DNA of 64,000 bases, taken from NCBI GenBank assembly GCA_021613535.1, contig CP075492.1, positions 14,880,001 through 14,944,000 on the forward strand. The letters are read 5' to 3'. Within the stretch, counting starts at the first letter, position 1. The number at the start of each line of letters is the position of its first letter. A program made the translations under genes and the position numbers. Origin of the DNA: Adineta vaga (Eukaryota; Animalia; Rotifera). This document shows, piece after piece, positions 1 through 64,000 of the stretch. The notes beneath the pieces were generated by a model. It was not told the origin of the DNA. It did not search any database and was given only the letters and a program-made list of their open reading frames with translations.

Positions 1-3000
1 TTTCGACCAGATGAAATGGCTCGTTTAGTTCCGTCTCCTTATGATTTTACATGTAAACGAGAGGATGCAAATAATATTCGAGATCAATTAGTATCAGTAA
101 CAACTGATTCGCATAGACATATTTGGTTTTCGATGCAAACCAATCCTTTTCATTATATTTATAAAACACATTCAATGATCAATGAAGATCCAGTGCCACC
201 AACCAAAGAGTATCCAGTTTATTGTTATTTTGGTTCAATGTATTCGTATAGTACTTTTAAAATTCATAGTGAAGAACATCCTGTTCGTCATGATCTTCGA
301 GTATTAAAATGGCATGAAGAACCCGAGGCAATACGAATTACGACGACAGATAAATCAAAAGAAATCTCTATACCAATCAGATGGATTCAAAAACCAATCC
401 TTGTTAATTTAAAAGATCGACCATGTGTAGTTTTAATGTTAAAATATTCGGTTAAAATGAAAAAGAGAATTAAAATGAAAGGTAGAGAGAAGTATGAACG
501 GTAAGATTATTCTGCTGTAAAAATGAGTCGATATCAAAGCATTTTACTTTTATTTAGAGTCTGTAAATCGGATGATAATCGTTTCATGACCGTTGTATCG
601 AAAAGTTCCGATATTCTTCTCTCATTTAGTGAAATCAGTCATACATATGCCTTTATTGAAGAACTAACACGTGAAACAGATGAATATCATGATAAATTTA
701 CAGTAAATTTCGTTACACTTGAACAAAATGTTGTCAAAAAGGAAAATCAATTGTTTTACTTACCGTCATCGGCATCACATAATCAACATTATGCATTAAA
801 CATGCTTTTCTCAATGGGTTATGTTTTTCATGATAAATATTCTCAACAACTTCATGATGAATTTGTGAAATTTGATAAAGATTCATTTAATGATATGTGT
901 TATTATTTGAAGGAAAAACTCGAACTAAATCATTGTTATCGTATCAAAGGAATCTATGCTGAATTTGATGCTTATTTGAAAGAAAAACGTAAAGACGAAA
1001 AGGACTTAGAAGAACCTAAACTACCTTATTGTGTTGGTTGTATTTCCATCACTCCATTACGAATTCTTTATCAAAAAATGCAATCAACAATAGGAAATCG
1101 AGCATTACGATTGAAAACATTTGGTGGTCCAGATATGTTCTTATTGGTACATATTCGTGAAGAAGATAATGGAAAATTAAAAGATTATGATCGAACGATG
1201 AAATTCGATTAAGATCGAAAATGTTCGAAGGAATTCAAGTTGTTGGAAAAATCTATCGTCTATTCGGTACTTCAACGAGTCAATTCAAAGAAATGTCATT
1301 TTGGTTTCTTGCCAATGGAAATAGAAGCATTGAAGATGCATGGAAAGAACTGGGTGATTTTTCAGATATTAAAAATGTCGCCACTTACATCGCTCGTATT
1401 GGCCTTTATTTCTCTACGTCGAAAGACACCAAAGTAAGTTTTGGGAAAACCGACAGAATTGAATATATTCTCAATTGATCCTACTAGATTTCATTTACCT
1501 ATGTGGATGAGAAAAAATTCGCATTGAATGAGAAATTCTCTGCAACAAAAATTCCGGATATAAAAACAGCCGATGATAAATATTGTTTTACTGATGGTAT
1601 TGGAACGATGTCTTTGGGTATTGCTGGGTTAATTGCATTGAATTTAGATATTCCATTATACACAAGAGAAGATATTCCATCAGCATATCAAGTTCGTATC
1701 GCTGGTTGTAAAGGCATGTTAGCAATCCATCCTGACTCAAAACTGGACGAATATTACATAAAAGTTCGTGATTCCATGCAGAAATTTAAATCAAATGATT
1801 GGTCATTAGAAATATGTGAACATAGTAAACCAAGTAAGTTGATTCATTGAGAAATTTTTGATAAGTTTTTTCTTTTCGTTTTTAGTGGAATTAAAATTTA
1901 ATAATCAAGTTATTATGTTATTGTCAGATTTGGGAAATTCATATGATGTTTTCGAATCGTATCAAAATGCCGCAATAACTAATTTACCTCGACAAAGTGA
2001 ACATGAACAATGGAGAAAATTGAAATATTCAAGTGCAAAAGAAGATTTATTAAAAAATAAAATTCCTTTACCACTAAATGAAGGACGAAACATGTTTGGC
2101 GTTGTTGATGAAACTGGTATATTAGAATACGGTCAAGTTTTTATTCAATATAAAGATTTAGATTCAACTAATGAAAATCGATATATTGTCTTAACTGGTA
2201 GATATTTTCTAACTAAAGAACATATTTTCTGTTTGATTATATTGTATAGGTGAAGTTCTGGTAGCTAAAATGCCTTGTTTACATCCAGGTGATTTTCGTC
2301 GTTTAACGGCTGTGAATGTCCCTAAATTACAAACATGTATACGTGATTGTATTGTCTTCCCACAAAAAGGATCTCGACCACATCCAAATGAAATGTCAGG
2401 ATCCGATTTGGATGGTGATCAATATTGGGTAGGAGAATATCGAATGAAAAGAAGTTTTAGGAGAGATTCGTTTCTCTGTATAGGTCTATTGGGGAAGACG
2501 TTTGAAAATTCGACAGATGGACGATCCATTATCTTATGAAGCTGCATCACCGAAAAAAGTACCAACTATAACTCAAGATATTATTGTTGATCATATTATT
2601 GATTCATTGGGTGCTGAAAGTCAAGGTATTATTTGTGATACTCATTTAGCTATCGCCGATTTTCATCGTGAACATACGAGATTCAAAGAATGTATATATT
2701 TAGCTGAATTATTTGCACGCGCTGTCGATGCACCGAAATCAGGTGAAACTATTAATTTAGATCGAGTTTATGAATTACGAGACGAATATTGTGAAAGATA
2801 TCCATTATTTATGAAAAAATATGATCGACCTGTACGAAATTCAGACTCAACTCTCAATAAACTCTTTACGAAAGCTAGAAATAATTTTTTTTCTCAACGT
2901 GATTCCGGAATATCATTACAATCATCATCATCAGTAATGCTAAAACCTTTAAAACAACAACAACAACAACAACATCAATCGAAAGTTGATTCCACAGATA

Positions 3001-4586
3001 GAGAATTTCAACAATGGCTTGTCTCACATAGTACTCGAATATCAGATGATAAGAATAGTAGTACAACACCAAAACCACAAACAACAACCGAACTTACTCA
3101 GAACTCGGAATCAACTAGTGCTGCATCTGGAAAAACAAAGAAAAAAACGGAATTAGTAGAAGTATCTTCAAGCAAAGGACCAAGCGTATCTGTCGATTTT
3201 CAATCTGCAGAATTATTACCTACTGCATCTGATAAACCAATTAAAAAACCAAGAGTAAAAAAAGAACCAGAAGAAGGAAGGCGAAATTCAATTGATTCAC
3301 AAACATCAGAAATATGTTTAGATCAAGCAGCAGGAAGTGCACCAGCTCAAAAAACAAAACTAGCATCTTCAACTAAAACAAACCAAGCAAGTAAAGTTGA
3401 TCCTTCTACTTTGGGAGGTGTTTCTCTTAACTTCCAATCAACAGAAGATAAAACAGCGACTACGAAAACCAAAAAACCGAAAGAAACATCAGACGCATTT
3501 GGTACTCCAATAAAACTCATAAATTCTGCTGCATCATCTACCAATTCAGAAGTTTCATCAAATCTCTCCTCTCTATCCGACAAGCCGACGAATCGAAATC
3601 TGATTTTCAATGGTATGAAAACAACAACCAATCGATTAAAATGGAATTCGTCAAAAAACGATTATTTCATTGTTGATCTAGATAATAAAGATTCTCATGA
3701 AAATAATTCGACTGAGAAGGTTGTTTCATCGATACTAGGTTTTGGCAAAACATCTTCATTTCCTCCGGATTCTCAACTCACATTGGTTATCTCATGGGGT
3801 CAACTTTTTCTCAAAATCTCTCCAGCTGTTGGGGATACAAAACCAAAGAATATCAAAGAACTTAATGTACTTATTAATGAAATGGATCGTGTTGAATACA
3901 TCTTCGAAGAATGTGACGTTAAAGAGATTACAAAAGAACGTGTAAGTAACTAACATGAATAGCTCAGTCATATGAAACACAAAATTCTTTCGCAGGATCC
4001 ATCGGAAAAATCAAGAACAGAATATGTTCTTGTTTGTAATTGTCGAGACATTTCATCGAACGATATTTCATTAATATTTGATGAGAAGAAGAAATTGAAA
4101 AGATTTGTCTACGATTCAACGTCATGGATTTGTGCTGTGAGACGTGGTGAACCATATCAAGATAGTTTTTATAAGATTAATCATACAACAATGGAAATCG
4201 ATTCTAAAAATGAATTATTTTCTTCATATATAAATTCAATATTTAAAAATTCAAATGAAATCGAACTTCTTACTGGAATTAGTCCAAAATTGACGATTGT
4301 ATATAAACTATTGAAACCGACTGTACAGATAATTTCATTGAAACGAATGGTTCGTTTTGCATTTGAGCAATTAGAACAACGAAAATTGTTGTCTCATCAA
4401 TTTAATACGTTAAAGAATCTTGAATATTCTTTCTATCAAGTAACAGATATTCCTACGGAGAAAGTCGATGGAAAAATTCAAGAACGTAAAACTCTTGAAT
4501 TTCATGCAACACAATTTCAAATTGCGAAAAAACACGAACAAGATTTAGAACAATTGGTGAAACTAGCAGAAACATTTTTTGACTGA
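1..4586 (+). CDS. Cellular (RNAi-type) RNA-dependent RNA polymerase, 5'-partial, multi-exon, one apparent 1-bp frameshift near 1203
   Basis: Motifs ITPLR, FGTSTSQFK, ARIGLYFS, YCFTDGIG, PSAYQVRIAGCKGML, GVVDETGILEYGQVFIQ, PCLHPGD and catalytic SGSDLDGD. Predicted introns ~501-558, 1434-1487, 1834-1885, 2198-2249, 2429-2483, 3942-3995. Frame is open from base 1. Confidence 0.93.
2953..2976 (+). repeat. (CAA)n poly-Gln tract in the RdRP C-terminal linker
   Basis: caacaacaacaacaacaacatcaa encodes QQQQQQHQ. Confidence 0.8.
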
Positions 4587-4912
4587 TATACTACCGAAGT
4601 TATAACTAGTTGTGTTTATGTTTTTACTATATGAAAATAAATTTGAATGATTCGAGATTGTTTCTATAATTACATTAGAATTAATGAGGTATGAACAAAA
4701 TGAAATCCTTTCTTCGTTGCATGTTAAATAAAACAGTGTGAAAAGAACATTATATTAACTTCTCCGTTGCGTGTTATATTGATTAGTTATTTTAAAAAAA
4801 TGATCGAGTTTCTATATTCCAAACGATCTTGAGAGAAGAAAAGAATTGTGATAATCATATTCAGATTCTTAAAGAGAAAAATCGTTTTTTTTTGTCGAAG
4901 CTGTTAGGATAA

Positions 4913-6447
4913 ATGACAGCAACTGATTTTGTTGGATCGCTTCCGATGTTTCAGAAGAATAACAAGATGAATTGTGATGAAGAAAAAGGATTAACATCAG
5001 AAACAAGAATGATTAAACACCATTTGATTCAACGTAAAGAACTTCATTTTCGATGTCGTCAAGTGAACGATTTTATGTGTATTATTGCTTTAGCTGGTCT
5101 TTTATTAATGATTATTGATACAGAATTACGATTAAATGAAACTAATTCAAAGATTTTAATCTTTATTCGTCCATCTATTAGTATCCTAACTATTTTATTG
5201 GTTGGTTTAATTTTCTACTATCATGCATTGGACATTCGTCTCTATACGATCAATAATCATATTGCAGATTGGCGGGTGACAATTGATTTTCGTGCTATTC
5301 TCCTGATTATATGTGAAATTCTTGTTTGTTCTATTCATCCACTTCCTTTCTATGACAAACCATTATCGAAAGATTCAGCTTGGCTTAAGATATTTCTTAC
5401 ATTTCCTAGTAAGTGTTCAAACTATAACTTAATTTCTTTATTTAATCAGACATTCCCTTTTCTGATCAATAGTGTTTGGACGTCTGTATTTAATCGCTCG
5501 TGGTGTAACATTACACTCACAATTAGTTAATACTGCTTCATCTAGAACAATCGGTTATCTCAATCGAGTACCAGTTACCATCTCATTTATTCTTCGAGCA
5601 TTTCTACAAATATATCCTGGTAGTTTTTGGACTAGTGTATTGATATTGTTACTATTTATTTCTACTTGGTTAATACGTACTTGTGAAAAAGGAATGTGGT
5701 TACCAATACAATCATCATCAACGGAAATAAATTCATCTTTAGGAATATTCAGTAATGCCATGTGGTTTACAATTGTTACATTTACGACCGTTGGTTAGTT
5801 TTCTCTTCTTTGAATTAATGATGAAACTTCTTTCTACATACTGAGAAATTGTTTATTTAGGATATGGTGATCTAGTTCCTCAAACCTACTGTGGTCAAGG
5901 TACACTTAGAAAAATGATTCTCTATGGAATATTTGAAATATTTCTTTGTTTAGGTGTTTCTATTATGATTGCTTTTGTTGGTGTGTTTGCATCGGCTGTT
6001 CTTATTGCTGTGTTTACAAACAAGATATCTTTGAATCGATCAGAACAAGTTGTACTTGATTTTGTTGCTCGTATTAATCGAGCTCGAGCTTATCGAAAGA
6101 AAACAATGGAAATCATTCAATATTCTGTTCGAGCTTGGTTTCTCAAACGACATGGTCATCATTATCGAGCATTATTTAATTCTCTCTATCGATTACATAC
6201 AGCTATGCGTCAGGCACGTCGTATCAAACAAGAACAAAGAAATGCAACTAATAGTACAGAATCAGTAATGACAACACTTTCTGATATACGTGATGAACAA
6301 CAAACAAGTGAAAAATCTTTGAACAAAATTAAACAACAAATTACTCAAGTAGAAGAAAAATTACTTGGATTAGAAAATAAATTAAATACTGTAGTGAACA
6401 TTTTAACACATACTGTTTCTGAAAGACAACAACATAGTTGGTTGTAA
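4913..6447 (+). CDS. Small-conductance Ca2+-activated K+ channel (SK/KCNN family), 4 exons
   Basis: SK motifs ADWRV, CSIHPLP, RLYLIAR, ASSRTIGYLNRV; pore TFTTVGYGD split by an intron (~5795-5860); CaM-binding-like region and C-terminal coiled coil. Confidence 0.9.
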
Positions 6448-6885
6448 TTTTGCAAACATTCTTCTTCCTCCATACTTTTACTATTTCCATTAACGTTAAT
6501 ATTACGATTCTGTTGTAGTATAATATAGCTTGTCCTCTTCTTTTCTTAAGTGTTCCTCTTCTCCTGTCCAAACACATTATCCATTCAATAATGTATGTAT
6601 ATATAGCAGAGAATTTTTCTTATGTTTCTATCTTGATATGCTCGTCTAGTTCTTCTAACTTTCTACATGAAGTATTTTGTTATTCTAGTAGTATTACGCC
6701 ACGGATTAATCTTTCTCGTGTATACGCATTTTTTTTTCTTCCTTTGTCCTGTTATTGTATCTATTTGTTTCTCTATCTTTCGACATATTTCTTTTTCTCG
6801 TATATTAACAAGACATAGAATATTGACCATTTATTGTAAAATTTCAAACAATTTCCTCTAAATGTTGCAAAATTAGACGACTATA

Positions 6886-8130
6886 ATGAATTGGTTTACA
6901 TATCTCATTGGTCTCTGTTTCTTCCTATTAACTCTGTTTACTATCGCTGGTAATATACTTATTATTTTTGTTATTATTCGTGAATCTTCATTACATACAT
7001 CGAAATATTATTATATTGCATCATTGGCATTTGCTGATCTTCTCGTTGGTTTGATCGTTATGCCTTTTTCTTCTATATTCATCTTGATTGATGACGAATT
7101 TTGGTTGTTTTCATCGTATCTAAGAATTCTCTGTGATTTCTGGCATGCGATCGATATTTTTGCATCAACAGCGTCTATTCTTGGACTATGTACAGTTGGA
7201 ATCGATCGATATGTGGTAATTAAAAAGCCTATTCAATATCCAAATTCATTCATATCAAAACGATGGCATCATATGTTATCATTCATTTGGATATGTTCAG
7301 CATTGATCGCATTTCCAGCGATCCTCTATTGGGGAACAAAGCAGCCTGTTTCACGTATGTTTAACGAAATCCGAAATTTTGAAAAGACAAAACAACTTTT
7401 AAAATGTAATTTAGATAATTCAATAATATCAAATGATACATTAATAGTGTCATCATCACTACTTGAACAATGTGACATACCAAACAATGCATACTACGTC
7501 TTATTTTCATCTATGGCTTCATTTTATTTACCATTAGTATTAATGATCTATGTTTATATTCAAATATATTTAGCAGCGAAAGATCAAACGTTTGCACTCC
7601 ATTTTGGTTACAAACAGCATCATCATCATCATCATCATCATCGAATCGAAAATACTAAAATGAAGCAAACTATGATAATAGATAAAAAGTCTTCGATTAG
7701 AAGATCAGATCTCTCGTTATCAGAGAATCAATTATCAAATGATTCAATTATGCTTCGTATTCATCATGGTACTTATCGAAAACCGATACTCGAACTTGAT
7801 ATGCAAAATACTATTCATAAGACTAATTCACAGAACTTTTGGCGAACTTTATCAAATACTCAAAAAGCAACAAGATTCGTCGGTATAGTCATGGGTACAT
7901 TTCTTCTTTGTTGGTTACCCTACTTCGTCTATCTAGTACTGAGTGGTGTTTTTGGTATACGTTTGAAAGATGATCACCATCATGAAGTGTTATACACTAT
8001 TCTATCATGGTTGGGCTATTCAAATTCTGCTTTAGATATTATAGTTTATGTTTCAACGTCGACAGAATTACGAACGATCATTATGCAATTATTTCATGAT
8101 TCCAATCGTAACAATCAAATGACGTCGTAA
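6886..8130 (+). CDS. Class A biogenic-amine GPCR (dopamine/octopamine-like), single exon
   Basis: GN in TM1, SLAFADLLVG, TM3 Asp (AIDIFASTASI), DRY, TM5 SSMASFYLP, CWLPYF. Confidence 0.9.
   Translation: MNWFTYLIGLCFFLLTLFTIAGNILIIFVIIRESSLHTSKYYYIASLAFADLLVGLIVMPFSSIFILIDDEFWLFSSYLRILCDFWHAIDIFASTASILGLCTVGIDRYVVIKKPIQYPNSFISKRWHHMLSFIWICSALIAFPAILYWGTKQPVSRMFNEIRNFEKTKQLLKCNLDNSIISNDTLIVSSSLLEQCDIPNNAYYVLFSSMASFYLPLVLMIYVYIQIYLAAKDQTFALHFGYKQHHHHHHHHRIENTKMKQTMIIDKKSSIRRSDLSLSENQLSNDSIMLRIHHGTYRKPILELDMQNTIHKTNSQNFWRTLSNTQKATRFVGIVMGTFLLCWLPYFVYLVLSGVFGIRLKDDHHHEVLYTILSWLGYSNSALDIIVYVSTSTELRTIIMQLFHDSNRNNQMTS
7618..7641 (+). repeat. (CAT)8 poly-His tract in GPCR intracellular loop 3
   Basis: catcatcatcatcatcatcatcat, in frame. 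Confidence 0.85.
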
Positions 8131-8215
8131 GAAATATGTTCATCTTGTTTTCTGTAAATTTTATTTGAATATAAATTAAACTTAGAACGAGAAAAAGAAA
8201 AGTTTGTTGAGCGCT

Positions 8216-10860
8216 TTATTTGAAAAGTGTTTTAATAATTAGTGTTGTTAAATCATTTAGACCATTTAATTCTTTGGCTATTTTTTCAATTTCTTCTGCA
8301 AGTGATGACTGTCCTTGTTTTTGATTATGCGCTATATTTGATGCGACTATTGGTGCAATATAAATTAATTCTTTGATCGCATCATGTTTAACAGGTAAAT
8401 CTAAATGTGAATAGCGAAGTGTTGCCATTATAATTGGACGAGCAACACGAAGAATTAATGCATGAGTTTCATTTAAACATTTTTCTAAGGTTAATTTTGG
8501 TCGATAAAGATCTTTCAAATGTGGACAAACTGCATTGAGAATATCTTCGAATCCACAAACATAATGATGATATAAATATTCAGCAAGAACATTCGACGTT
8601 TCATCAATAACTTTTTCTAATTCAAAACTTAATCTTTCTCGTTCTTGATTATCAGTTGGATGAACATTTAATTGTAGTTTTGAATATCCATATGTTTCTA
8701 ACATAATTTGTTCAATAGGATGAGTTGATTTAAGAAAATCATGTGTACGATCAAGAAAGGAATTATGAAAATGTTCTTTGACTTTTTCGGCAAATAATGC
8801 ACGTTCTTTCGTAATAATCTTTCCATGCCATGAATTTGCTTGAGCAAAAGCAGGTTTGAAGATTTTTTCATCATAAACACGATCCCAACTTTCAATTTTT
8901 TGTTGTTTGATATAATCATCAATTGACATATCAGCAAGATTTGCTGGTAAAAGTTGTTTTTCATGTATTTGATCAATACGTTCACTAACTGGTCGAACTA
9001 ATCGCATTCTTCCGATGTCAATTAATTGTTTCAAATGTGTCTTAGGTAATTCAAATTCAATAAAACGATTTAAAGCTTCTTTACTTCTTTCAAATCCATC
9101 ATTTAAACCGTCGCCAAAGTTTCTTATTTTCGAATCAATAATACGATATTCTTCACAATTTCGATCTAACAATTGTAAACGTGAACAAGTAACAAAGATA
9201 TGTTCAGGTTGAAAGCCTTTATCAATTAATTCATTATAAGAATTTCGATAATGTTCTTTAAAATTATCTGAAGTTTGACAAAGATCTAATTTCGTAATAA
9301 TACCAAAAGCACGTTGCATTGCTTCGAAATGATTTTGACGAATTTCATTTAAAAGTTGAATTTGTGGTTGAGTGAGACTTGGATTTTGACCACTGGTAAG
9401 AAAAAGAAATGCATCTGCATTTTTAACTGCTTCTAAACCTGCATCACGATGTTCTTTAATTGGAGAATCAAAACCAGGTACATCAAGAAGTTCATAGTTT
9501 CTTCCTAGAAAGAGAATAAAACTTTAGAATTTCTATCAATTCATGATCTATGCATTACCTGGAAGTCGATCGGTATAAATGGCAATTTCTTTGATAATAT
9601 TAACATATAATTCTCCGGTGATATATTCATGTAATTTTTGATGAATAGTTGTTCGTTCTCGGGTAATATCATTCAAATTATTAATACGAAATTGTTCTTC
9701 AGGAAATTTCGTTCGTAATCTGTCATGTAATTCAGATACTTGAGTTTTACGAGCTTGTAATTGGTCTTCAGTTTCATCGGTTTTTTTCGGCATTTTATCA
9801 TGAAATACACGAAATTCTTGATCATCATAGAATTTCACTGTTGCATATAATTGTTGATCACCATCTTGAATTGGTGGTTTAAGTACGGTTCGTACTTGTG
9901 TACATCGTTCACTTGCAGCAGGTAAAAGTTCATAGCCAAGAAGTGCATTGATAAATGTTGATTTACCCGCTTTTTCTAAGCCGAGAATACAAATTGTATG
10001 CGATGGTTTGTTATTCAATTGTTTTAATTTCGAAAGATTGTTTTCAATTTCATTGATATAATTATCACTTCGAATAACACCACTTTTGATTTTTCGATCA
10101 ACATATTCTAAACAACGTAAGATTTTCGAATATTCCGAAGCAATTGAATTGAATTTTTCTTTCATTTCATCTGTTGTGATTTGATCAACATTTCGTAAGA
10201 AATTATTTAAGTCTTCAAATGCTTCGCGTGATAATGTTGTATCAAGTGCTGTCTGTAATTGTTTATACGCAGCATAAATGTCTCGTACATGATTATTATT
10301 ATCGTATTGAATATTAGATAATTCTTCTTTTTGCCATTTATCACTTAAACGATGTTTAAAGGAATCACGTTGTTGATAAAATTCACCGAGAAGTTGTTGA
10401 ATCCAACGATCAACTATAATTTTAAGGAAAGGAACAGGTAATGAATAGAGAAAATCGTTCATTACGTACCAAGATGTAACATCTCTAAAGGTTCGATGGC
10501 GTAATTTGCAATTATGTGAACAACTTCTGCTTTATCATCAACAATTTGCTTTGTTGCTGTGTCGGCTGACTCGGCTCCTCGTTCATAGGGTGCTTGCAAT
10601 GCTGGTGATGGTAGTATAGAATCAGAATTAGCTGTTTTTGGATAAGATTTTGTTGTCGTTGGAAATGTGTGTGTATTGGACGGACGCCAGAAATTCGATG
10701 AGTTGTTTGTGCCATTTGGTTCTGTTACTCCAACACCAGTTGATGATACAGGTGAAGATATGTTTTCCTTACTGTTCGATAACGAAGGAGAAGCTCCATT
10801 TTGATTTGAAGATGAACCATTTTCTACTCGAAATTTATTTGGTTTAAATAAATTACTCAT
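8216..10860 (-). CDS. Bacterial-type dynamin-like GTPase (Dynamin_N domain), 3 exons
   Basis: G1 GLEKAGKST, G2 ERCT, G3 DVPGFDS (between the listed ORFs), G4 TKLD. Introns ~10469-10414 and ~9558-9507 join the three ORFs. Low-complexity N-terminus and helical C-terminus. Confidence 0.85.
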
Positions 10861-10995
10861 ATTTAGTCTGAAAAATAATGTACGTCTGGTGATATTGCTC
10901 TTTTCTTTCTAGTGGCGTAAAATTGTGGTTGTTATTGTCGTATGTTTTGTTCGTTCTTTTATAGATTTATTGGCAACAAGAGTTGCTTTTTTTCT

Positions 10996-11006
10996 GGAAA
11001 AAACCC
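10996..11006 (-). promoter_or_regulatory. Rel/NF-kB-like site GGGTTTTTTCC upstream of the dynamin-like gene
   Basis: GGAAAAAACCC on + strand, ~35 bp upstream of a TATAAAA (minus strand, ~10957-10963); identical 11-mer at 16390-16400. Confidence 0.3.
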
Positions 11007-11492
11007 ACAGAACAGATGAATTTATCGGTGTTTTTTGTCAAGCTTATGCGTCACCAAATTCAGATTGAAAGTTTTCTTTTCTCTTTAAAATTCATGATTT
11101 ACTTTAATCCGTATATTTGAGTCACAAACGAATGAAGGTGATTCAATAAATTACAGATTACTCATATTTCTCCTCCGAACCGCATTCTTCAATGAGATAA
11201 CTTTATTTTGAAAAGTTTTTACCATTTTATTCGCTTCATTCAGTACGATGATGAAGAGTAAAGTTTTGTTGACGTTTGTATAGGATATGAATCAAACATA
11301 GAGGTAAGAGTGTATACTCGAACAAATACTAACTGTCTCAAATCTCAATTATGGTGCACACAGGAAAGATAATATATACGATTTTCTATAATTATTCCAA
11401 TTATAAACATATAACTAGATATTTCGATTAGAACAAATGAAAAACTATATTAGTTCGTTTATTATTTTTTAATGTTAAACATAATACTATAT

Positions 11493-11927
11493 TCATGAGC
11501 TTTTTTGTTTTGTATTACCAGTTGCAATAACAACTGGATCTTGCTGGTCATTTAATACATTTTCTCGTCCACGAAACATCGCCGATATATCATTTAGACC
11601 TTCTTCCGCTGGATCAACCAATATTACGCCTGGAAAAGAATTTACAGAAACATACGAACTTCTACGATTTTCATAATCATATTTGTAGACAGTTGCATCA
11701 CCATATGATGATCCAGGAATGATAGTAACGTCTTCCAAACTTTCTTTAGCTCTATCGATTAATTTATCTACTGGCGTTTCTTCATTATTTTCCATTGTCT
11801 GAACAAACAGTGAACCACGACGAAATAAAACCCATTCTGCATGACGACCATCATGTTCATGTATTAAATGTTCGGCAGCTTTAGTAAAAAACGTACTAGA
11901 TTGGTCTTCTTCTGCTTCAGTATTCAT
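11493..11927 (-). CDS. Hypothetical protein (~144 aa) resembling an uncharacterised bacterial family
   Basis: Intronless ORF from ATG 11927; WVLFxxG...PGSSYGD...GR...D pattern recalled from bacterial hypothetical proteins (not searched). Confidence 0.6.
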   Translation of the reverse strand: MNTEAEEDQSSTFFTKAAEHLIHEHDGRHAEWVLFRRGSLFVQTMENNEETPVDKLIDRAKESLEDVTIIPGSSYGDATVYKYDYENRRSSYVSVNSFPGVILVDPAEEGLNDISAMFRGRENVLNDQQDPVVIATGNTKQKSS

Positions 11928-12299
11928 TGTGTTGAAATTTGCCAAATTATTTTGAAAAGAAAATATAACAAAAATTATATGAGATAAGAGGTTTTTTTTA
12001 TTAATACAATCTATGTGATCAAGTGTTTAATAAGATAAAATAAATGACAAAAACAATCTTTCGAAACGTTTGAGTAATATATAGTGAGTCAATGCGCACG
12101 TGAGAAATGAGGCCTATCATTGAGTAATTAGATAAAATTCAACAAATGGAAAGATAAACCATTTTTACATCAATAGGTATTAATTGAATTTTTTGTAATT
12201 AAAGCCAAATTCAATGACAAAAACCAGTTATCAGAAGATGTATATAAAACTAGCGCCCTCTATAATATTCTTCTGTCTAGACCTCAGAAGTCATGTGAT

Positions 12300-13060
12300 T
12301 TATGAAGTTCGTATATAGTGAAAAAAAGTGAGATACACAAAAATCAAAATGTCTTTCATTAGTTCAATGACAATGAAAATGGAATAGAAAGGAAACTCAT
12401 TGTGCAATAGAATCATAACTTTTGGTGGAAGATTCTGGTCAGTATCGATTTCTGGATAATAAGAAAGTGAATTTTGTGGAAAATGCATGGCTTGATCTAG
12501 TTCATATTGATTCCAATTGACGCTCGATTCATTGCCTATTGTAATCGGTATAGAAGCATTAAAATCAGTGAACGCATTCCTTTGAGAACTACATCCTTTC
12601 GATTCTGATTACCAAATACAGTTGATATTAATAATTGCGGATTTTGCATTAAATTAACATATTGGAACACTGTGAAATAGAGAGTTTCATCAATATTTCG
12701 CTTGTACCAAGGTTTATCCATGACTATTTTCAAATAATAACGAACATGAGGATAATGTCGAGGTTGATTCAGCGACGGTATGGAATATGTTCAAAAGTTA
12801 ATTGAATATCGAAACGCCATGAATAATCTCCCGGATGATAGATCAATTCTTTTTGATCAGATTGCGGAATTTCAAGGATTTGTTTAATTTAAAAAAATAG
12901 TATTGTATGGTAATCAGTCTGTTTCCGTATGTGGAACCGTTTGAATCGGAAACAGTACGAATCGCTGTATAACCACTTTCGCCTACCAACAGAAGAATAA
13001 TTTCGTCAAGTTTTATTTTTCTTGAATTAATATGAACATCGACCGTTCCAGAAATCGATT
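12300..13060 (-). pseudogene. Degraded alpha-arrestin paralogue
   Basis: Fragments VGESGY, PGDYSW, YPHVRYYLKIVMDKPWYK, VNLMQNPQ..FGNQNRKD match the intact gene at 29478-30512 but are split by frameshifts, stops and deletions. Confidence 0.8.
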
Positions 13061-13364
13061 AGAAGTAAAATAAAAATCTGAAATGGAGTAATTTTTCAAA
13101 TGCAGTTGTCTTAATATTTCTCTTAATACTCTCTCAAAGACTTTCGTGAGTATCAAAAATAATAGATTCGTCTGTGTCCGTTTTGTTATCGGTTAAAAAT
13201 CGAGAAGTTCAAACTTGAGCCATCTTGAATGAAGAAAAATCATGCAAACAATTTGTGCCAGAATTTTTCTTTACTTCATTGTTATTAGATTTGTTTTGTA
13301 TATACATCATTTCTTCTTTCCTCTACTTGCATTTCAATCTTGTCATAGCTCATTAGTTACGCGA

Positions 13365-13374
13365 CGAATTCCCC
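13365..13374 (-). promoter_or_regulatory. NF-kB-like site GGGGAATTCG upstream of the CVNH gene
   Basis: CGAATTCCCC ~40 bp upstream of a (TA)n TATA-like tract and ~95 bp upstream of the ATG; 9/10 match to GGGRNWYYCC. Confidence 0.35.
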
Positions 13375-13468
13375 GTGACGAATTGTTTAGTTGCCCTCGA
13401 AAATTTTGCGCATATATATATATATATATTTAGATTAGAAAGAGAATATAATTTCTAAATTAAGACAA

Positions 13469-13891
13469 ATGGTTAAAATCTTCGTTTGCTTTCTGTTGAT
13501 TGCAACTATTGTGCTGATGAAAGTAAGAGATTTCTTTTTGCGTAATATCTCTTTTTAAATTATCTCTTTATTTTCTCAGCCTGCTGCTGCTGCGCAAGGT
13601 CTTTGGTATAAAGGTAGCTGTTTACCCGAATCAAATTCTGACGGACGACACATCACAGCTTGGTGTAAAACAATAGATGGACAAAAACGTCTTCTGGCTC
13701 GTATAGATACAAATCGCTGTTTTGCATACAGCAAAGGGAAGTTGGTGTGTCGAAGAAATGGTAACTACGCAGCATCCTGTAGGAATATTAAACGTCAAAA
13801 TGATTTTATGCTTGCTACTTGTCGAGGAAAGCGTTTGTCCATAAGTACCAATCTATGTATTGGAAATGCAAATGGACGTTTGACGTGTTAA
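13469..13891 (+). CDS. Secreted cyanovirin-N homology (CVNH) lectin-like protein, 121 aa, 2 exons (13469-13522, 13580-13891)
   Basis: Signal peptide MVKIFVCFLLIATIVLMKPAAA; two internal repeats, SC..ITAWC..IDTNRCFAYSKGKLVC and NYAASCRNI..MLATC..ISTNLCIGNANGRLTC; phase-0 GT-AG intron; AATAAA at ~14021. Confidence 0.85.
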
Positions 13892-14863
13892 AGATGAGAG
13901 GAGTTTCTTATCCAGTTGTTTCGATGTGGAAGTATTTGAAAGTTAGACTCAATGCTTCGAAAGTGAGATCATCTGTCTGTTTTTGTAATTTACTGTGAAA
14001 TTAATGTAGATTTTTCTTCAAATAAAATCAAAATTTCTGTGGGATTAACTGCAATAACTTGTAGTCTATGGAGAAGTTCAACTGATGGGTACGGGGTGGG
14101 CTGTTTACAGATGAATTTCAGTTCCTTGTAAAAGAATATTTAAAAGGTTTCACCAATTCCATGTTAATGTTGATTATTGATGAATAGGATTCAATAAATG
14201 CAAAATAATGTGAGGGAAATTATACAAAATAAACAATCGAAAAACAGACCAATCTCTTTATCTTCAAGAAACACATGCGAAAAAAGTAACTTATAATGTT
14301 TTATTCCGTGTTGAATACTTCTATTTAATACTTGACATTGTATATTTATTGTGATAGAATAGAGTAAAATTTGAAATAAAATAAAGTGACATTACATGTG
14401 AGTTATATTTAGAGTATAACAATTATACTACACATACAGTTACGTTCGATAGAATGCAGTTCTAATGAAGCGACGAGTATCACTCACAACAGTTGTTGAG
14501 ATAATTTTGTTGGCAAAGAGAATTTCTCTGTACAATTCAGTATTTTGTTTTTAATAGTTTGACAACGACTATAACTTTGTTAGTAGTTTATAAAATATTC
14601 TTTGATAGTAAAACATCCAGAATTATAATTAGTAATATTAATCTAAAGCTACTCCTGTAATCGAACAATAAATGAATTCATATCTTATGTTAGAGTCACA
14701 CTTTCGCTTGTATAACTGTGCCATAGCGCTATAGGGATAGATATCACTTATATTTTTCTCAACTAAACAATGCTTGTCTTATTTCCATATATGATAATGA
14801 AATAACCAATAACATCGTTAGAAACTGTTGTTTTAGTTAACGAATAAATAAATAGTCTTCTAT

Positions 14864-15210
14864 TCAAATGTGTTCATTGGTAATGAATGCATACATACCA
14901 GATGAAAATCTCGATTGAGATCTAACAAACATATTATCAATGTTGTTATTATTTAACAGAACACTATTTTCTTTTAATAAATCAGTAAATAATTGGCATT
15001 GTAAAGTTGATCGATGAAAACTTGCTGCTTTACATTGATTTTGTCGTAAACATACTGTTTGGCACGCATGAGCATTTGATTTAGTTGTATTACTGTATTC
15101 AAATTGATAATTATATAGAAGAGACATTTAAAATAAATTGATATCTAGTAAAATTGATTCTTCAATGAAGATCGTATAATAAATAGTAGAATAATAGTGT
15201 TTTTACTCAT
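14864..15210 (-). pseudogene. PAN/Apple-domain gene remnant
   Basis: ACQTVCLRQNQCKAASFHRSTLQCQLF is the Apple Cys pattern; in-frame TAG after the hydrophobic leader and an internal deletion. Confidence 0.55.
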
Positions 15211-15979
15211 ATTTCAACAAAGTTGTTAGTCAGAAATTACAATGTAATATATTAACATTTAACTATTATTATTTATATCAATCCATTGATCCCTTTATTT
15301 CTCTTTAAAAATCAATTGGATCATATCATAAAACGTATGGATGATCGATTCTGATTTTGATAGTAAACAAATGAACCTGCCGAATGTTCAATGTGACCTT
15401 TCTGAGTAGTCGTTTGATGATATAGGTCACAACTTGGAAATGATTGATTTTCTCTGATATTTCCAACGAGTTTACGAGAACATAAAAAAAGCTCTCTTTC
15501 TATTTCCTTTACAAGTCAATGATTATATATTAACTTAAGTGAATAAAGAGCAGTTATTTTCGGAGGAACAACTCGTGCTTATCTGTCATTTCTTCTACTC
15601 TACTCGATCGAAAAATATGATCAAGAAGATCGTTCTTTTGTAACAGTTATTGCAAACGAAAATGTCATGACAGGGAAAAGACAGTCCATCTTGAGGATGT
15701 AGATGTGGCGTGTACGAAGAAAATTGACGGTGGATAGTATCTGTATTACTTATCGTTATTAGTAGCCTCTCTTGATTAACAAAAAAAACATCTTTTAATA
15801 TACATCAATATTTAGTTTATTTGTTTGTAAGACAAGATAAGCAATGCACTAAATGACAATGCGTAATACATAACAAATAGAAGAGAAGTAATCGAACAAT
15901 ATTTATATTAGAAATAAAAAGAATGAAAAAAGAAAAAAGAGTCATTTTGATTGAATTTTCTAAGTGCCATGTGGATCAT

Positions 15980-16261
<282 letters not shown>

Positions 16262-16434
16262 TCAAATGAGAAAATGTCGTGTATATATACTGTTGGTTCG
16301 TAGATGATGATTCAGACTGTAATAATGGAGAAAATGCGAGATATAGATGACGACACCACGTACGAATGGAAAGGAGAAAAACAGTAAACGGAAAAAACCC
16401 AGTGTAAAGGTAGTCGAGCAGTATTTGTCATCTA

Positions 16435-16447
16435 TTCGCGAATGTTC
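16435..16447. promoter_or_regulatory. Heat-shock element upstream of ubiquitin
   Basis: TTCgcGAAtgTTC is a perfect three-unit nGAAn array, ~150 bp upstream of a TATA-like GTATATATAC (16281-16290). Confidence 0.65.
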
Positions 16448-17381
16448 TCAAGTATGTATTTACACTGATACAGTGCACGTGTCTTTTTACAAAATTATTT
16501 CGAATAGAAGATCGTACTTTCAAATAGATAATGAATGAATTTTAGAAAAGACAGAACATGTGATTATTCTTTATACAAGAGGACAGAAAAGATATTTTTG
16601 ATCGGTTACGTTTTTGCTGAACTGAATTATATTAAGCTATATTGGACATATAAGTTTCTATCAAATAATAGATTGCCCTATAAACATAATCTCTCTGTTT
16701 TATTGTAAGAATGAATGAAAAGGGAAATGTGTTGTATCAATAAATGTTTCCAAATGAGTAGAATTGAAGAGAATAGTCGATCGTTATCATTTGTAAGTAC
16801 TGAACTTGCAATACATACTTGTATTTTCTTCTGTAATGAGACTGCAGGTGTGAATGTGAAGCCTAACTTTTTCATCGCCGGAACCCCTACTGTTTTTTAA
16901 GCATATGGTGTTTCCTGAACATTAGCTGTATATAACAGAAGTTTTGAAAGCAGGAACGTAAGTAGTTTTAAGATATATACATTTCTAATAGAATATCCAA
17001 CATAGGCTTAAGACTTGAAGATTACACAATATCTTGACATATACATATGCACGTGGAGTCGTATCAGCTAACATTTGTGTTGAAACACAACGAGCGATTA
17101 TTAGCATCAGAAAGGTACCAAGCAATTACAAAATTTAGAGAGAGAAGACTCATTTTCGAACCATACTAAAGAACAAAGTTAGAAAGAAAGATTTCGATCA
17201 AACAAATCACTTATTTCAATTAATACAACTATTAATAAAAGCATTTCAAATAAATAGACTTGTTTTTTTTTATTAAATAATCGATCTATTGCTGATTAGA
17301 CAAATCCTAATGCTACTTCCAATAAAAAACAAGTTCATAGACTATCTTTTACATTTGAGCAAAGCTTATATAGTCGATCAT

Positions 17382-18597
17382 CTATTGTTGAATCTTGTGT
17401 TGTTGTTCATATGTTGGATAATCAGTATAACCTACTTCATTACCTCCATAGAATCCTTTTAAATTAAAATTAGTATTCACTTCTTGATTATTAATTAAAC
17501 GTTGTGCTAAATCAGGATTTGCAAGATAAAATCTGCCAAAAACGATTGCATCTGCTAAACCATCTTTAAGTGCTTGTGCACCTTGTTCATAATCATATTC
17601 TGTGTTAACAAATAATTTTGTATGTTCACCATTGATCAATTTTTTCCATTGAAATATATCAACAGGAGTTCCACGTTTTACCGGATCCCCTAATGCCCAA
17701 TAACGTGCTAATTGTATGTAAGTAATACGTCTGGCATTGAGCTCTTTAATTAAGTATCCATAGGTTTCAACAGTATCTTTTTCTGTCATGCCCATATCAT
17801 TATAACCACCACCTGGTGTTAATTTAATACCAACACGATCATTTCCATAAACATTGGAAATCTCATCGATAATCCGTAGTGAAAATCGACATCGATTTTC
17901 AACTGATCCACCCCATTGATCTGTTCGTTGATTCGATGTATTATCAATGAATTGATGTGGTAAATATCCATTGGCACTATAAAAGTTAAAAAGAAACAAT
18001 TTCTAATAATGGCGACAAGAAAAAATTATATAATACTTGTGTAATTCAACGCCATCAAACCCGGCTTCCTTCGCTCGTTCGGCAGCTCGTTTATATAAAG
18101 CAATATAATGTTCTGGATCATCAATGGCGACGGGTTCCACATAACCAGGTTTGCCAGGCAATTGTCGAAATTTTCCACCTTTAGCTGCTATAGCTGATGG
18201 TGCAACATTTGGTCGACCATCTTGCAAAAGTGGATGAGCAACGCGTCCAATATGCCACAATTGAAGAAATATCAAACCATTGTGAGCATGAACACTATCG
18301 ACAACTTTCTTCCAACCAGCAACTTGTTCATCGGAATAAATACCAGCTAAATATGCGTCAGATAAATAAAATAAATGAAAAGAAAACAATAATACTAACG
18401 TGCTTCACTCCATTCTGAGCCGAGAGGTTCGATAAATTGCCTTCTGTAAGAATAAGACCAGCACCAGCTCGTTGTGTATAATATTCGACTTGAAGTGGAC
18501 CAGGTACAAGATTTCGATCACGTGTTAATGATGCCATAACGACACGATTTTTGAGAACTAATGGTCCAAGTTTGAGTGGTGTTGCAAATGTCGTCAT
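17382..18597 (-). CDS. Old Yellow Enzyme / NADH:flavin oxidoreductase, copy 1 (3 exons; 1-bp frameshift near 18437)
   Basis: LKNRVVMASLTR, YYTQRA, FLQLWHIGR, AGFDGVELHNANGYL (across intron 2), RTDQWGGSVENR, FGRFYLANPDL, GYTDYP. Confidence 0.9.
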
Positions 18598-18682
18598 GTT
18601 GTAGTATGTGAAATGAAATGATGGTGTGTGTTTTTCTCCTTTACTTATTTATACTGATTATATCCTTTTTTTCTCGTTCTGC

Positions 18683-18713
18683 GCATTGTCATTGCTTATT
18701 TTTTGCTTCGTCA
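18683..18713 (-). promoter_or_regulatory. Two antioxidant-response-element-like sites (TGACnnnGC) upstream of OYE copy 1
   Basis: aTGACaatGC (18683-18691) and aTGACgaaGCa (18705-18713); the second is conserved upstream of copy 2 (22326-22334). Confidence 0.45.
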
Positions 18714-18897
18714 TCGTGTCAAGTGCATCGAGGTCAGCAAACATGATCGGTATACCATACAAACAGATTAAAAGAAGGAATTCGTTTTTCTTTTTTCTTT
18801 TTTCTTTTCTCTCATCCAAACATATGCTTATGACAGTGTCTTCAGGTGTTTTATTCGAGTAAGAAAAGAAAACATGAGAAAAGCTGATATAAATGGA

Positions 18898-20274
18898 CTA
18901 GTAAATAGTATGAAGAAGTTCAACAAAATTATTGTATCTTTTATCGGCTTTTCCATCGGGAAGAGCATGTTCAATAATACCTGCAAAATCTGATTGAGGC
19001 ACTTTATATTCACGTAATGTACTTGTTAAATCTAAATCCGAAAGAAGTTCTTTAATGGCTTCAGCAACTTTTATTGCTTGTTCACGTGTATCATCGATAG
19101 ATAAGGATGAATTTGAGGAAATAAAAGGTAAAAGTGAAGCAAGTTGTTTGACTTCTTGATCTGGTAAATGTTTAGCTTGAACGACTACTGTACGAGCTAA
19201 AGTCAAACATGAACAAATACCATGGGGAATAGAATATCTACATAAAATTTAAAAAAAAAACTCTAATGATTTTTACATAGGCTATACTTACGGTGATCCA
19301 AGTTGATAACCAATGGAATGTGAAGGTCCAAGAGGACCTAAACGATCATCCGACCAAAGACTTAACCAAGCACCAATAAGTGCTCGCTGTCGAGCTTCCA
19401 CATCTGTAGCATTTTTGTAACATGCTCGTAAGGATTCAAATAATGTACCAGCTGCTTCTCGAGCTAAAGCTCGAACAGGAAGTGGTGCATTGGGTCGATA
19501 CTGTTGTTCAACACAATGATCCAACGCTCGTATACCAGCTAAAAATAGAATTTACCATATTGAAAATCGAAATAAATTATTTGTTTTACTTGAAAGCCAT
19601 AAGCGATTTGGTGTACTTAAAGATAAATTGGCATCAAGAATTATAGCTGATGAACCAGTTTCACTAGATTTCTTCGCTATCTTCTTTCCTTCTTCATCTA
19701 AAGATGAAAATAGAATTTTTTTTTGAATATCTAATCAAAATGAAATCGTACATATGACTTACTAGTATAACCAGCACCTATCGTCATTTCTGCAGCAGAT
19801 AATGTCGTTGGAATACTGATTAATTTCAATAGGATACCTGTTTGTTCTTTATAAAAATGAATGACTAGTTTGGCAGCATCAATTGGTGAACCGCCACCAA
19901 CAGCAAGAATACCATCACTCTCAGTTTGTTTCAATTGTTCTATTGCCTGTTTAGTATCGTCAATAGGTGCATGTTGCTTAATCGATGAAAAAACAGCTGT
20001 TATTGAACATCCAGCAGCTTTCTTCACCTGTTCGATCACATCTGTTTTTGTTGCTAATGAATTACCAGTGATGATAAAGGCCTTTGAGATAGAAAAGTCA
20101 CGGAGTACATCTGCTAATTTCGAAAGTGAACCAACACCATATTCTACTCTTCCTTAAAATAAATTGATGTGTAATGATTTCAAACGGATCTACATTTAAC
20201 TTACGTAGAATAGTCGGTTCATAAGTTCCTGAAGTTGATGTTTGTAAAACCGATGGTATAATAGACGATGACAT
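18898..20274 (-). CDS. Iron-containing alcohol dehydrogenase (maleylacetate-reductase-like), multi-exon
   Basis: NAD-binding GGGSPIDAAK, IPTTLSAAE, candidate metal ligands DHCVE / SH / IPHG; ATG at 20274; short GT-AG introns link the ORF pieces. Confidence 0.9.
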
Positions 20275-20786
20275 ATCTATTAAAAAAAAGTACACGAAAG
20301 TGTATACGTAGTGAAACGAAAAGTCGTGTACGTGTGTTAAACGAAAAGAATGAAGAAAAGATAAACACTCGACTTTAAATATGATGCAGAACGCGCAAGA
20401 AAAAGAGATAAATGATACTATAGAATTGGAGAAGTCAGGATGTGGGTAGGAGTGTGATCTTCGCCTTTCATTTCCACCCACACCCACCCACCCTGCGGTC
20501 ATATTCGAACAAATTTTCGCTGCTTTTCGGTTCTCTTTTCCTTGAACATCCTCCTGTAACATTAATTTGCTTTAAAGAAGATAAAATGGATCTTGAGCCT
20601 GAGCACAAATGCCATATATATATACTTACTTTCATACTTGTCGTTGTCTATCATCTTTTCTTCACCTTTTTTCATGGTGAAAGTGTATTACTCAATCACA
20701 CTTGTCAATCTAATCACATATACGCACCGACTGATGTAATGTCTGCATCAATCTGTTGCAAGTATTACAAACAAAAAATACTGAAA

Positions 20787-20858
20787 TGTCTCAGCCAAGA
20801 ATCGAACTTGGGTTACACGAACTTCAGTCGTGTGTCCTCACCATTAGACCACTGAGAC
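20787..20858 (-). tRNA. tRNA with anticodon GAA (Phe) on an atypical body, copy 1
   Basis: GTCTCAG/CTGAGAC acceptor stem, D-loop GG, CACGA-CTGAAGT-TCGTG anticodon arm, CCAAG-TTCGATT-CTTGG T arm, discriminator A, downstream T6 Pol III terminator. Confidence 0.85.
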
Positions 20859-20992
20859 ATGCATATTTTAGAACTATAAGGTAGGTTTACTTTTCTATTA
20901 AGTTCTTTTTTATTATATAATCTATCTTCTATATTGAGAACAAGTTCATACAATGTCTTTCATTTTTGAATGATATTCATACGGTAGATCAT

Positions 20993-22215
20993 CTATTGTT
21001 GAATCTTGTGTTGTTGTTGTTGCTCGTATGTTGGATAATCAGTATATCCTACTTCAGTACCTCCATAAAATGTTTTTGGATTGAAATTAGTATTCACTTC
21101 TTGATTATTAATTAAACGTTGTGCTAAATCAGGATTTGCAATATACAATCGTCCGAATACAATTGCATCTGCTAAACCATCTTTCAATACTTTTGTACCA
21201 TCTTCAGCATTAAATTCGGCATTAGCAAAGAATTTCGTATATTCACCATTAATCAACTTTCTCCAACGAAATATATCAACAGCAGTTCCACGTTTAGCTG
21301 GATCTCGAGCTGGCCAATAACGTGTTATTTGTACGTAAGCTATACGTCGATTAGTAAGTTCTTTAATTAGATAATCGAAAGTTTCCAGAGTATCTTTTTC
21401 CGTCATGCCCATATCATTATAACCGCCGCTTGGGGATAGTTTAATACCAACACGATCATTTCCAAACACACCACAAATTTCATCAATCACACGTAATGGA
21501 AATCGACATCGATTTTCTGCTGATCCACCCCATTGATCGGTTCGTTGATTCGATGTATTATCAATGAATTGATGTGATAAATAACCATTTGCACTGTATA
21601 TTTAAAGATAAATGCTTTGTAATAAAACTGCCAAGAAAAAGAAATATCTTATACCTGTGAAAATCAACACCATCAAACCCGGCTTCCTTCGCTCGTTCGG
21701 CAGCTCGTTTATATAAAGCAATATAATGTTCTGGATCATCAATGGCGACGGGTTCCACATAACCAGGTTTGCCAGGCAATTGTCGAAATTTTCCACCTTT
21801 AGCTGCTATAGCTGATGGTGCAACATTCGTCGACCATCTTGCAAAAGTGGATGAGCAACGCGTCCAATATGCCACAATTGAAGAAATATCAAACCATTGT
21901 GAGCATGAACACTATCGACAACTTTCTTCCAACCAGAAACTTGTTCATCGGAATAAATACCAGCTAAATAGGCGTCAGATGAATAAAATAAATGAAAAGA
22001 AAACAATAATACTAACGTGCTTCACTCCATTCTGAACCGAGTGGTTCGATGAATGTGCCTTCTGTAAGAATAAGACCAGCACCAGCTCGTTGTGTATAGT
22101 ATTCGACTTGAAGTGGACCAGGTACAAGATTTCGATCACGTGTTAATGATGACATAATAACACGATTTTTGAGAACTAATGGTCCAAGTTTGAGTGGTGT
22201 TGCAAACGTCGTCAT
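20993..22215 (-). CDS. Old Yellow Enzyme / NADH:flavin oxidoreductase, copy 2 (3 exons; 1-bp frameshift near 21828)
   Basis: Same motifs and intron positions as copy 1; active-site region HSANGYL. Confidence 0.9.
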
Positions 22216-22923
22216 GTTGTAGTATGTGAAATGAAATGATGGTGTGTGTTTTTCTCCTCGCTTGTTTATACTAACCGTATCCACTTTTTTCTTTTCTCGT
22301 TCTGTGCATTGTCGTTAAATATTTTGCTTCGTCATTATATTAAGTGCATTAAGATCGACGAATATGGCCAATATACCATACGACCAGAAGAAAAGAATGA
22401 ACTTGTTTTTCTTTCTCATTTTTTTTCGTTCTGTCATCACAATCAGCTGTCTCATCCAAATATATCATATGTTGAAACGTTAATACAACAAATAAATCTG
22501 CTTTGATTGAGATTGTAATTCATCTATAACTATTGTTACACAGAGATGAAAGCTATGGACTTAATTTATCAGAATTAATCAGGTGAAGAATAGTATATAT
22601 GAATTTATACATACAATTAGACTATAGGCGGAAAAAATAGAGAAAAATACGTATAAAATAAAATTACTACAATAGGATTGTTGCCATCGTTGTTATTGAA
22701 TGAAATATATCTTGTTTCAGTTGATGTTCGTTTGAAAAGCTATTCCTTATACATATCTAAATGGTTCTCTTTCATTTCTTTCGTTTCTGTATGTCTCATT
22801 ATAAAACGAACTGCTCGTAACTAACTACTATTTCTCGCAATTTTGGAAACTATTTTAAGTGACAGGGAGAATAACAACAAAAAGTATGTATCACTCAACA
22901 GAAGCGTTTCCTTTTGTTTATTT

Positions 22924-23170
22924 ATGACTTCAAGAAAATTTGCTCTTCTTTTTAATTTTTCAACAATCCATTGAAGAAGATATACGATCATTTCATGTCA
23001 TTAAAGTTTTTTGTGAAATGACTTGTTTTAATCAACAGTAATACCAAATAATTAGTTTTCATCGTTCAATTTCTAAATGTGGATTGTTTGCTGATATGTC
23101 AAATCAAGCTCATCATCAACAACAACAACAACAACAACTTCTTCAACTACAACTAGCAACAAGTCAGTGG
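22924..23170 (+). pseudogene. Second, more decayed PAN/Apple-family remnant
   Basis: Fragments QQSIEEDIRSF and SFHRSISKCGLFAD resemble the 14864-15210 remnant; followed by a (CAA)n tract. Confidence 0.3.
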
Positions 23171-23576
23171 TTGTATTCGTAATCTATACCTATGAATATG
23201 CGTGTAGATATATATTAAACTTGAATCTTCTTTATCTCCAGAGTAAATTTCGTAACCTTATACATCTTCTGAACAAGATTTGAGAACTTCCGTAAAAACT
23301 CACAATAGATACAATTCGTTGCACAATTACCAGTATTTTATTGTAACTACGATGAACAACTGTAAAAAGAAATACCTTTGATGTACGTGAATGACATATA
23401 GCAACTTTATTAACAAAGGGAAAGGTATTAGATACAGATGGATATGATGGTGCTTATTTTAATTCTACTAAATTGTATGACTCATTTACACTTGTCAATC
23501 GAATGACTTCTATCCACAGACTGATGCAATGTCCGTATCAATCTATTGCAAGTATTACAAACAAAAAATGCTGAAA

Positions 23577-23648
23577 TGTCTCAGCCAAGAATCGAACTTG
23601 GATTACACGAACTTCAGTCGTGTGTCCTCACCATTAGACCACTGAGAC
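23577..23648 (-). tRNA. tRNA with anticodon GAA (Phe) on an atypical body, copy 2
   Basis: Differs from copy 1 at one position (variable loop TAAT vs TAAC); same downstream T-run terminator. Confidence 0.85.
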
Positions 23649-24036
23649 ATGCATAACTTAACAATAAGAAAGATCAACAATCTGTTACGAACAATGTCTA
23701 CAATGATTAATACGTCATGATGACACACTTTTATTTTTTTCTTCTCATCGAAGAAAAGAAAAGGTATGGCAACTCGTGAGACAACCATCTAGTCAGCTAT
23801 CATATAGAGAAAAAAATGCATTTCATAAGCGATTGAAATATGCACTTATGCACTTTGATGTGGAACTCATTTTTTAAGAGCTGAAATTTTACAGAAAATT
23901 CATTTATATAAAATAATTATTTGTTGTAATATTTACTTATTTGTTTGACTGAAAGTCAAAGTGTTTGACTGGCGACATCTAAATGTCGATACATCCATAG
24001 TGTTCAATTTTTTAATAGTTTTATCGCAATTGAAAA

Positions 24037-24367
24037 CAGAGATGGGCAAGTCATTTAGAAAAACCTTCTGTCACTTTTTCCAGATGAAGGGTATGATTTT
24101 GGTTCTCATTGGGTCAAGTCCAGCATCTTTCTAGCTGCAAATTGATATATTATGGTTAAGATGAGTGAAAATTGTTACAAGTTAATTCATGACTTATTAA
24201 AGATTTTACGGGAGTTTTCATGAAGAAAACCATTAACCATAATATATCATTTCGTAGCTAGAAAGATTCTAAACTTGATTAAATGAGAACTAAAATCATG
24301 CGCTCCATCTGGGAAAAGTAACAGAAGGTTTTTTCAGATAACTTAAAAGATGACATGCCCATTTCTG
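24037..24367. mobile_element. Old MITE with ~125-bp imperfect terminal inverted repeats and hAT-like ends
   Basis: CAGAGATGGGCA...TGCCCATTTCTG ends; arms pair as far as gatatattatggttaa / ttaaccataatatatc; target-site duplication not cleanly preserved. Confidence 0.75.
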
Positions 24368-24775
24368 ATTAGTATTCTAGAGAATATCATTATCTACTAG
24401 TTCTTGTTCTCAACCCATCACATCAACACCTCGTGTAACATCGAATTCTCAAAGATTATCAACACTCAAAACGAGTCATTGGTCGAAATTCAGAAAAGTT
24501 TATTCAGCTAAACAAGAAAACAAACCATTTGTATCAAGGTCCTTTCAATAGATTATATTCAAATCTTTAGGAATCAAGCTATTCATCGCGGATACATCAT
24601 TAATATCACGTGTACTATGTCATTGTACACACACGCCATCTGTCGAATGGAACTGGCTTTATATTGAAACTAAATATATAATTTGAAAAATGATATATTT
24701 CTAATAGTTGCTGTCATATTTTTTTCGCCGTCTTCTCTATTTGGAAATAGATGTCGCCACCCGTAGTGCATTCGT

Positions 24776-24848
24776 CAGTGATTGGCATTTCTAGTTCACT
24801 TTTTTCTCGACAGTGATCGGCATTTCTATTTCACTTTTTCTTCGTCAG
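24776..24848 (+). repeat. Tandem ~35-bp direct repeat (two copies plus a partial) upstream of the Cys-rich ORF
   Basis: cagtgattggcatttctagttcactttttt and cagtgatcggcatttctatttcacttttt. Confidence 0.7.
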
Positions 24849-24896
24849 ATAACGTACTAATCAATTTCTTTCAAGTGTCCAGGTCAAGCAACGAAG

Positions 24897-25178
24897 ATGC
24901 AAGCTGATGCATCTACTTCAGCAGCGAAATATTCCATGATAACTCAACCATTGAGTTCAACGATGAATCCATTTGAAATCAAAACAACATCTAATTTACA
25001 AGTGGCATCTTCACGAAATAATTCAACTACAAAATCGGACACAGCTGAGAATATGGATTGTTCTGATTGTTGTGGTAAAATTTGTTCTGAATGTACAGGA
25101 TGTTGTAATACTACCTGTGATCCTCTTTGTAATGCTTTTTGCGCCTTATGTATCTGTTTACAATGTTGGAATCAATAA
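24897..25178 (+). CDS. Small protein with Ser/Thr-rich N-terminus and Cys-rich C-terminal tail (93 aa)
   Basis: 13 Cys in the last ~39 aa, with CC, CxxC and CxxxC spacing; good ATG context. Confidence 0.65.
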   Translation: MQADASTSAAKYSMITQPLSSTMNPFEIKTTSNLQVASSRNNSTTKSDTAENMDCSDCCGKICSECTGCCNTTCDPLCNAFCALCICLQCWNQ

Positions 25179-25474
25179 AAAGAAGAGTCATACGATTTGA
25201 ATAACTCTCAAAACAGTATATAAATGTATATGATGTTCAAATGATAGATACTAATTTGTATCGGATATATAATTAAGATAATGCATTTGACACTGAAGAT
25301 CTACAATCACGTCAAACATTCATTTTACAGAATGTAATATATATCTTTGCTTGTCTCATTACGTACATGAATATGTCTCGTAGTAAACGGCGAACATTTA
25401 AAGTCTAAGAACACTTGCTCAGTGTCGATTAGAGTTTAATTTGCAAAGAAAATAACATTTTCACGAGTTTTTAA

Positions 25475-26210
25475 TTAATAGCATTCAGGGCCACGCGTGG
25501 GATGCGATTGTCCCATCCCACGTGGAGCCTTGTTAGCATTTATTCGAACTTTCTGCAATTCTTTTTCGTAACGAATTAGCTGAATAAAGAAACCATAATT
25601 CGGTGAAGCAAATAGACGTTGATTAAGTAAATAATCATAAGCTTCAAATAGATTATTATGATGATATCTAAAAGAATATTATCAACAGATTGTATCTTCT
25701 CCAATAACCTTTCTTTCTTTTTTTTTACTTGATTAAATAAGCAAGTGTGATCGATGATGATCGCGAGATGCCCATATGACAATGAATTAATACTTTCTCA
25801 TTGTTTTGTTGACATGAATATAAAAAATGATTTGTTTGTTCGAAATATTGTCGAATATTTGCATGAAGATTGTCCAATATATTCAACCATAAAACATTAA
25901 ATTTTTTCGTAATTAATTGTGGTAATGAACTGTTACATGTATTGATTATATGTTGAATACCAAGTTTATTGAGTATATCAATATCTGTTGCATGATTTAT
26001 ATCACCTTGATAAAGAAAATTATCGATAATCACGGATGGAATATTACCATTGAGAATAAGTTCTCTTCGTTTATCTTGAAGTTTAAGTAGACGATTCAAA
26101 TAAATTACTTCATTATCTTCAACATCAATTACATCTTTTAAATAAGCAATTCTTGCTTGATCAATGGAATCATGCGTTGCTGTACTTATATTACTATTTG
26201 TATCCGCCAT
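25475..26210 (-). CDS. Dual-specificity protein phosphatase, 2 exons
   Basis: FLYQG, GIQHIIN, catalytic HCHMGISRS, LAYLIK, intron ~25728-25669, then exon 2 AYDYL..R..ASPNYGFFIQL..YE. Confidence 0.9.
25486..25532. mobile_element. 47-bp hAT-like mini-element with an 8-bp target-site duplication
   Basis: GC-rich palindrome CAGGGCCACGCGTGGGATG...CATCCCACGTGGAGCCTTG flanked by ATAGCATT / TTAGCATT (7/8 match). Confidence 0.75.
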
Positions 26211-26419
26211 TTGTCTTCAAATTGTTGTTGACAACGACGACGAAAAACGTGCATTTTTGCCTTTATCGATAAAAAAAACACATCATTATTTTTTCCATTC
26301 TTTCTAGTTGAAAAGTTTTCTCTTCTAATTCTTTAAAAAGACAAAAAATAAAGGAGAGATCTCTTGACATTCTGGAATAGTTACATTAAAACGAGTAGTT
26401 TTAGATGAATTTTGTGTAA

Positions 26420-28660
26420 TTAAATATGCATATTCAGTGGTAGATAACTATGTAACCATTGAATTGATTTATCATCATTAGATTTCGTCTTATCGTTGTA
26501 ACTTACATTCAATTTCCGAAGATTAGGTATAGTTTTAATCAATTCGACAATACATAATTGATTTTCAACATCGATAGTAAGAATTTCATATTGACGACCA
26601 AGTGGTGACTTAGCCAAAACAGAACATTCAGCACTATTAAAATATCGTAGCTGAATCCTGGTTCTTGATAAAACTCCAATCGATGAATTGACGTACTGGA
26701 AATATTGAATGATGACATAGAGAAATTAATCAAATGACAAAATCGTAATGAATAAAGTTTAGATGCACGATCGATTAACGTTTGTATTTGACCATAATCT
26801 GAATCTTGATTTAAGCTTGCATCAAATGTAATCAGTTGCTCTAATCTTGGACAAGCTAACCAGAAAATATCATTGAATGAATGTTTTATTTTCAGATGAC
26901 GAACATTGACAAATTGAGCTGACACAGTTGATGAGTTTATAATGGAGTGTATAACGGGTGGATCGAAAGTTTTGGCACAAAATATTCGTTTATTTTTCAG
27001 TGTCTTAAAAGAGCTTGTAGAAATTTAAAAACATTGTGTTAAAATCAGAATTTTATGCTCTTTCTGAATATGGGTTCAAAATTTTTATAGTACTTTTGCT
27101 TTGAGAGCTATGAGTCAATCTTTTAGAAGCTCTAAAATCAAGTTTGGACAAACTTCAGTACACTAAAAATGACCCCAAGTAGCAAGAAAAATCATTTCAA
27201 ATACAGCGAATGAAAGAGCAGGTATTTCTCTATGAAATGGTCTACTACTAATTGGTTTACTACAAACTATCTGTTAATAGTGGTTATTTTACTAGGTGAT
27301 ACGTGCCAATTTTTAGCGATTTTCTCGATTACTATGGAAAATAGATTTGCAAAGTGAGCTCGATCATTCCTCAATGATTATTCTGAAATTCTTGGTTCTT
27401 ATCTCATTCTGTAGAGACAACTCTCACCTTCAATTCTATGCAAAAAAAACTATTGTTGCAAAACCCGTCAATTTTTTTCGTCCAAACTTGATTTTAGAGC
27501 CTCTAAAAGATTGACTCATAGCTCTCAAAGCAAAAGTACTATAAAAATTTTGAACCCATATTCAGAAAGAGCATAAAATTCTGATTTTAACACAATGTTT
27601 TTAAATTTCTACAAGCTCTTTTAAGACACTAAAAAATAAACGAATATTTTGTGCCAAAACTTTCGATCCACCCGTTATAAACACAACTTCTATCAGAATG
27701 ATTTGAAAGTGTTGATTTTGATCGACAACTTTCAGAATAATGAAAGGTATTGAATGCATACGGTAACGTATAGAGAGAAGACCAGAACTATTCGAGTCCA
27801 TTGGAGACCAATCACATTGAACAAGCCAACGATGTTTGATAATCCAAAACGAACTACAAAAGGTATTTAATAATTGATCAACTTGTTTATTGATATCGTT
27901 TGATCGAGAGAATTGAACAGACAGTTTCAATTGAAATATTTTGATGTTAGGAATATATTTCGTTAGACGAGTTTCCCATATATATCCATTTAACATAATA
28001 TTATGTATTTCAATTTTTAGATGATTTAGATTGGATACATTATGAAGAAGATTTTTGAGTGAGATCAATGAAAGATGTGAAATTATATTTAATGATGTAA
28101 GCAATGGGCAATGAATAGGTATTCGTTCATTTGAAAAGTGATCGATTTTATCTAGATGAAATGATTGAAGACATGGAGTATGTTTAAATAAATGACATAA
28201 ACCATCCGAATTCCAAAGAATATTTTTGATTGATAAACAATTGATTGTTTCGGATATAACTGATAGTTGATCAAACCATGTCACATGTAAAAATAAAATA
28301 TCAAGATGATACGATTGAGAAAATTGTGGAAAGTTTCTTGATAAATTTCACTGGAACAGGTCGTAAATATTTTTAGTAGCCATAAGATAAGAACATTTCA
28401 GACAAATTTGGCGTTTTGTCATCATCGAAAAGATGAAGTTTAGTAATACGATTTTGAATTGATGGAAGTTATTTTTGACAAAGGATATTAAAATCATGTT
28501 TTGATATTGAACAAAAATCCAAATGATACTGATAAAAGTTTTTGAAAATAAGTTGATCAAAACGATTGTTAAGACCATAGAATGCACGAAGTAGGTTAAC
28601 AATATCCAAGAATTCAAATAATTCAAGAAATAATTCATTAGCCAATGATTCCAATTCCAT
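26420..28660 (-). pseudogene. F-box/LRR-like gene, frameshifted and interrupted by a MITE
   Basis: N-terminus LESLANELFLELFEFL..LLRAFYGLNNRF is F-box-like; LRR-like segments in several frames; insertion at 26952-27677. Confidence 0.8.
26952..27677. mobile_element. Young 726-bp MITE with ~200-bp near-perfect TIRs and TA TSD (Tc1/mariner-type)
   Basis: TA|TAACGGGTGGATCGAAAG...CTTTCGATCCACCCGTTA|TA; arms 26952-~27150 and ~27480-27677 are almost exact reverse complements; no internal ORF. Confidence 0.92.
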
Positions 28661-29477
28661 TTGTGTATGTCTTTTAAGAAAGCAAATAAGTGTACGAGTG
28701 TACTTGTGATCAGAATATTTATAGTATTCTGTTTCAGATCATGGCGAACGTTAACCATTGATGTGTACCTAAGAACAGCAAAAGCACTTTTTTTTTATAA
28801 AAAAAAGATCACAATGGCCATGCTCTCTACTCTGATATTGTTTTCTTAGTTTTTTTCGATAAACGAAACAAACCAAAAGATATGAGTATTCGTCTATCGC
28901 TCCATACATTCTGTGCGTAGCTTTGCAATCAAGTAGAAAAATTGAGTGTAAAATTTTCTTCGATGTCAAAGTCACTTCAATTTATTAAAGATTACATTTC
29001 AAAAATAGAACAGGTCACTCTGACATAGTTCATTCGCATTTTTTCACGCAGAAGAAATTATTCGAAATACGAATTATAAGATATATTTAGTATCATATTT
29101 CTCAGCTAATTAAGAAGTTTGTAGTTGACGTACACATACAATTTCATCTCATAAATAAAATCACTATGAAAATAAATATTAATTTTAAGTTAATATAATG
29201 AAAATTCATTTGTATTCTTACTAATTTCAACAAAACTTTCTTCTCTCATCGAATTATTGTCCTAATGATAAAGAAACATTAGTAAAGATTTTCTCACAGC
29301 ATTTTTCTTCATCTCAAAAGAGAAACAAAAATCACATTCGACAGTTTTTTAGAGATTAGCAAAATGATTTCACAGACGTTTTTCTCTTAGTAAGAGTTCT
29401 GCATTAAATGTTATGTTTCTGTTAACAATATTTCAACTATTGCATTTATATATTTTAAAAATTCGAAAAGAGAAAAA

Positions 29478-30512
29478 CTATTTAATATTTTGTATAACAG
29501 TTTCATAATCCGGCGGTTGATCAGTATGTGAAGGACATGAAATAATTGACGGATTCAAGGATGGTTGCTGTTGTTGATTGAGATCAAAATAGGGTTCTGT
29601 TCCTAATATAATTGGTACTTCTACATGAAAATTAGTAAACATTCCTTGAACTTTAACAGAAAATTTCAGCCTATAACGAAGATGAACATCAGCAATAGAT
29701 TGAAGACCACCTTGAAAATCATACGATGGAGGTAATTGAATAGCAGGAATATTCACTGAAAAGATTTCTTGTATGTGTTCATCATTACGATCAATAATAT
29801 TTGGTAATGTTATTTCCAATATAGTTGATTCACGTGAATTACATCTAATTTGAAATGATTGTAAGATTAATAGATCGATAGATTGAATGAGTACTCTTCG
29901 AGGATTTGAAAATTCAAAAGTAGCGATCAATAGTTCACCAGGAACGAATCCTATTTTATTTAAAGTTCCTTTGAAATTGATTTCTTTTCGATTTTGATTT
30001 CCGAATAAAGTTGTTCGTAAACATTGTGGATTTCGTAAAAGATTAACGCATGGAAATACAGTTATATATTTAGTTTCTTTTGTATTTAGTTTGTACCATG
30101 GTTTTACAATAACAACTTGAAGATAATATCGAACATGAGGATATGACTGTGGAAGATTAATTGTTGGTGGAATAAGATCAGATAATAAGATTTGAAATGG
30201 CCATGAATATTGTCCTTGTTCATAAATAAGTTTTTCTTGTCCGTCTGATAGTTTGGCAAAGGTAATTCGTGCAAAATAAAAAGGTATATGATGATATTCA
30301 GTATATGTTGTTGTTTGACCACGACCATTTGAAACAGTTCGAGTTGTTACATAACCAATTTCACCTGTTAATGCTATATAGATTTCATTTGCTTCTAATT
30401 TCCCTTCGATTACATTCAATTGAACAGTACCAGAAACAGATTCACCACCATAATAAAATGAAATAGTTCGATCAAGATTAATCACGATTCCATTACTAAA
30501 ACCACAACCCAT
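29478..30512 (-). CDS. Alpha-arrestin (arrestin N and C domains with PPxY motifs)
   Basis: YYGGESVSGTV, GQYSWPFQ..PPT, VRYYLQV, PIILGT, PPSY and PPDY; N-terminal MGC is a possible acylation site. Confidence 0.9.
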   Translation of the reverse strand: MGCGFSNGIVINLDRTISFYYGGESVSGTVQLNVIEGKLEANEIYIALTGEIGYVTTRTVSNGRGQTTTYTEYHHIPFYFARITFAKLSDGQEKLIYEQGQYSWPFQILLSDLIPPTINLPQSYPHVRYYLQVVIVKPWYKLNTKETKYITVFPCVNLLRNPQCLRTTLFGNQNRKEINFKGTLNKIGFVPGELLIATFEFSNPRRVLIQSIDLLILQSFQIRCNSRESTILEITLPNIIDRNDEHIQEIFSVNIPAIQLPPSYDFQGGLQSIADVHLRYRLKFSVKVQGMFTNFHVEVPIILGTEPYFDLNQQQQPSLNPSIISCPSHTDQPPDYETVIQNIK

Positions 30513-31362
30513 TTTGAAAGTTTTATAAATAATGTTTAGAATAAGTTTTGATTTGTTGTGTATTGATAAAACTTCACGACCTTTTCAGCATGCGATTTTT
30601 CTGCTTCTTTGAGTAAATAACATCTTTTCATGGAAGCAAAAAATAGGTGCTTGAATGTATATAACAGATAGAAAGCATTTTTTTCTTCATCAAGAAAATA
30701 GAATCTCCCGACGACGAAGATGAATGAGTATCTTCAAGCATACGTTCATAAAGGAAAAGAAAAAAAGACGTCCGTCTTAATTTCAGTCTGTAATTCACAT
30801 TGAATCCATTATTTTTATCGGTTTTGAAAAGAAAAAAAATGAAGAAATCATATATCTTAGTATGAGTAATCGTGATAATATAAGAAAATTCAATGATTAA
30901 AACATTTTCTTTTTCGGATTTTTTTAGAAGATTTTCCATACATGACAATCAACGGTGTTATAAAAACACATTTAATCTTTTTTTTTCTACTTTGAAAATG
31001 TTTTCTGATATTTAATAAATAATATTTGTTAAAAATACTAACTAAACATGAATTTTATCAAAAATATAATCTTTTCTATGATTCACTGAAAATCCTTGAG
31101 TTTTACTGATAAAGTAGTTATTCATCATGATTTCATCTATGTTGACAATCTTACAACTATAAACTGCGCTCTAAAAATTATGATGCACGCAGTGAAACAT
31201 TATCTTTTTCGTATCTTACCCGCCTTCAAGATACACAATACTGTATGCTCATATCCTTTGTTGACTAAGATAACTATGTAAAATTTGTCTTTATAAATAC
31301 AATTTCCATCTTTCTTACCTTTGCATAGTAGTAAGTAATTTGTCTGAAGAATTTCATATACA

Positions 31363-31961
31363 ATGGGGTTTAATCCACGTTTATTATGTATTGTTGCTGC
31401 CGGTCTCTTTGGTCTTGCATGTTTATTCTATATTCTTAGTAACGCTCTTCCTTCATGGTATGTATATTCATACGAAATCTTTCAAATTGATTGAGTAGAA
31501 AACCATTTTATAATAAGTAAATTATTTCTTTTAGGGCTACATCTAGTGGAACTGGAGAATCGCTTTCGTTCGGCCTTTGGCAAGGCTGTGTTACAATTTT
31601 AAACCAAAAAACATGTCTTGCTATACAATGTTCCACAACAGAAGGCTTCACTCCCTGTGCAAAACTTTATGCGGCCCGAGCTTTTGTTACCATAGCTTGT
31701 CTTATGGCGGCTGTTACAGTTGTTATTCTTTTACTAAATGCTCGAAATCAAGATATATCAAATAAAACATTATTGATGGGAACGAAAGCTCTTGCATTCT
31801 TTTGTCTTTTGATGGGAATTATTGGAGTAGCGGTTGGTATCAGTGCTTATATGGTTGGTGACAGTCGAGTTAAACCTAGTTTAGGTGTCGGTGCTATATT
31901 AGGAATTATTGGTATTGTTGTCAATCTAGCTGGTGCTATTGTAACAGTTCTAATTCGATAA
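31363..31961 (+). CDS. Claudin/PMP22-superfamily four-TM protein, 2 exons (31363-31457, 31535-31961)
   Basis: TM1, then PSW...FGLWQGC...C...C..ARAF signature and three further hydrophobic helices. Confidence 0.85.
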
Positions 31962-32231
31962 AACGTTTTTAATGATTAGAACGTGATTTTTTTTCTGTCC
32001 ATTTTTGATTGAATAATAAAATGATATCTTCTAATGGAAATTTGAATTTGTTTCTATTGTAATACGAATGATTCTTTCTACAAAAAAATATTCACACTAT
32101 CGTTGTTGTTCTTCTTCTATACATAAAACTTGTGATTGGTTTGTTATGCATGAATGAAAAGCACGTGCATCATTGTTTAGTAAGAATAAATATTCTCATC
32201 ATATTTCGATTATTTATTGTATACAATTGCA

Positions 32232-33315
32232 ATGGCGTATAGTTCGAATAAAGATCATCCATGGTTTGAAATTTGTCATTCACGTCCATCAGCAAAATAT
32301 CAAGTCTTTATATTTCCAGCAGCTGGTACTCCAGGTATATATGATTGAATATTTCTGATCCCTTTTAACTAAAAAATTTCTTAGGTCAATTTTATAAAGA
32401 TTGGGATCGAAATTTTCCTCAGTATGAATTTTCTGTTGTTATCTATCCTGGACGAGCGAAACGTCTTGGCGAACCATTTCTTACCACGATTAAAGAATAT
32501 CTAATTCAATTACATCGAGAACTTCTTCCATATATAACTAAACCATGTATTTTTATTGGACATAGGTAAATTTCTGGTTTCTTTTTTATTCAAAATGATG
32601 TTTTCATTTATTGTCATATTTTAGTGTTGGAACAATAATTAGTTTTGCATTCGCCAGACATATGATTCAAACAAGAAACCAAGGAGATTTAATAAAATTA
32701 TTGATTGAAATGGCAAGAGGACCACCACATCTAGAAGGTTGACATAGATTATTAGGAAAAGAAAATAGTCTACCTCTTTTTCAGATGTGGACAAGTCATT
32801 TACTTTGATGAGTGATACTGAACTTGTGGAAGATTTAAAACGAATATCAGGTTGACTAACTTCTTTTTTCTTTTATAGGAATTTCTCATTTTCCTATAGA
32901 TCCAAAAGCAAGAGATGTATACGATTACAAACCATTTGTTGAAATGATCATTCCAATGTTACAAGCTGATGCAAAAGTTTGTGCAATCTCTCGTGAGAAA
33001 TCTCTGATTTAAAAATTTTCTTCTTTAGATTGGTGATGTTTTAATTCCATCAAATCCAATCAATATTCCAATTCTCGTGTATGGCGGTGAAAAAGAAGAA
33101 AATTTGACAGAATCAATTTTAAATCGGTAAAAACAAACAAATAATTATATTTATGAAAGATTGTAAGAAAATCTTTTAGATGGATTGAATTAACTACAGT
33201 CAAAGATCTCTTTCGTGTTCGAATGTTTCCTGGTCATCATAATTTTCATTCGGAACATCCTGATGAAGTTTTACGATGTCTCAAAGAAGATTTTAATCAA
33301 ATATTCAAAACCTAA
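32232..33315 (+). CDS. Type II thioesterase (GrsT/SrfAD/OLAH-like alpha/beta hydrolase), 7 exons
   Basis: Rebuilt by hand: FPAAGTPG, YPGRAKRLGEP, nucleophile elbow IGHSVG (across an intron), PMLQAD, PILVYGGE, W.ELT, FPGHHNF; six GT-AG introns keep the frame. Confidence 0.85.
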
Positions 33316-33703
33316 TTTTCTTTTTTCAAGAGTAACTCTATACCGATGTCTTCTTCTTTGCATGTTACACTTTATTTTCTCACATTAATCAGCAAGGATC
33401 ATGTTGACAACATAAATTGTGAATACGTTACAGTCCCCTGAGGAATAACGTCTATCTATTCGATCTTAATTGAGATTTCCTTTCTCATTCTTCTTATTAT
33501 TTTTTAATTAGTATTTATTCCAGTGAATACATCGGTACTTCATCATTCGGAACTAATTTAGCTGATCTTTTCAGACAACCTTGTTCGGATATGGTTTTTG
33601 TTTTTATTTTGAAAATGAAATAAAATCTCTTGAGAAAAATTTCCACCGAGACAAAAAATCTTTACTGTTAATATACAAAGGAACAAGAGAAGAAAAACAT
33701 TCG

Positions 33704-35203
33704 TTAATTTGCTGCTGAACTTGGCTCATTACCAACGAATGCACGTTGATCATCATCATTGTGTAAAATACAACTTGTTTGTTGATCAGGCAATGGAATT
33801 TCATGATGAATAGGTTTCGTTGTATAGAAAAATGTTGCATCATTCATTTTCGATCGTCGACGAGTTTTCCATGCTGACCATTTATTTGTTCGGATATATT
33901 CACGAAAATTTTGTGTTAAAATTAAATAAAGTAATGGATTTAATAAACCATTAGCATAAACAAAAACTAACGTTACGAAATTTAAGATTTGAATATAACG
34001 TGTTGGTCCACGTTCGTTGAATGTATCATAAAGTTGAAGAATCCATAATGGTGACCAAAGAACAAAAAAGGCAATAATTATTAGAAGAACAAGTGTTGTT
34101 GCACGACGTTTATAGATATTTAATGAGCGATGTGATAAAGATAAACGTCGTGATCTTAACGACCAACGATGAAGAAATAAAATTAAACGAAAAGAAAATG
34201 TGCAAGTTATTAATGATGGAAGTAGAAATGCACAAGCAAATTTCAATTGAACATAACGTGATAATTCTCCAGCTGTCCAACTTGATTTACATTCACTTAC
34301 AACACCTGATGCTAATGCAGCTCGCGAACGATTATGAACAAATAAAGATGAAGACATTGGTAATGGAAATAAGATCGCAAAGATCCATAAAATAACAATA
34401 TAACCTAAGACTAATGCACATTTTACTTGATCATTATAACGACGTGTTGTTTCACGAACATCCATATATCGTTCGATACTTAATGCAGTTATGGTATATA
34501 CACCAACCTAAAAAAAAAAGAAGAAAATTCCATTGATTTTATAAGAAATACTTGAAACAATTCTTTTCTTTTTGACATTCGTTTAATTAGAAATTTATGA
34601 TTAGTAATTTGATTAACCGAGTTTGCTTTTTTTTCAATAATCAAATTATATTCTTTCAAATAATTCAATTAATCGAACATCAACATGTTTTCTTACGTCA
34701 GTGTTTTATTCGAATTAATTCAACTCATCATATTTATCTCTAACATAAATCTACACATTAGATATGTAAGATCAGATAGACGAATGTTTACTCAAAGAAC
34801 ATCTGTGATGTTATCAAAATGATGCAAGATCGATAAAATATCATTCCGATGAGATTTGTTCATTAATTAAAAGATAGATATGACTTACAATCATGGCAAT
34901 GATATCAATTGCAATTGCTAATTGACAACCAACACGACCAAATGGCCACCATGGAATAACAATATGTACGGCAAATATCGGAATGGTCAATGAATAAACA
35001 ATATCACTGACAGCCAAATTGATAATTAAGAGATTAATTGGAGTTATTGCTCGTGCACCAACAATACTTATAATTGATACACAATTGAGAGCAACTGATG
35101 ATACAAAGATAATTCCTAAGATAACCAATTGAGGTATTGGTGGAAGACTTAAAACAAGAGGAGAAGGAGGATTACCAACTGGAATATGTAAAGTACTGTT
35201 CAT
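33704..35203 (-). CDS. Class A peptide-type GPCR, 2 exons (35203-34889, 34507-33704)
   Basis: NLAVSD, WPFGRVGC, LSIERY, FLLP, FFVLWSP, NPLLY. Confidence 0.9.
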
Positions 35204-35891
35204 TGCCTAAACGAAGAATCTAGTAGAAAATAGTTCCAATCTAGAAAATAAAAGTCATGTATGATCTATTCTTCTTTTCAAGAACTTTTCTAATTGTCTA
35301 GATAACGAGTTACTTTTATTTCTAATGAGAAAGGATAAGAGTACGTTCATACGTTTCCTTCATCGAATAACTAATGAAAACGAGAAAGAAAGAGAGAGGG
35401 AGAGGAAAAAAACAAGAAGAAAAAGAAGAAAAAATATTGTAAGGACGTACGAGTAAGTTAGTTGGGAGAAAAGACAGGTGCCATCAAAGATGTGTTATTC
35501 CATTGAGAGAAAAGACAATGACGAACCATGAATATGTCACTAGAAGAAATAATAATATGAAATAACAATCAAATAGAAGATATTAATTGTTTCGTCATCT
35601 TTACAACGGAAATAGACCTTATTACTTTGATAGTCGGAATGACGCATTTCCATCAATGATGTTCTTTCCTTGTATCTAAAAAGCAAACCGTTCTTCGCTT
35701 ATTGTTCTTTATTTGGTTGACGTCTTCTCTAGAGCAGTCATTTTGACAACTGTTTCTTTTTCTTCGATCAATGATGTAACGATTAAGCAATGATTGTTAA
35801 TTATGTTTAAGGATAGAAAAAAAGGAAGAACAAATAAGATGTCTCGTTCATTTCCATTCTATTATCTAATCATTTCGTCAACGTCTTATCC

Positions 35892-35922
<31 letters not shown>

Positions 35923-36998
35923 TCAACATCATTCAATCTTGTCCACAAATCTACAGTCAGTTCATTAACTCGGAAAAAAAGAAATTTTCTTCTACGCACA
36001 CACATCAATATACAATCTCAAACGACAAGAACATACAAATGATAAGAAATGACAGTTAGATTTGTTTTCAAACAAGGTCAACACTCTTCGCTACTCGCTA
36101 GAGAGAAAAGAAAGGAAATAAATTCTTTTGCTCATAGATTAACGAATTTGTTTACTCTATTAAATAATTGAACTCTTTATAACAAATTCATTATCTATTT
36201 TCAATCATAAAGTTAATTATCTAAACATCTTGGATCGATTAAAGTTATTCGCTAATTATTTGCAGATCTATCGAGAGAAAATTCTTGGAAAAAGAATAAC
36301 TTTATATTCTTTATGGTATTTCAATGTAACATGCAGTGTTATCATTGAAGAAATTTCTTCATATATATATATATATCTATTCGCTTTAAATAGATATCTG
36401 CTGAGCGACAATTCTATCTGTCAACGTGACAACGGTAGACTATATATATATATATATATGTGTGTGTGCAAGAGTCATTGACATGATGTCAATTTCATAA
36501 ACAATCAGATATGTCTATCGAGAAGTTCTGATCTCCATGTTTTTGTGTCATATATTATCATAGTTAAAACATCTCAATTATTCGCCAATGGAGAAAAAAA
36601 AGAATGAATTGTAAACCAGATAGATGACCTTGTCTGTGTTTATGTCAATCAAATAAGTTCATAGACGTGTTGAATAGAAATTTTCTTTTTTCGTATTACG
36701 ATTGGCTATGTGTGATGTAAAAAATTGATTATTGTTATCTTGTTATTTATTGCACTGAATGATCTCACATTCGGCCTAAGAGGATTGTTCGTCTTGCAAG
36801 TAAATGGTGAAATGTAGTTTTCCATTAACGGATTTAATGTTTTGTTCATGTCAACAAAATTTGTTCTAGATTTGAATAATAATGAACACAATTATTCTAT
36901 GAAAGTTTTTCACCTTTATCGTTCATAGAAAATTCACTATTAAATCAATGAATATGTAAAAAGCAAGGATAGATTTATTTATTCATACGATAAATAAT

Positions 36999-39900
36999 TC
37001 ATTCAAAACCTAACATAGGTTCATCTCTTTGTATATCTTTTTCGGAAGGCGTTTCTGTTCCATTTCTTGATTGAGATAATTGAGAAATGGGCGACAATTC
37101 ACGAAAAGAATTCACTTCATTCTTATTTAAAATTGTTTTTTCTTGTTCTTGACGAATAACTACAGGATAGGGAATTCTTTCCATTTCTTCATTATCTAAA
37201 ACAAAACAAAAAAAAAAGAAATATTCAACTTTTCTTTTCTTTTTTCGAAAGAATCAATCGATGAAATCCTACCATTTTGTAAAACAATAAAGATCATTTG
37301 ATCGATTGGTTCATTGATTAGCAAATGAAATAAAGGTCGATCAAGACGAGATGAAGGTGTGGCATAGACTGGACATAGATGATCATCAATTTTTGATTCC
37401 GTTGCAAAAATTTCAATCGGTGGACATGGATTACTTGTTCCACTCGAAGATTTTATTCGATTATTATTTTCAATAATTCCATTAACAATAATTGCGCCAT
37501 TAAAAATCAAATGTCGACTATCGGATGAATATTTTTTCTCTTTCGCTGATGCCCATTGACCAATACATTGAATCTAAATCAACGAAAAATTCAAAGTGCA
37601 TATAGAATCATCAAGATTTACTTTATCTTGAGTAATATTTAGTTTTAAACCTTGAGAAAGACACATTAATTCCATTAAATGACGCGATCGTTGAATACAT
37701 TGTGAATCTAATTTTTCAACATCTTTCAAAGATTTCAACCACGAATAATATTCATTAAAACGATGTCGACATTCTAAACAAAAACGAAAGGTAAATTTTC
37801 GAGAATTTATTTCAAAACGATACGAACGATGGATAAATTGAACAATTGAAAGTGATTTCGGAGCTGATGAACAATTTGAAAACCATCGTGCTGGAATTTT
37901 ATTTCGTTGTAGATCAAATCCAATTGATTTATATTTGAGATTCTTTTCCAATAAGAAACTTCCATAAGCTAACATATCATCCATTTCATTAATATCTTTA
38001 CATATTACTTCAATTTGTTTATTAAAATAGATCATTTCCTAGAATGAAATCAAACATTACAATTTCATCTTCAAACAAAAAATAACTATACCTGATAAAG
38101 TCCAATACTGATTAAATCTTGTTTAAAATCGATGAGAGATGGTAGAGTTAATAGTGGTGGTAAACGTTCTTTTAATAGATGAAGATTATCATGAATTATT
38201 GAAACATGTAAATTTTGAAAGATCGTTTCGGATTTTTCATGCCATAATTTATTTAATTGATCAGTAAAAAGATCGAATTGATATTGAAGAGATTTTTGTT
38301 TGGATGGATAATCATTAAAATTGAAATTAAGTTTGGAATGTTTTGAAAGAAACCATTGAAGATTAAATTGACTTTCATTTTGTGGAATTTCAAATTGACA
38401 ATCATTGAATCGAAGTGAATTTTTTGATGAAATTTGTTGAAAAAGTTCATTCAAAAGTTTAGTTAACAATGGCGAATGAGTTGGATATGCCATTTCAATT
38501 AAATCTCGAAGAGAACCTTTGTCTTTATTAGTTCGAAGAAGATTTAAAACAAATTCTGGTAAATTTCTTGTCCATTGCAGTGTAAAATGATTTTGTTGGA
38601 AGATTTGTTGATAATAGACAAGAATTGCTTGAATAATAATTGTTCCGTAGATTATGGTCAATTCATCACCTTGACATTGACGAAGTATAGATGAACTATT
38701 CGATAACAATTGTCCAAGAATTTCTCGAAGGAAATTATTCGAATTTCGATATAAGAAATTCGATAGAGCAACTTTGCCTTGAATTAAACAATCATAATGA
38801 TGAAGATGTGCACCAAGATATATGAAATCAACCGATGGTTCTTTCGTAACAATAACATTATTTCGATTTTGACGACAAATTTGTTTGATTAACGTCGGAG
38901 CGGATGCAGATAGATGAATGTTTTTCAAATAAATGAAATCAGCTCCATCTCCTGAATCGAATATTGAATTAACAAATAGACAATCAATTTCGCGAACTTT
39001 TTTTCCTTTCGATTTCAAAAGATCTCCAAGATAACGATCAAAATCAATTTGATTCATTAGAAATTCTCCAGGTTGAATTGATTTCACTGGTATCGATGGT
39101 AAATTAACAATATGAACACCTTGAAAATCATTTTCATTGTTTTGAAGATTATTCAAATCGAACTGTTCAATGACATATTCTCGTAATGCAATGATAAAAT
39201 AATCCGGATGTAGAAGACGAAGAATAACTAATTTGTCTAATTGAGAAAGTTGTTTGCCATTTATATTTGGAAATGAATTTAACGATGGATTATCATAAAA
39301 ATTCTTCCATTGTTGATCATTTTTCAAAATTGTATCCGATACGTGATATAATAGATCTTCTTCACTAAATAAATTCGATAAAGAAATAAGATCAAACCAG
39401 ATCAGATCGGATTCTATCCATTTAGGTTTTTGACTTAATGTTGAAGGAGAGGATAGAGATTGTATATCGATTCTTGGTAGACCAGTTGCAAGAAATTCTA
39501 ATTGAAGAATTTCACTTCTACCATCACCTGTTTCAACAGCTGTTTTCAATAATAATTGAAGGAGAACGAGAAATTCTAAACGATGATCACTTGCTAATTG
39601 CCTGGAAGAAATAATAATCAATTGGTTAGATAGAATTATATTTTAAAAATACGAACGGAAGAATAATTTTAATAAATAATTGAATCATTTTCTTGAGATT
39701 CTCATCGATTTGTTTGTGATCAGGTACAGTTAATTCATCTTTTTTTAAATCAGTTGTTTCAATCAATGATGGAAGTTGAGGATATTCTTAAAAAGAACGA
39801 AGAAGAAAATAATCTTTGAATTAAGTTTAGAAAAAGACATACGTTTATCTTCGACATCTTTCCAAATATCTTTTTCATCAGTAGATTTCGTTGGATTCAA

Positions 39901-42900
39901 TGGAATGAATTGATCGAAGAGTGAGTAAATAATTTCAATTGAAAATTGATAATTTTTCGATGAAAGTAAATTAATTCGTTGTAAAACGGAATAAAGTAAT
40001 GCACCATGTTGTGCATATGGAAAGTAATAATCATGATAAAGTTCAATAGAATCTAAGATTTCATTACATTGATCAACAATTTGACCTAATACATATTTTC
40101 TTTCGATCGCGACGGATGTTAAAACAACTTCTTCATCTTTGAATTCATCACTAAAAACAACGCCCCATTAGTTTCAGATTTCATTCGAGAAAAGACCAAA
40201 AATTAACAAACCTAATTGTATTTGATTTAAGGAAAGCATCGATTATTTCAATTCTCTGTTGACATAAAAGTATCAAACGATAGATCGATAATTTCTTCTT
40301 ATATAAATTTGGTTGAATACGTTGAAAAGCTTGATGACGAAGATCATCTAATAAAGTTTCAACACTATATTGACAATTAATTGCTGTTGTTAATAAGGAT
40401 AAAGATGACGACACTTTCTCGAATGAATTACAATTTGTATGAAAATAGAAACGACACGAACGATTACAATATAAACGACGACCACAATAGAAAAGTAAAT
40501 TCGAATCTAAAGAACAAATCGAAGAATATTATTTCGTTTATTAAAAAAAAGAATATCAAACCATCATGTGCAATTGATTCTTCCGATGTCGCTTTCCATT
40601 GAGCAATTGGATAAAGAAGACTATCTAATGATTGACAATTCTTTACATAAATCTTTCCACCAGATAAAAAGCCTTGTTCAATTGCAACCATAACATCTTG
40701 TTTTGCCCTTTTAACAAACGATAATAAACTCATTCAAAAAGACAATTGAATATATATATATATATATATATACGTACTCATCATCAAAATGAATTGTTTG
40801 AACATTATAATATTTCTCCATCCATTGATCAGCTTGTCCAAATGGATCAATCAAAAGTGGTGAATATTCAATTGATTGAACAATAATCGTATGATTTTCC
40901 ATATCGGATGGTAATGTTCCTTGACTTAACCAATCGAGATATATTTGTTCACCTAATAAGAATTCAATTAAAGATGAAACCATTTGTCGATAATCATTTC
41001 CATTAGTCAATTTTTGTTCGTCATTTAACTAAAATCAAAGATTAAATTAAATCTTATAGAAAAATCAATTCATACCTGTGTTTGACTATCTTTAAGAGAA
41101 TCTAATTGCCAACGAATAGTTCGACCTTTGACACTTGAGATTTGATCAAATACAATTGTCATTCCTCGATCACGAATACATTTAATCCATTGCACAGTTA
41201 ACATTGAACGACGAAATCCATAAGCATATGGACCAAGATAGATAAGAAAAGCAGCAGCAATTGCAGTTGTACCAGTTAATGTTGATTGACGTTCAGTACT
41301 TGATTCAAATATTTTACTTGTTCGATCTAATTCTCGTGATAAAATCTAAAGAATCAAAACAAATAAATCATATTTCTTCTCTCTTTCTACGACAAACTTC
41401 GTTTAATTTCGATGCAATTTTCAATTGATTATCTTTCATTGCCACTGTTTCTTCTTGATCTTTTTTATCCACTGTTGCTTCTTCGAAATTTTGTGATAAA
41501 TCTTTCAAACGAGCTTCCAATGCCTTTATATTCATATAAATACATATAAACATACGTATGTCAATAAAGAATAACAAACTTACTTGACTTTTATTATCTA
41601 ATAGAATTAATCGTTGTTCTTGTTCTAATACATCATCTTGAATTTCTTTTAATTTCTGATGAATTGGTTTGACTTTTTTCAATAAAACTGTATGATATCT
41701 AAATTGATAGAAAAAGAAAAGAAAACTTTCAGAAAAAGAAATGAATTATATCGAATAACGAACTGTAAAACACGTTTAACCCATTTGTAAAGTATAAGAA
41801 TGGCATTGTAGTATGATGTATGAGTAAGAGTTGAATCTTCCGGTTGAACTCGATCAATAACTGAATTGATAAGATTAATTTGATCTTCAGTTAAATTAAT
41901 TTTATCAAATGTTTGAGTTTCTTCAATAAATCGATCAAGATTAGCTAATTGTCGTTTTGCACCTTTTTGCCATGTTAAATCAGCTGACGGTGATTTTACT
42001 ATTATGATTAAAGAAACATATTATACGAAAGAAAATCGAGATATACAAATTTACGAATCATAATTATAGCAGCTAATGTATTTTCAACTGGTGGTTCAGC
42101 TTTTGTAATTGATCGTAATTCTTGTAATGATTTCATATCGAGTCCTTCAATTAATTTTCTTGCATCTGTTGCAATAGCTAAACATTTATAGAGATTTTTT
42201 TCTTGAGATAATTCATATTCAGGTAATAAACGTTTTAATTGAACTGTTCGTCGTGTTTGAGATTTATGAGCACGAATTTGTTGTTCAGCTGTAACCATAT
42301 CTTGACCAATTTGAGTTAACATACGAATTGTACTCTGAATAGACGAGAGATTTTCTATGGAAATATGAATTAATCTTTCGTAAAAAGAATACTTTAAGTC
42401 GTTCTTCTAGAACAATTTTTTCATGTTGTAATTCTTTTTCTAATTTCTTCGATGTTTCATGTTGATATTGAATTTGTTCGAGAAGACGTTGAACATCGCG
42501 ATGATTTTCTAAAACACTCGCTGATTTTTCATTGATAATCTTCACAAATCTAAAACAAATCAATTTTCAATGAAAAAAACCGAACCAATAAAGAAAACAT
42601 GTCGATTTACTTTTCAACAAATTTTGTAAATGTATGATTATTAATATGTGGTAATTTATGTGTTTGATTCGCATTCGTTCGTCGAATAGAAAGATGCATT
42701 GAAGCAAGAAGATGAGCTGTATTTTCACGTGTATTTTTATCCAACCATTGAATATCTATTATATTTCATTTGATAAAAAATAAACTTCAAGATATTTTCA
42801 AAGTGAATAATTAAACCTTTCAAATGGTAGAGCGAATTTTGTACTAATGTTTGATTATCCCAATGTTGCCAATAGATCAATGTAATATTATTAAATATCG

Positions 42901-45900
42901 ATGGATGTTCCAAACATAATCTATTGTCAATTTCATTGATTAGAATAACGACACGAATATTTTCTTTCACATTTCTATAAAAATGTAAAGATTTTATTTG
43001 AAATCTTTATTCTAATTTTCAATTAGTTTTAACTAAGCATAATTGTGTAAGGAAAATAAGAGGTCAAACACAAACTGATAGAAAAGAAAAATTCGACATA
43101 CCTTACGATGCTGAAATGGTTGAGGAGTGAAGGGTAAAACATTGAATAAATTGAAAGAGAAAACAAAAGATTAAACATACCGAAGAAAGAAATCCCAAGC
43201 AATTGCTTTGGAATATGTTAAACCAGCTTGTTGAATTTGTGTTCGAACAGAATTAATCACTGTTGTTTCTTCTTGTAAAGAGAATAAACTTGAAATATCT
43301 TCAGTATTAATTAAATTCGTAATATTAATGATTAAATCTAAATGTTGAAAATCTTCTTCCGTGATTAAAATAACAATTTTTTCATTCTGAAAAAAGAAAC
43401 GTTTTGATTTACTATCAATAACAAAAACAATGTTAAAATGTACTCGAATTCCTGCATCAATATATATTTGTGTTAATTTTTGTTTAATAAATACTTTGAC
43501 TTGATCTTTAGGTGTTACCAATTGACTTGTTTCAAATGAAACGAATTGATAACCAACAATTGATGCAAATAAATGAATCAAACATGGATCAAGTACACCT
43601 TCGGCCATAATACAACAATGTCCATCAACTGTTTGTACTGTATGACATAAACGACAGAGAAGATCAACGTAACACTAAAATAAATTGAAATAAGAAGAGA
43701 AAAATGAGAGCAAAGAAGAAAAACGAACTGAATAAAGTGGAAAATTAATCTTTGGTTTTTCTTTATTATATTCATGAATTGCAGTGTGAACTAAAGTTTC
43801 AATTCGTTGACGATCATTAGCAAGTATATAATTATCTGTTAGATAATTTTGAGCATCACGAGATAAATTAGCTACAACCATTCCTAAATTAAATAAAGAT
43901 TTTTCTTTCTAATAGATAAACCTAAAACGAATCGACTTACCACTTTCAGTAACTTGTAAATTCGAAAATTGTTGATTATCAGCAAGTAAAACTTGTTGTT
44001 CATTGATCATATTCATAAAGTATTTTTTCACTATTGTTTTATATAATTGTTGATATCTTTGTTGATCAATTTGATCAAAAAGTCGTTTACCATAGAGCCA
44101 TTCACATTCATGATGCCATAATTCAAGTAAATCATCAATAGAACATTCCGGTGTTAAACTAACGCAAAGATTTCGAAATAATTGTGTTAATTGTTTCATA
44201 GAAAATACATAATGAATACGTTGATGATTGATTTGATACATTGTTCTCATACGTTCATTTAAATCCACTGTACCTTTAACAATTCGATCGATAATTGAAC
44301 GAAATTCTTCAATACGTTTAAATGTCGATAAACTTAATTTATCTTTTAAACCGAGAGTATTATTCAATGGATCATGTGATGATTGTTTTGCTGTTGATGC
44401 CCGACTTGAACTTTCATTTGTTTCTTTCAATTGAGTTTCTCCACTATCACCAATGAAATGTCGATTAACTAATTTAGAAAATATTGATACTAGATCCGAT
44501 TCATTTGGCATATCCATTTGAATAATATGAAAATGTTTTATTAAACGATTATATGTTGGTAAATATTGATTGGAATTTAATGTCACAACATATGTTATAT
44601 TATCAATATGTTGCCAATTGGAATTTACAGGTGAATAAATTCCATGAGAATCAATATGTTGACGTAATAATTCAACTAATGATTGAGACTCACAACGATC
44701 GATCTAAGATTTTGTTGAGAAAAAAAAATCGAAATTTCAGAAGAAAAAACAAGTTAACAAACCTTTGCAAGATTGAAATTATCAATAAAACAAAACATTT
44801 TTCGATTTCCTTTTGTTGTATAATAACAGGAATGTTTCCATTGTAGTTGTTCTTCAATTTTTTCATAAGCAAATAAAGCATCTGTTTCACTAAAAAGTAA
44901 TCTTATACAATTTACGATAGTTGTCTATATGAAAATACGAACGCATTGCAATTGATCGTAATATAGAAATCATCACTAATATCACCACCACATGTTGCTT
45001 TCAATCGATCATTAATCAAAGCACTTTTTCCAACACCACGATCTCCGATTAATAGAACAGGATGATCATTTTCTGTCATTGAACTAACTAAATGTGATAA
45101 TGCCTATAAAATAAAAGCAATTCATTCAATTTTCTTCTTTTCAAAGAAAAATCTAATCAAATATTCAACCATTGTGTAAGGTGTATGAACAAAAATATTA
45201 TTCGGAATTCCTTGATGTGGTGCTGGATTAAATGCCGGAATTGTATCAGACCAAAGAACAAATTGATGAGTATCAGTATCATACATCCAGTCGGTTAACT
45301 TAACAAAAAAGAAGATGTTATTTGGAATTGTAAAGAAACTTATCTTACAGATTTATCTTTGGGAATATTATGAAATGTCTGTCTCCACCAATTATCAAAA
45401 TGTCGTTTCGCTTCTCTGTCAATATGTGTTATAAATGACCATAGAAGAGTATATTCAACTAGTGAACGTAAATCAATTGATGAGCATTTCTCATTTTTAA
45501 GATAAGTTTTCAATAGAGTAATTGCCATTGATATTTTCGACATAAATGCAATTTTGACAGTTGGTTTATCTTTGATATCATATGATTCAATTCTTGAAAT
45601 ATAATCAATGAGAATCTTTTGTAATTCATCATAAATTTCATTATCTTTATTTTCATTTGAGAAAGTTGAATAGACTAAATCACGCCATGTCCAAATGGGT
45701 TCTTCAATATCAAGCATAACACATGACGAAAGAAATGATGGACTTAAATCATTTAGATTTTCTAGCTAAAATGAACAAATTTCGGATTATGTAATATGAG
45801 TTAATGAATTTGAAACTTTCTTACTTCCCAAAAGATATGTCCATGATTTAAATTAAGAACAAAATCTTCGAGTGTACTTAAATCATCTGGATTGAATCCA

Positions 45901-48900
45901 TCAAAATGAAGATAAAGATTTTCATCATGATTTTTAATCATATTTGGTAGAAGACCTTGTTGAAAAAGACCTTTTTCATTATTATATCTCGAAAACAGAA
46001 TGTCTGATGACCATAATTGAAGCATTAAATGATGATAAATTTGTTTGGGATGAAGAAATGATCTTGCTTTCATAAATATTTTAATCAAAAGACTTTTACC
46101 ATATTGACTTTTCCCAAGAATAAGAATTTTCGAATGATTTTCATTCAATTGATATAATTGAAATAATTTATTTAGAATATTTTCATTAATATTTATTTGA
46201 AATTGTTTCAAAGCTAATTCAAATGCATCAGATATATTCCAAATTTGTTGTCCAAAATGACGATTCGTTGTTGATAAACTATCGAATGGAATCGCTTTTG
46301 GTATTGTTCCTTTGAATGATTGATTTTTTGAAATAATCATTGATTGAAAGGCTTGTTTATCTTCATAATTAAAACATTTGGAAATTACTGTTAAACCATT
46401 GTATAAAGCTTGTTCTTCATCTTCTTGTGAATGATTGGTTATATAATTTTGAGCAAATTTTATTAACATTTTCATTATAGTTGGATTTAAATCCATTTTT
46501 GGAACGATAATACCTGAAATGAAGAATTGAACATTTCATCTTGTCATCGAAAGTGATGTATTACTTACCAAGACGAGAAAGATTTTCCGTTAACGATTGA
46601 TTGACTGTATAGGAAAGAAGATTGAGAAAACGTGTGGCAATATCATATGCAAAATGAAAACCAGATTGAATTAATTGAGCAATAAATACATGAGAATAAT
46701 CAGGTTGAGAAAGTGTAACAATACGATTATCAACAACAATATCACTTTTTAATAAAGAAAAATGTTCGATCGTTGATGGATAAATAGTCGATAGATAGTT
46801 TATTTCTTTATAATCAACTAAAGAAAATGTTCGTGACATGTATTCAAATGATTTGTTCTTTTTTAATATTGTCTCATATAAATTTGTTGATAATTCAATA
46901 AATAAATGTAGAACTCTTTGATTTAGTTTGTTTAAATTATTAAATAAGAATAAATTTCCTTGACAAAGTCCAGCAAATGCATTCAATATTTGACAATCAT
47001 CAATTGTTGAATTACATTGCAAACGAAATAGATTTCGACCAATATCTGATGAAAGATTTTCAACTAAATAATCACTCTAAAAAAGATGAAAATTATCCAT
47101 AAGCATTTACACAGAGAGAAAGAAAAAACGTACATTTTCATTGAGAATTAATGTTCCACCTGGTGATCCTAATGAAAGAAAAATCTTTCCCAGAAAATGA
47201 TGTTCTTTTGGAGTAAAGATTTCTTTATTTGCAATTAGATCGTATCCATAATCAAGAGATTTTTCCAAACACTAAAATCAAAATAAAAGTTCATATTTGA
47301 AAGAGATGAAATGTATCCTACTTGAATTGAAACTTGTTTCGTTTGTACATTTAAATGATATTTTAAAGTCAATTGCCATTCAAATGAATTGATATTTATT
47401 GGTAAACGTGTTAAATAGGATGACATCAATGTTAAAACATCTTCTAATTTACCAATCGATTGTTTTTTATTGATTAATACACATTCATCCGTAGAATTTT
47501 CTCGAATATGGTTGATTTCTTCTAATAAAGTTTTTGATAATGATATTAATTTCTATTGAAACAAAAAATAAACGGATGACTTTGTTTTCAAATATGAAAA
47601 ATTTACTTGTTCGAAATCTTTGCCTTTGGAACTTTGTTCAATTAATTGTGTAAATATGATTTTAAGTACGAGAATAATTGTTTGTCGTGAATATTTTATA
47701 CACCAATCAATAAAATTCAATTGATTATTTTCAGTTAAATCTAAATAAAGAAAAGAAAAACATTTTTTATTATTAGAATATCTTTTCAAGAAATAATTAC
47801 CTTTCATTGCTGTTTCAATTGAATTTCTAATCGTTTCTTTTACAGCTATCATTAATCTATCAATAAATGTTTCAATATTTCCGTCGAATGAAATCTTCTA
47901 CAAAACAACAAAAAGTTAAATACTCAATTTAAAGAAATTCTTATCAACAAACATTAATTAATAGAATTTTTTCGTCTTGATATTCAGTTATCAATCCAAT
48001 CACTTCATCTTTTACTTCTTCCGAAAAGATTAGATTTTTCAATCCAGGAATAACATAAGAAAATTTATCACTTAATAATCGAATGTTTGACCCTAGAAAA
48101 ACCAGAGCGAGCGAAGAATAGAATAAAATTCCCTTTCGAAACAAATTTATACCTGCTGTGATTAAATCAAATAATTGAATATCTGTAAGAAATGTATATC
48201 GTCCTCCTTTATTTTCATTAAATATTTGTTTTCGTAGTATATCTTGACATTTTTGTAATTGATTTGATAAAAATTTCAATTGTGGAAGAAGATCTTTTCA
48301 AAAATAAAAACGAATAAATAAACAAAAACATATTGAAAATGATTTTCTTTTACTTTTCTTTTGACAACATTTTAAAACATTATTATCATTGGCAACTGAT
48401 ATCATTAAACTACGAAATTCTCGATCAACTTTAAAAAATAAAATACTTAATTGTGTATCAAATTGTATAATTGGAAGAATTGAATCAAGTTTTAACCAAA
48501 GTTCTTGAACTGTATTCCATTGTTGTAAAACTTCTTCAATATGTTGTAGAATTGTTTGCCATTTAGAAATTTCATCAAGAAATGAACCAGCTGATTGATT
48601 TGTTTGAAGAATTTCTAAATTTATTTGATGATCTTCCATTTCGGCAAACATTTTATCCAAATTCGATAATAAATACATTTTCTCGGTCTAGAAATTTATT
48701 TTCAATTAAAGAATTCATTCAACTTTATTTCATTGTATAATCTTACATTAGGATCAATGTTGAGTAATGATTGAGATGTTGAAGCAATACTAGCACGTGG
48801 TCGTCGACTTCGTGATGATGGATTTCTTTCTGATTCTTTTCGTTCTTCACTTTTCTATTTTATTCAAACAAATCATCATAGTTCATTTCTTTCTCTTCCA

Positions 48901-51900
48901 ATCTTACGTGTTTAGTAGTTTGATAAGGTACCATTTGGAATGTTTTACTCAACCATATTTCTTCGTAACTTTTTAATGTTGATTCCAATTGAAAATCTCT
49001 TTCGGCACGTTTTACTGTTGCTCGTATTTCATCAGCATAATCTAAATTTTATTCATATCAATGTAAAAATTTGTAAACAAATCGAATCTAACCTTGAAAA
49101 TTTAGTGTAAATAATTTTCCAAATGTTAATTGTCGAAATGTATCACTATCCATCAAAGTATGTCTTCCAGTTAAACGAATTAATTGTTTCCAATGACGAG
49201 TACGTAATGCTGGATTTGATAAATCATCAAGTAATTGCGCACAAATCTTAATATATAAGAATAAGAATAATGGTTCGATTTAGAAATTTACAAAAACAAA
49301 ATCACTATTAATTTACTTTTATTCGTTTAATTTCTTCATCTGTAAACGTATAAACATCCCAAAGTCGAACAACTTTTGGAAGTGATTGCATTGTTTCATG
49401 ATATTTTTCGCAAGCAGATAGAACTTGTTTACTATCTAATTTCTGCCATTGTTCTTGTTTTATTTCATCGAAATAACGACGAATATCTCTAAAATAATCA
49501 ATACCGATGAGAGATACTTGTACATGTACTCATAGATCTCAAAAGACTAACCTAACTGTTTTCCAAGTTAGAGTTAAATTCTTTAACATTTCTTTATAAT
49601 TTGTTAATTTCTCAAAATCGACAATATTTGTATCTAATAAAGTTTGTAATTGTTTATAATCCGGTGCTTGTTTATCAAGATCTTTTTGTCGAGTAGAAAA
49701 TTCATGTAAGAATTGCTGAGCTTGAGTAAATGTTAATTGATGATGAAATAATGTTGATTGATTAATATCACTACTTAATTGATTAATTTGATTTTGAAAT
49801 GCTTTTAAATCACGAATAATAAATGTTGATTCTTCTTTTAATGTTGGTCCTAAACGTTGTTTTGCTTGCATAACTTTCGTTTTCAAATTTTGCCAACGAT
49901 TCATTATTGTTTGATATTTTTCATTTAAATTCAATTCATGTTCATTCGATGATGAATAGATTTTTAATAAGGATAATGTGCGACGCATTAATTCAAAACG
50001 AATTTCAACTTCATGTTGTTTACCAGAAACGGAATTAAATAGACGCATAATTTTCATGAAAGTTTCCGTGTCACGTTCAAGACCCGTGATTGATTCGATT
50101 TCAGGTTCCATTGCAATGAGAAAACCATCAACAACATCCAACGATTTACTTGTCTATATAAGAAGAAGAAGAACAAAAGAGTAGGTTTTTTTTCTTCGAA
50201 AGAGAATCAAAATTTCGCAAACCTGATTATGAAGATAATCACAAAATTTCCATAACCATTTATGTGCAAGACTTGTAAATGTTTGTTTAATTGGTTTTAA
50301 ATCAATTCGAATCCATTGAACATTCCAACAATCAGGTAATATTAATAAATCAGATAGACATGTCTGATAGATTTTCATTTCATTTTCAAATTCTTGTAAA
50401 AGTGGAATACGTTGAAGATCTTCTTTATCAATTGTAGCACAGAGAAACGAACGTTCAACTTGATCGATTAATTCTGCTGTCGGAATTGACGCCAGTGAAT
50501 AAACACTTCTACAAATCAACAAAGAAAATGATTTGATTCTCTTCAGACATAAATGGAAGTTATTTACGATGAAAAACAGTCTTATCACTTGTTTTTCAAT
50601 CTTATAGGTAGAATTCATTCTGTAGTAAACTTTTGGGGAAGGAAAGAGTCTGCTCATATTCAGTATATGAAACGACGATAAAGAATGAAACTTGTTAAGA
50701 ACTGAGAAGCTAAGAAAGGAACTTTGAATGTGTTTGATTTCGAGAATAAAATGACTAACCGTCTTCCAGCATCTTGTTCATTTAAGAAATTCTTCGGTGT
50801 TGCAAGACGATTTCTTTTATTTCCATGAAGAAACAATTGAAATGATTGATTCACTGGTATTTGATATAAAAATGCATATTGTGAAAAATCATTAAAAAAT
50901 TTCAATGATTCTCCGCAAGTTTCTTCAATTAATTGAGTAATTTTTTCACGTAATTCAATAATTAATGAATCTTGATTGATTATATGAGAAAATTTCGTTG
51001 TTCTATCATTTCCAAGTAATTCAATATATTCTCCTCGATTAATAAATGTATCAATCCATTCAAAAAGAATCTCTCCTAAACTCAATTCACTTGTCATAGG
51101 AATTAATGGTGGTGAAAATGATAATTCCGAATCATTTAATTGAACAACAATATTAATAACTTGATTGTTATCATCACTCATTGCCACTAACATATTTTTC
51201 ATACTGATTAAACTTGTTGCTTTGATTCCATTCAATACCAATGAATTTAAATAGTCAATAAAATTTAACCAAGAAGGAGACGATAAACTTACGCCAACAA
51301 CCTAGAACACAAAAACGAATGCTTCCATTTATAAAACTATTTCTGGAAAATTACTTTAGCAATATTTTCTGTCAATGCATGAATTTTATGTCCATCGATT
51401 GTTAATTTTTCATTAAATGCTACTTGAACATTTCTAAAAACGAGTTCATTAGAAATCAAAATTTTCTTTTGCAAAATATTTTTTTACTGATGTTTTTGAA
51501 GTGTTTGTTGAAATGTTAATTGTAAATTTTGTTGAGTTTCATCAAAAATATCTCCACGAAGATGAGACCAATTAAACGCTAATTCTTTAATTAATGAAAC
51601 ATCATGCTGAACAGTTTGAAGTGCAATACTAGCATCCATATTAATCAATCCATAGGCTTGTTCAATATAATCAGATAAATTTAAACTTTTCCAAGTTATT
51701 TCAATTAAACCACGATGAATAACCTGAAAAAGAATTGAAATTGAAGAGTTTATTTCTTGAAAAATTACAATAGAAATACTTCATCAATTCGATTTAATTT
51801 CGTTTCAAATAGATCGCGTTCTTCAACTTCCATATGTTCAATTAAATAATTATATTTTGTTGCAATTGCTCGAAGACGTTCAACATGTAAACTAAATGAA

Positions 51901-54734
51901 AATATATATATTGAAATACTTTGTTCATAAGACATTCATACCGAAGTGTTCGTTCATTGTCTAATAAAGGAATTAATTCACGATATTTGCCAGGAATTTT
52001 ATAATTCAATGGTTCACCAGTTATATAACGAATTTCTCGTAATAGACAATCCAATGAATTATCCAAATTAACTTCAATTGTTGGAAGATCAATAAGTTCA
52101 CCAGATGATAATGAAGTTTTCTTCGAAAAAAAAGATAACGATATACGTTCGTTTCATGTGTATTTATACTTACAAAAACAGGTTGAAGTAAAAGATCGGA
52201 AATTTGACTTGTTGCTGATTGTTCTAATTGATTGTAAAGATCATCTTCACTTCTAAACAAAAAAACCAAACGAATTTATTTGTTCGAAAGAAATGTTTTT
52301 TTCTTTAACAAACTTTTGTATTTTTTCTTTAGCTACTCGATAGGCTTCTTTTAATTCCCAACCAACATCACTATTCATAATTTTTGGACAAAGTTCACTA
52401 AATTGATTCATATATTGATCAATTCGTTGTTTTAATCCATATAAATAAAGTAATTGCCTTGCTCTCGGTGGCCAATTGGGATAGTTCATATGAGATGAAT
52501 GAATTAATTGTGTTACTAATTGAAATTCTTGTTTAAGATTATCAATAATCCATTGTTCTTCATTAGCAAGTGCACGTTGAATAACATCACGTTGATAAAT
52601 TCCATGGAAAACATCTAATAAGGTTAATTTACTTGCTAATGTTGTTGTACGAGAAAAACATTGTCGTAATATCCAAGCTAATTCATGTTCATATTGTTTT
52701 AATTCAGTTCGTAGACGAAAAAATGCCATATCAAAACGATCATTATCCATTAAATGAGAAAGATTAGGACATTCTTTATGAAATATTTCCAAAGATTTTG
52801 CTGATTTCATTTGAATTTCAGCTAACATTGCATCCATCGTACTTGTTAATGTTCCACCCATACGAGCTGTTGTTTGTAATTCATTGAATTGTGCAATCGT
52901 CGATGTCAATTCTTGAACATCATTACATCTAAATCAAACACTTGTTTAATTCGAAGTAAAAAAAATATTCTTCTCAAATTACCTTTCAATAATTGCATTT
53001 AATGATCGAAAACATTTGGCATTTCTTGCTGGCCATGGACTTGATTTTCTTAAGACAGTATATGGATCATTATTCGATGTTAAATCTTTATATGGATCAT
53101 TTTCTCCATATGGATTAACGTGCCAAATAAGCATTTTTGATGAATCAATTCTAATTAAATACAAGAAAGTTTTTTTTTTTATCTTTTATATTATATTCAT
53201 TTTCTTTTTTGTTTGAAACAAACTTTTTTTCTGGTATCATATATTTTGCATTCAATGCATCAGCTTTTTCTTTATAATCTAAATATGTTCCACGAAACAT
53301 CGCACAGATTGAAAGTGCATCTTTTAGACTCATTGCATTCTAAAATATACGTTCAAAGATTAATGAAGAAAACAATAAGTAAATCATACATTATCTTCTT
53401 CAGATGAAATATCTGTAGTAATGATTTGTTTCGCACGTGTAGCTATTTCTGTTGAAAGAACTTCTAATAATTGACTAAATTTATCTTTTTGATGATAATA
53501 ACTAATGATCAATAAAGAATAGGAAGTTAATAAATTCGAATTCATCAAATCTTACTGTGAATGTTGCCAAACAAGAAAAAGTGTATGCATTAATGATGGA
53601 AGTAATGAAAAGATTTCATTCAAATTTGTTGAATTATTTATTTGATAAACCCATGGTTGTAATGTACTCACAAATGATAAATTTCTTTCCGCATGTGTTA
53701 CTGCCTTTGAATGAAAGAGGAGAAAATATATACAAATGAATTGAAAGGACAAACTCGAGCAATTTCTTGTTTGATATCCATAAATGAAGCAAGATATGGT
53801 GAACGATTTCTTGCTAAATTTTTCAGAACATCTTGAACAAATGGTGAATCAAGTTGAACGAGAAGATTATTTAATTTATTGATTCGTGATGTCCATAATT
53901 GTACTTGATCTTTAATAGAATGTTGTTCTCGACCGTAAAATGATGGTTTTAATTCTTCTTGAAGTAATTGCTATTGGAAACAAAGAAAAAAAGAAATGTA
54001 GAAAGGAAATAATTCTCTTCTCTTCTTACTTTGATTTGTTTACTCCAATTTGTTAGTGTATTCTCTAGAATTGATAAGATCGATTGTTGTCGTTCTGGTT
54101 CTTGTTGAGAAATATGTGCAAGAATATTGAATGCAGGTAATGGAAGAACAACAGATTCCGATTGAAATGTATGTGTAGCTGCTGTTTGATTGAGTAAACG
54201 ATGAAATAAATCCAAAAAACGATCTTTTTCAAGATCTGATACGAGATTATTACACGATAATAAGGGAAGATAAACATCTCGACTAATAATATCCATATAA
54301 TGAACAGTTTCTTCAGGATATAATTCGATAACAGCTACATCTTTTTCTATAAGATTGAAAGTTATTGTTTTAAATAAAAGAGAAACAATTCGAAATTACA
54401 TACCGAGATTTTCGCGTGTTAATTTACTTGTTGAATTTGTTCTAAGGAAAAGAACAGTTCGTTCATAAGAATTGAAATCAATTGGAATTGAATTCAAAGC
54501 TACGAGATGTGATGAAGATTGTGATAAAACATATAAATGTGTCACATCTTCATTTTCAAAGAATTGTTCAATACATAAACTAAAATTTTCAATGAAAAAA
54601 AAAGACAGAATTAGTTCAATATAAACAAACCGATTTTCATCATTCTGAATAAAATGATTGAGAGCATCACGTTTTGGTTCAAGTGTTGTAACAATACGAT
54701 GTTCTAACCAATGATAACGAGGATCTCTTTGCAT
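36999..54734 (-). CDS. Highly divergent axonemal-type dynein heavy chain with dozens of short introns
   Basis: Collinear dynein landmarks: tail (WSKQIK, YLASF, WPPRA), linker (NPALRTRHWKQL), AAA2 GKSQYGKS, AAA3 LLIGDRGVGKS, stalk/MTBD (LTWQKGAKR), AAFLIYLGPY, PLLIDPFGQA, C-terminal CPVY; AAA1 and AAA4 P-loops degenerate. Confidence 0.9.
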
Positions 54735-54963
54735 CTTTTTAAAATTTTCTAATCAAAATTTCAAATGAATAAGAAAGAGAAAAGACGACGCCATTTGCAT
54801 GTGTTTGTATAATATGGTCACCATCGATTGCCTCTCTCTATGTTTAAGTATTTGTCAATCGATCGCGTTCTCTTTCTTTTAACCAAAAAGAAAAAAGAGT
54901 TGACGATGACGAGAGGGAGTCACTAGTTGTGAATAAATCAATCAACCGTAATATTCACATCAA

Positions 54964-55501
54964 ATGTTCGCATCAATCGTTGTTCCTTTATTAGGAGTTA
55001 TATTTATAAGTTTATCTTTAATTAATTTATCACCAAATATTAATATATCTCTTCATTATTTTTTGGTATTGCCTTTCCAAAGTTTCTTTAATCCGATTTA
55101 TTCAGTTGTCTTTTTCAATCATTTAGCATGATCATTTACAACAAATTCATGAAACACTTCCCTCGAAATATTTACGAGACAGTTCGTTTAATTCTTTGAA
55201 ACGAATCTTTTCAATCTATCTTCTCATCTGTGGATTTACTATTCTTACTTCTAATGGTTCGTTTGATTGTAATAGAAGAAGATTATAATATATATATATA
55301 TCTATCTATTTTATGTATTTAGGTTTGAGACGTTTGATGTTTTTAATTCCTTTATCAATTATTTCGATTTATATTGTTCAATTAACCATTATTTATGGTT
55401 TAAATTTAGCAAATATTCCAATTTACATGTTTTTATTGATTTGTCTGATGATTATTCTTTTTAATGATTGTGCTCGATTTGATGAAATGGAAATAAAATA
55501 A
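54964..55501 (+). CDS. Small multi-pass membrane protein, TMEM35/NACHO (DoxX)-like, 3 exons (54964-55065, 55126/7-55256, 55323-55501)
   Basis: Spliced product MFASIVVPLLGVIFISLSLINLSPNIN..HETLP..LKRIFSIYLLICG..; spacing resembles TMEM35A LGLFF..IKLTP..ALP..LRKSIG...CG from memory. Confidence 0.6.
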
Positions 55502-55506
55502 AATTA

Positions 55507-56200
55507 TCATAATTTATTTTCTAAATAGTTAAGAAGAGATCGAAGTTTGTCATTGGGAATTTGTTTTTTATTGAAATCTTCAATGGCTTTTGTTAAAAGT
55601 TCTCGAGCTCGATCATATTCTTCTGTAATCAGAATAAATAACTAAATTATTCAAAAAAAACAACAAAATAGAAAAAGAAGAATTTTTATATTTAATTGAA
55701 TATACTAATGCTTTGTTGTAGATGATGGGTAAGAATTGAGGAGAAATTTCTAATGATTGATTATAAAAATGAAGAGAAGAAAGAAAATGTTCAAGTTTAT
55801 TGTTGAATTTGAATATTTGACTAAGAAAAAAATGAAGATCACCTTGAAGTTTGTAATAAAATATCTTATTTTCTGATGTAATTAATAAATGATTTTCAAT
55901 TAAATAGAAAATTTCATTTGAATAAGTAAAAATTTCATCGCGAATAGTTTCAATATAGAAATCAATTGATTGACGTTCTTTGAAAGGAATTGTTTCAGTA
56001 AGAAGATGATTAAGATTTATCCAAGATTGATATCGTTTTTCAATAATATCGATGCAAATCAAACAAAAGACTTCTTCTTCTTCCCAATTGAGAGAAATTT
56101 TATCCAGAGATTTACTTAATGAATGATAAACAAATTGAAAACCTTCATCACAACGATTTGTTAAATAAGAAAGCGATGCTTGCGCAAATACATTTTCCAT
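55507..56200 (-). CDS. Divergent 14-3-3-like protein, 2 exons
   Basis: L..EEEEVF...KRYQSW, YIETIRDEI...NEIFYLIENHL, ENKIFYYKLQGD; intron ~55704-55642 gives C-terminus YDRARELLTKAIED...LENKL. Confidence 0.7.
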
Positions 56201-56682
56201 TTCTTCTAAGCGCTTTTATTCGAAATTGAATAAAGAATCAAATAATTATTGACTTGTTTTTTTTTCAAAGAATCCAATTAGATTCAACTTTGACAGACTT
56301 TTCCATACATCATTCTAAATGCATTTAAAAAAATGCGAATCTCTACAAGTGTAACGAAACGAAAACTTCGATTTTACTTTGATGAGAGAAAAAGAAGGAA
56401 AGTGTACAATAGATTGGAATGATTACTAAACAAATAGAAGATGTGATTGTGCTTTTGCGTATGTCAATGGTATTAGTAGACGTATATGAAACAAATGGCT
56501 TCGTCTTCTTCTTTCGAACTAAAAGAAATTCGAACAACAGATTTGATTAACGAATGATAAACTACGTAATTGAAAATTGTCATCACAACATTTTATCATA
56601 TTTTATTTCGTAATTGTACAGAAATCAAATAACTATTGCAGCAAAACTTTTATTCAATTATTCTTTCAATGCAAGAAGAATG

Positions 56683-58156
56683 TCAGCATTCTATCATTTG
56701 GTGGAGAATATGCATTGTACCATTGCATAAGTTTTCCAAGGTAGTTGAAGGAATAATGGGAACAGACCCATTACAACCAATTGTTAATACTCCATTAACA
56801 GTTTGAACCAACAAAAATGGCATGGGTGCTCGAATCATATTAACAAAAGGAGTCATCTCCGTCAGTTCCCATTGACCGTATCGTTCTTGAAAAGGTAAAA
56901 GTCCCCAATTTGATATTCCACAAGTGGGCACTGCCGCAAGATTAGGTGGACCTAAACTTTTTTGATAAAGTATTCCCATAATCATTGCAAGAGCAAGAGT
57001 TTGACCAGCATCTACTGATGCTTTTACATGATGTCCAAATACTTTTGCGAGTTGCCACATACCTTGTGGAACTGTCGGTGTGTTGTTTGTTGGTAATGCA
57101 TATGCCATAGTTCCTGAAACTTGATAGCTTAAATCATGGTTTGGCATTGGTGGTACATATCTTCGACGAGTGTCTGCTGCGATTGCTAAAACTAATTGTG
57201 TCTCTTGATTGTTATCAACACTAACTAATGTGGAAGCACTGCATAGAATAGCAGTGCTAACAGCTGATGTTACTGTTACACTTTCTTGTCGACATTTTTC
57301 CATCAACTTTTTCGTTTGTTGTTTATTCAATCGACCGTAAAAGCTGTCAGTATAACTATGCTTCGCCATATCAGCTAATGGAAAATCGACAGCGGCAAGA
57401 GGTAATCTTGCAGTACGACGCCTGTTAATAACGCGCCAACGTAGAATAGCGACAAGGGATTTACTAAAAGTAAAAACTCGATTCCATGTTGAATAACTTC
57501 TTCGAACAGCATCTTCCATAGTTAGTGGGCAATTTAATGGAGTAGCAAACATATCTATATCACCTTCGCTTAGTGATAGTAGTAGCTCGTGTGCAATGGT
57601 ACTGAGTGATAGACCATCACAGATACTATGTTCGCATATAATGGCAATTTCTTTTGAACTGCTTTCCTTTTCACGATCGTTGGGATCCTAAAAAATGAAT
57701 TTATTTTTATTACTCATTTCTGGAGCTTGTTATAATATGTATGAATTTGAATACCTGTAAAAGCCAAAATTCGATGAGACCTTGTCCAACAGTAGCTGAT
57801 TCCTTTTCTCGATTTTGCCATTCTTGACGCCAAAATGTCAGACGATCATCATGTTTTCGTGAGAATTCGAGAATTCTCGGATGAAGTGTATCATCTTCCT
57901 CCAGTAAATAAGTGCCTAGTTTTGCAGGATTGTTCTGTAGTCGACTTCGAAGAAAAGGATGTCGTCGTTGCAAACGACCAACTGCAGTCGTTAATGTTTC
58001 CAGAGAAAGATAAGGTCCTTGTAAATGCAAAATTTCACCCACTTTCATGTGACCTTGATGTTGTCGAGAAGTTTCTATGAGAGCATTCTCTGCAGCACCC
58101 ATCAGTCGTTGTTTTGGAAGATTCGTCTGTGAACCAGATTTAGATGTGGACGACAT
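56683..58156 (-). CDS. CoA-dependent acyltransferase / condensation-fold protein (PapA5 / alcohol acetyltransferase-like), 2 exons
   Basis: RLMGAAE, LQRRHPFLRSR, catalytic HxxxDG (EHSICDGLS, between the listed ORFs), ADTRR, ISNWG; intron ~57753-57688. Confidence 0.85.
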
Positions 58157-58729
58157 TTGTAAATAGATCAACTACACTTGAGAAGAATCGACGTAAAATA
58201 ATGAATGTAAAAAAAGAAACAAACACAATATATAATTGTTTTGAATTTAGAAAAATGCAAAGTTTATTTTTGTTATCGCTTTCGTCATATTAAGTACATG
58301 AATATTGTAGAGCAAAATGTATGTCATGAATTGTTATCAACTTATCCTTTCTTTTTTTCTGCCACGTATTCAACAGAACGCAAAATGACAACTAGAGAAA
58401 GCACGAGGAAGAGGATGTTTTTTCTATTTTATATCGTCAAATAGAGAAGAGAAATATGACGGAGAGACCATGTGAATTGACAAACACAAGAAAAGAATAC
58501 GGCGACATTTGAGGCGTTAGTAACAAATAAGATAAATTCGTTGTATTGGTGACACGTTAAATGTATATGTTTTAAGAGTAGATTAATCCATTCTCTAAAG
58601 TGAAATTCAATCACTTGTTTCCCTTGTGACCAAACAATTGTAAGAGAAAATTGCCAATGTTTATTACTGAGTGACATGTGTTCAATACTTGATATAAGTT
58701 GTGTTATTAAATAAATACAGGATTTTTAT

Positions 58730-59470
58730 ATCAAGCAACTATTTGAACAGAATATTGCATAGGATCCTTTATATTTCGTTTACTAGAGACCAGAAAACGA
58801 TAACTTTTGTATTCGATTGTATTGTTCAAAGATATGTTACTTCTTTCTAATGATACAACAGTTGAATCACGTTTCATAAATTCACTACTTGTACAAAGTC
58901 GTAGTTTAAGATCGAAACCACGTTTTACATCTTTAGTTTACAGCTCCAGTGTCCATAGTTTTAATATTTAGCTTTGACGTCATCATCATAGGCTTGGCTA
59001 ACATGCTATCACTACCTATAATTGCATTGCACACACCTATGACTTTTTTTACTAACAGAAGCAAATAATATTCGGTTTATAAAATTGATAGAAACAAATC
59101 TTATAGAAAGTCTACAACACCTATCGAATCTTGCTTTTAAGAAAACGAAATTAAGATGAGTCAGATTTATGAGCAAAACACATTTTGAACATCTCTGAAG
59201 AACGATGGAGCAATGGTGTCACCTTTAGATCAACTTTACACCCATATTCGCGTCAAACTTTTCTTTTTTCAATCGACTTATACTTTGTTCTGTTGTTGTT
59301 GTAGTAGTCTTTTTAATAATGAATATTGGAATTACACAACCTACGATGTTTGCTAAAACAATAATGACCAATAATATCAGACATAGAACTTTTCTTTTTC
59401 TAGTACGACAACATTGAATAGAAACCTTTGTTGATATTGATGATTCAACACTATTTACAGACTACGTATG
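58730..59470 (-). pseudogene. Decayed gene remnant with a TM segment, Thr run and C-terminal domain fragments
   Basis: Translatable fragments CLILLVIIVLANIVGCVIPIFIIKKTTTTTT and EYKSYRFLVSSKR..MQYS; no continuous frame. Confidence 0.3.
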
Positions 59471-60249
59471 GTATCTTTACTGGTTCACTTGTTGTTTTTA
59501 TTTCCTAAGTATGGAATCAGACGAAGGAGACTAAATGAAATAGGAAATCAGTATAATTTGTTTATATTACATTGCTCAAAATAGTACATCATTGTGATTC
59601 AGAATTGTGTTTTTGTTCATATTTATACCAATAGATATTAAAATCGGCGATCACACTGTTTCTATATTGAAATTGTTTCTATTGTAAAAATAAAACACAC
59701 TCAGGATGTTCTCTACTAAAGGTTTTAAAAAAATACTCATTTTGCAGTTCTCAATGAAAAAAACAAAAGAGATAATGTCAAAAATAATGGAAGAATATTC
59801 AACATGTTCGCTCACAGCAACAAGTCAATGATAGACTACATGGATTTGCTGAGAATTATTCGCTTTATCAATATTTTCGAACATCTATATCCCTGCTTTG
59901 TTCTTAATAACAAATTCAATTCGAAAAAAGTCGAGTACTTATGGCTATGATCTGTGACACGCGTTTTACATTGATCATTAGACTACTTCACCTCTTGTAA
60001 GCTTCTGGTATAATATCGTATCTTAGTACATATTAGGAATCAAATAAGAACAAACTACTGAAGTTTTGATAGCCATTCTATTGTTCATTCGAGAATGGTA
60101 TACATCATCTGAATGTCAATCATGATCTTTGTATACATAAAAGCTTAAATATCACAGATTAATGAATTGTACCTAAAAGAACATTTTATTTGTAATCAAA
60201 AGTTAAGTTTAATCAAGTGTGACATGCAACATTTGTTTGAAACTATCGC

Positions 60250-61704
60250 TTAAGATTCCAGAATATCGTTCGAAATTGTTCCATATTTTGTGTCATTGAT
60301 AATATTATCTTCGGAGTGAGTTGCTTTATCTTCGATACCTTGAATTTTTTCATCTGCATCACGTCTTTTGTATGTAAATCGTGCACACAAAATCATTATT
60401 AGCGACAAAGCACTAGTGATTAGTACTATAAAATTCACTAGTTTACCTCGATTTGGTGCAATAAATAGTAGTGTAAGACTGATGACATTACTCCACTGTA
60501 CAAGTATTGATGCCGATAATGATTCAGGTAGAGGAAACATGATTTCAGCAAGTGCTTCGTAGAACAATGGTAATCCAGCGCCTTGAAATAAGCCAGCTAA
60601 TCCAAGTGAAAAGCCGATAGTTAGGGCGTTGGATGAAAGTATTAGTTGATTAGAGAAATATGAAGGAACCATTAATACAAACCAAATAAGTGAGAAGAAA
60701 CAACCGATACAAGCAATAATAAGAAGTAATTTGAATGAACGTTGAAAAGGACGTGTATCTGCAAGAGCAGCAAAAGCTATACCACCGATATTGCCTGCGA
60801 AAGCTGAACCAAAACTAAACCAACCGGTTTGAATTTCTGTATAATTCTGCGGGATGAGAATATTATCGTAGAGACCAACCCAAACATTAAATATTCCATA
60901 TGAGAAACTACCTGCATTACAAATAAGTAAAAATGAAGGTGTTGTCAAACATTGCCAAATATGTTTCATATGAATTTTCCATGAACTATTTTCTTCATTG
61001 ATTGTTTGAGAAAGTTGTTGAGCAGCAGGTGATGGTGGAGTTGGTGGATGTGCGGGAAAATATAAGAATGTCAACACACATGCTACAAATGCTAAACCCA
61101 AATGAATGTAGAGTAATCGAGGAACACATTCTGGTGAAGAAACAATAAATGGACTTGTAACATAACCAATTGTTCCTCCGAAATTATTCGCTATGATAGC
61201 AATGGTTGTCGCACGTGTTCGTTCATTCAAACCAAACCATTCACAAGAAAGTTGTGAAACAGGTGCTGTTACTAATGGATAACAGATAGCATTTAAAATG
61301 TGACCTGCATGAAGAAATGGCATCGAAATTGAATGAAAATGTGGACTTGATGAATGACTAATAATTAATGGAATTAGACGAAGAATGGTTCCAAGAAAAG
61401 TTAGAGTTGCAACTAACATGACACATTTTCGAAGTCCATTTTGTTTATTCAATATAATATAAGCCAAAGGAAGAAATGGAATGAATAGAATTGATTGCCA
61501 ATTGAGAAGAAGATCAATAGTAGCTTCATTCATTTGATAATATTTCTCGGCATTTCTTGCAATTGGAGAGAATGTTAACCAGATGATGTTTTGATCAAAT
61601 GAAAGGAGAAAAAATACGAAGAGAACATAGAATCTTTGTGGATAAACTCGATAAGTGGATGAGTAATCTGATGGTGCAAGAGGTACAGTTTCACTGTCTG
61701 ACAT
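60250..61704 (-). CDS. MFS transporter, SLC49 (FLVCR/DIRC2-like), single exon
   Basis: YRVYPQRFYVL, WLTFSPI, WFGLNERTRAT, PAHPPTPPS, YEALAEIMFP; ~12 hydrophobic segments. Confidence 0.92.
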   Translation of the reverse strand: MSDSETVPLAPSDYSSTYRVYPQRFYVLFVFFLLSFDQNIIWLTFSPIARNAEKYYQMNEATIDLLLNWQSILFIPFLPLAYIILNKQNGLRKCVMLVATLTFLGTILRLIPLIISHSSSPHFHSISMPFLHAGHILNAICYPLVTAPVSQLSCEWFGLNERTRATTIAIIANNFGGTIGYVTSPFIVSSPECVPRLLYIHLGLAFVACVLTFLYFPAHPPTPPSPAAQQLSQTINEENSSWKIHMKHIWQCLTTPSFLLICNAGSFSYGIFNVWVGLYDNILIPQNYTEIQTGWFSFGSAFAGNIGGIAFAALADTRPFQRSFKLLLIIACIGCFFSLIWFVLMVPSYFSNQLILSSNALTIGFSLGLAGLFQGAGLPLFYEALAEIMFPLPESLSASILVQWSNVISLTLLFIAPNRGKLVNFIVLITSALSLIMILCARFTYKRRDADEKIQGIEDKATHSEDNIINDTKYGTISNDILES

Positions 61705-62028
61705 ATCTTTTACTTATACAACAAAAGCAAAGATATATAATATTAACCGTTGGAATCTACGAAAAGAAATCTGATGACGATAGAGAACACGTGTTGATAA
61801 CGTTGGACTTCGGGTAAACAAGTGAATATGCGTGTGGTGCGTGTTTTCGTTTTTGCAAAGTAAAACAAAACTGCGATGTAATAGATAAGAATTCATAACT
61901 GATGATTATGTATATAGTGAATCAATTTCTAGTATCTTTGAGATTTAGTAGCATATTGAAATTAGATAACACTCTCACGCGCGCCCTATAACTCATTTTA
62001 TATTAATTTAAAAGATTTCTAATATTAA

Positions 62029-62620
62029 CCCTTTCAATCCCGCATGACATCTCGTAGGTGCCATACAGAAGGGAAAAGAAATATTTCGTTACGTGTTTAG
62101 TGTTTGTTCATATCTTGATTGAGATTCAATAGTGTTGTCAACGGTTTGTCTCATTTTAGTTAATTTTTTCCGTATTCAAAGTAAAATGATGTCCTTCAAA
62201 ATAATTGGGAAAACAAAGAGCTGGACTTTCTTTACAAGTTTTATAACAATAAATAGTTATTTTTCGATTTCCCTTCTTGTAACACGATATGCATAATTTC
62301 TGAACATACCGATTCGACTGAGGATTGATATCGGTTTTTACTAAAACAAATTGTAGTCATTTAGTAAATGAAGATCGATCCCGTTGCTATGATTTTAGGA
62401 CTATGTCCAGTAGAATTTGTCGAAGTCGATCGTCTTTGTTCGGATGTTATATCTTTCTCTAACTTTCCAGAAACTCCTTTTGAATCAATAAGAACAATTT
62501 CTTTTTCACCAGATGTTTTCTTGTCTTGAAATTTCATAAGGAGAAGTTCACCACTTCTCATGAAAGTGGAATCAGGCGTCTTCACTTTTTTCGTTGCCAG
62601 TTCTTTTAGAATTTCTGAAT
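62029..62620 (-). mobile_element. piggyBac transposon 3' remnant
   Basis: TTAA|CCCTTTC terminus at 62025-62035; decayed C-terminal Cys-rich domain (QKLCISCYKKG..TCKESPALCF..F..HH) and transposase fragment LLLMKFQDKK. Confidence 0.75.
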
Positions 62621-63099
62621 ATAAACGAAAAATATGCTCTTCAACACTTGTGAGTAATCTACGAATTTTTTTCTATTTCAAGATTTTCATTATTTTTATT
62701 CAATGGCTGCATCGTCTTCGATTCTCAAACGATCAATAGATGATATTGAATCATCGAAAGAGAATATGCTATTAGATAAAAAGTTGAACTCATATTATTC
62801 CATATTTCAATCAAAAATTATTGATTTGCTCAAGAAGAACGATTTGATAGTGCCTATTCAACTTCTCGGTAAAAGATTTAGTTAGAAAATAAACTTAAAT
62901 AATAAACCTCATCCTTTGTATGTGGATACACATAGCAAAGATCTTTCTCATCTCGTCAAAAGTAACCTAGAATAAGTTTTGATAGCATTGTTTATAAACT
63001 GATTTTATCTCACTTTACGTCAAGAATTATTAGTTTTTGCTGGTACATTTGCAAAATGTAATCTGGCACGAAGATTAGTGCATTCTGCTACATGAATGA

Positions 63100-63840
63100 A
63101 ATGAGAGTTCACGGGATTTTTCCGGCCCAATCCCGCATATTCCAGCCTGTTCTAGTACAAAACCGGTGAGATCCGGCCTAAACCTGGAAACGGGATACTC
63201 AGCATTCCGACCGGATCCAAAAAACGGAAACGTCAAGGAACTCCATGTTCCAAAAAATCGACTTCAGAACTGTAGCCAAATCACCCTAAAAACAACAAAC
63301 CGTCACATAACATTCCCTACAATCAACAAAAACGTAAAACTTCGAATAGCGAAATGAAAATCTAGACAATGAGTAATTCAGACCACCATGAAACCGAAAT
63401 TTTCCATCCTATGAAAAATCCTCTTCGATAGAGACCTCCTCTCGAGAGGATCCAAATTCGATGAGGAAGAAAAAGAAATTTTTTTGATCATCTGAACGAT
63501 CATCGTCAAGAGAGACCGTCTCTGGAGGAGAACTAAGTTCGATGAGGATGAAAAAGAAGATTTTTCGTCGATGAAAAATTATGTTTTGTAAGTTTTCCGG
63601 ATCCGCTAGTTTTTTTGTTTGCCCGTGTTTTTCACGGAACTGATCGTTTTTTTTCGAATAATTCTCGTAGTTTCCGGTGGGATATGGTCGGAAGGACACA
63701 GAAAAATTCCGTTCAAATCCAAAAGGAATACTGCTTGCATGTTTTGGCGCGAACAGCGGCGGTTCCGGCTCGTACGGTCCGGCCTCGGAGTGTAAGTCGA
63801 CAATCAGTTTTATCTGGAACAAATGTTCATTCCTCCCAGT
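63100..63840. mobile_element. GC-richer putative non-autonomous repeat with internal ~80-bp imperfect direct repeats
   Basis: Abrupt rise in GC and CCGG content; gagacc..ttcgatgagga.gaaaaagaa.atttt occurs twice (~63430-63485 and ~63510-63565); termini not resolved. Confidence 0.45.
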
Positions 63841-64000
63841 TCTTTTTTTGTGTGCAATTAGATTCTGTCGTTATGAGTTTCACTAGAAAATAATGTTTTT
63901 CAAGATCATATAAAATCAGATTTGTTATATCACCTGTACTCTTCACTCGCGTCCGTTTTCCTTGCATCAACTTTTTTTATTATCAATATGTTTCAAACTG

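Follow-up and report, generated by a model that had tools for sequence, protein, structure and literature searches.

We identified in Adineta vaga a pair of structurally intact tRNA genes that combine the phenylalanine anticodon GAA with a body unlike that of canonical tRNA-Phe. Both lie in the window, which is the whole stretch of 64,000 nt from chromosome 3 that was analyzed. Among their relatives on bdelloid metagenome contigs, homologous loci carry either GAA or GUA, and positions 37 and 1:72 change along with the anticodon. The best explanation appears to be a low-copy remoulded (alloacceptor-shifted) tRNA that would be charged by phenylalanyl-tRNA synthetase (PheRS) and read UUY as Phe, an explanation drawn from sequence that we find slightly easier to believe than to doubt.

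The two genes and the elements around them are as follows.

20787..20858, minus strand: tRNA(GAA) copy 1, 72 nt including A73, with C48 (A15-C48); found by ARAGORN, Rfam RF00005 and our own model (R1, 105 bits)
23577..23648, minus strand: tRNA(GAA) copy 2, 72 nt, with U48 (A15:U48, the state common to the metagenomic homologues); found by ARAGORN, Rfam RF00005, our own model and alignment
20773..20778, minus strand: T6 run resembling a Pol III terminator, 9 nt past position 73 of copy 1, read from the sequence
23563..23568, minus strand: T6 run, 9 nt past position 73 of copy 2, read from the sequence
20680..20786, minus strand: 3' flank of copy 1, common to copy 2 (85% identical, 16/107 differences)
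23470..23576, minus strand: 3' flank of copy 2, common to copy 1 (85% identical, 16/107 differences)
20859..20865, minus strand: TATGCAT directly upstream of copy 1, the sole upstream letters common to both copies
23649..23655, minus strand: TATGCAT directly upstream of copy 2, the sole upstream letters common to both copies

In the 64-kb window, ARAGORN called two tRNA genes and no others; each lies on the minus strand and has the anticodon GAA. RF00005, whose gathering score is 29, matched each copy over model positions 1-71 of 71 with 65.5 bits. The RNA of the copies reads GUCUCAG UG GUCU AAUGGUGA GGAC A CACGA CUGAAGU UCGUG UAA(C/U) CCAAG UUCGAUU CUUGG CUGAGAC A. All 21 of the 21 stem pairs are formed (U13:G22 counted), the universal positions U8, A14, G18G19, U33, U54U55C56 and A58 are kept, the D-loop is short and the variable loop has 4 nt. 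The Phe-type elements G34, A35, A36, G37, G30:C40, A31:U39 and A73 are present, and U20-G20a stands in place of G20, the sole member of the PheRS identity set that is missing. Both genes contain A and B boxes. Minimum-energy folding, which is not decisive here, gave the cloverleaf for copy 2 and a near-isoenergetic alternative for copy 1. A first-pass annotation of this DNA had described the GAA cloverleaf with its U13:G22 pair and 4-nt variable loop, the Phe-type elements G37, G30:C40, A31:U39 and A73 with U20-G20a instead of G20, and a Pol III terminator on each copy; all of these descriptions are borne out by the program results and by the sequence.

The copies differ at 1 of 72 nt, position 48 only, whereas their shared 3' flank differs at 16 of 107 positions (Fisher p = 0.0016). 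Upstream, homology between them ends after the 7 nt of TATGCAT. Both the greater divergence of the flank and the distinction between A15:U48 in copy 2 and A15:C48 in copy 1 had been noticed in the first reading of the sequence, and they hold in the alignment.

On the minus strand, the genes follow one another in the order tRNA copy 2, OYE-B, tRNA copy 1, Fe-ADH and OYE-A, with the protein-coding genes at these positions.

20993-22215, minus strand: OYE-B, exons
about 18898-20160, minus strand: Fe-ADH gene, exons
17382-18597, minus strand: OYE-A, exons

The two OYE copies are spaced by 3617 nt and the two copies of the 191-nt tRNA unit by 2790 nt, and no Fe-ADH remnant was found in the second spacer. 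A single tandem duplication of tRNA and OYE as one unit is thus unsupported, and the tRNA unit seems to have been duplicated by itself, independently of OYE. Assembled contigs from one RNA run cover the ADH and OYE-B genes, both correctly spliced, and leave the tRNA genes uncovered; because assembled contigs of poly(A)-type libraries would hardly hold tRNAs, this expected absence is uninformative on tRNA expression. The window also encodes a phosphatase that is 100% identical to the A. vaga protein I4U23_015681.

The A. vaga genome searched here consists of 6 contigs totaling 100.8 Mb. We looked for further copies of this tRNA(GAA) by BLAST, with two patterns and with a covariance model trained on the family, and recovered just the two in the window; the shared 3' flank is likewise present there and nowhere else, so that a SINE or other retroelement module is ruled out. 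Two D-arm pattern matches, at G000:C1:14854174 and 14857045, proved not to be tRNAs. Elsewhere in the genome, a pattern search combining the canonical D-arm with GAA found at least nine canonical tRNA-Phe(GAA) genes, in agreement with ARAGORN; canonical copy counts are lower bounds, because the genome scan with RF00005 scored a subset of the candidates. The canonical body has the D-arm TAGCTCAGTTGGGAGAGC with G20 and a 5-nt variable loop, and the tRNA(GAA) genes of the window fail to match it (46/73 identical, U20-G20a, 4-nt loop). Given the canonical set, the pair is not the ordinary tRNA-Phe of the lineage. The copy count and the survey of canonical genes, both proposed in the first-pass annotation, therefore leave neither of the accounts it had set against its own, an ordinary tRNA-Phe or a SINE, standing.

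To find relatives, we scanned JGI metagenomes with an exact pattern (Glu-type D-arm plus CUGAAR), which yielded two AT-rich contigs from moss metagenomes, L021 and L022. The ENT protein (nucleoside transporter) of L021 has identities of 75-87% with bdelloid proteins, the value for an A. vaga gene being 77%, which indicates that the metagenome contigs are bdelloid. L021 carries an intact GAA tRNA that scores 58 bits with RF00005 and is identical to the A. vaga gene at 63 of 72 positions (63-64 over both copies). Six of its nine differences make up three compensatory pair changes, namely 6:67 from A:U to G:C, 27:43 from C:G to U:A and 52:62 from A:U to G:C, and its pair 30-40 is broken by a U30-C40 mismatch. 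L022, at the homologous locus, retains an identical GAA anticodon arm, but about 85 nt inserted in the T-loop have broken its gene. Through the ENT neighbors we reached L055, from a metagenome contig of 92 kb, whose 5' and 3' flanks can be aligned to L021 and L022 up to the gene and whose tRNA has the anticodon GUA.

Between L021 and L055, the tRNAs are 74% identical and the flanks 61-64%, so the tRNA is only modestly better conserved; in five stem pairs both bases differ and pairing is still kept. Across five sequences, one of them a second A. vaga GUA gene that is only putatively homologous to the family, 97% of stem cells are paired, and both partners change in 12 of 21 pairs. Such covariation is seen between any two tRNAs, and the weight therefore falls on the pairs with flank-backed homology. 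Based on these sequences, the lineage has so far been found only in bdelloid rotifers, where it appears to evolve fast while its cloverleaf is kept by compensatory changes.

The change of anticodon is accompanied by changes at other identity-related positions.

GAA genes (both A. vaga copies and L021): position 35 A, position 37 G, pair 1:72 G:C
GUA gene (L055): position 35 U, position 37 A, pair 1:72 C:G

The same states distinguish the canonical A. vaga genes, in which tRNA-Phe has G1:C72 with G37 and tRNA-Tyr has C1:G72 with A37. Identity sets in eukaryotes comprise A73, G20, G34, A35 and A36 for Phe, to which human PheRS adds G30:C40 and A31:U39, and A73, C1-G72, G34 and U35 for Tyr (PMC9976931). 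Sites 37, 72 and 73 are among the commonest covarying positions in nuclear alloacceptor shifts (PMC3923123). An alloacceptor shift is recognized where homologues proven by their flanks carry anticodons for different amino acids, and this is what we found for L021 and L022 (GAA) versus L055 (GUA). The A. vaga tRNA(GAA) locus itself has no syntenic counterpart, and the shift at homologous loci is shown between the metagenomic contigs; the Tyr-type gene of L055, with GUA and C1:G72, is the sole demonstrable relative with another anticodon.

We also compared the tRNA(GAA) genes with the other tRNAs of the genome. The closest A. vaga tRNAs are His(GUG) with 49/72 identical positions (68%), Glu(UUC) with 47/72 (65%), Gln with 46/72 and canonical Phe with 46/73, while the GUA gene of L055 shares 50-51, such that another acceptor class is closer than the tRNA with the same anticodon. 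With 68% as the best identity, descent from a Glu, Gln, His or Asp gene of A. vaga whose anticodon mutated recently is ruled out. The Glu/Gln-like scaffold proposed in the first-pass annotation was thus right as to class, since the short D-loop and 4-nt variable loop are those of Glu, Asp, His and Gln tRNAs, but it does not reflect recent derivation from a Glu or Gln gene. As for the ultimate origin of the scaffold, one speculative possibility is a His-like tRNA that passed from GUG through GUA to GAA, an idea based on the 68% identity and on letters of the D-loop, T-loop and variable loop held in common.

The gene has a patchy distribution. Arrestin and phosphatase (DSP) genes stand next to the block of OYE, ADH and tRNA genes, and their syntenic loci were located in A. 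ricciae, in four A. steineri assemblies, in Rotaria sp. Silwood1 and on one metagenome contig (L066). Within the fetched flanks, these arrestin/DSP loci contain neither a tRNA of the family nor the block itself. Among ENT loci, both of those in A. vaga, that of Rotaria magnacalcarata and those on four further metagenome or Logan contigs are without a family tRNA. Because it is missing at the arrestin/DSP loci and most ENT loci and is disrupted in L022, the gene looks dispensable.

Taken as a family, these tRNAs behave, to judge by their sequences, like chargeable tRNAs: compensatory changes preserve their structure, and their synthetase determinants change together. It is on this behavior that we base the reading of the A. 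vaga genes as PheRS-charged and UUY-decoding. Under this reading, a bdelloid tRNA lineage would have changed acceptor identity between one state of the Tyr type, with GUA, A37 and C1:G72, and one of the Phe type, with GAA, G37 and G1:C72. The A. vaga pair would have arisen by tandem duplication of a Pol III gene whose product is a minor tRNA(GAA) of non-canonical type. The RNA would be made and given CCA, and cytosolic PheRS would charge it through G34-A35-A36 and A73. Charging may be less efficient for want of G20, and because this element is missing the tRNA is probably a poorer substrate than canonical tRNA-Phe. It would then read UUY as Phe beside the roughly nine canonical tRNA-Phe genes and redundantly with them, with nothing recoded. 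Counting against this reading are U20-G20a in place of G20, the patchy loci, the disruption in L022, the U30-C40 mismatch of L021, and the small difference in conservation between the tRNA (74%) and its flanks (61-64%). The first-pass annotation had left three readings side by side, a remoulded tRNA-Phe, a recoding tRNA and a non-translational RNA; our results favor the remoulded tRNA-Phe, and nothing found here supports the other two.

A tentative alternative, which we regard as rather unlikely, is that the genes are drifting to loss or encode a non-translational RNA, for example a source of tRNA fragments, with weak or no transcription, and that the near-identity of the copies comes from a short gene-conversion tract rather than from selection. 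The patchy occurrence across bdelloid loci, the disruption in L022, the mismatch in L021, the A15-C48 of copy 1 where the family has A15:U48, the fast evolution of the body and the tRNA genes without coverage in RNA contigs, whose libraries are not expected to hold tRNAs, would all fit such decay. Against this, the stems have stayed paired through changes on both sides in over half of the pairs, and the anticodon, position 37 and 1:72 change jointly according to synthetase identity rules, a joint change that a never-charged RNA would not need. A gene-conversion tract, moreover, would not be expected to end exactly at the 3' end of the tRNA.

The scaffold raises a different prospect, namely that the tRNA is mischarged with a residue other than Phe (such as Glu, His, Asp or Tyr) and inserts it at a low level at UUY codons as regulated mistranslation or recoding. 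The body is indeed of the Glu/Asp/His/Gln type and without G20, and the presence of a Glu-like amber-suppressor tRNA in A. vaga shows that its genome tolerates tRNAs with unusual decoding. However, the synthetases that correspond to the scaffold read the anticodon or features that are absent here: His requires G-1 with G34 and U35, Asp G73 with GUC, and Tyr C1-G72 with U35 (PMC9976931), determinants that these genes lack by sequence. In addition, the GAA genes carry G1:C72 exactly where the GUA relative has C1:G72, and yeast PheRS, in work cited in PMC9976931, charges a tRNA-Tyr body bearing GAA. We therefore judge mischarging to be very unlikely. The slimmest chance goes to accounts in which a nuclear tRNA-Phe is imported into mitochondria or the genes were acquired horizontally together with the neighboring foreign-looking OYE and Fe-ADH genes. 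Import would be compatible with the finding that small mitochondrial PheRS enzymes mainly read G1:C72, A73 and the anticodon (PMC9976931). Horizontal transfer could account for a block of tRNAs, two OYE genes and Fe-ADH that the syntenic locus of other bdelloids is missing; but searches of viral and prokaryotic collections with two narrow exact patterns (D-arm plus GAA, and D-arm plus T-arm) found no match and hence no donor, and the homologues on other bdelloid contigs adjoin an ordinary animal ENT gene rather than OYE or ADH.

The nematode nev-tRNAs, said to have been described by Hamashima and colleagues in 2012, are reportedly animal tRNAs that are confined to one lineage, low in copy number and mismatched between body and anticodon; they are said to have a long variable arm and to be charged with Leu according to the body. 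The A. vaga tRNA(GAA) resembles them in being lineage-specific and low-copy and in the conflict between body and anticodon. In the A. vaga case, however, the anticodon itself is the main determinant for the predicted synthetase, and therefore, unlike for nev-tRNAs, no recoding is expected. Nuclear anticodon shifts (Rogers and Griffiths-Jones 2014, PMC3923123) likewise involve homologous loci with anticodons for different amino acids and changes at sites 37 and 72, but they occurred among recognizable canonical multi-copy families of close species, whereas for the bdelloid lineage the nearest canonical tRNA of the genome is at most 68% identical, and change is fast and compensatory. In metazoan mitochondrial tRNA remolding (PMC4783518), too, a tRNA resembles genes of a different acceptor family more than the tRNA that shares its anticodon; there, however, the remoulded gene replaces a lost original, while A. 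vaga keeps at least nine canonical tRNA-Phe genes and the genes described here are nuclear and of the Pol III type. The yeast tRNA-Tyr with GAA, as cited in PMC9976931, offers experimental precedent that passing from Tyr to Phe needs little beyond U35 to A35; that molecule was an engineered transcript, whereas the bdelloid switch is natural and includes a 1:72 flip that removes the TyrRS determinant. Nuclear alloacceptor shifts and mitochondrial remolding are thus already established, and the bdelloid case, as read from its sequences, works alike and shows their defining feature within one family. It differs from them, on the same reading, in that the shifted lineage is an orphan without a close canonical parent, evolves fast and coexists with a full canonical set. 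In the literature we found no account of unusual nuclear tRNAs from bdelloids.

The bodies of nuclear tRNAs, above all that of tRNA-Phe, rank with the best-conserved sequences of animals. Here a second type of tRNA(GAA), on an unrelated body, is structurally intact across bdelloid lineages, and its homologue with the Tyr anticodon has the matching states in the acceptor stem and at position 37. The family may thus represent a natural experiment in which tRNA identity changes without mistranslation. If expressed, it would test the identity rules of animal PheRS and TyrRS on a non-canonical scaffold; if not, it would be a case of ordinary tRNA gene turnover. It also adds to the signs that the bdelloid tRNA repertoire has unusual members, such as the amber suppressor. 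One could further imagine, as a decidedly unlikely extension, that bdelloids keep a shadow set of low-copy, fast-evolving orphan tRNAs on scaffolds of the Asp/Glu/His type that hop between identities while being kept chargeable for a specialized role. In A. vaga, this set would comprise the GAA pair together with the genes at G000:C3:635013 (GUA) and G000:C4:4854406 (CUA). The role would go beyond redundancy, as stress- or tissue-specific decoding or as a backup when canonical tRNAs are damaged.

Besides its canonical, intron-containing tRNA-Tyr genes, A. vaga carries a tRNA with anticodon GUA on an unusual body, and a tRNA with an amber suppressor anticodon was located on another contig:

Contig C3 of the A. 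vaga genome (G000:C3), 635013-635084, plus strand: tRNA(GUA), at 1501-1572 of stretch L044 (G000:C3:633513-636584)
Contig C4 (G000:C4), 4854406-4854477, minus strand: tRNA(CUA), at 1501-1572 of stretch L045

The tRNA(GUA) is encoded by a single, intron-less gene and combines C1:G72 and A73 with an Asp/His-like scaffold and a 4-nt variable loop. On the opposite strand, 160 nt away, lies a variant tRNA-Glu(UUC) with A1:U72. The tRNA(GUA) may be another non-canonical tRNA of the same sort as the GAA genes, although, at 48/72 matching positions, it is not an established homologue of the GAA family. For the tRNA(CUA), the closest body is that of A. vaga tRNA-Glu(CUC) (57/72), and a single C36A change, converting CUC to CUA, would explain its anticodon.

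The GAA tRNA homologue on the bdelloid metagenome contig L022 is disrupted:

L022, approximately 1345-1430, minus strand: AT-rich insertion of approximately 85 nt

This insertion splits the T-loop, and the homologue also has a mismatch at position 1 (A1-C72). The homologue is most simply read as a pseudogene, rather than as a tRNA gene with an intron at one of the known sites.

Two D-arm pattern matches, 2871 nt apart, were also found on contig C1, and by ARAGORN neither is a tRNA:

G000:C1, 14854174-14854192 and 14857045-14857063 (stretch L013): D-arm pattern matches with 3 mismatches

Within the window, the GAA genes belong to a block of metabolic genes, one of which appears frameshifted:

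Window 17328-24000: two OYE (Oxidored_FMN) genes, one Fe-ADH gene and two tRNAs
Window 21825-21828: apparent frameshift in OYE-B, by comparison with its paralogue OYE-A

The block is missing from the otherwise syntenic arrestin-DSP neighborhood in A. ricciae, A. steineri and Rotaria, and may have arisen by the insertion of foreign-looking metabolic genes in a single lineage. At the apparent frameshift, the OYE-A/OYE-B repeat spacing of 3617 nt becomes 3618 nt, with the OYE-B ORF broken in the assembly. Contigs of both the DNA-like run X1 and the RNA run X6 contain one extra base there, and the OYE-B RNA in the X6 contigs is spliced. The frameshift probably reflects either an error of 1 nt in the assembly or a difference between strains, rather than a pseudogene.
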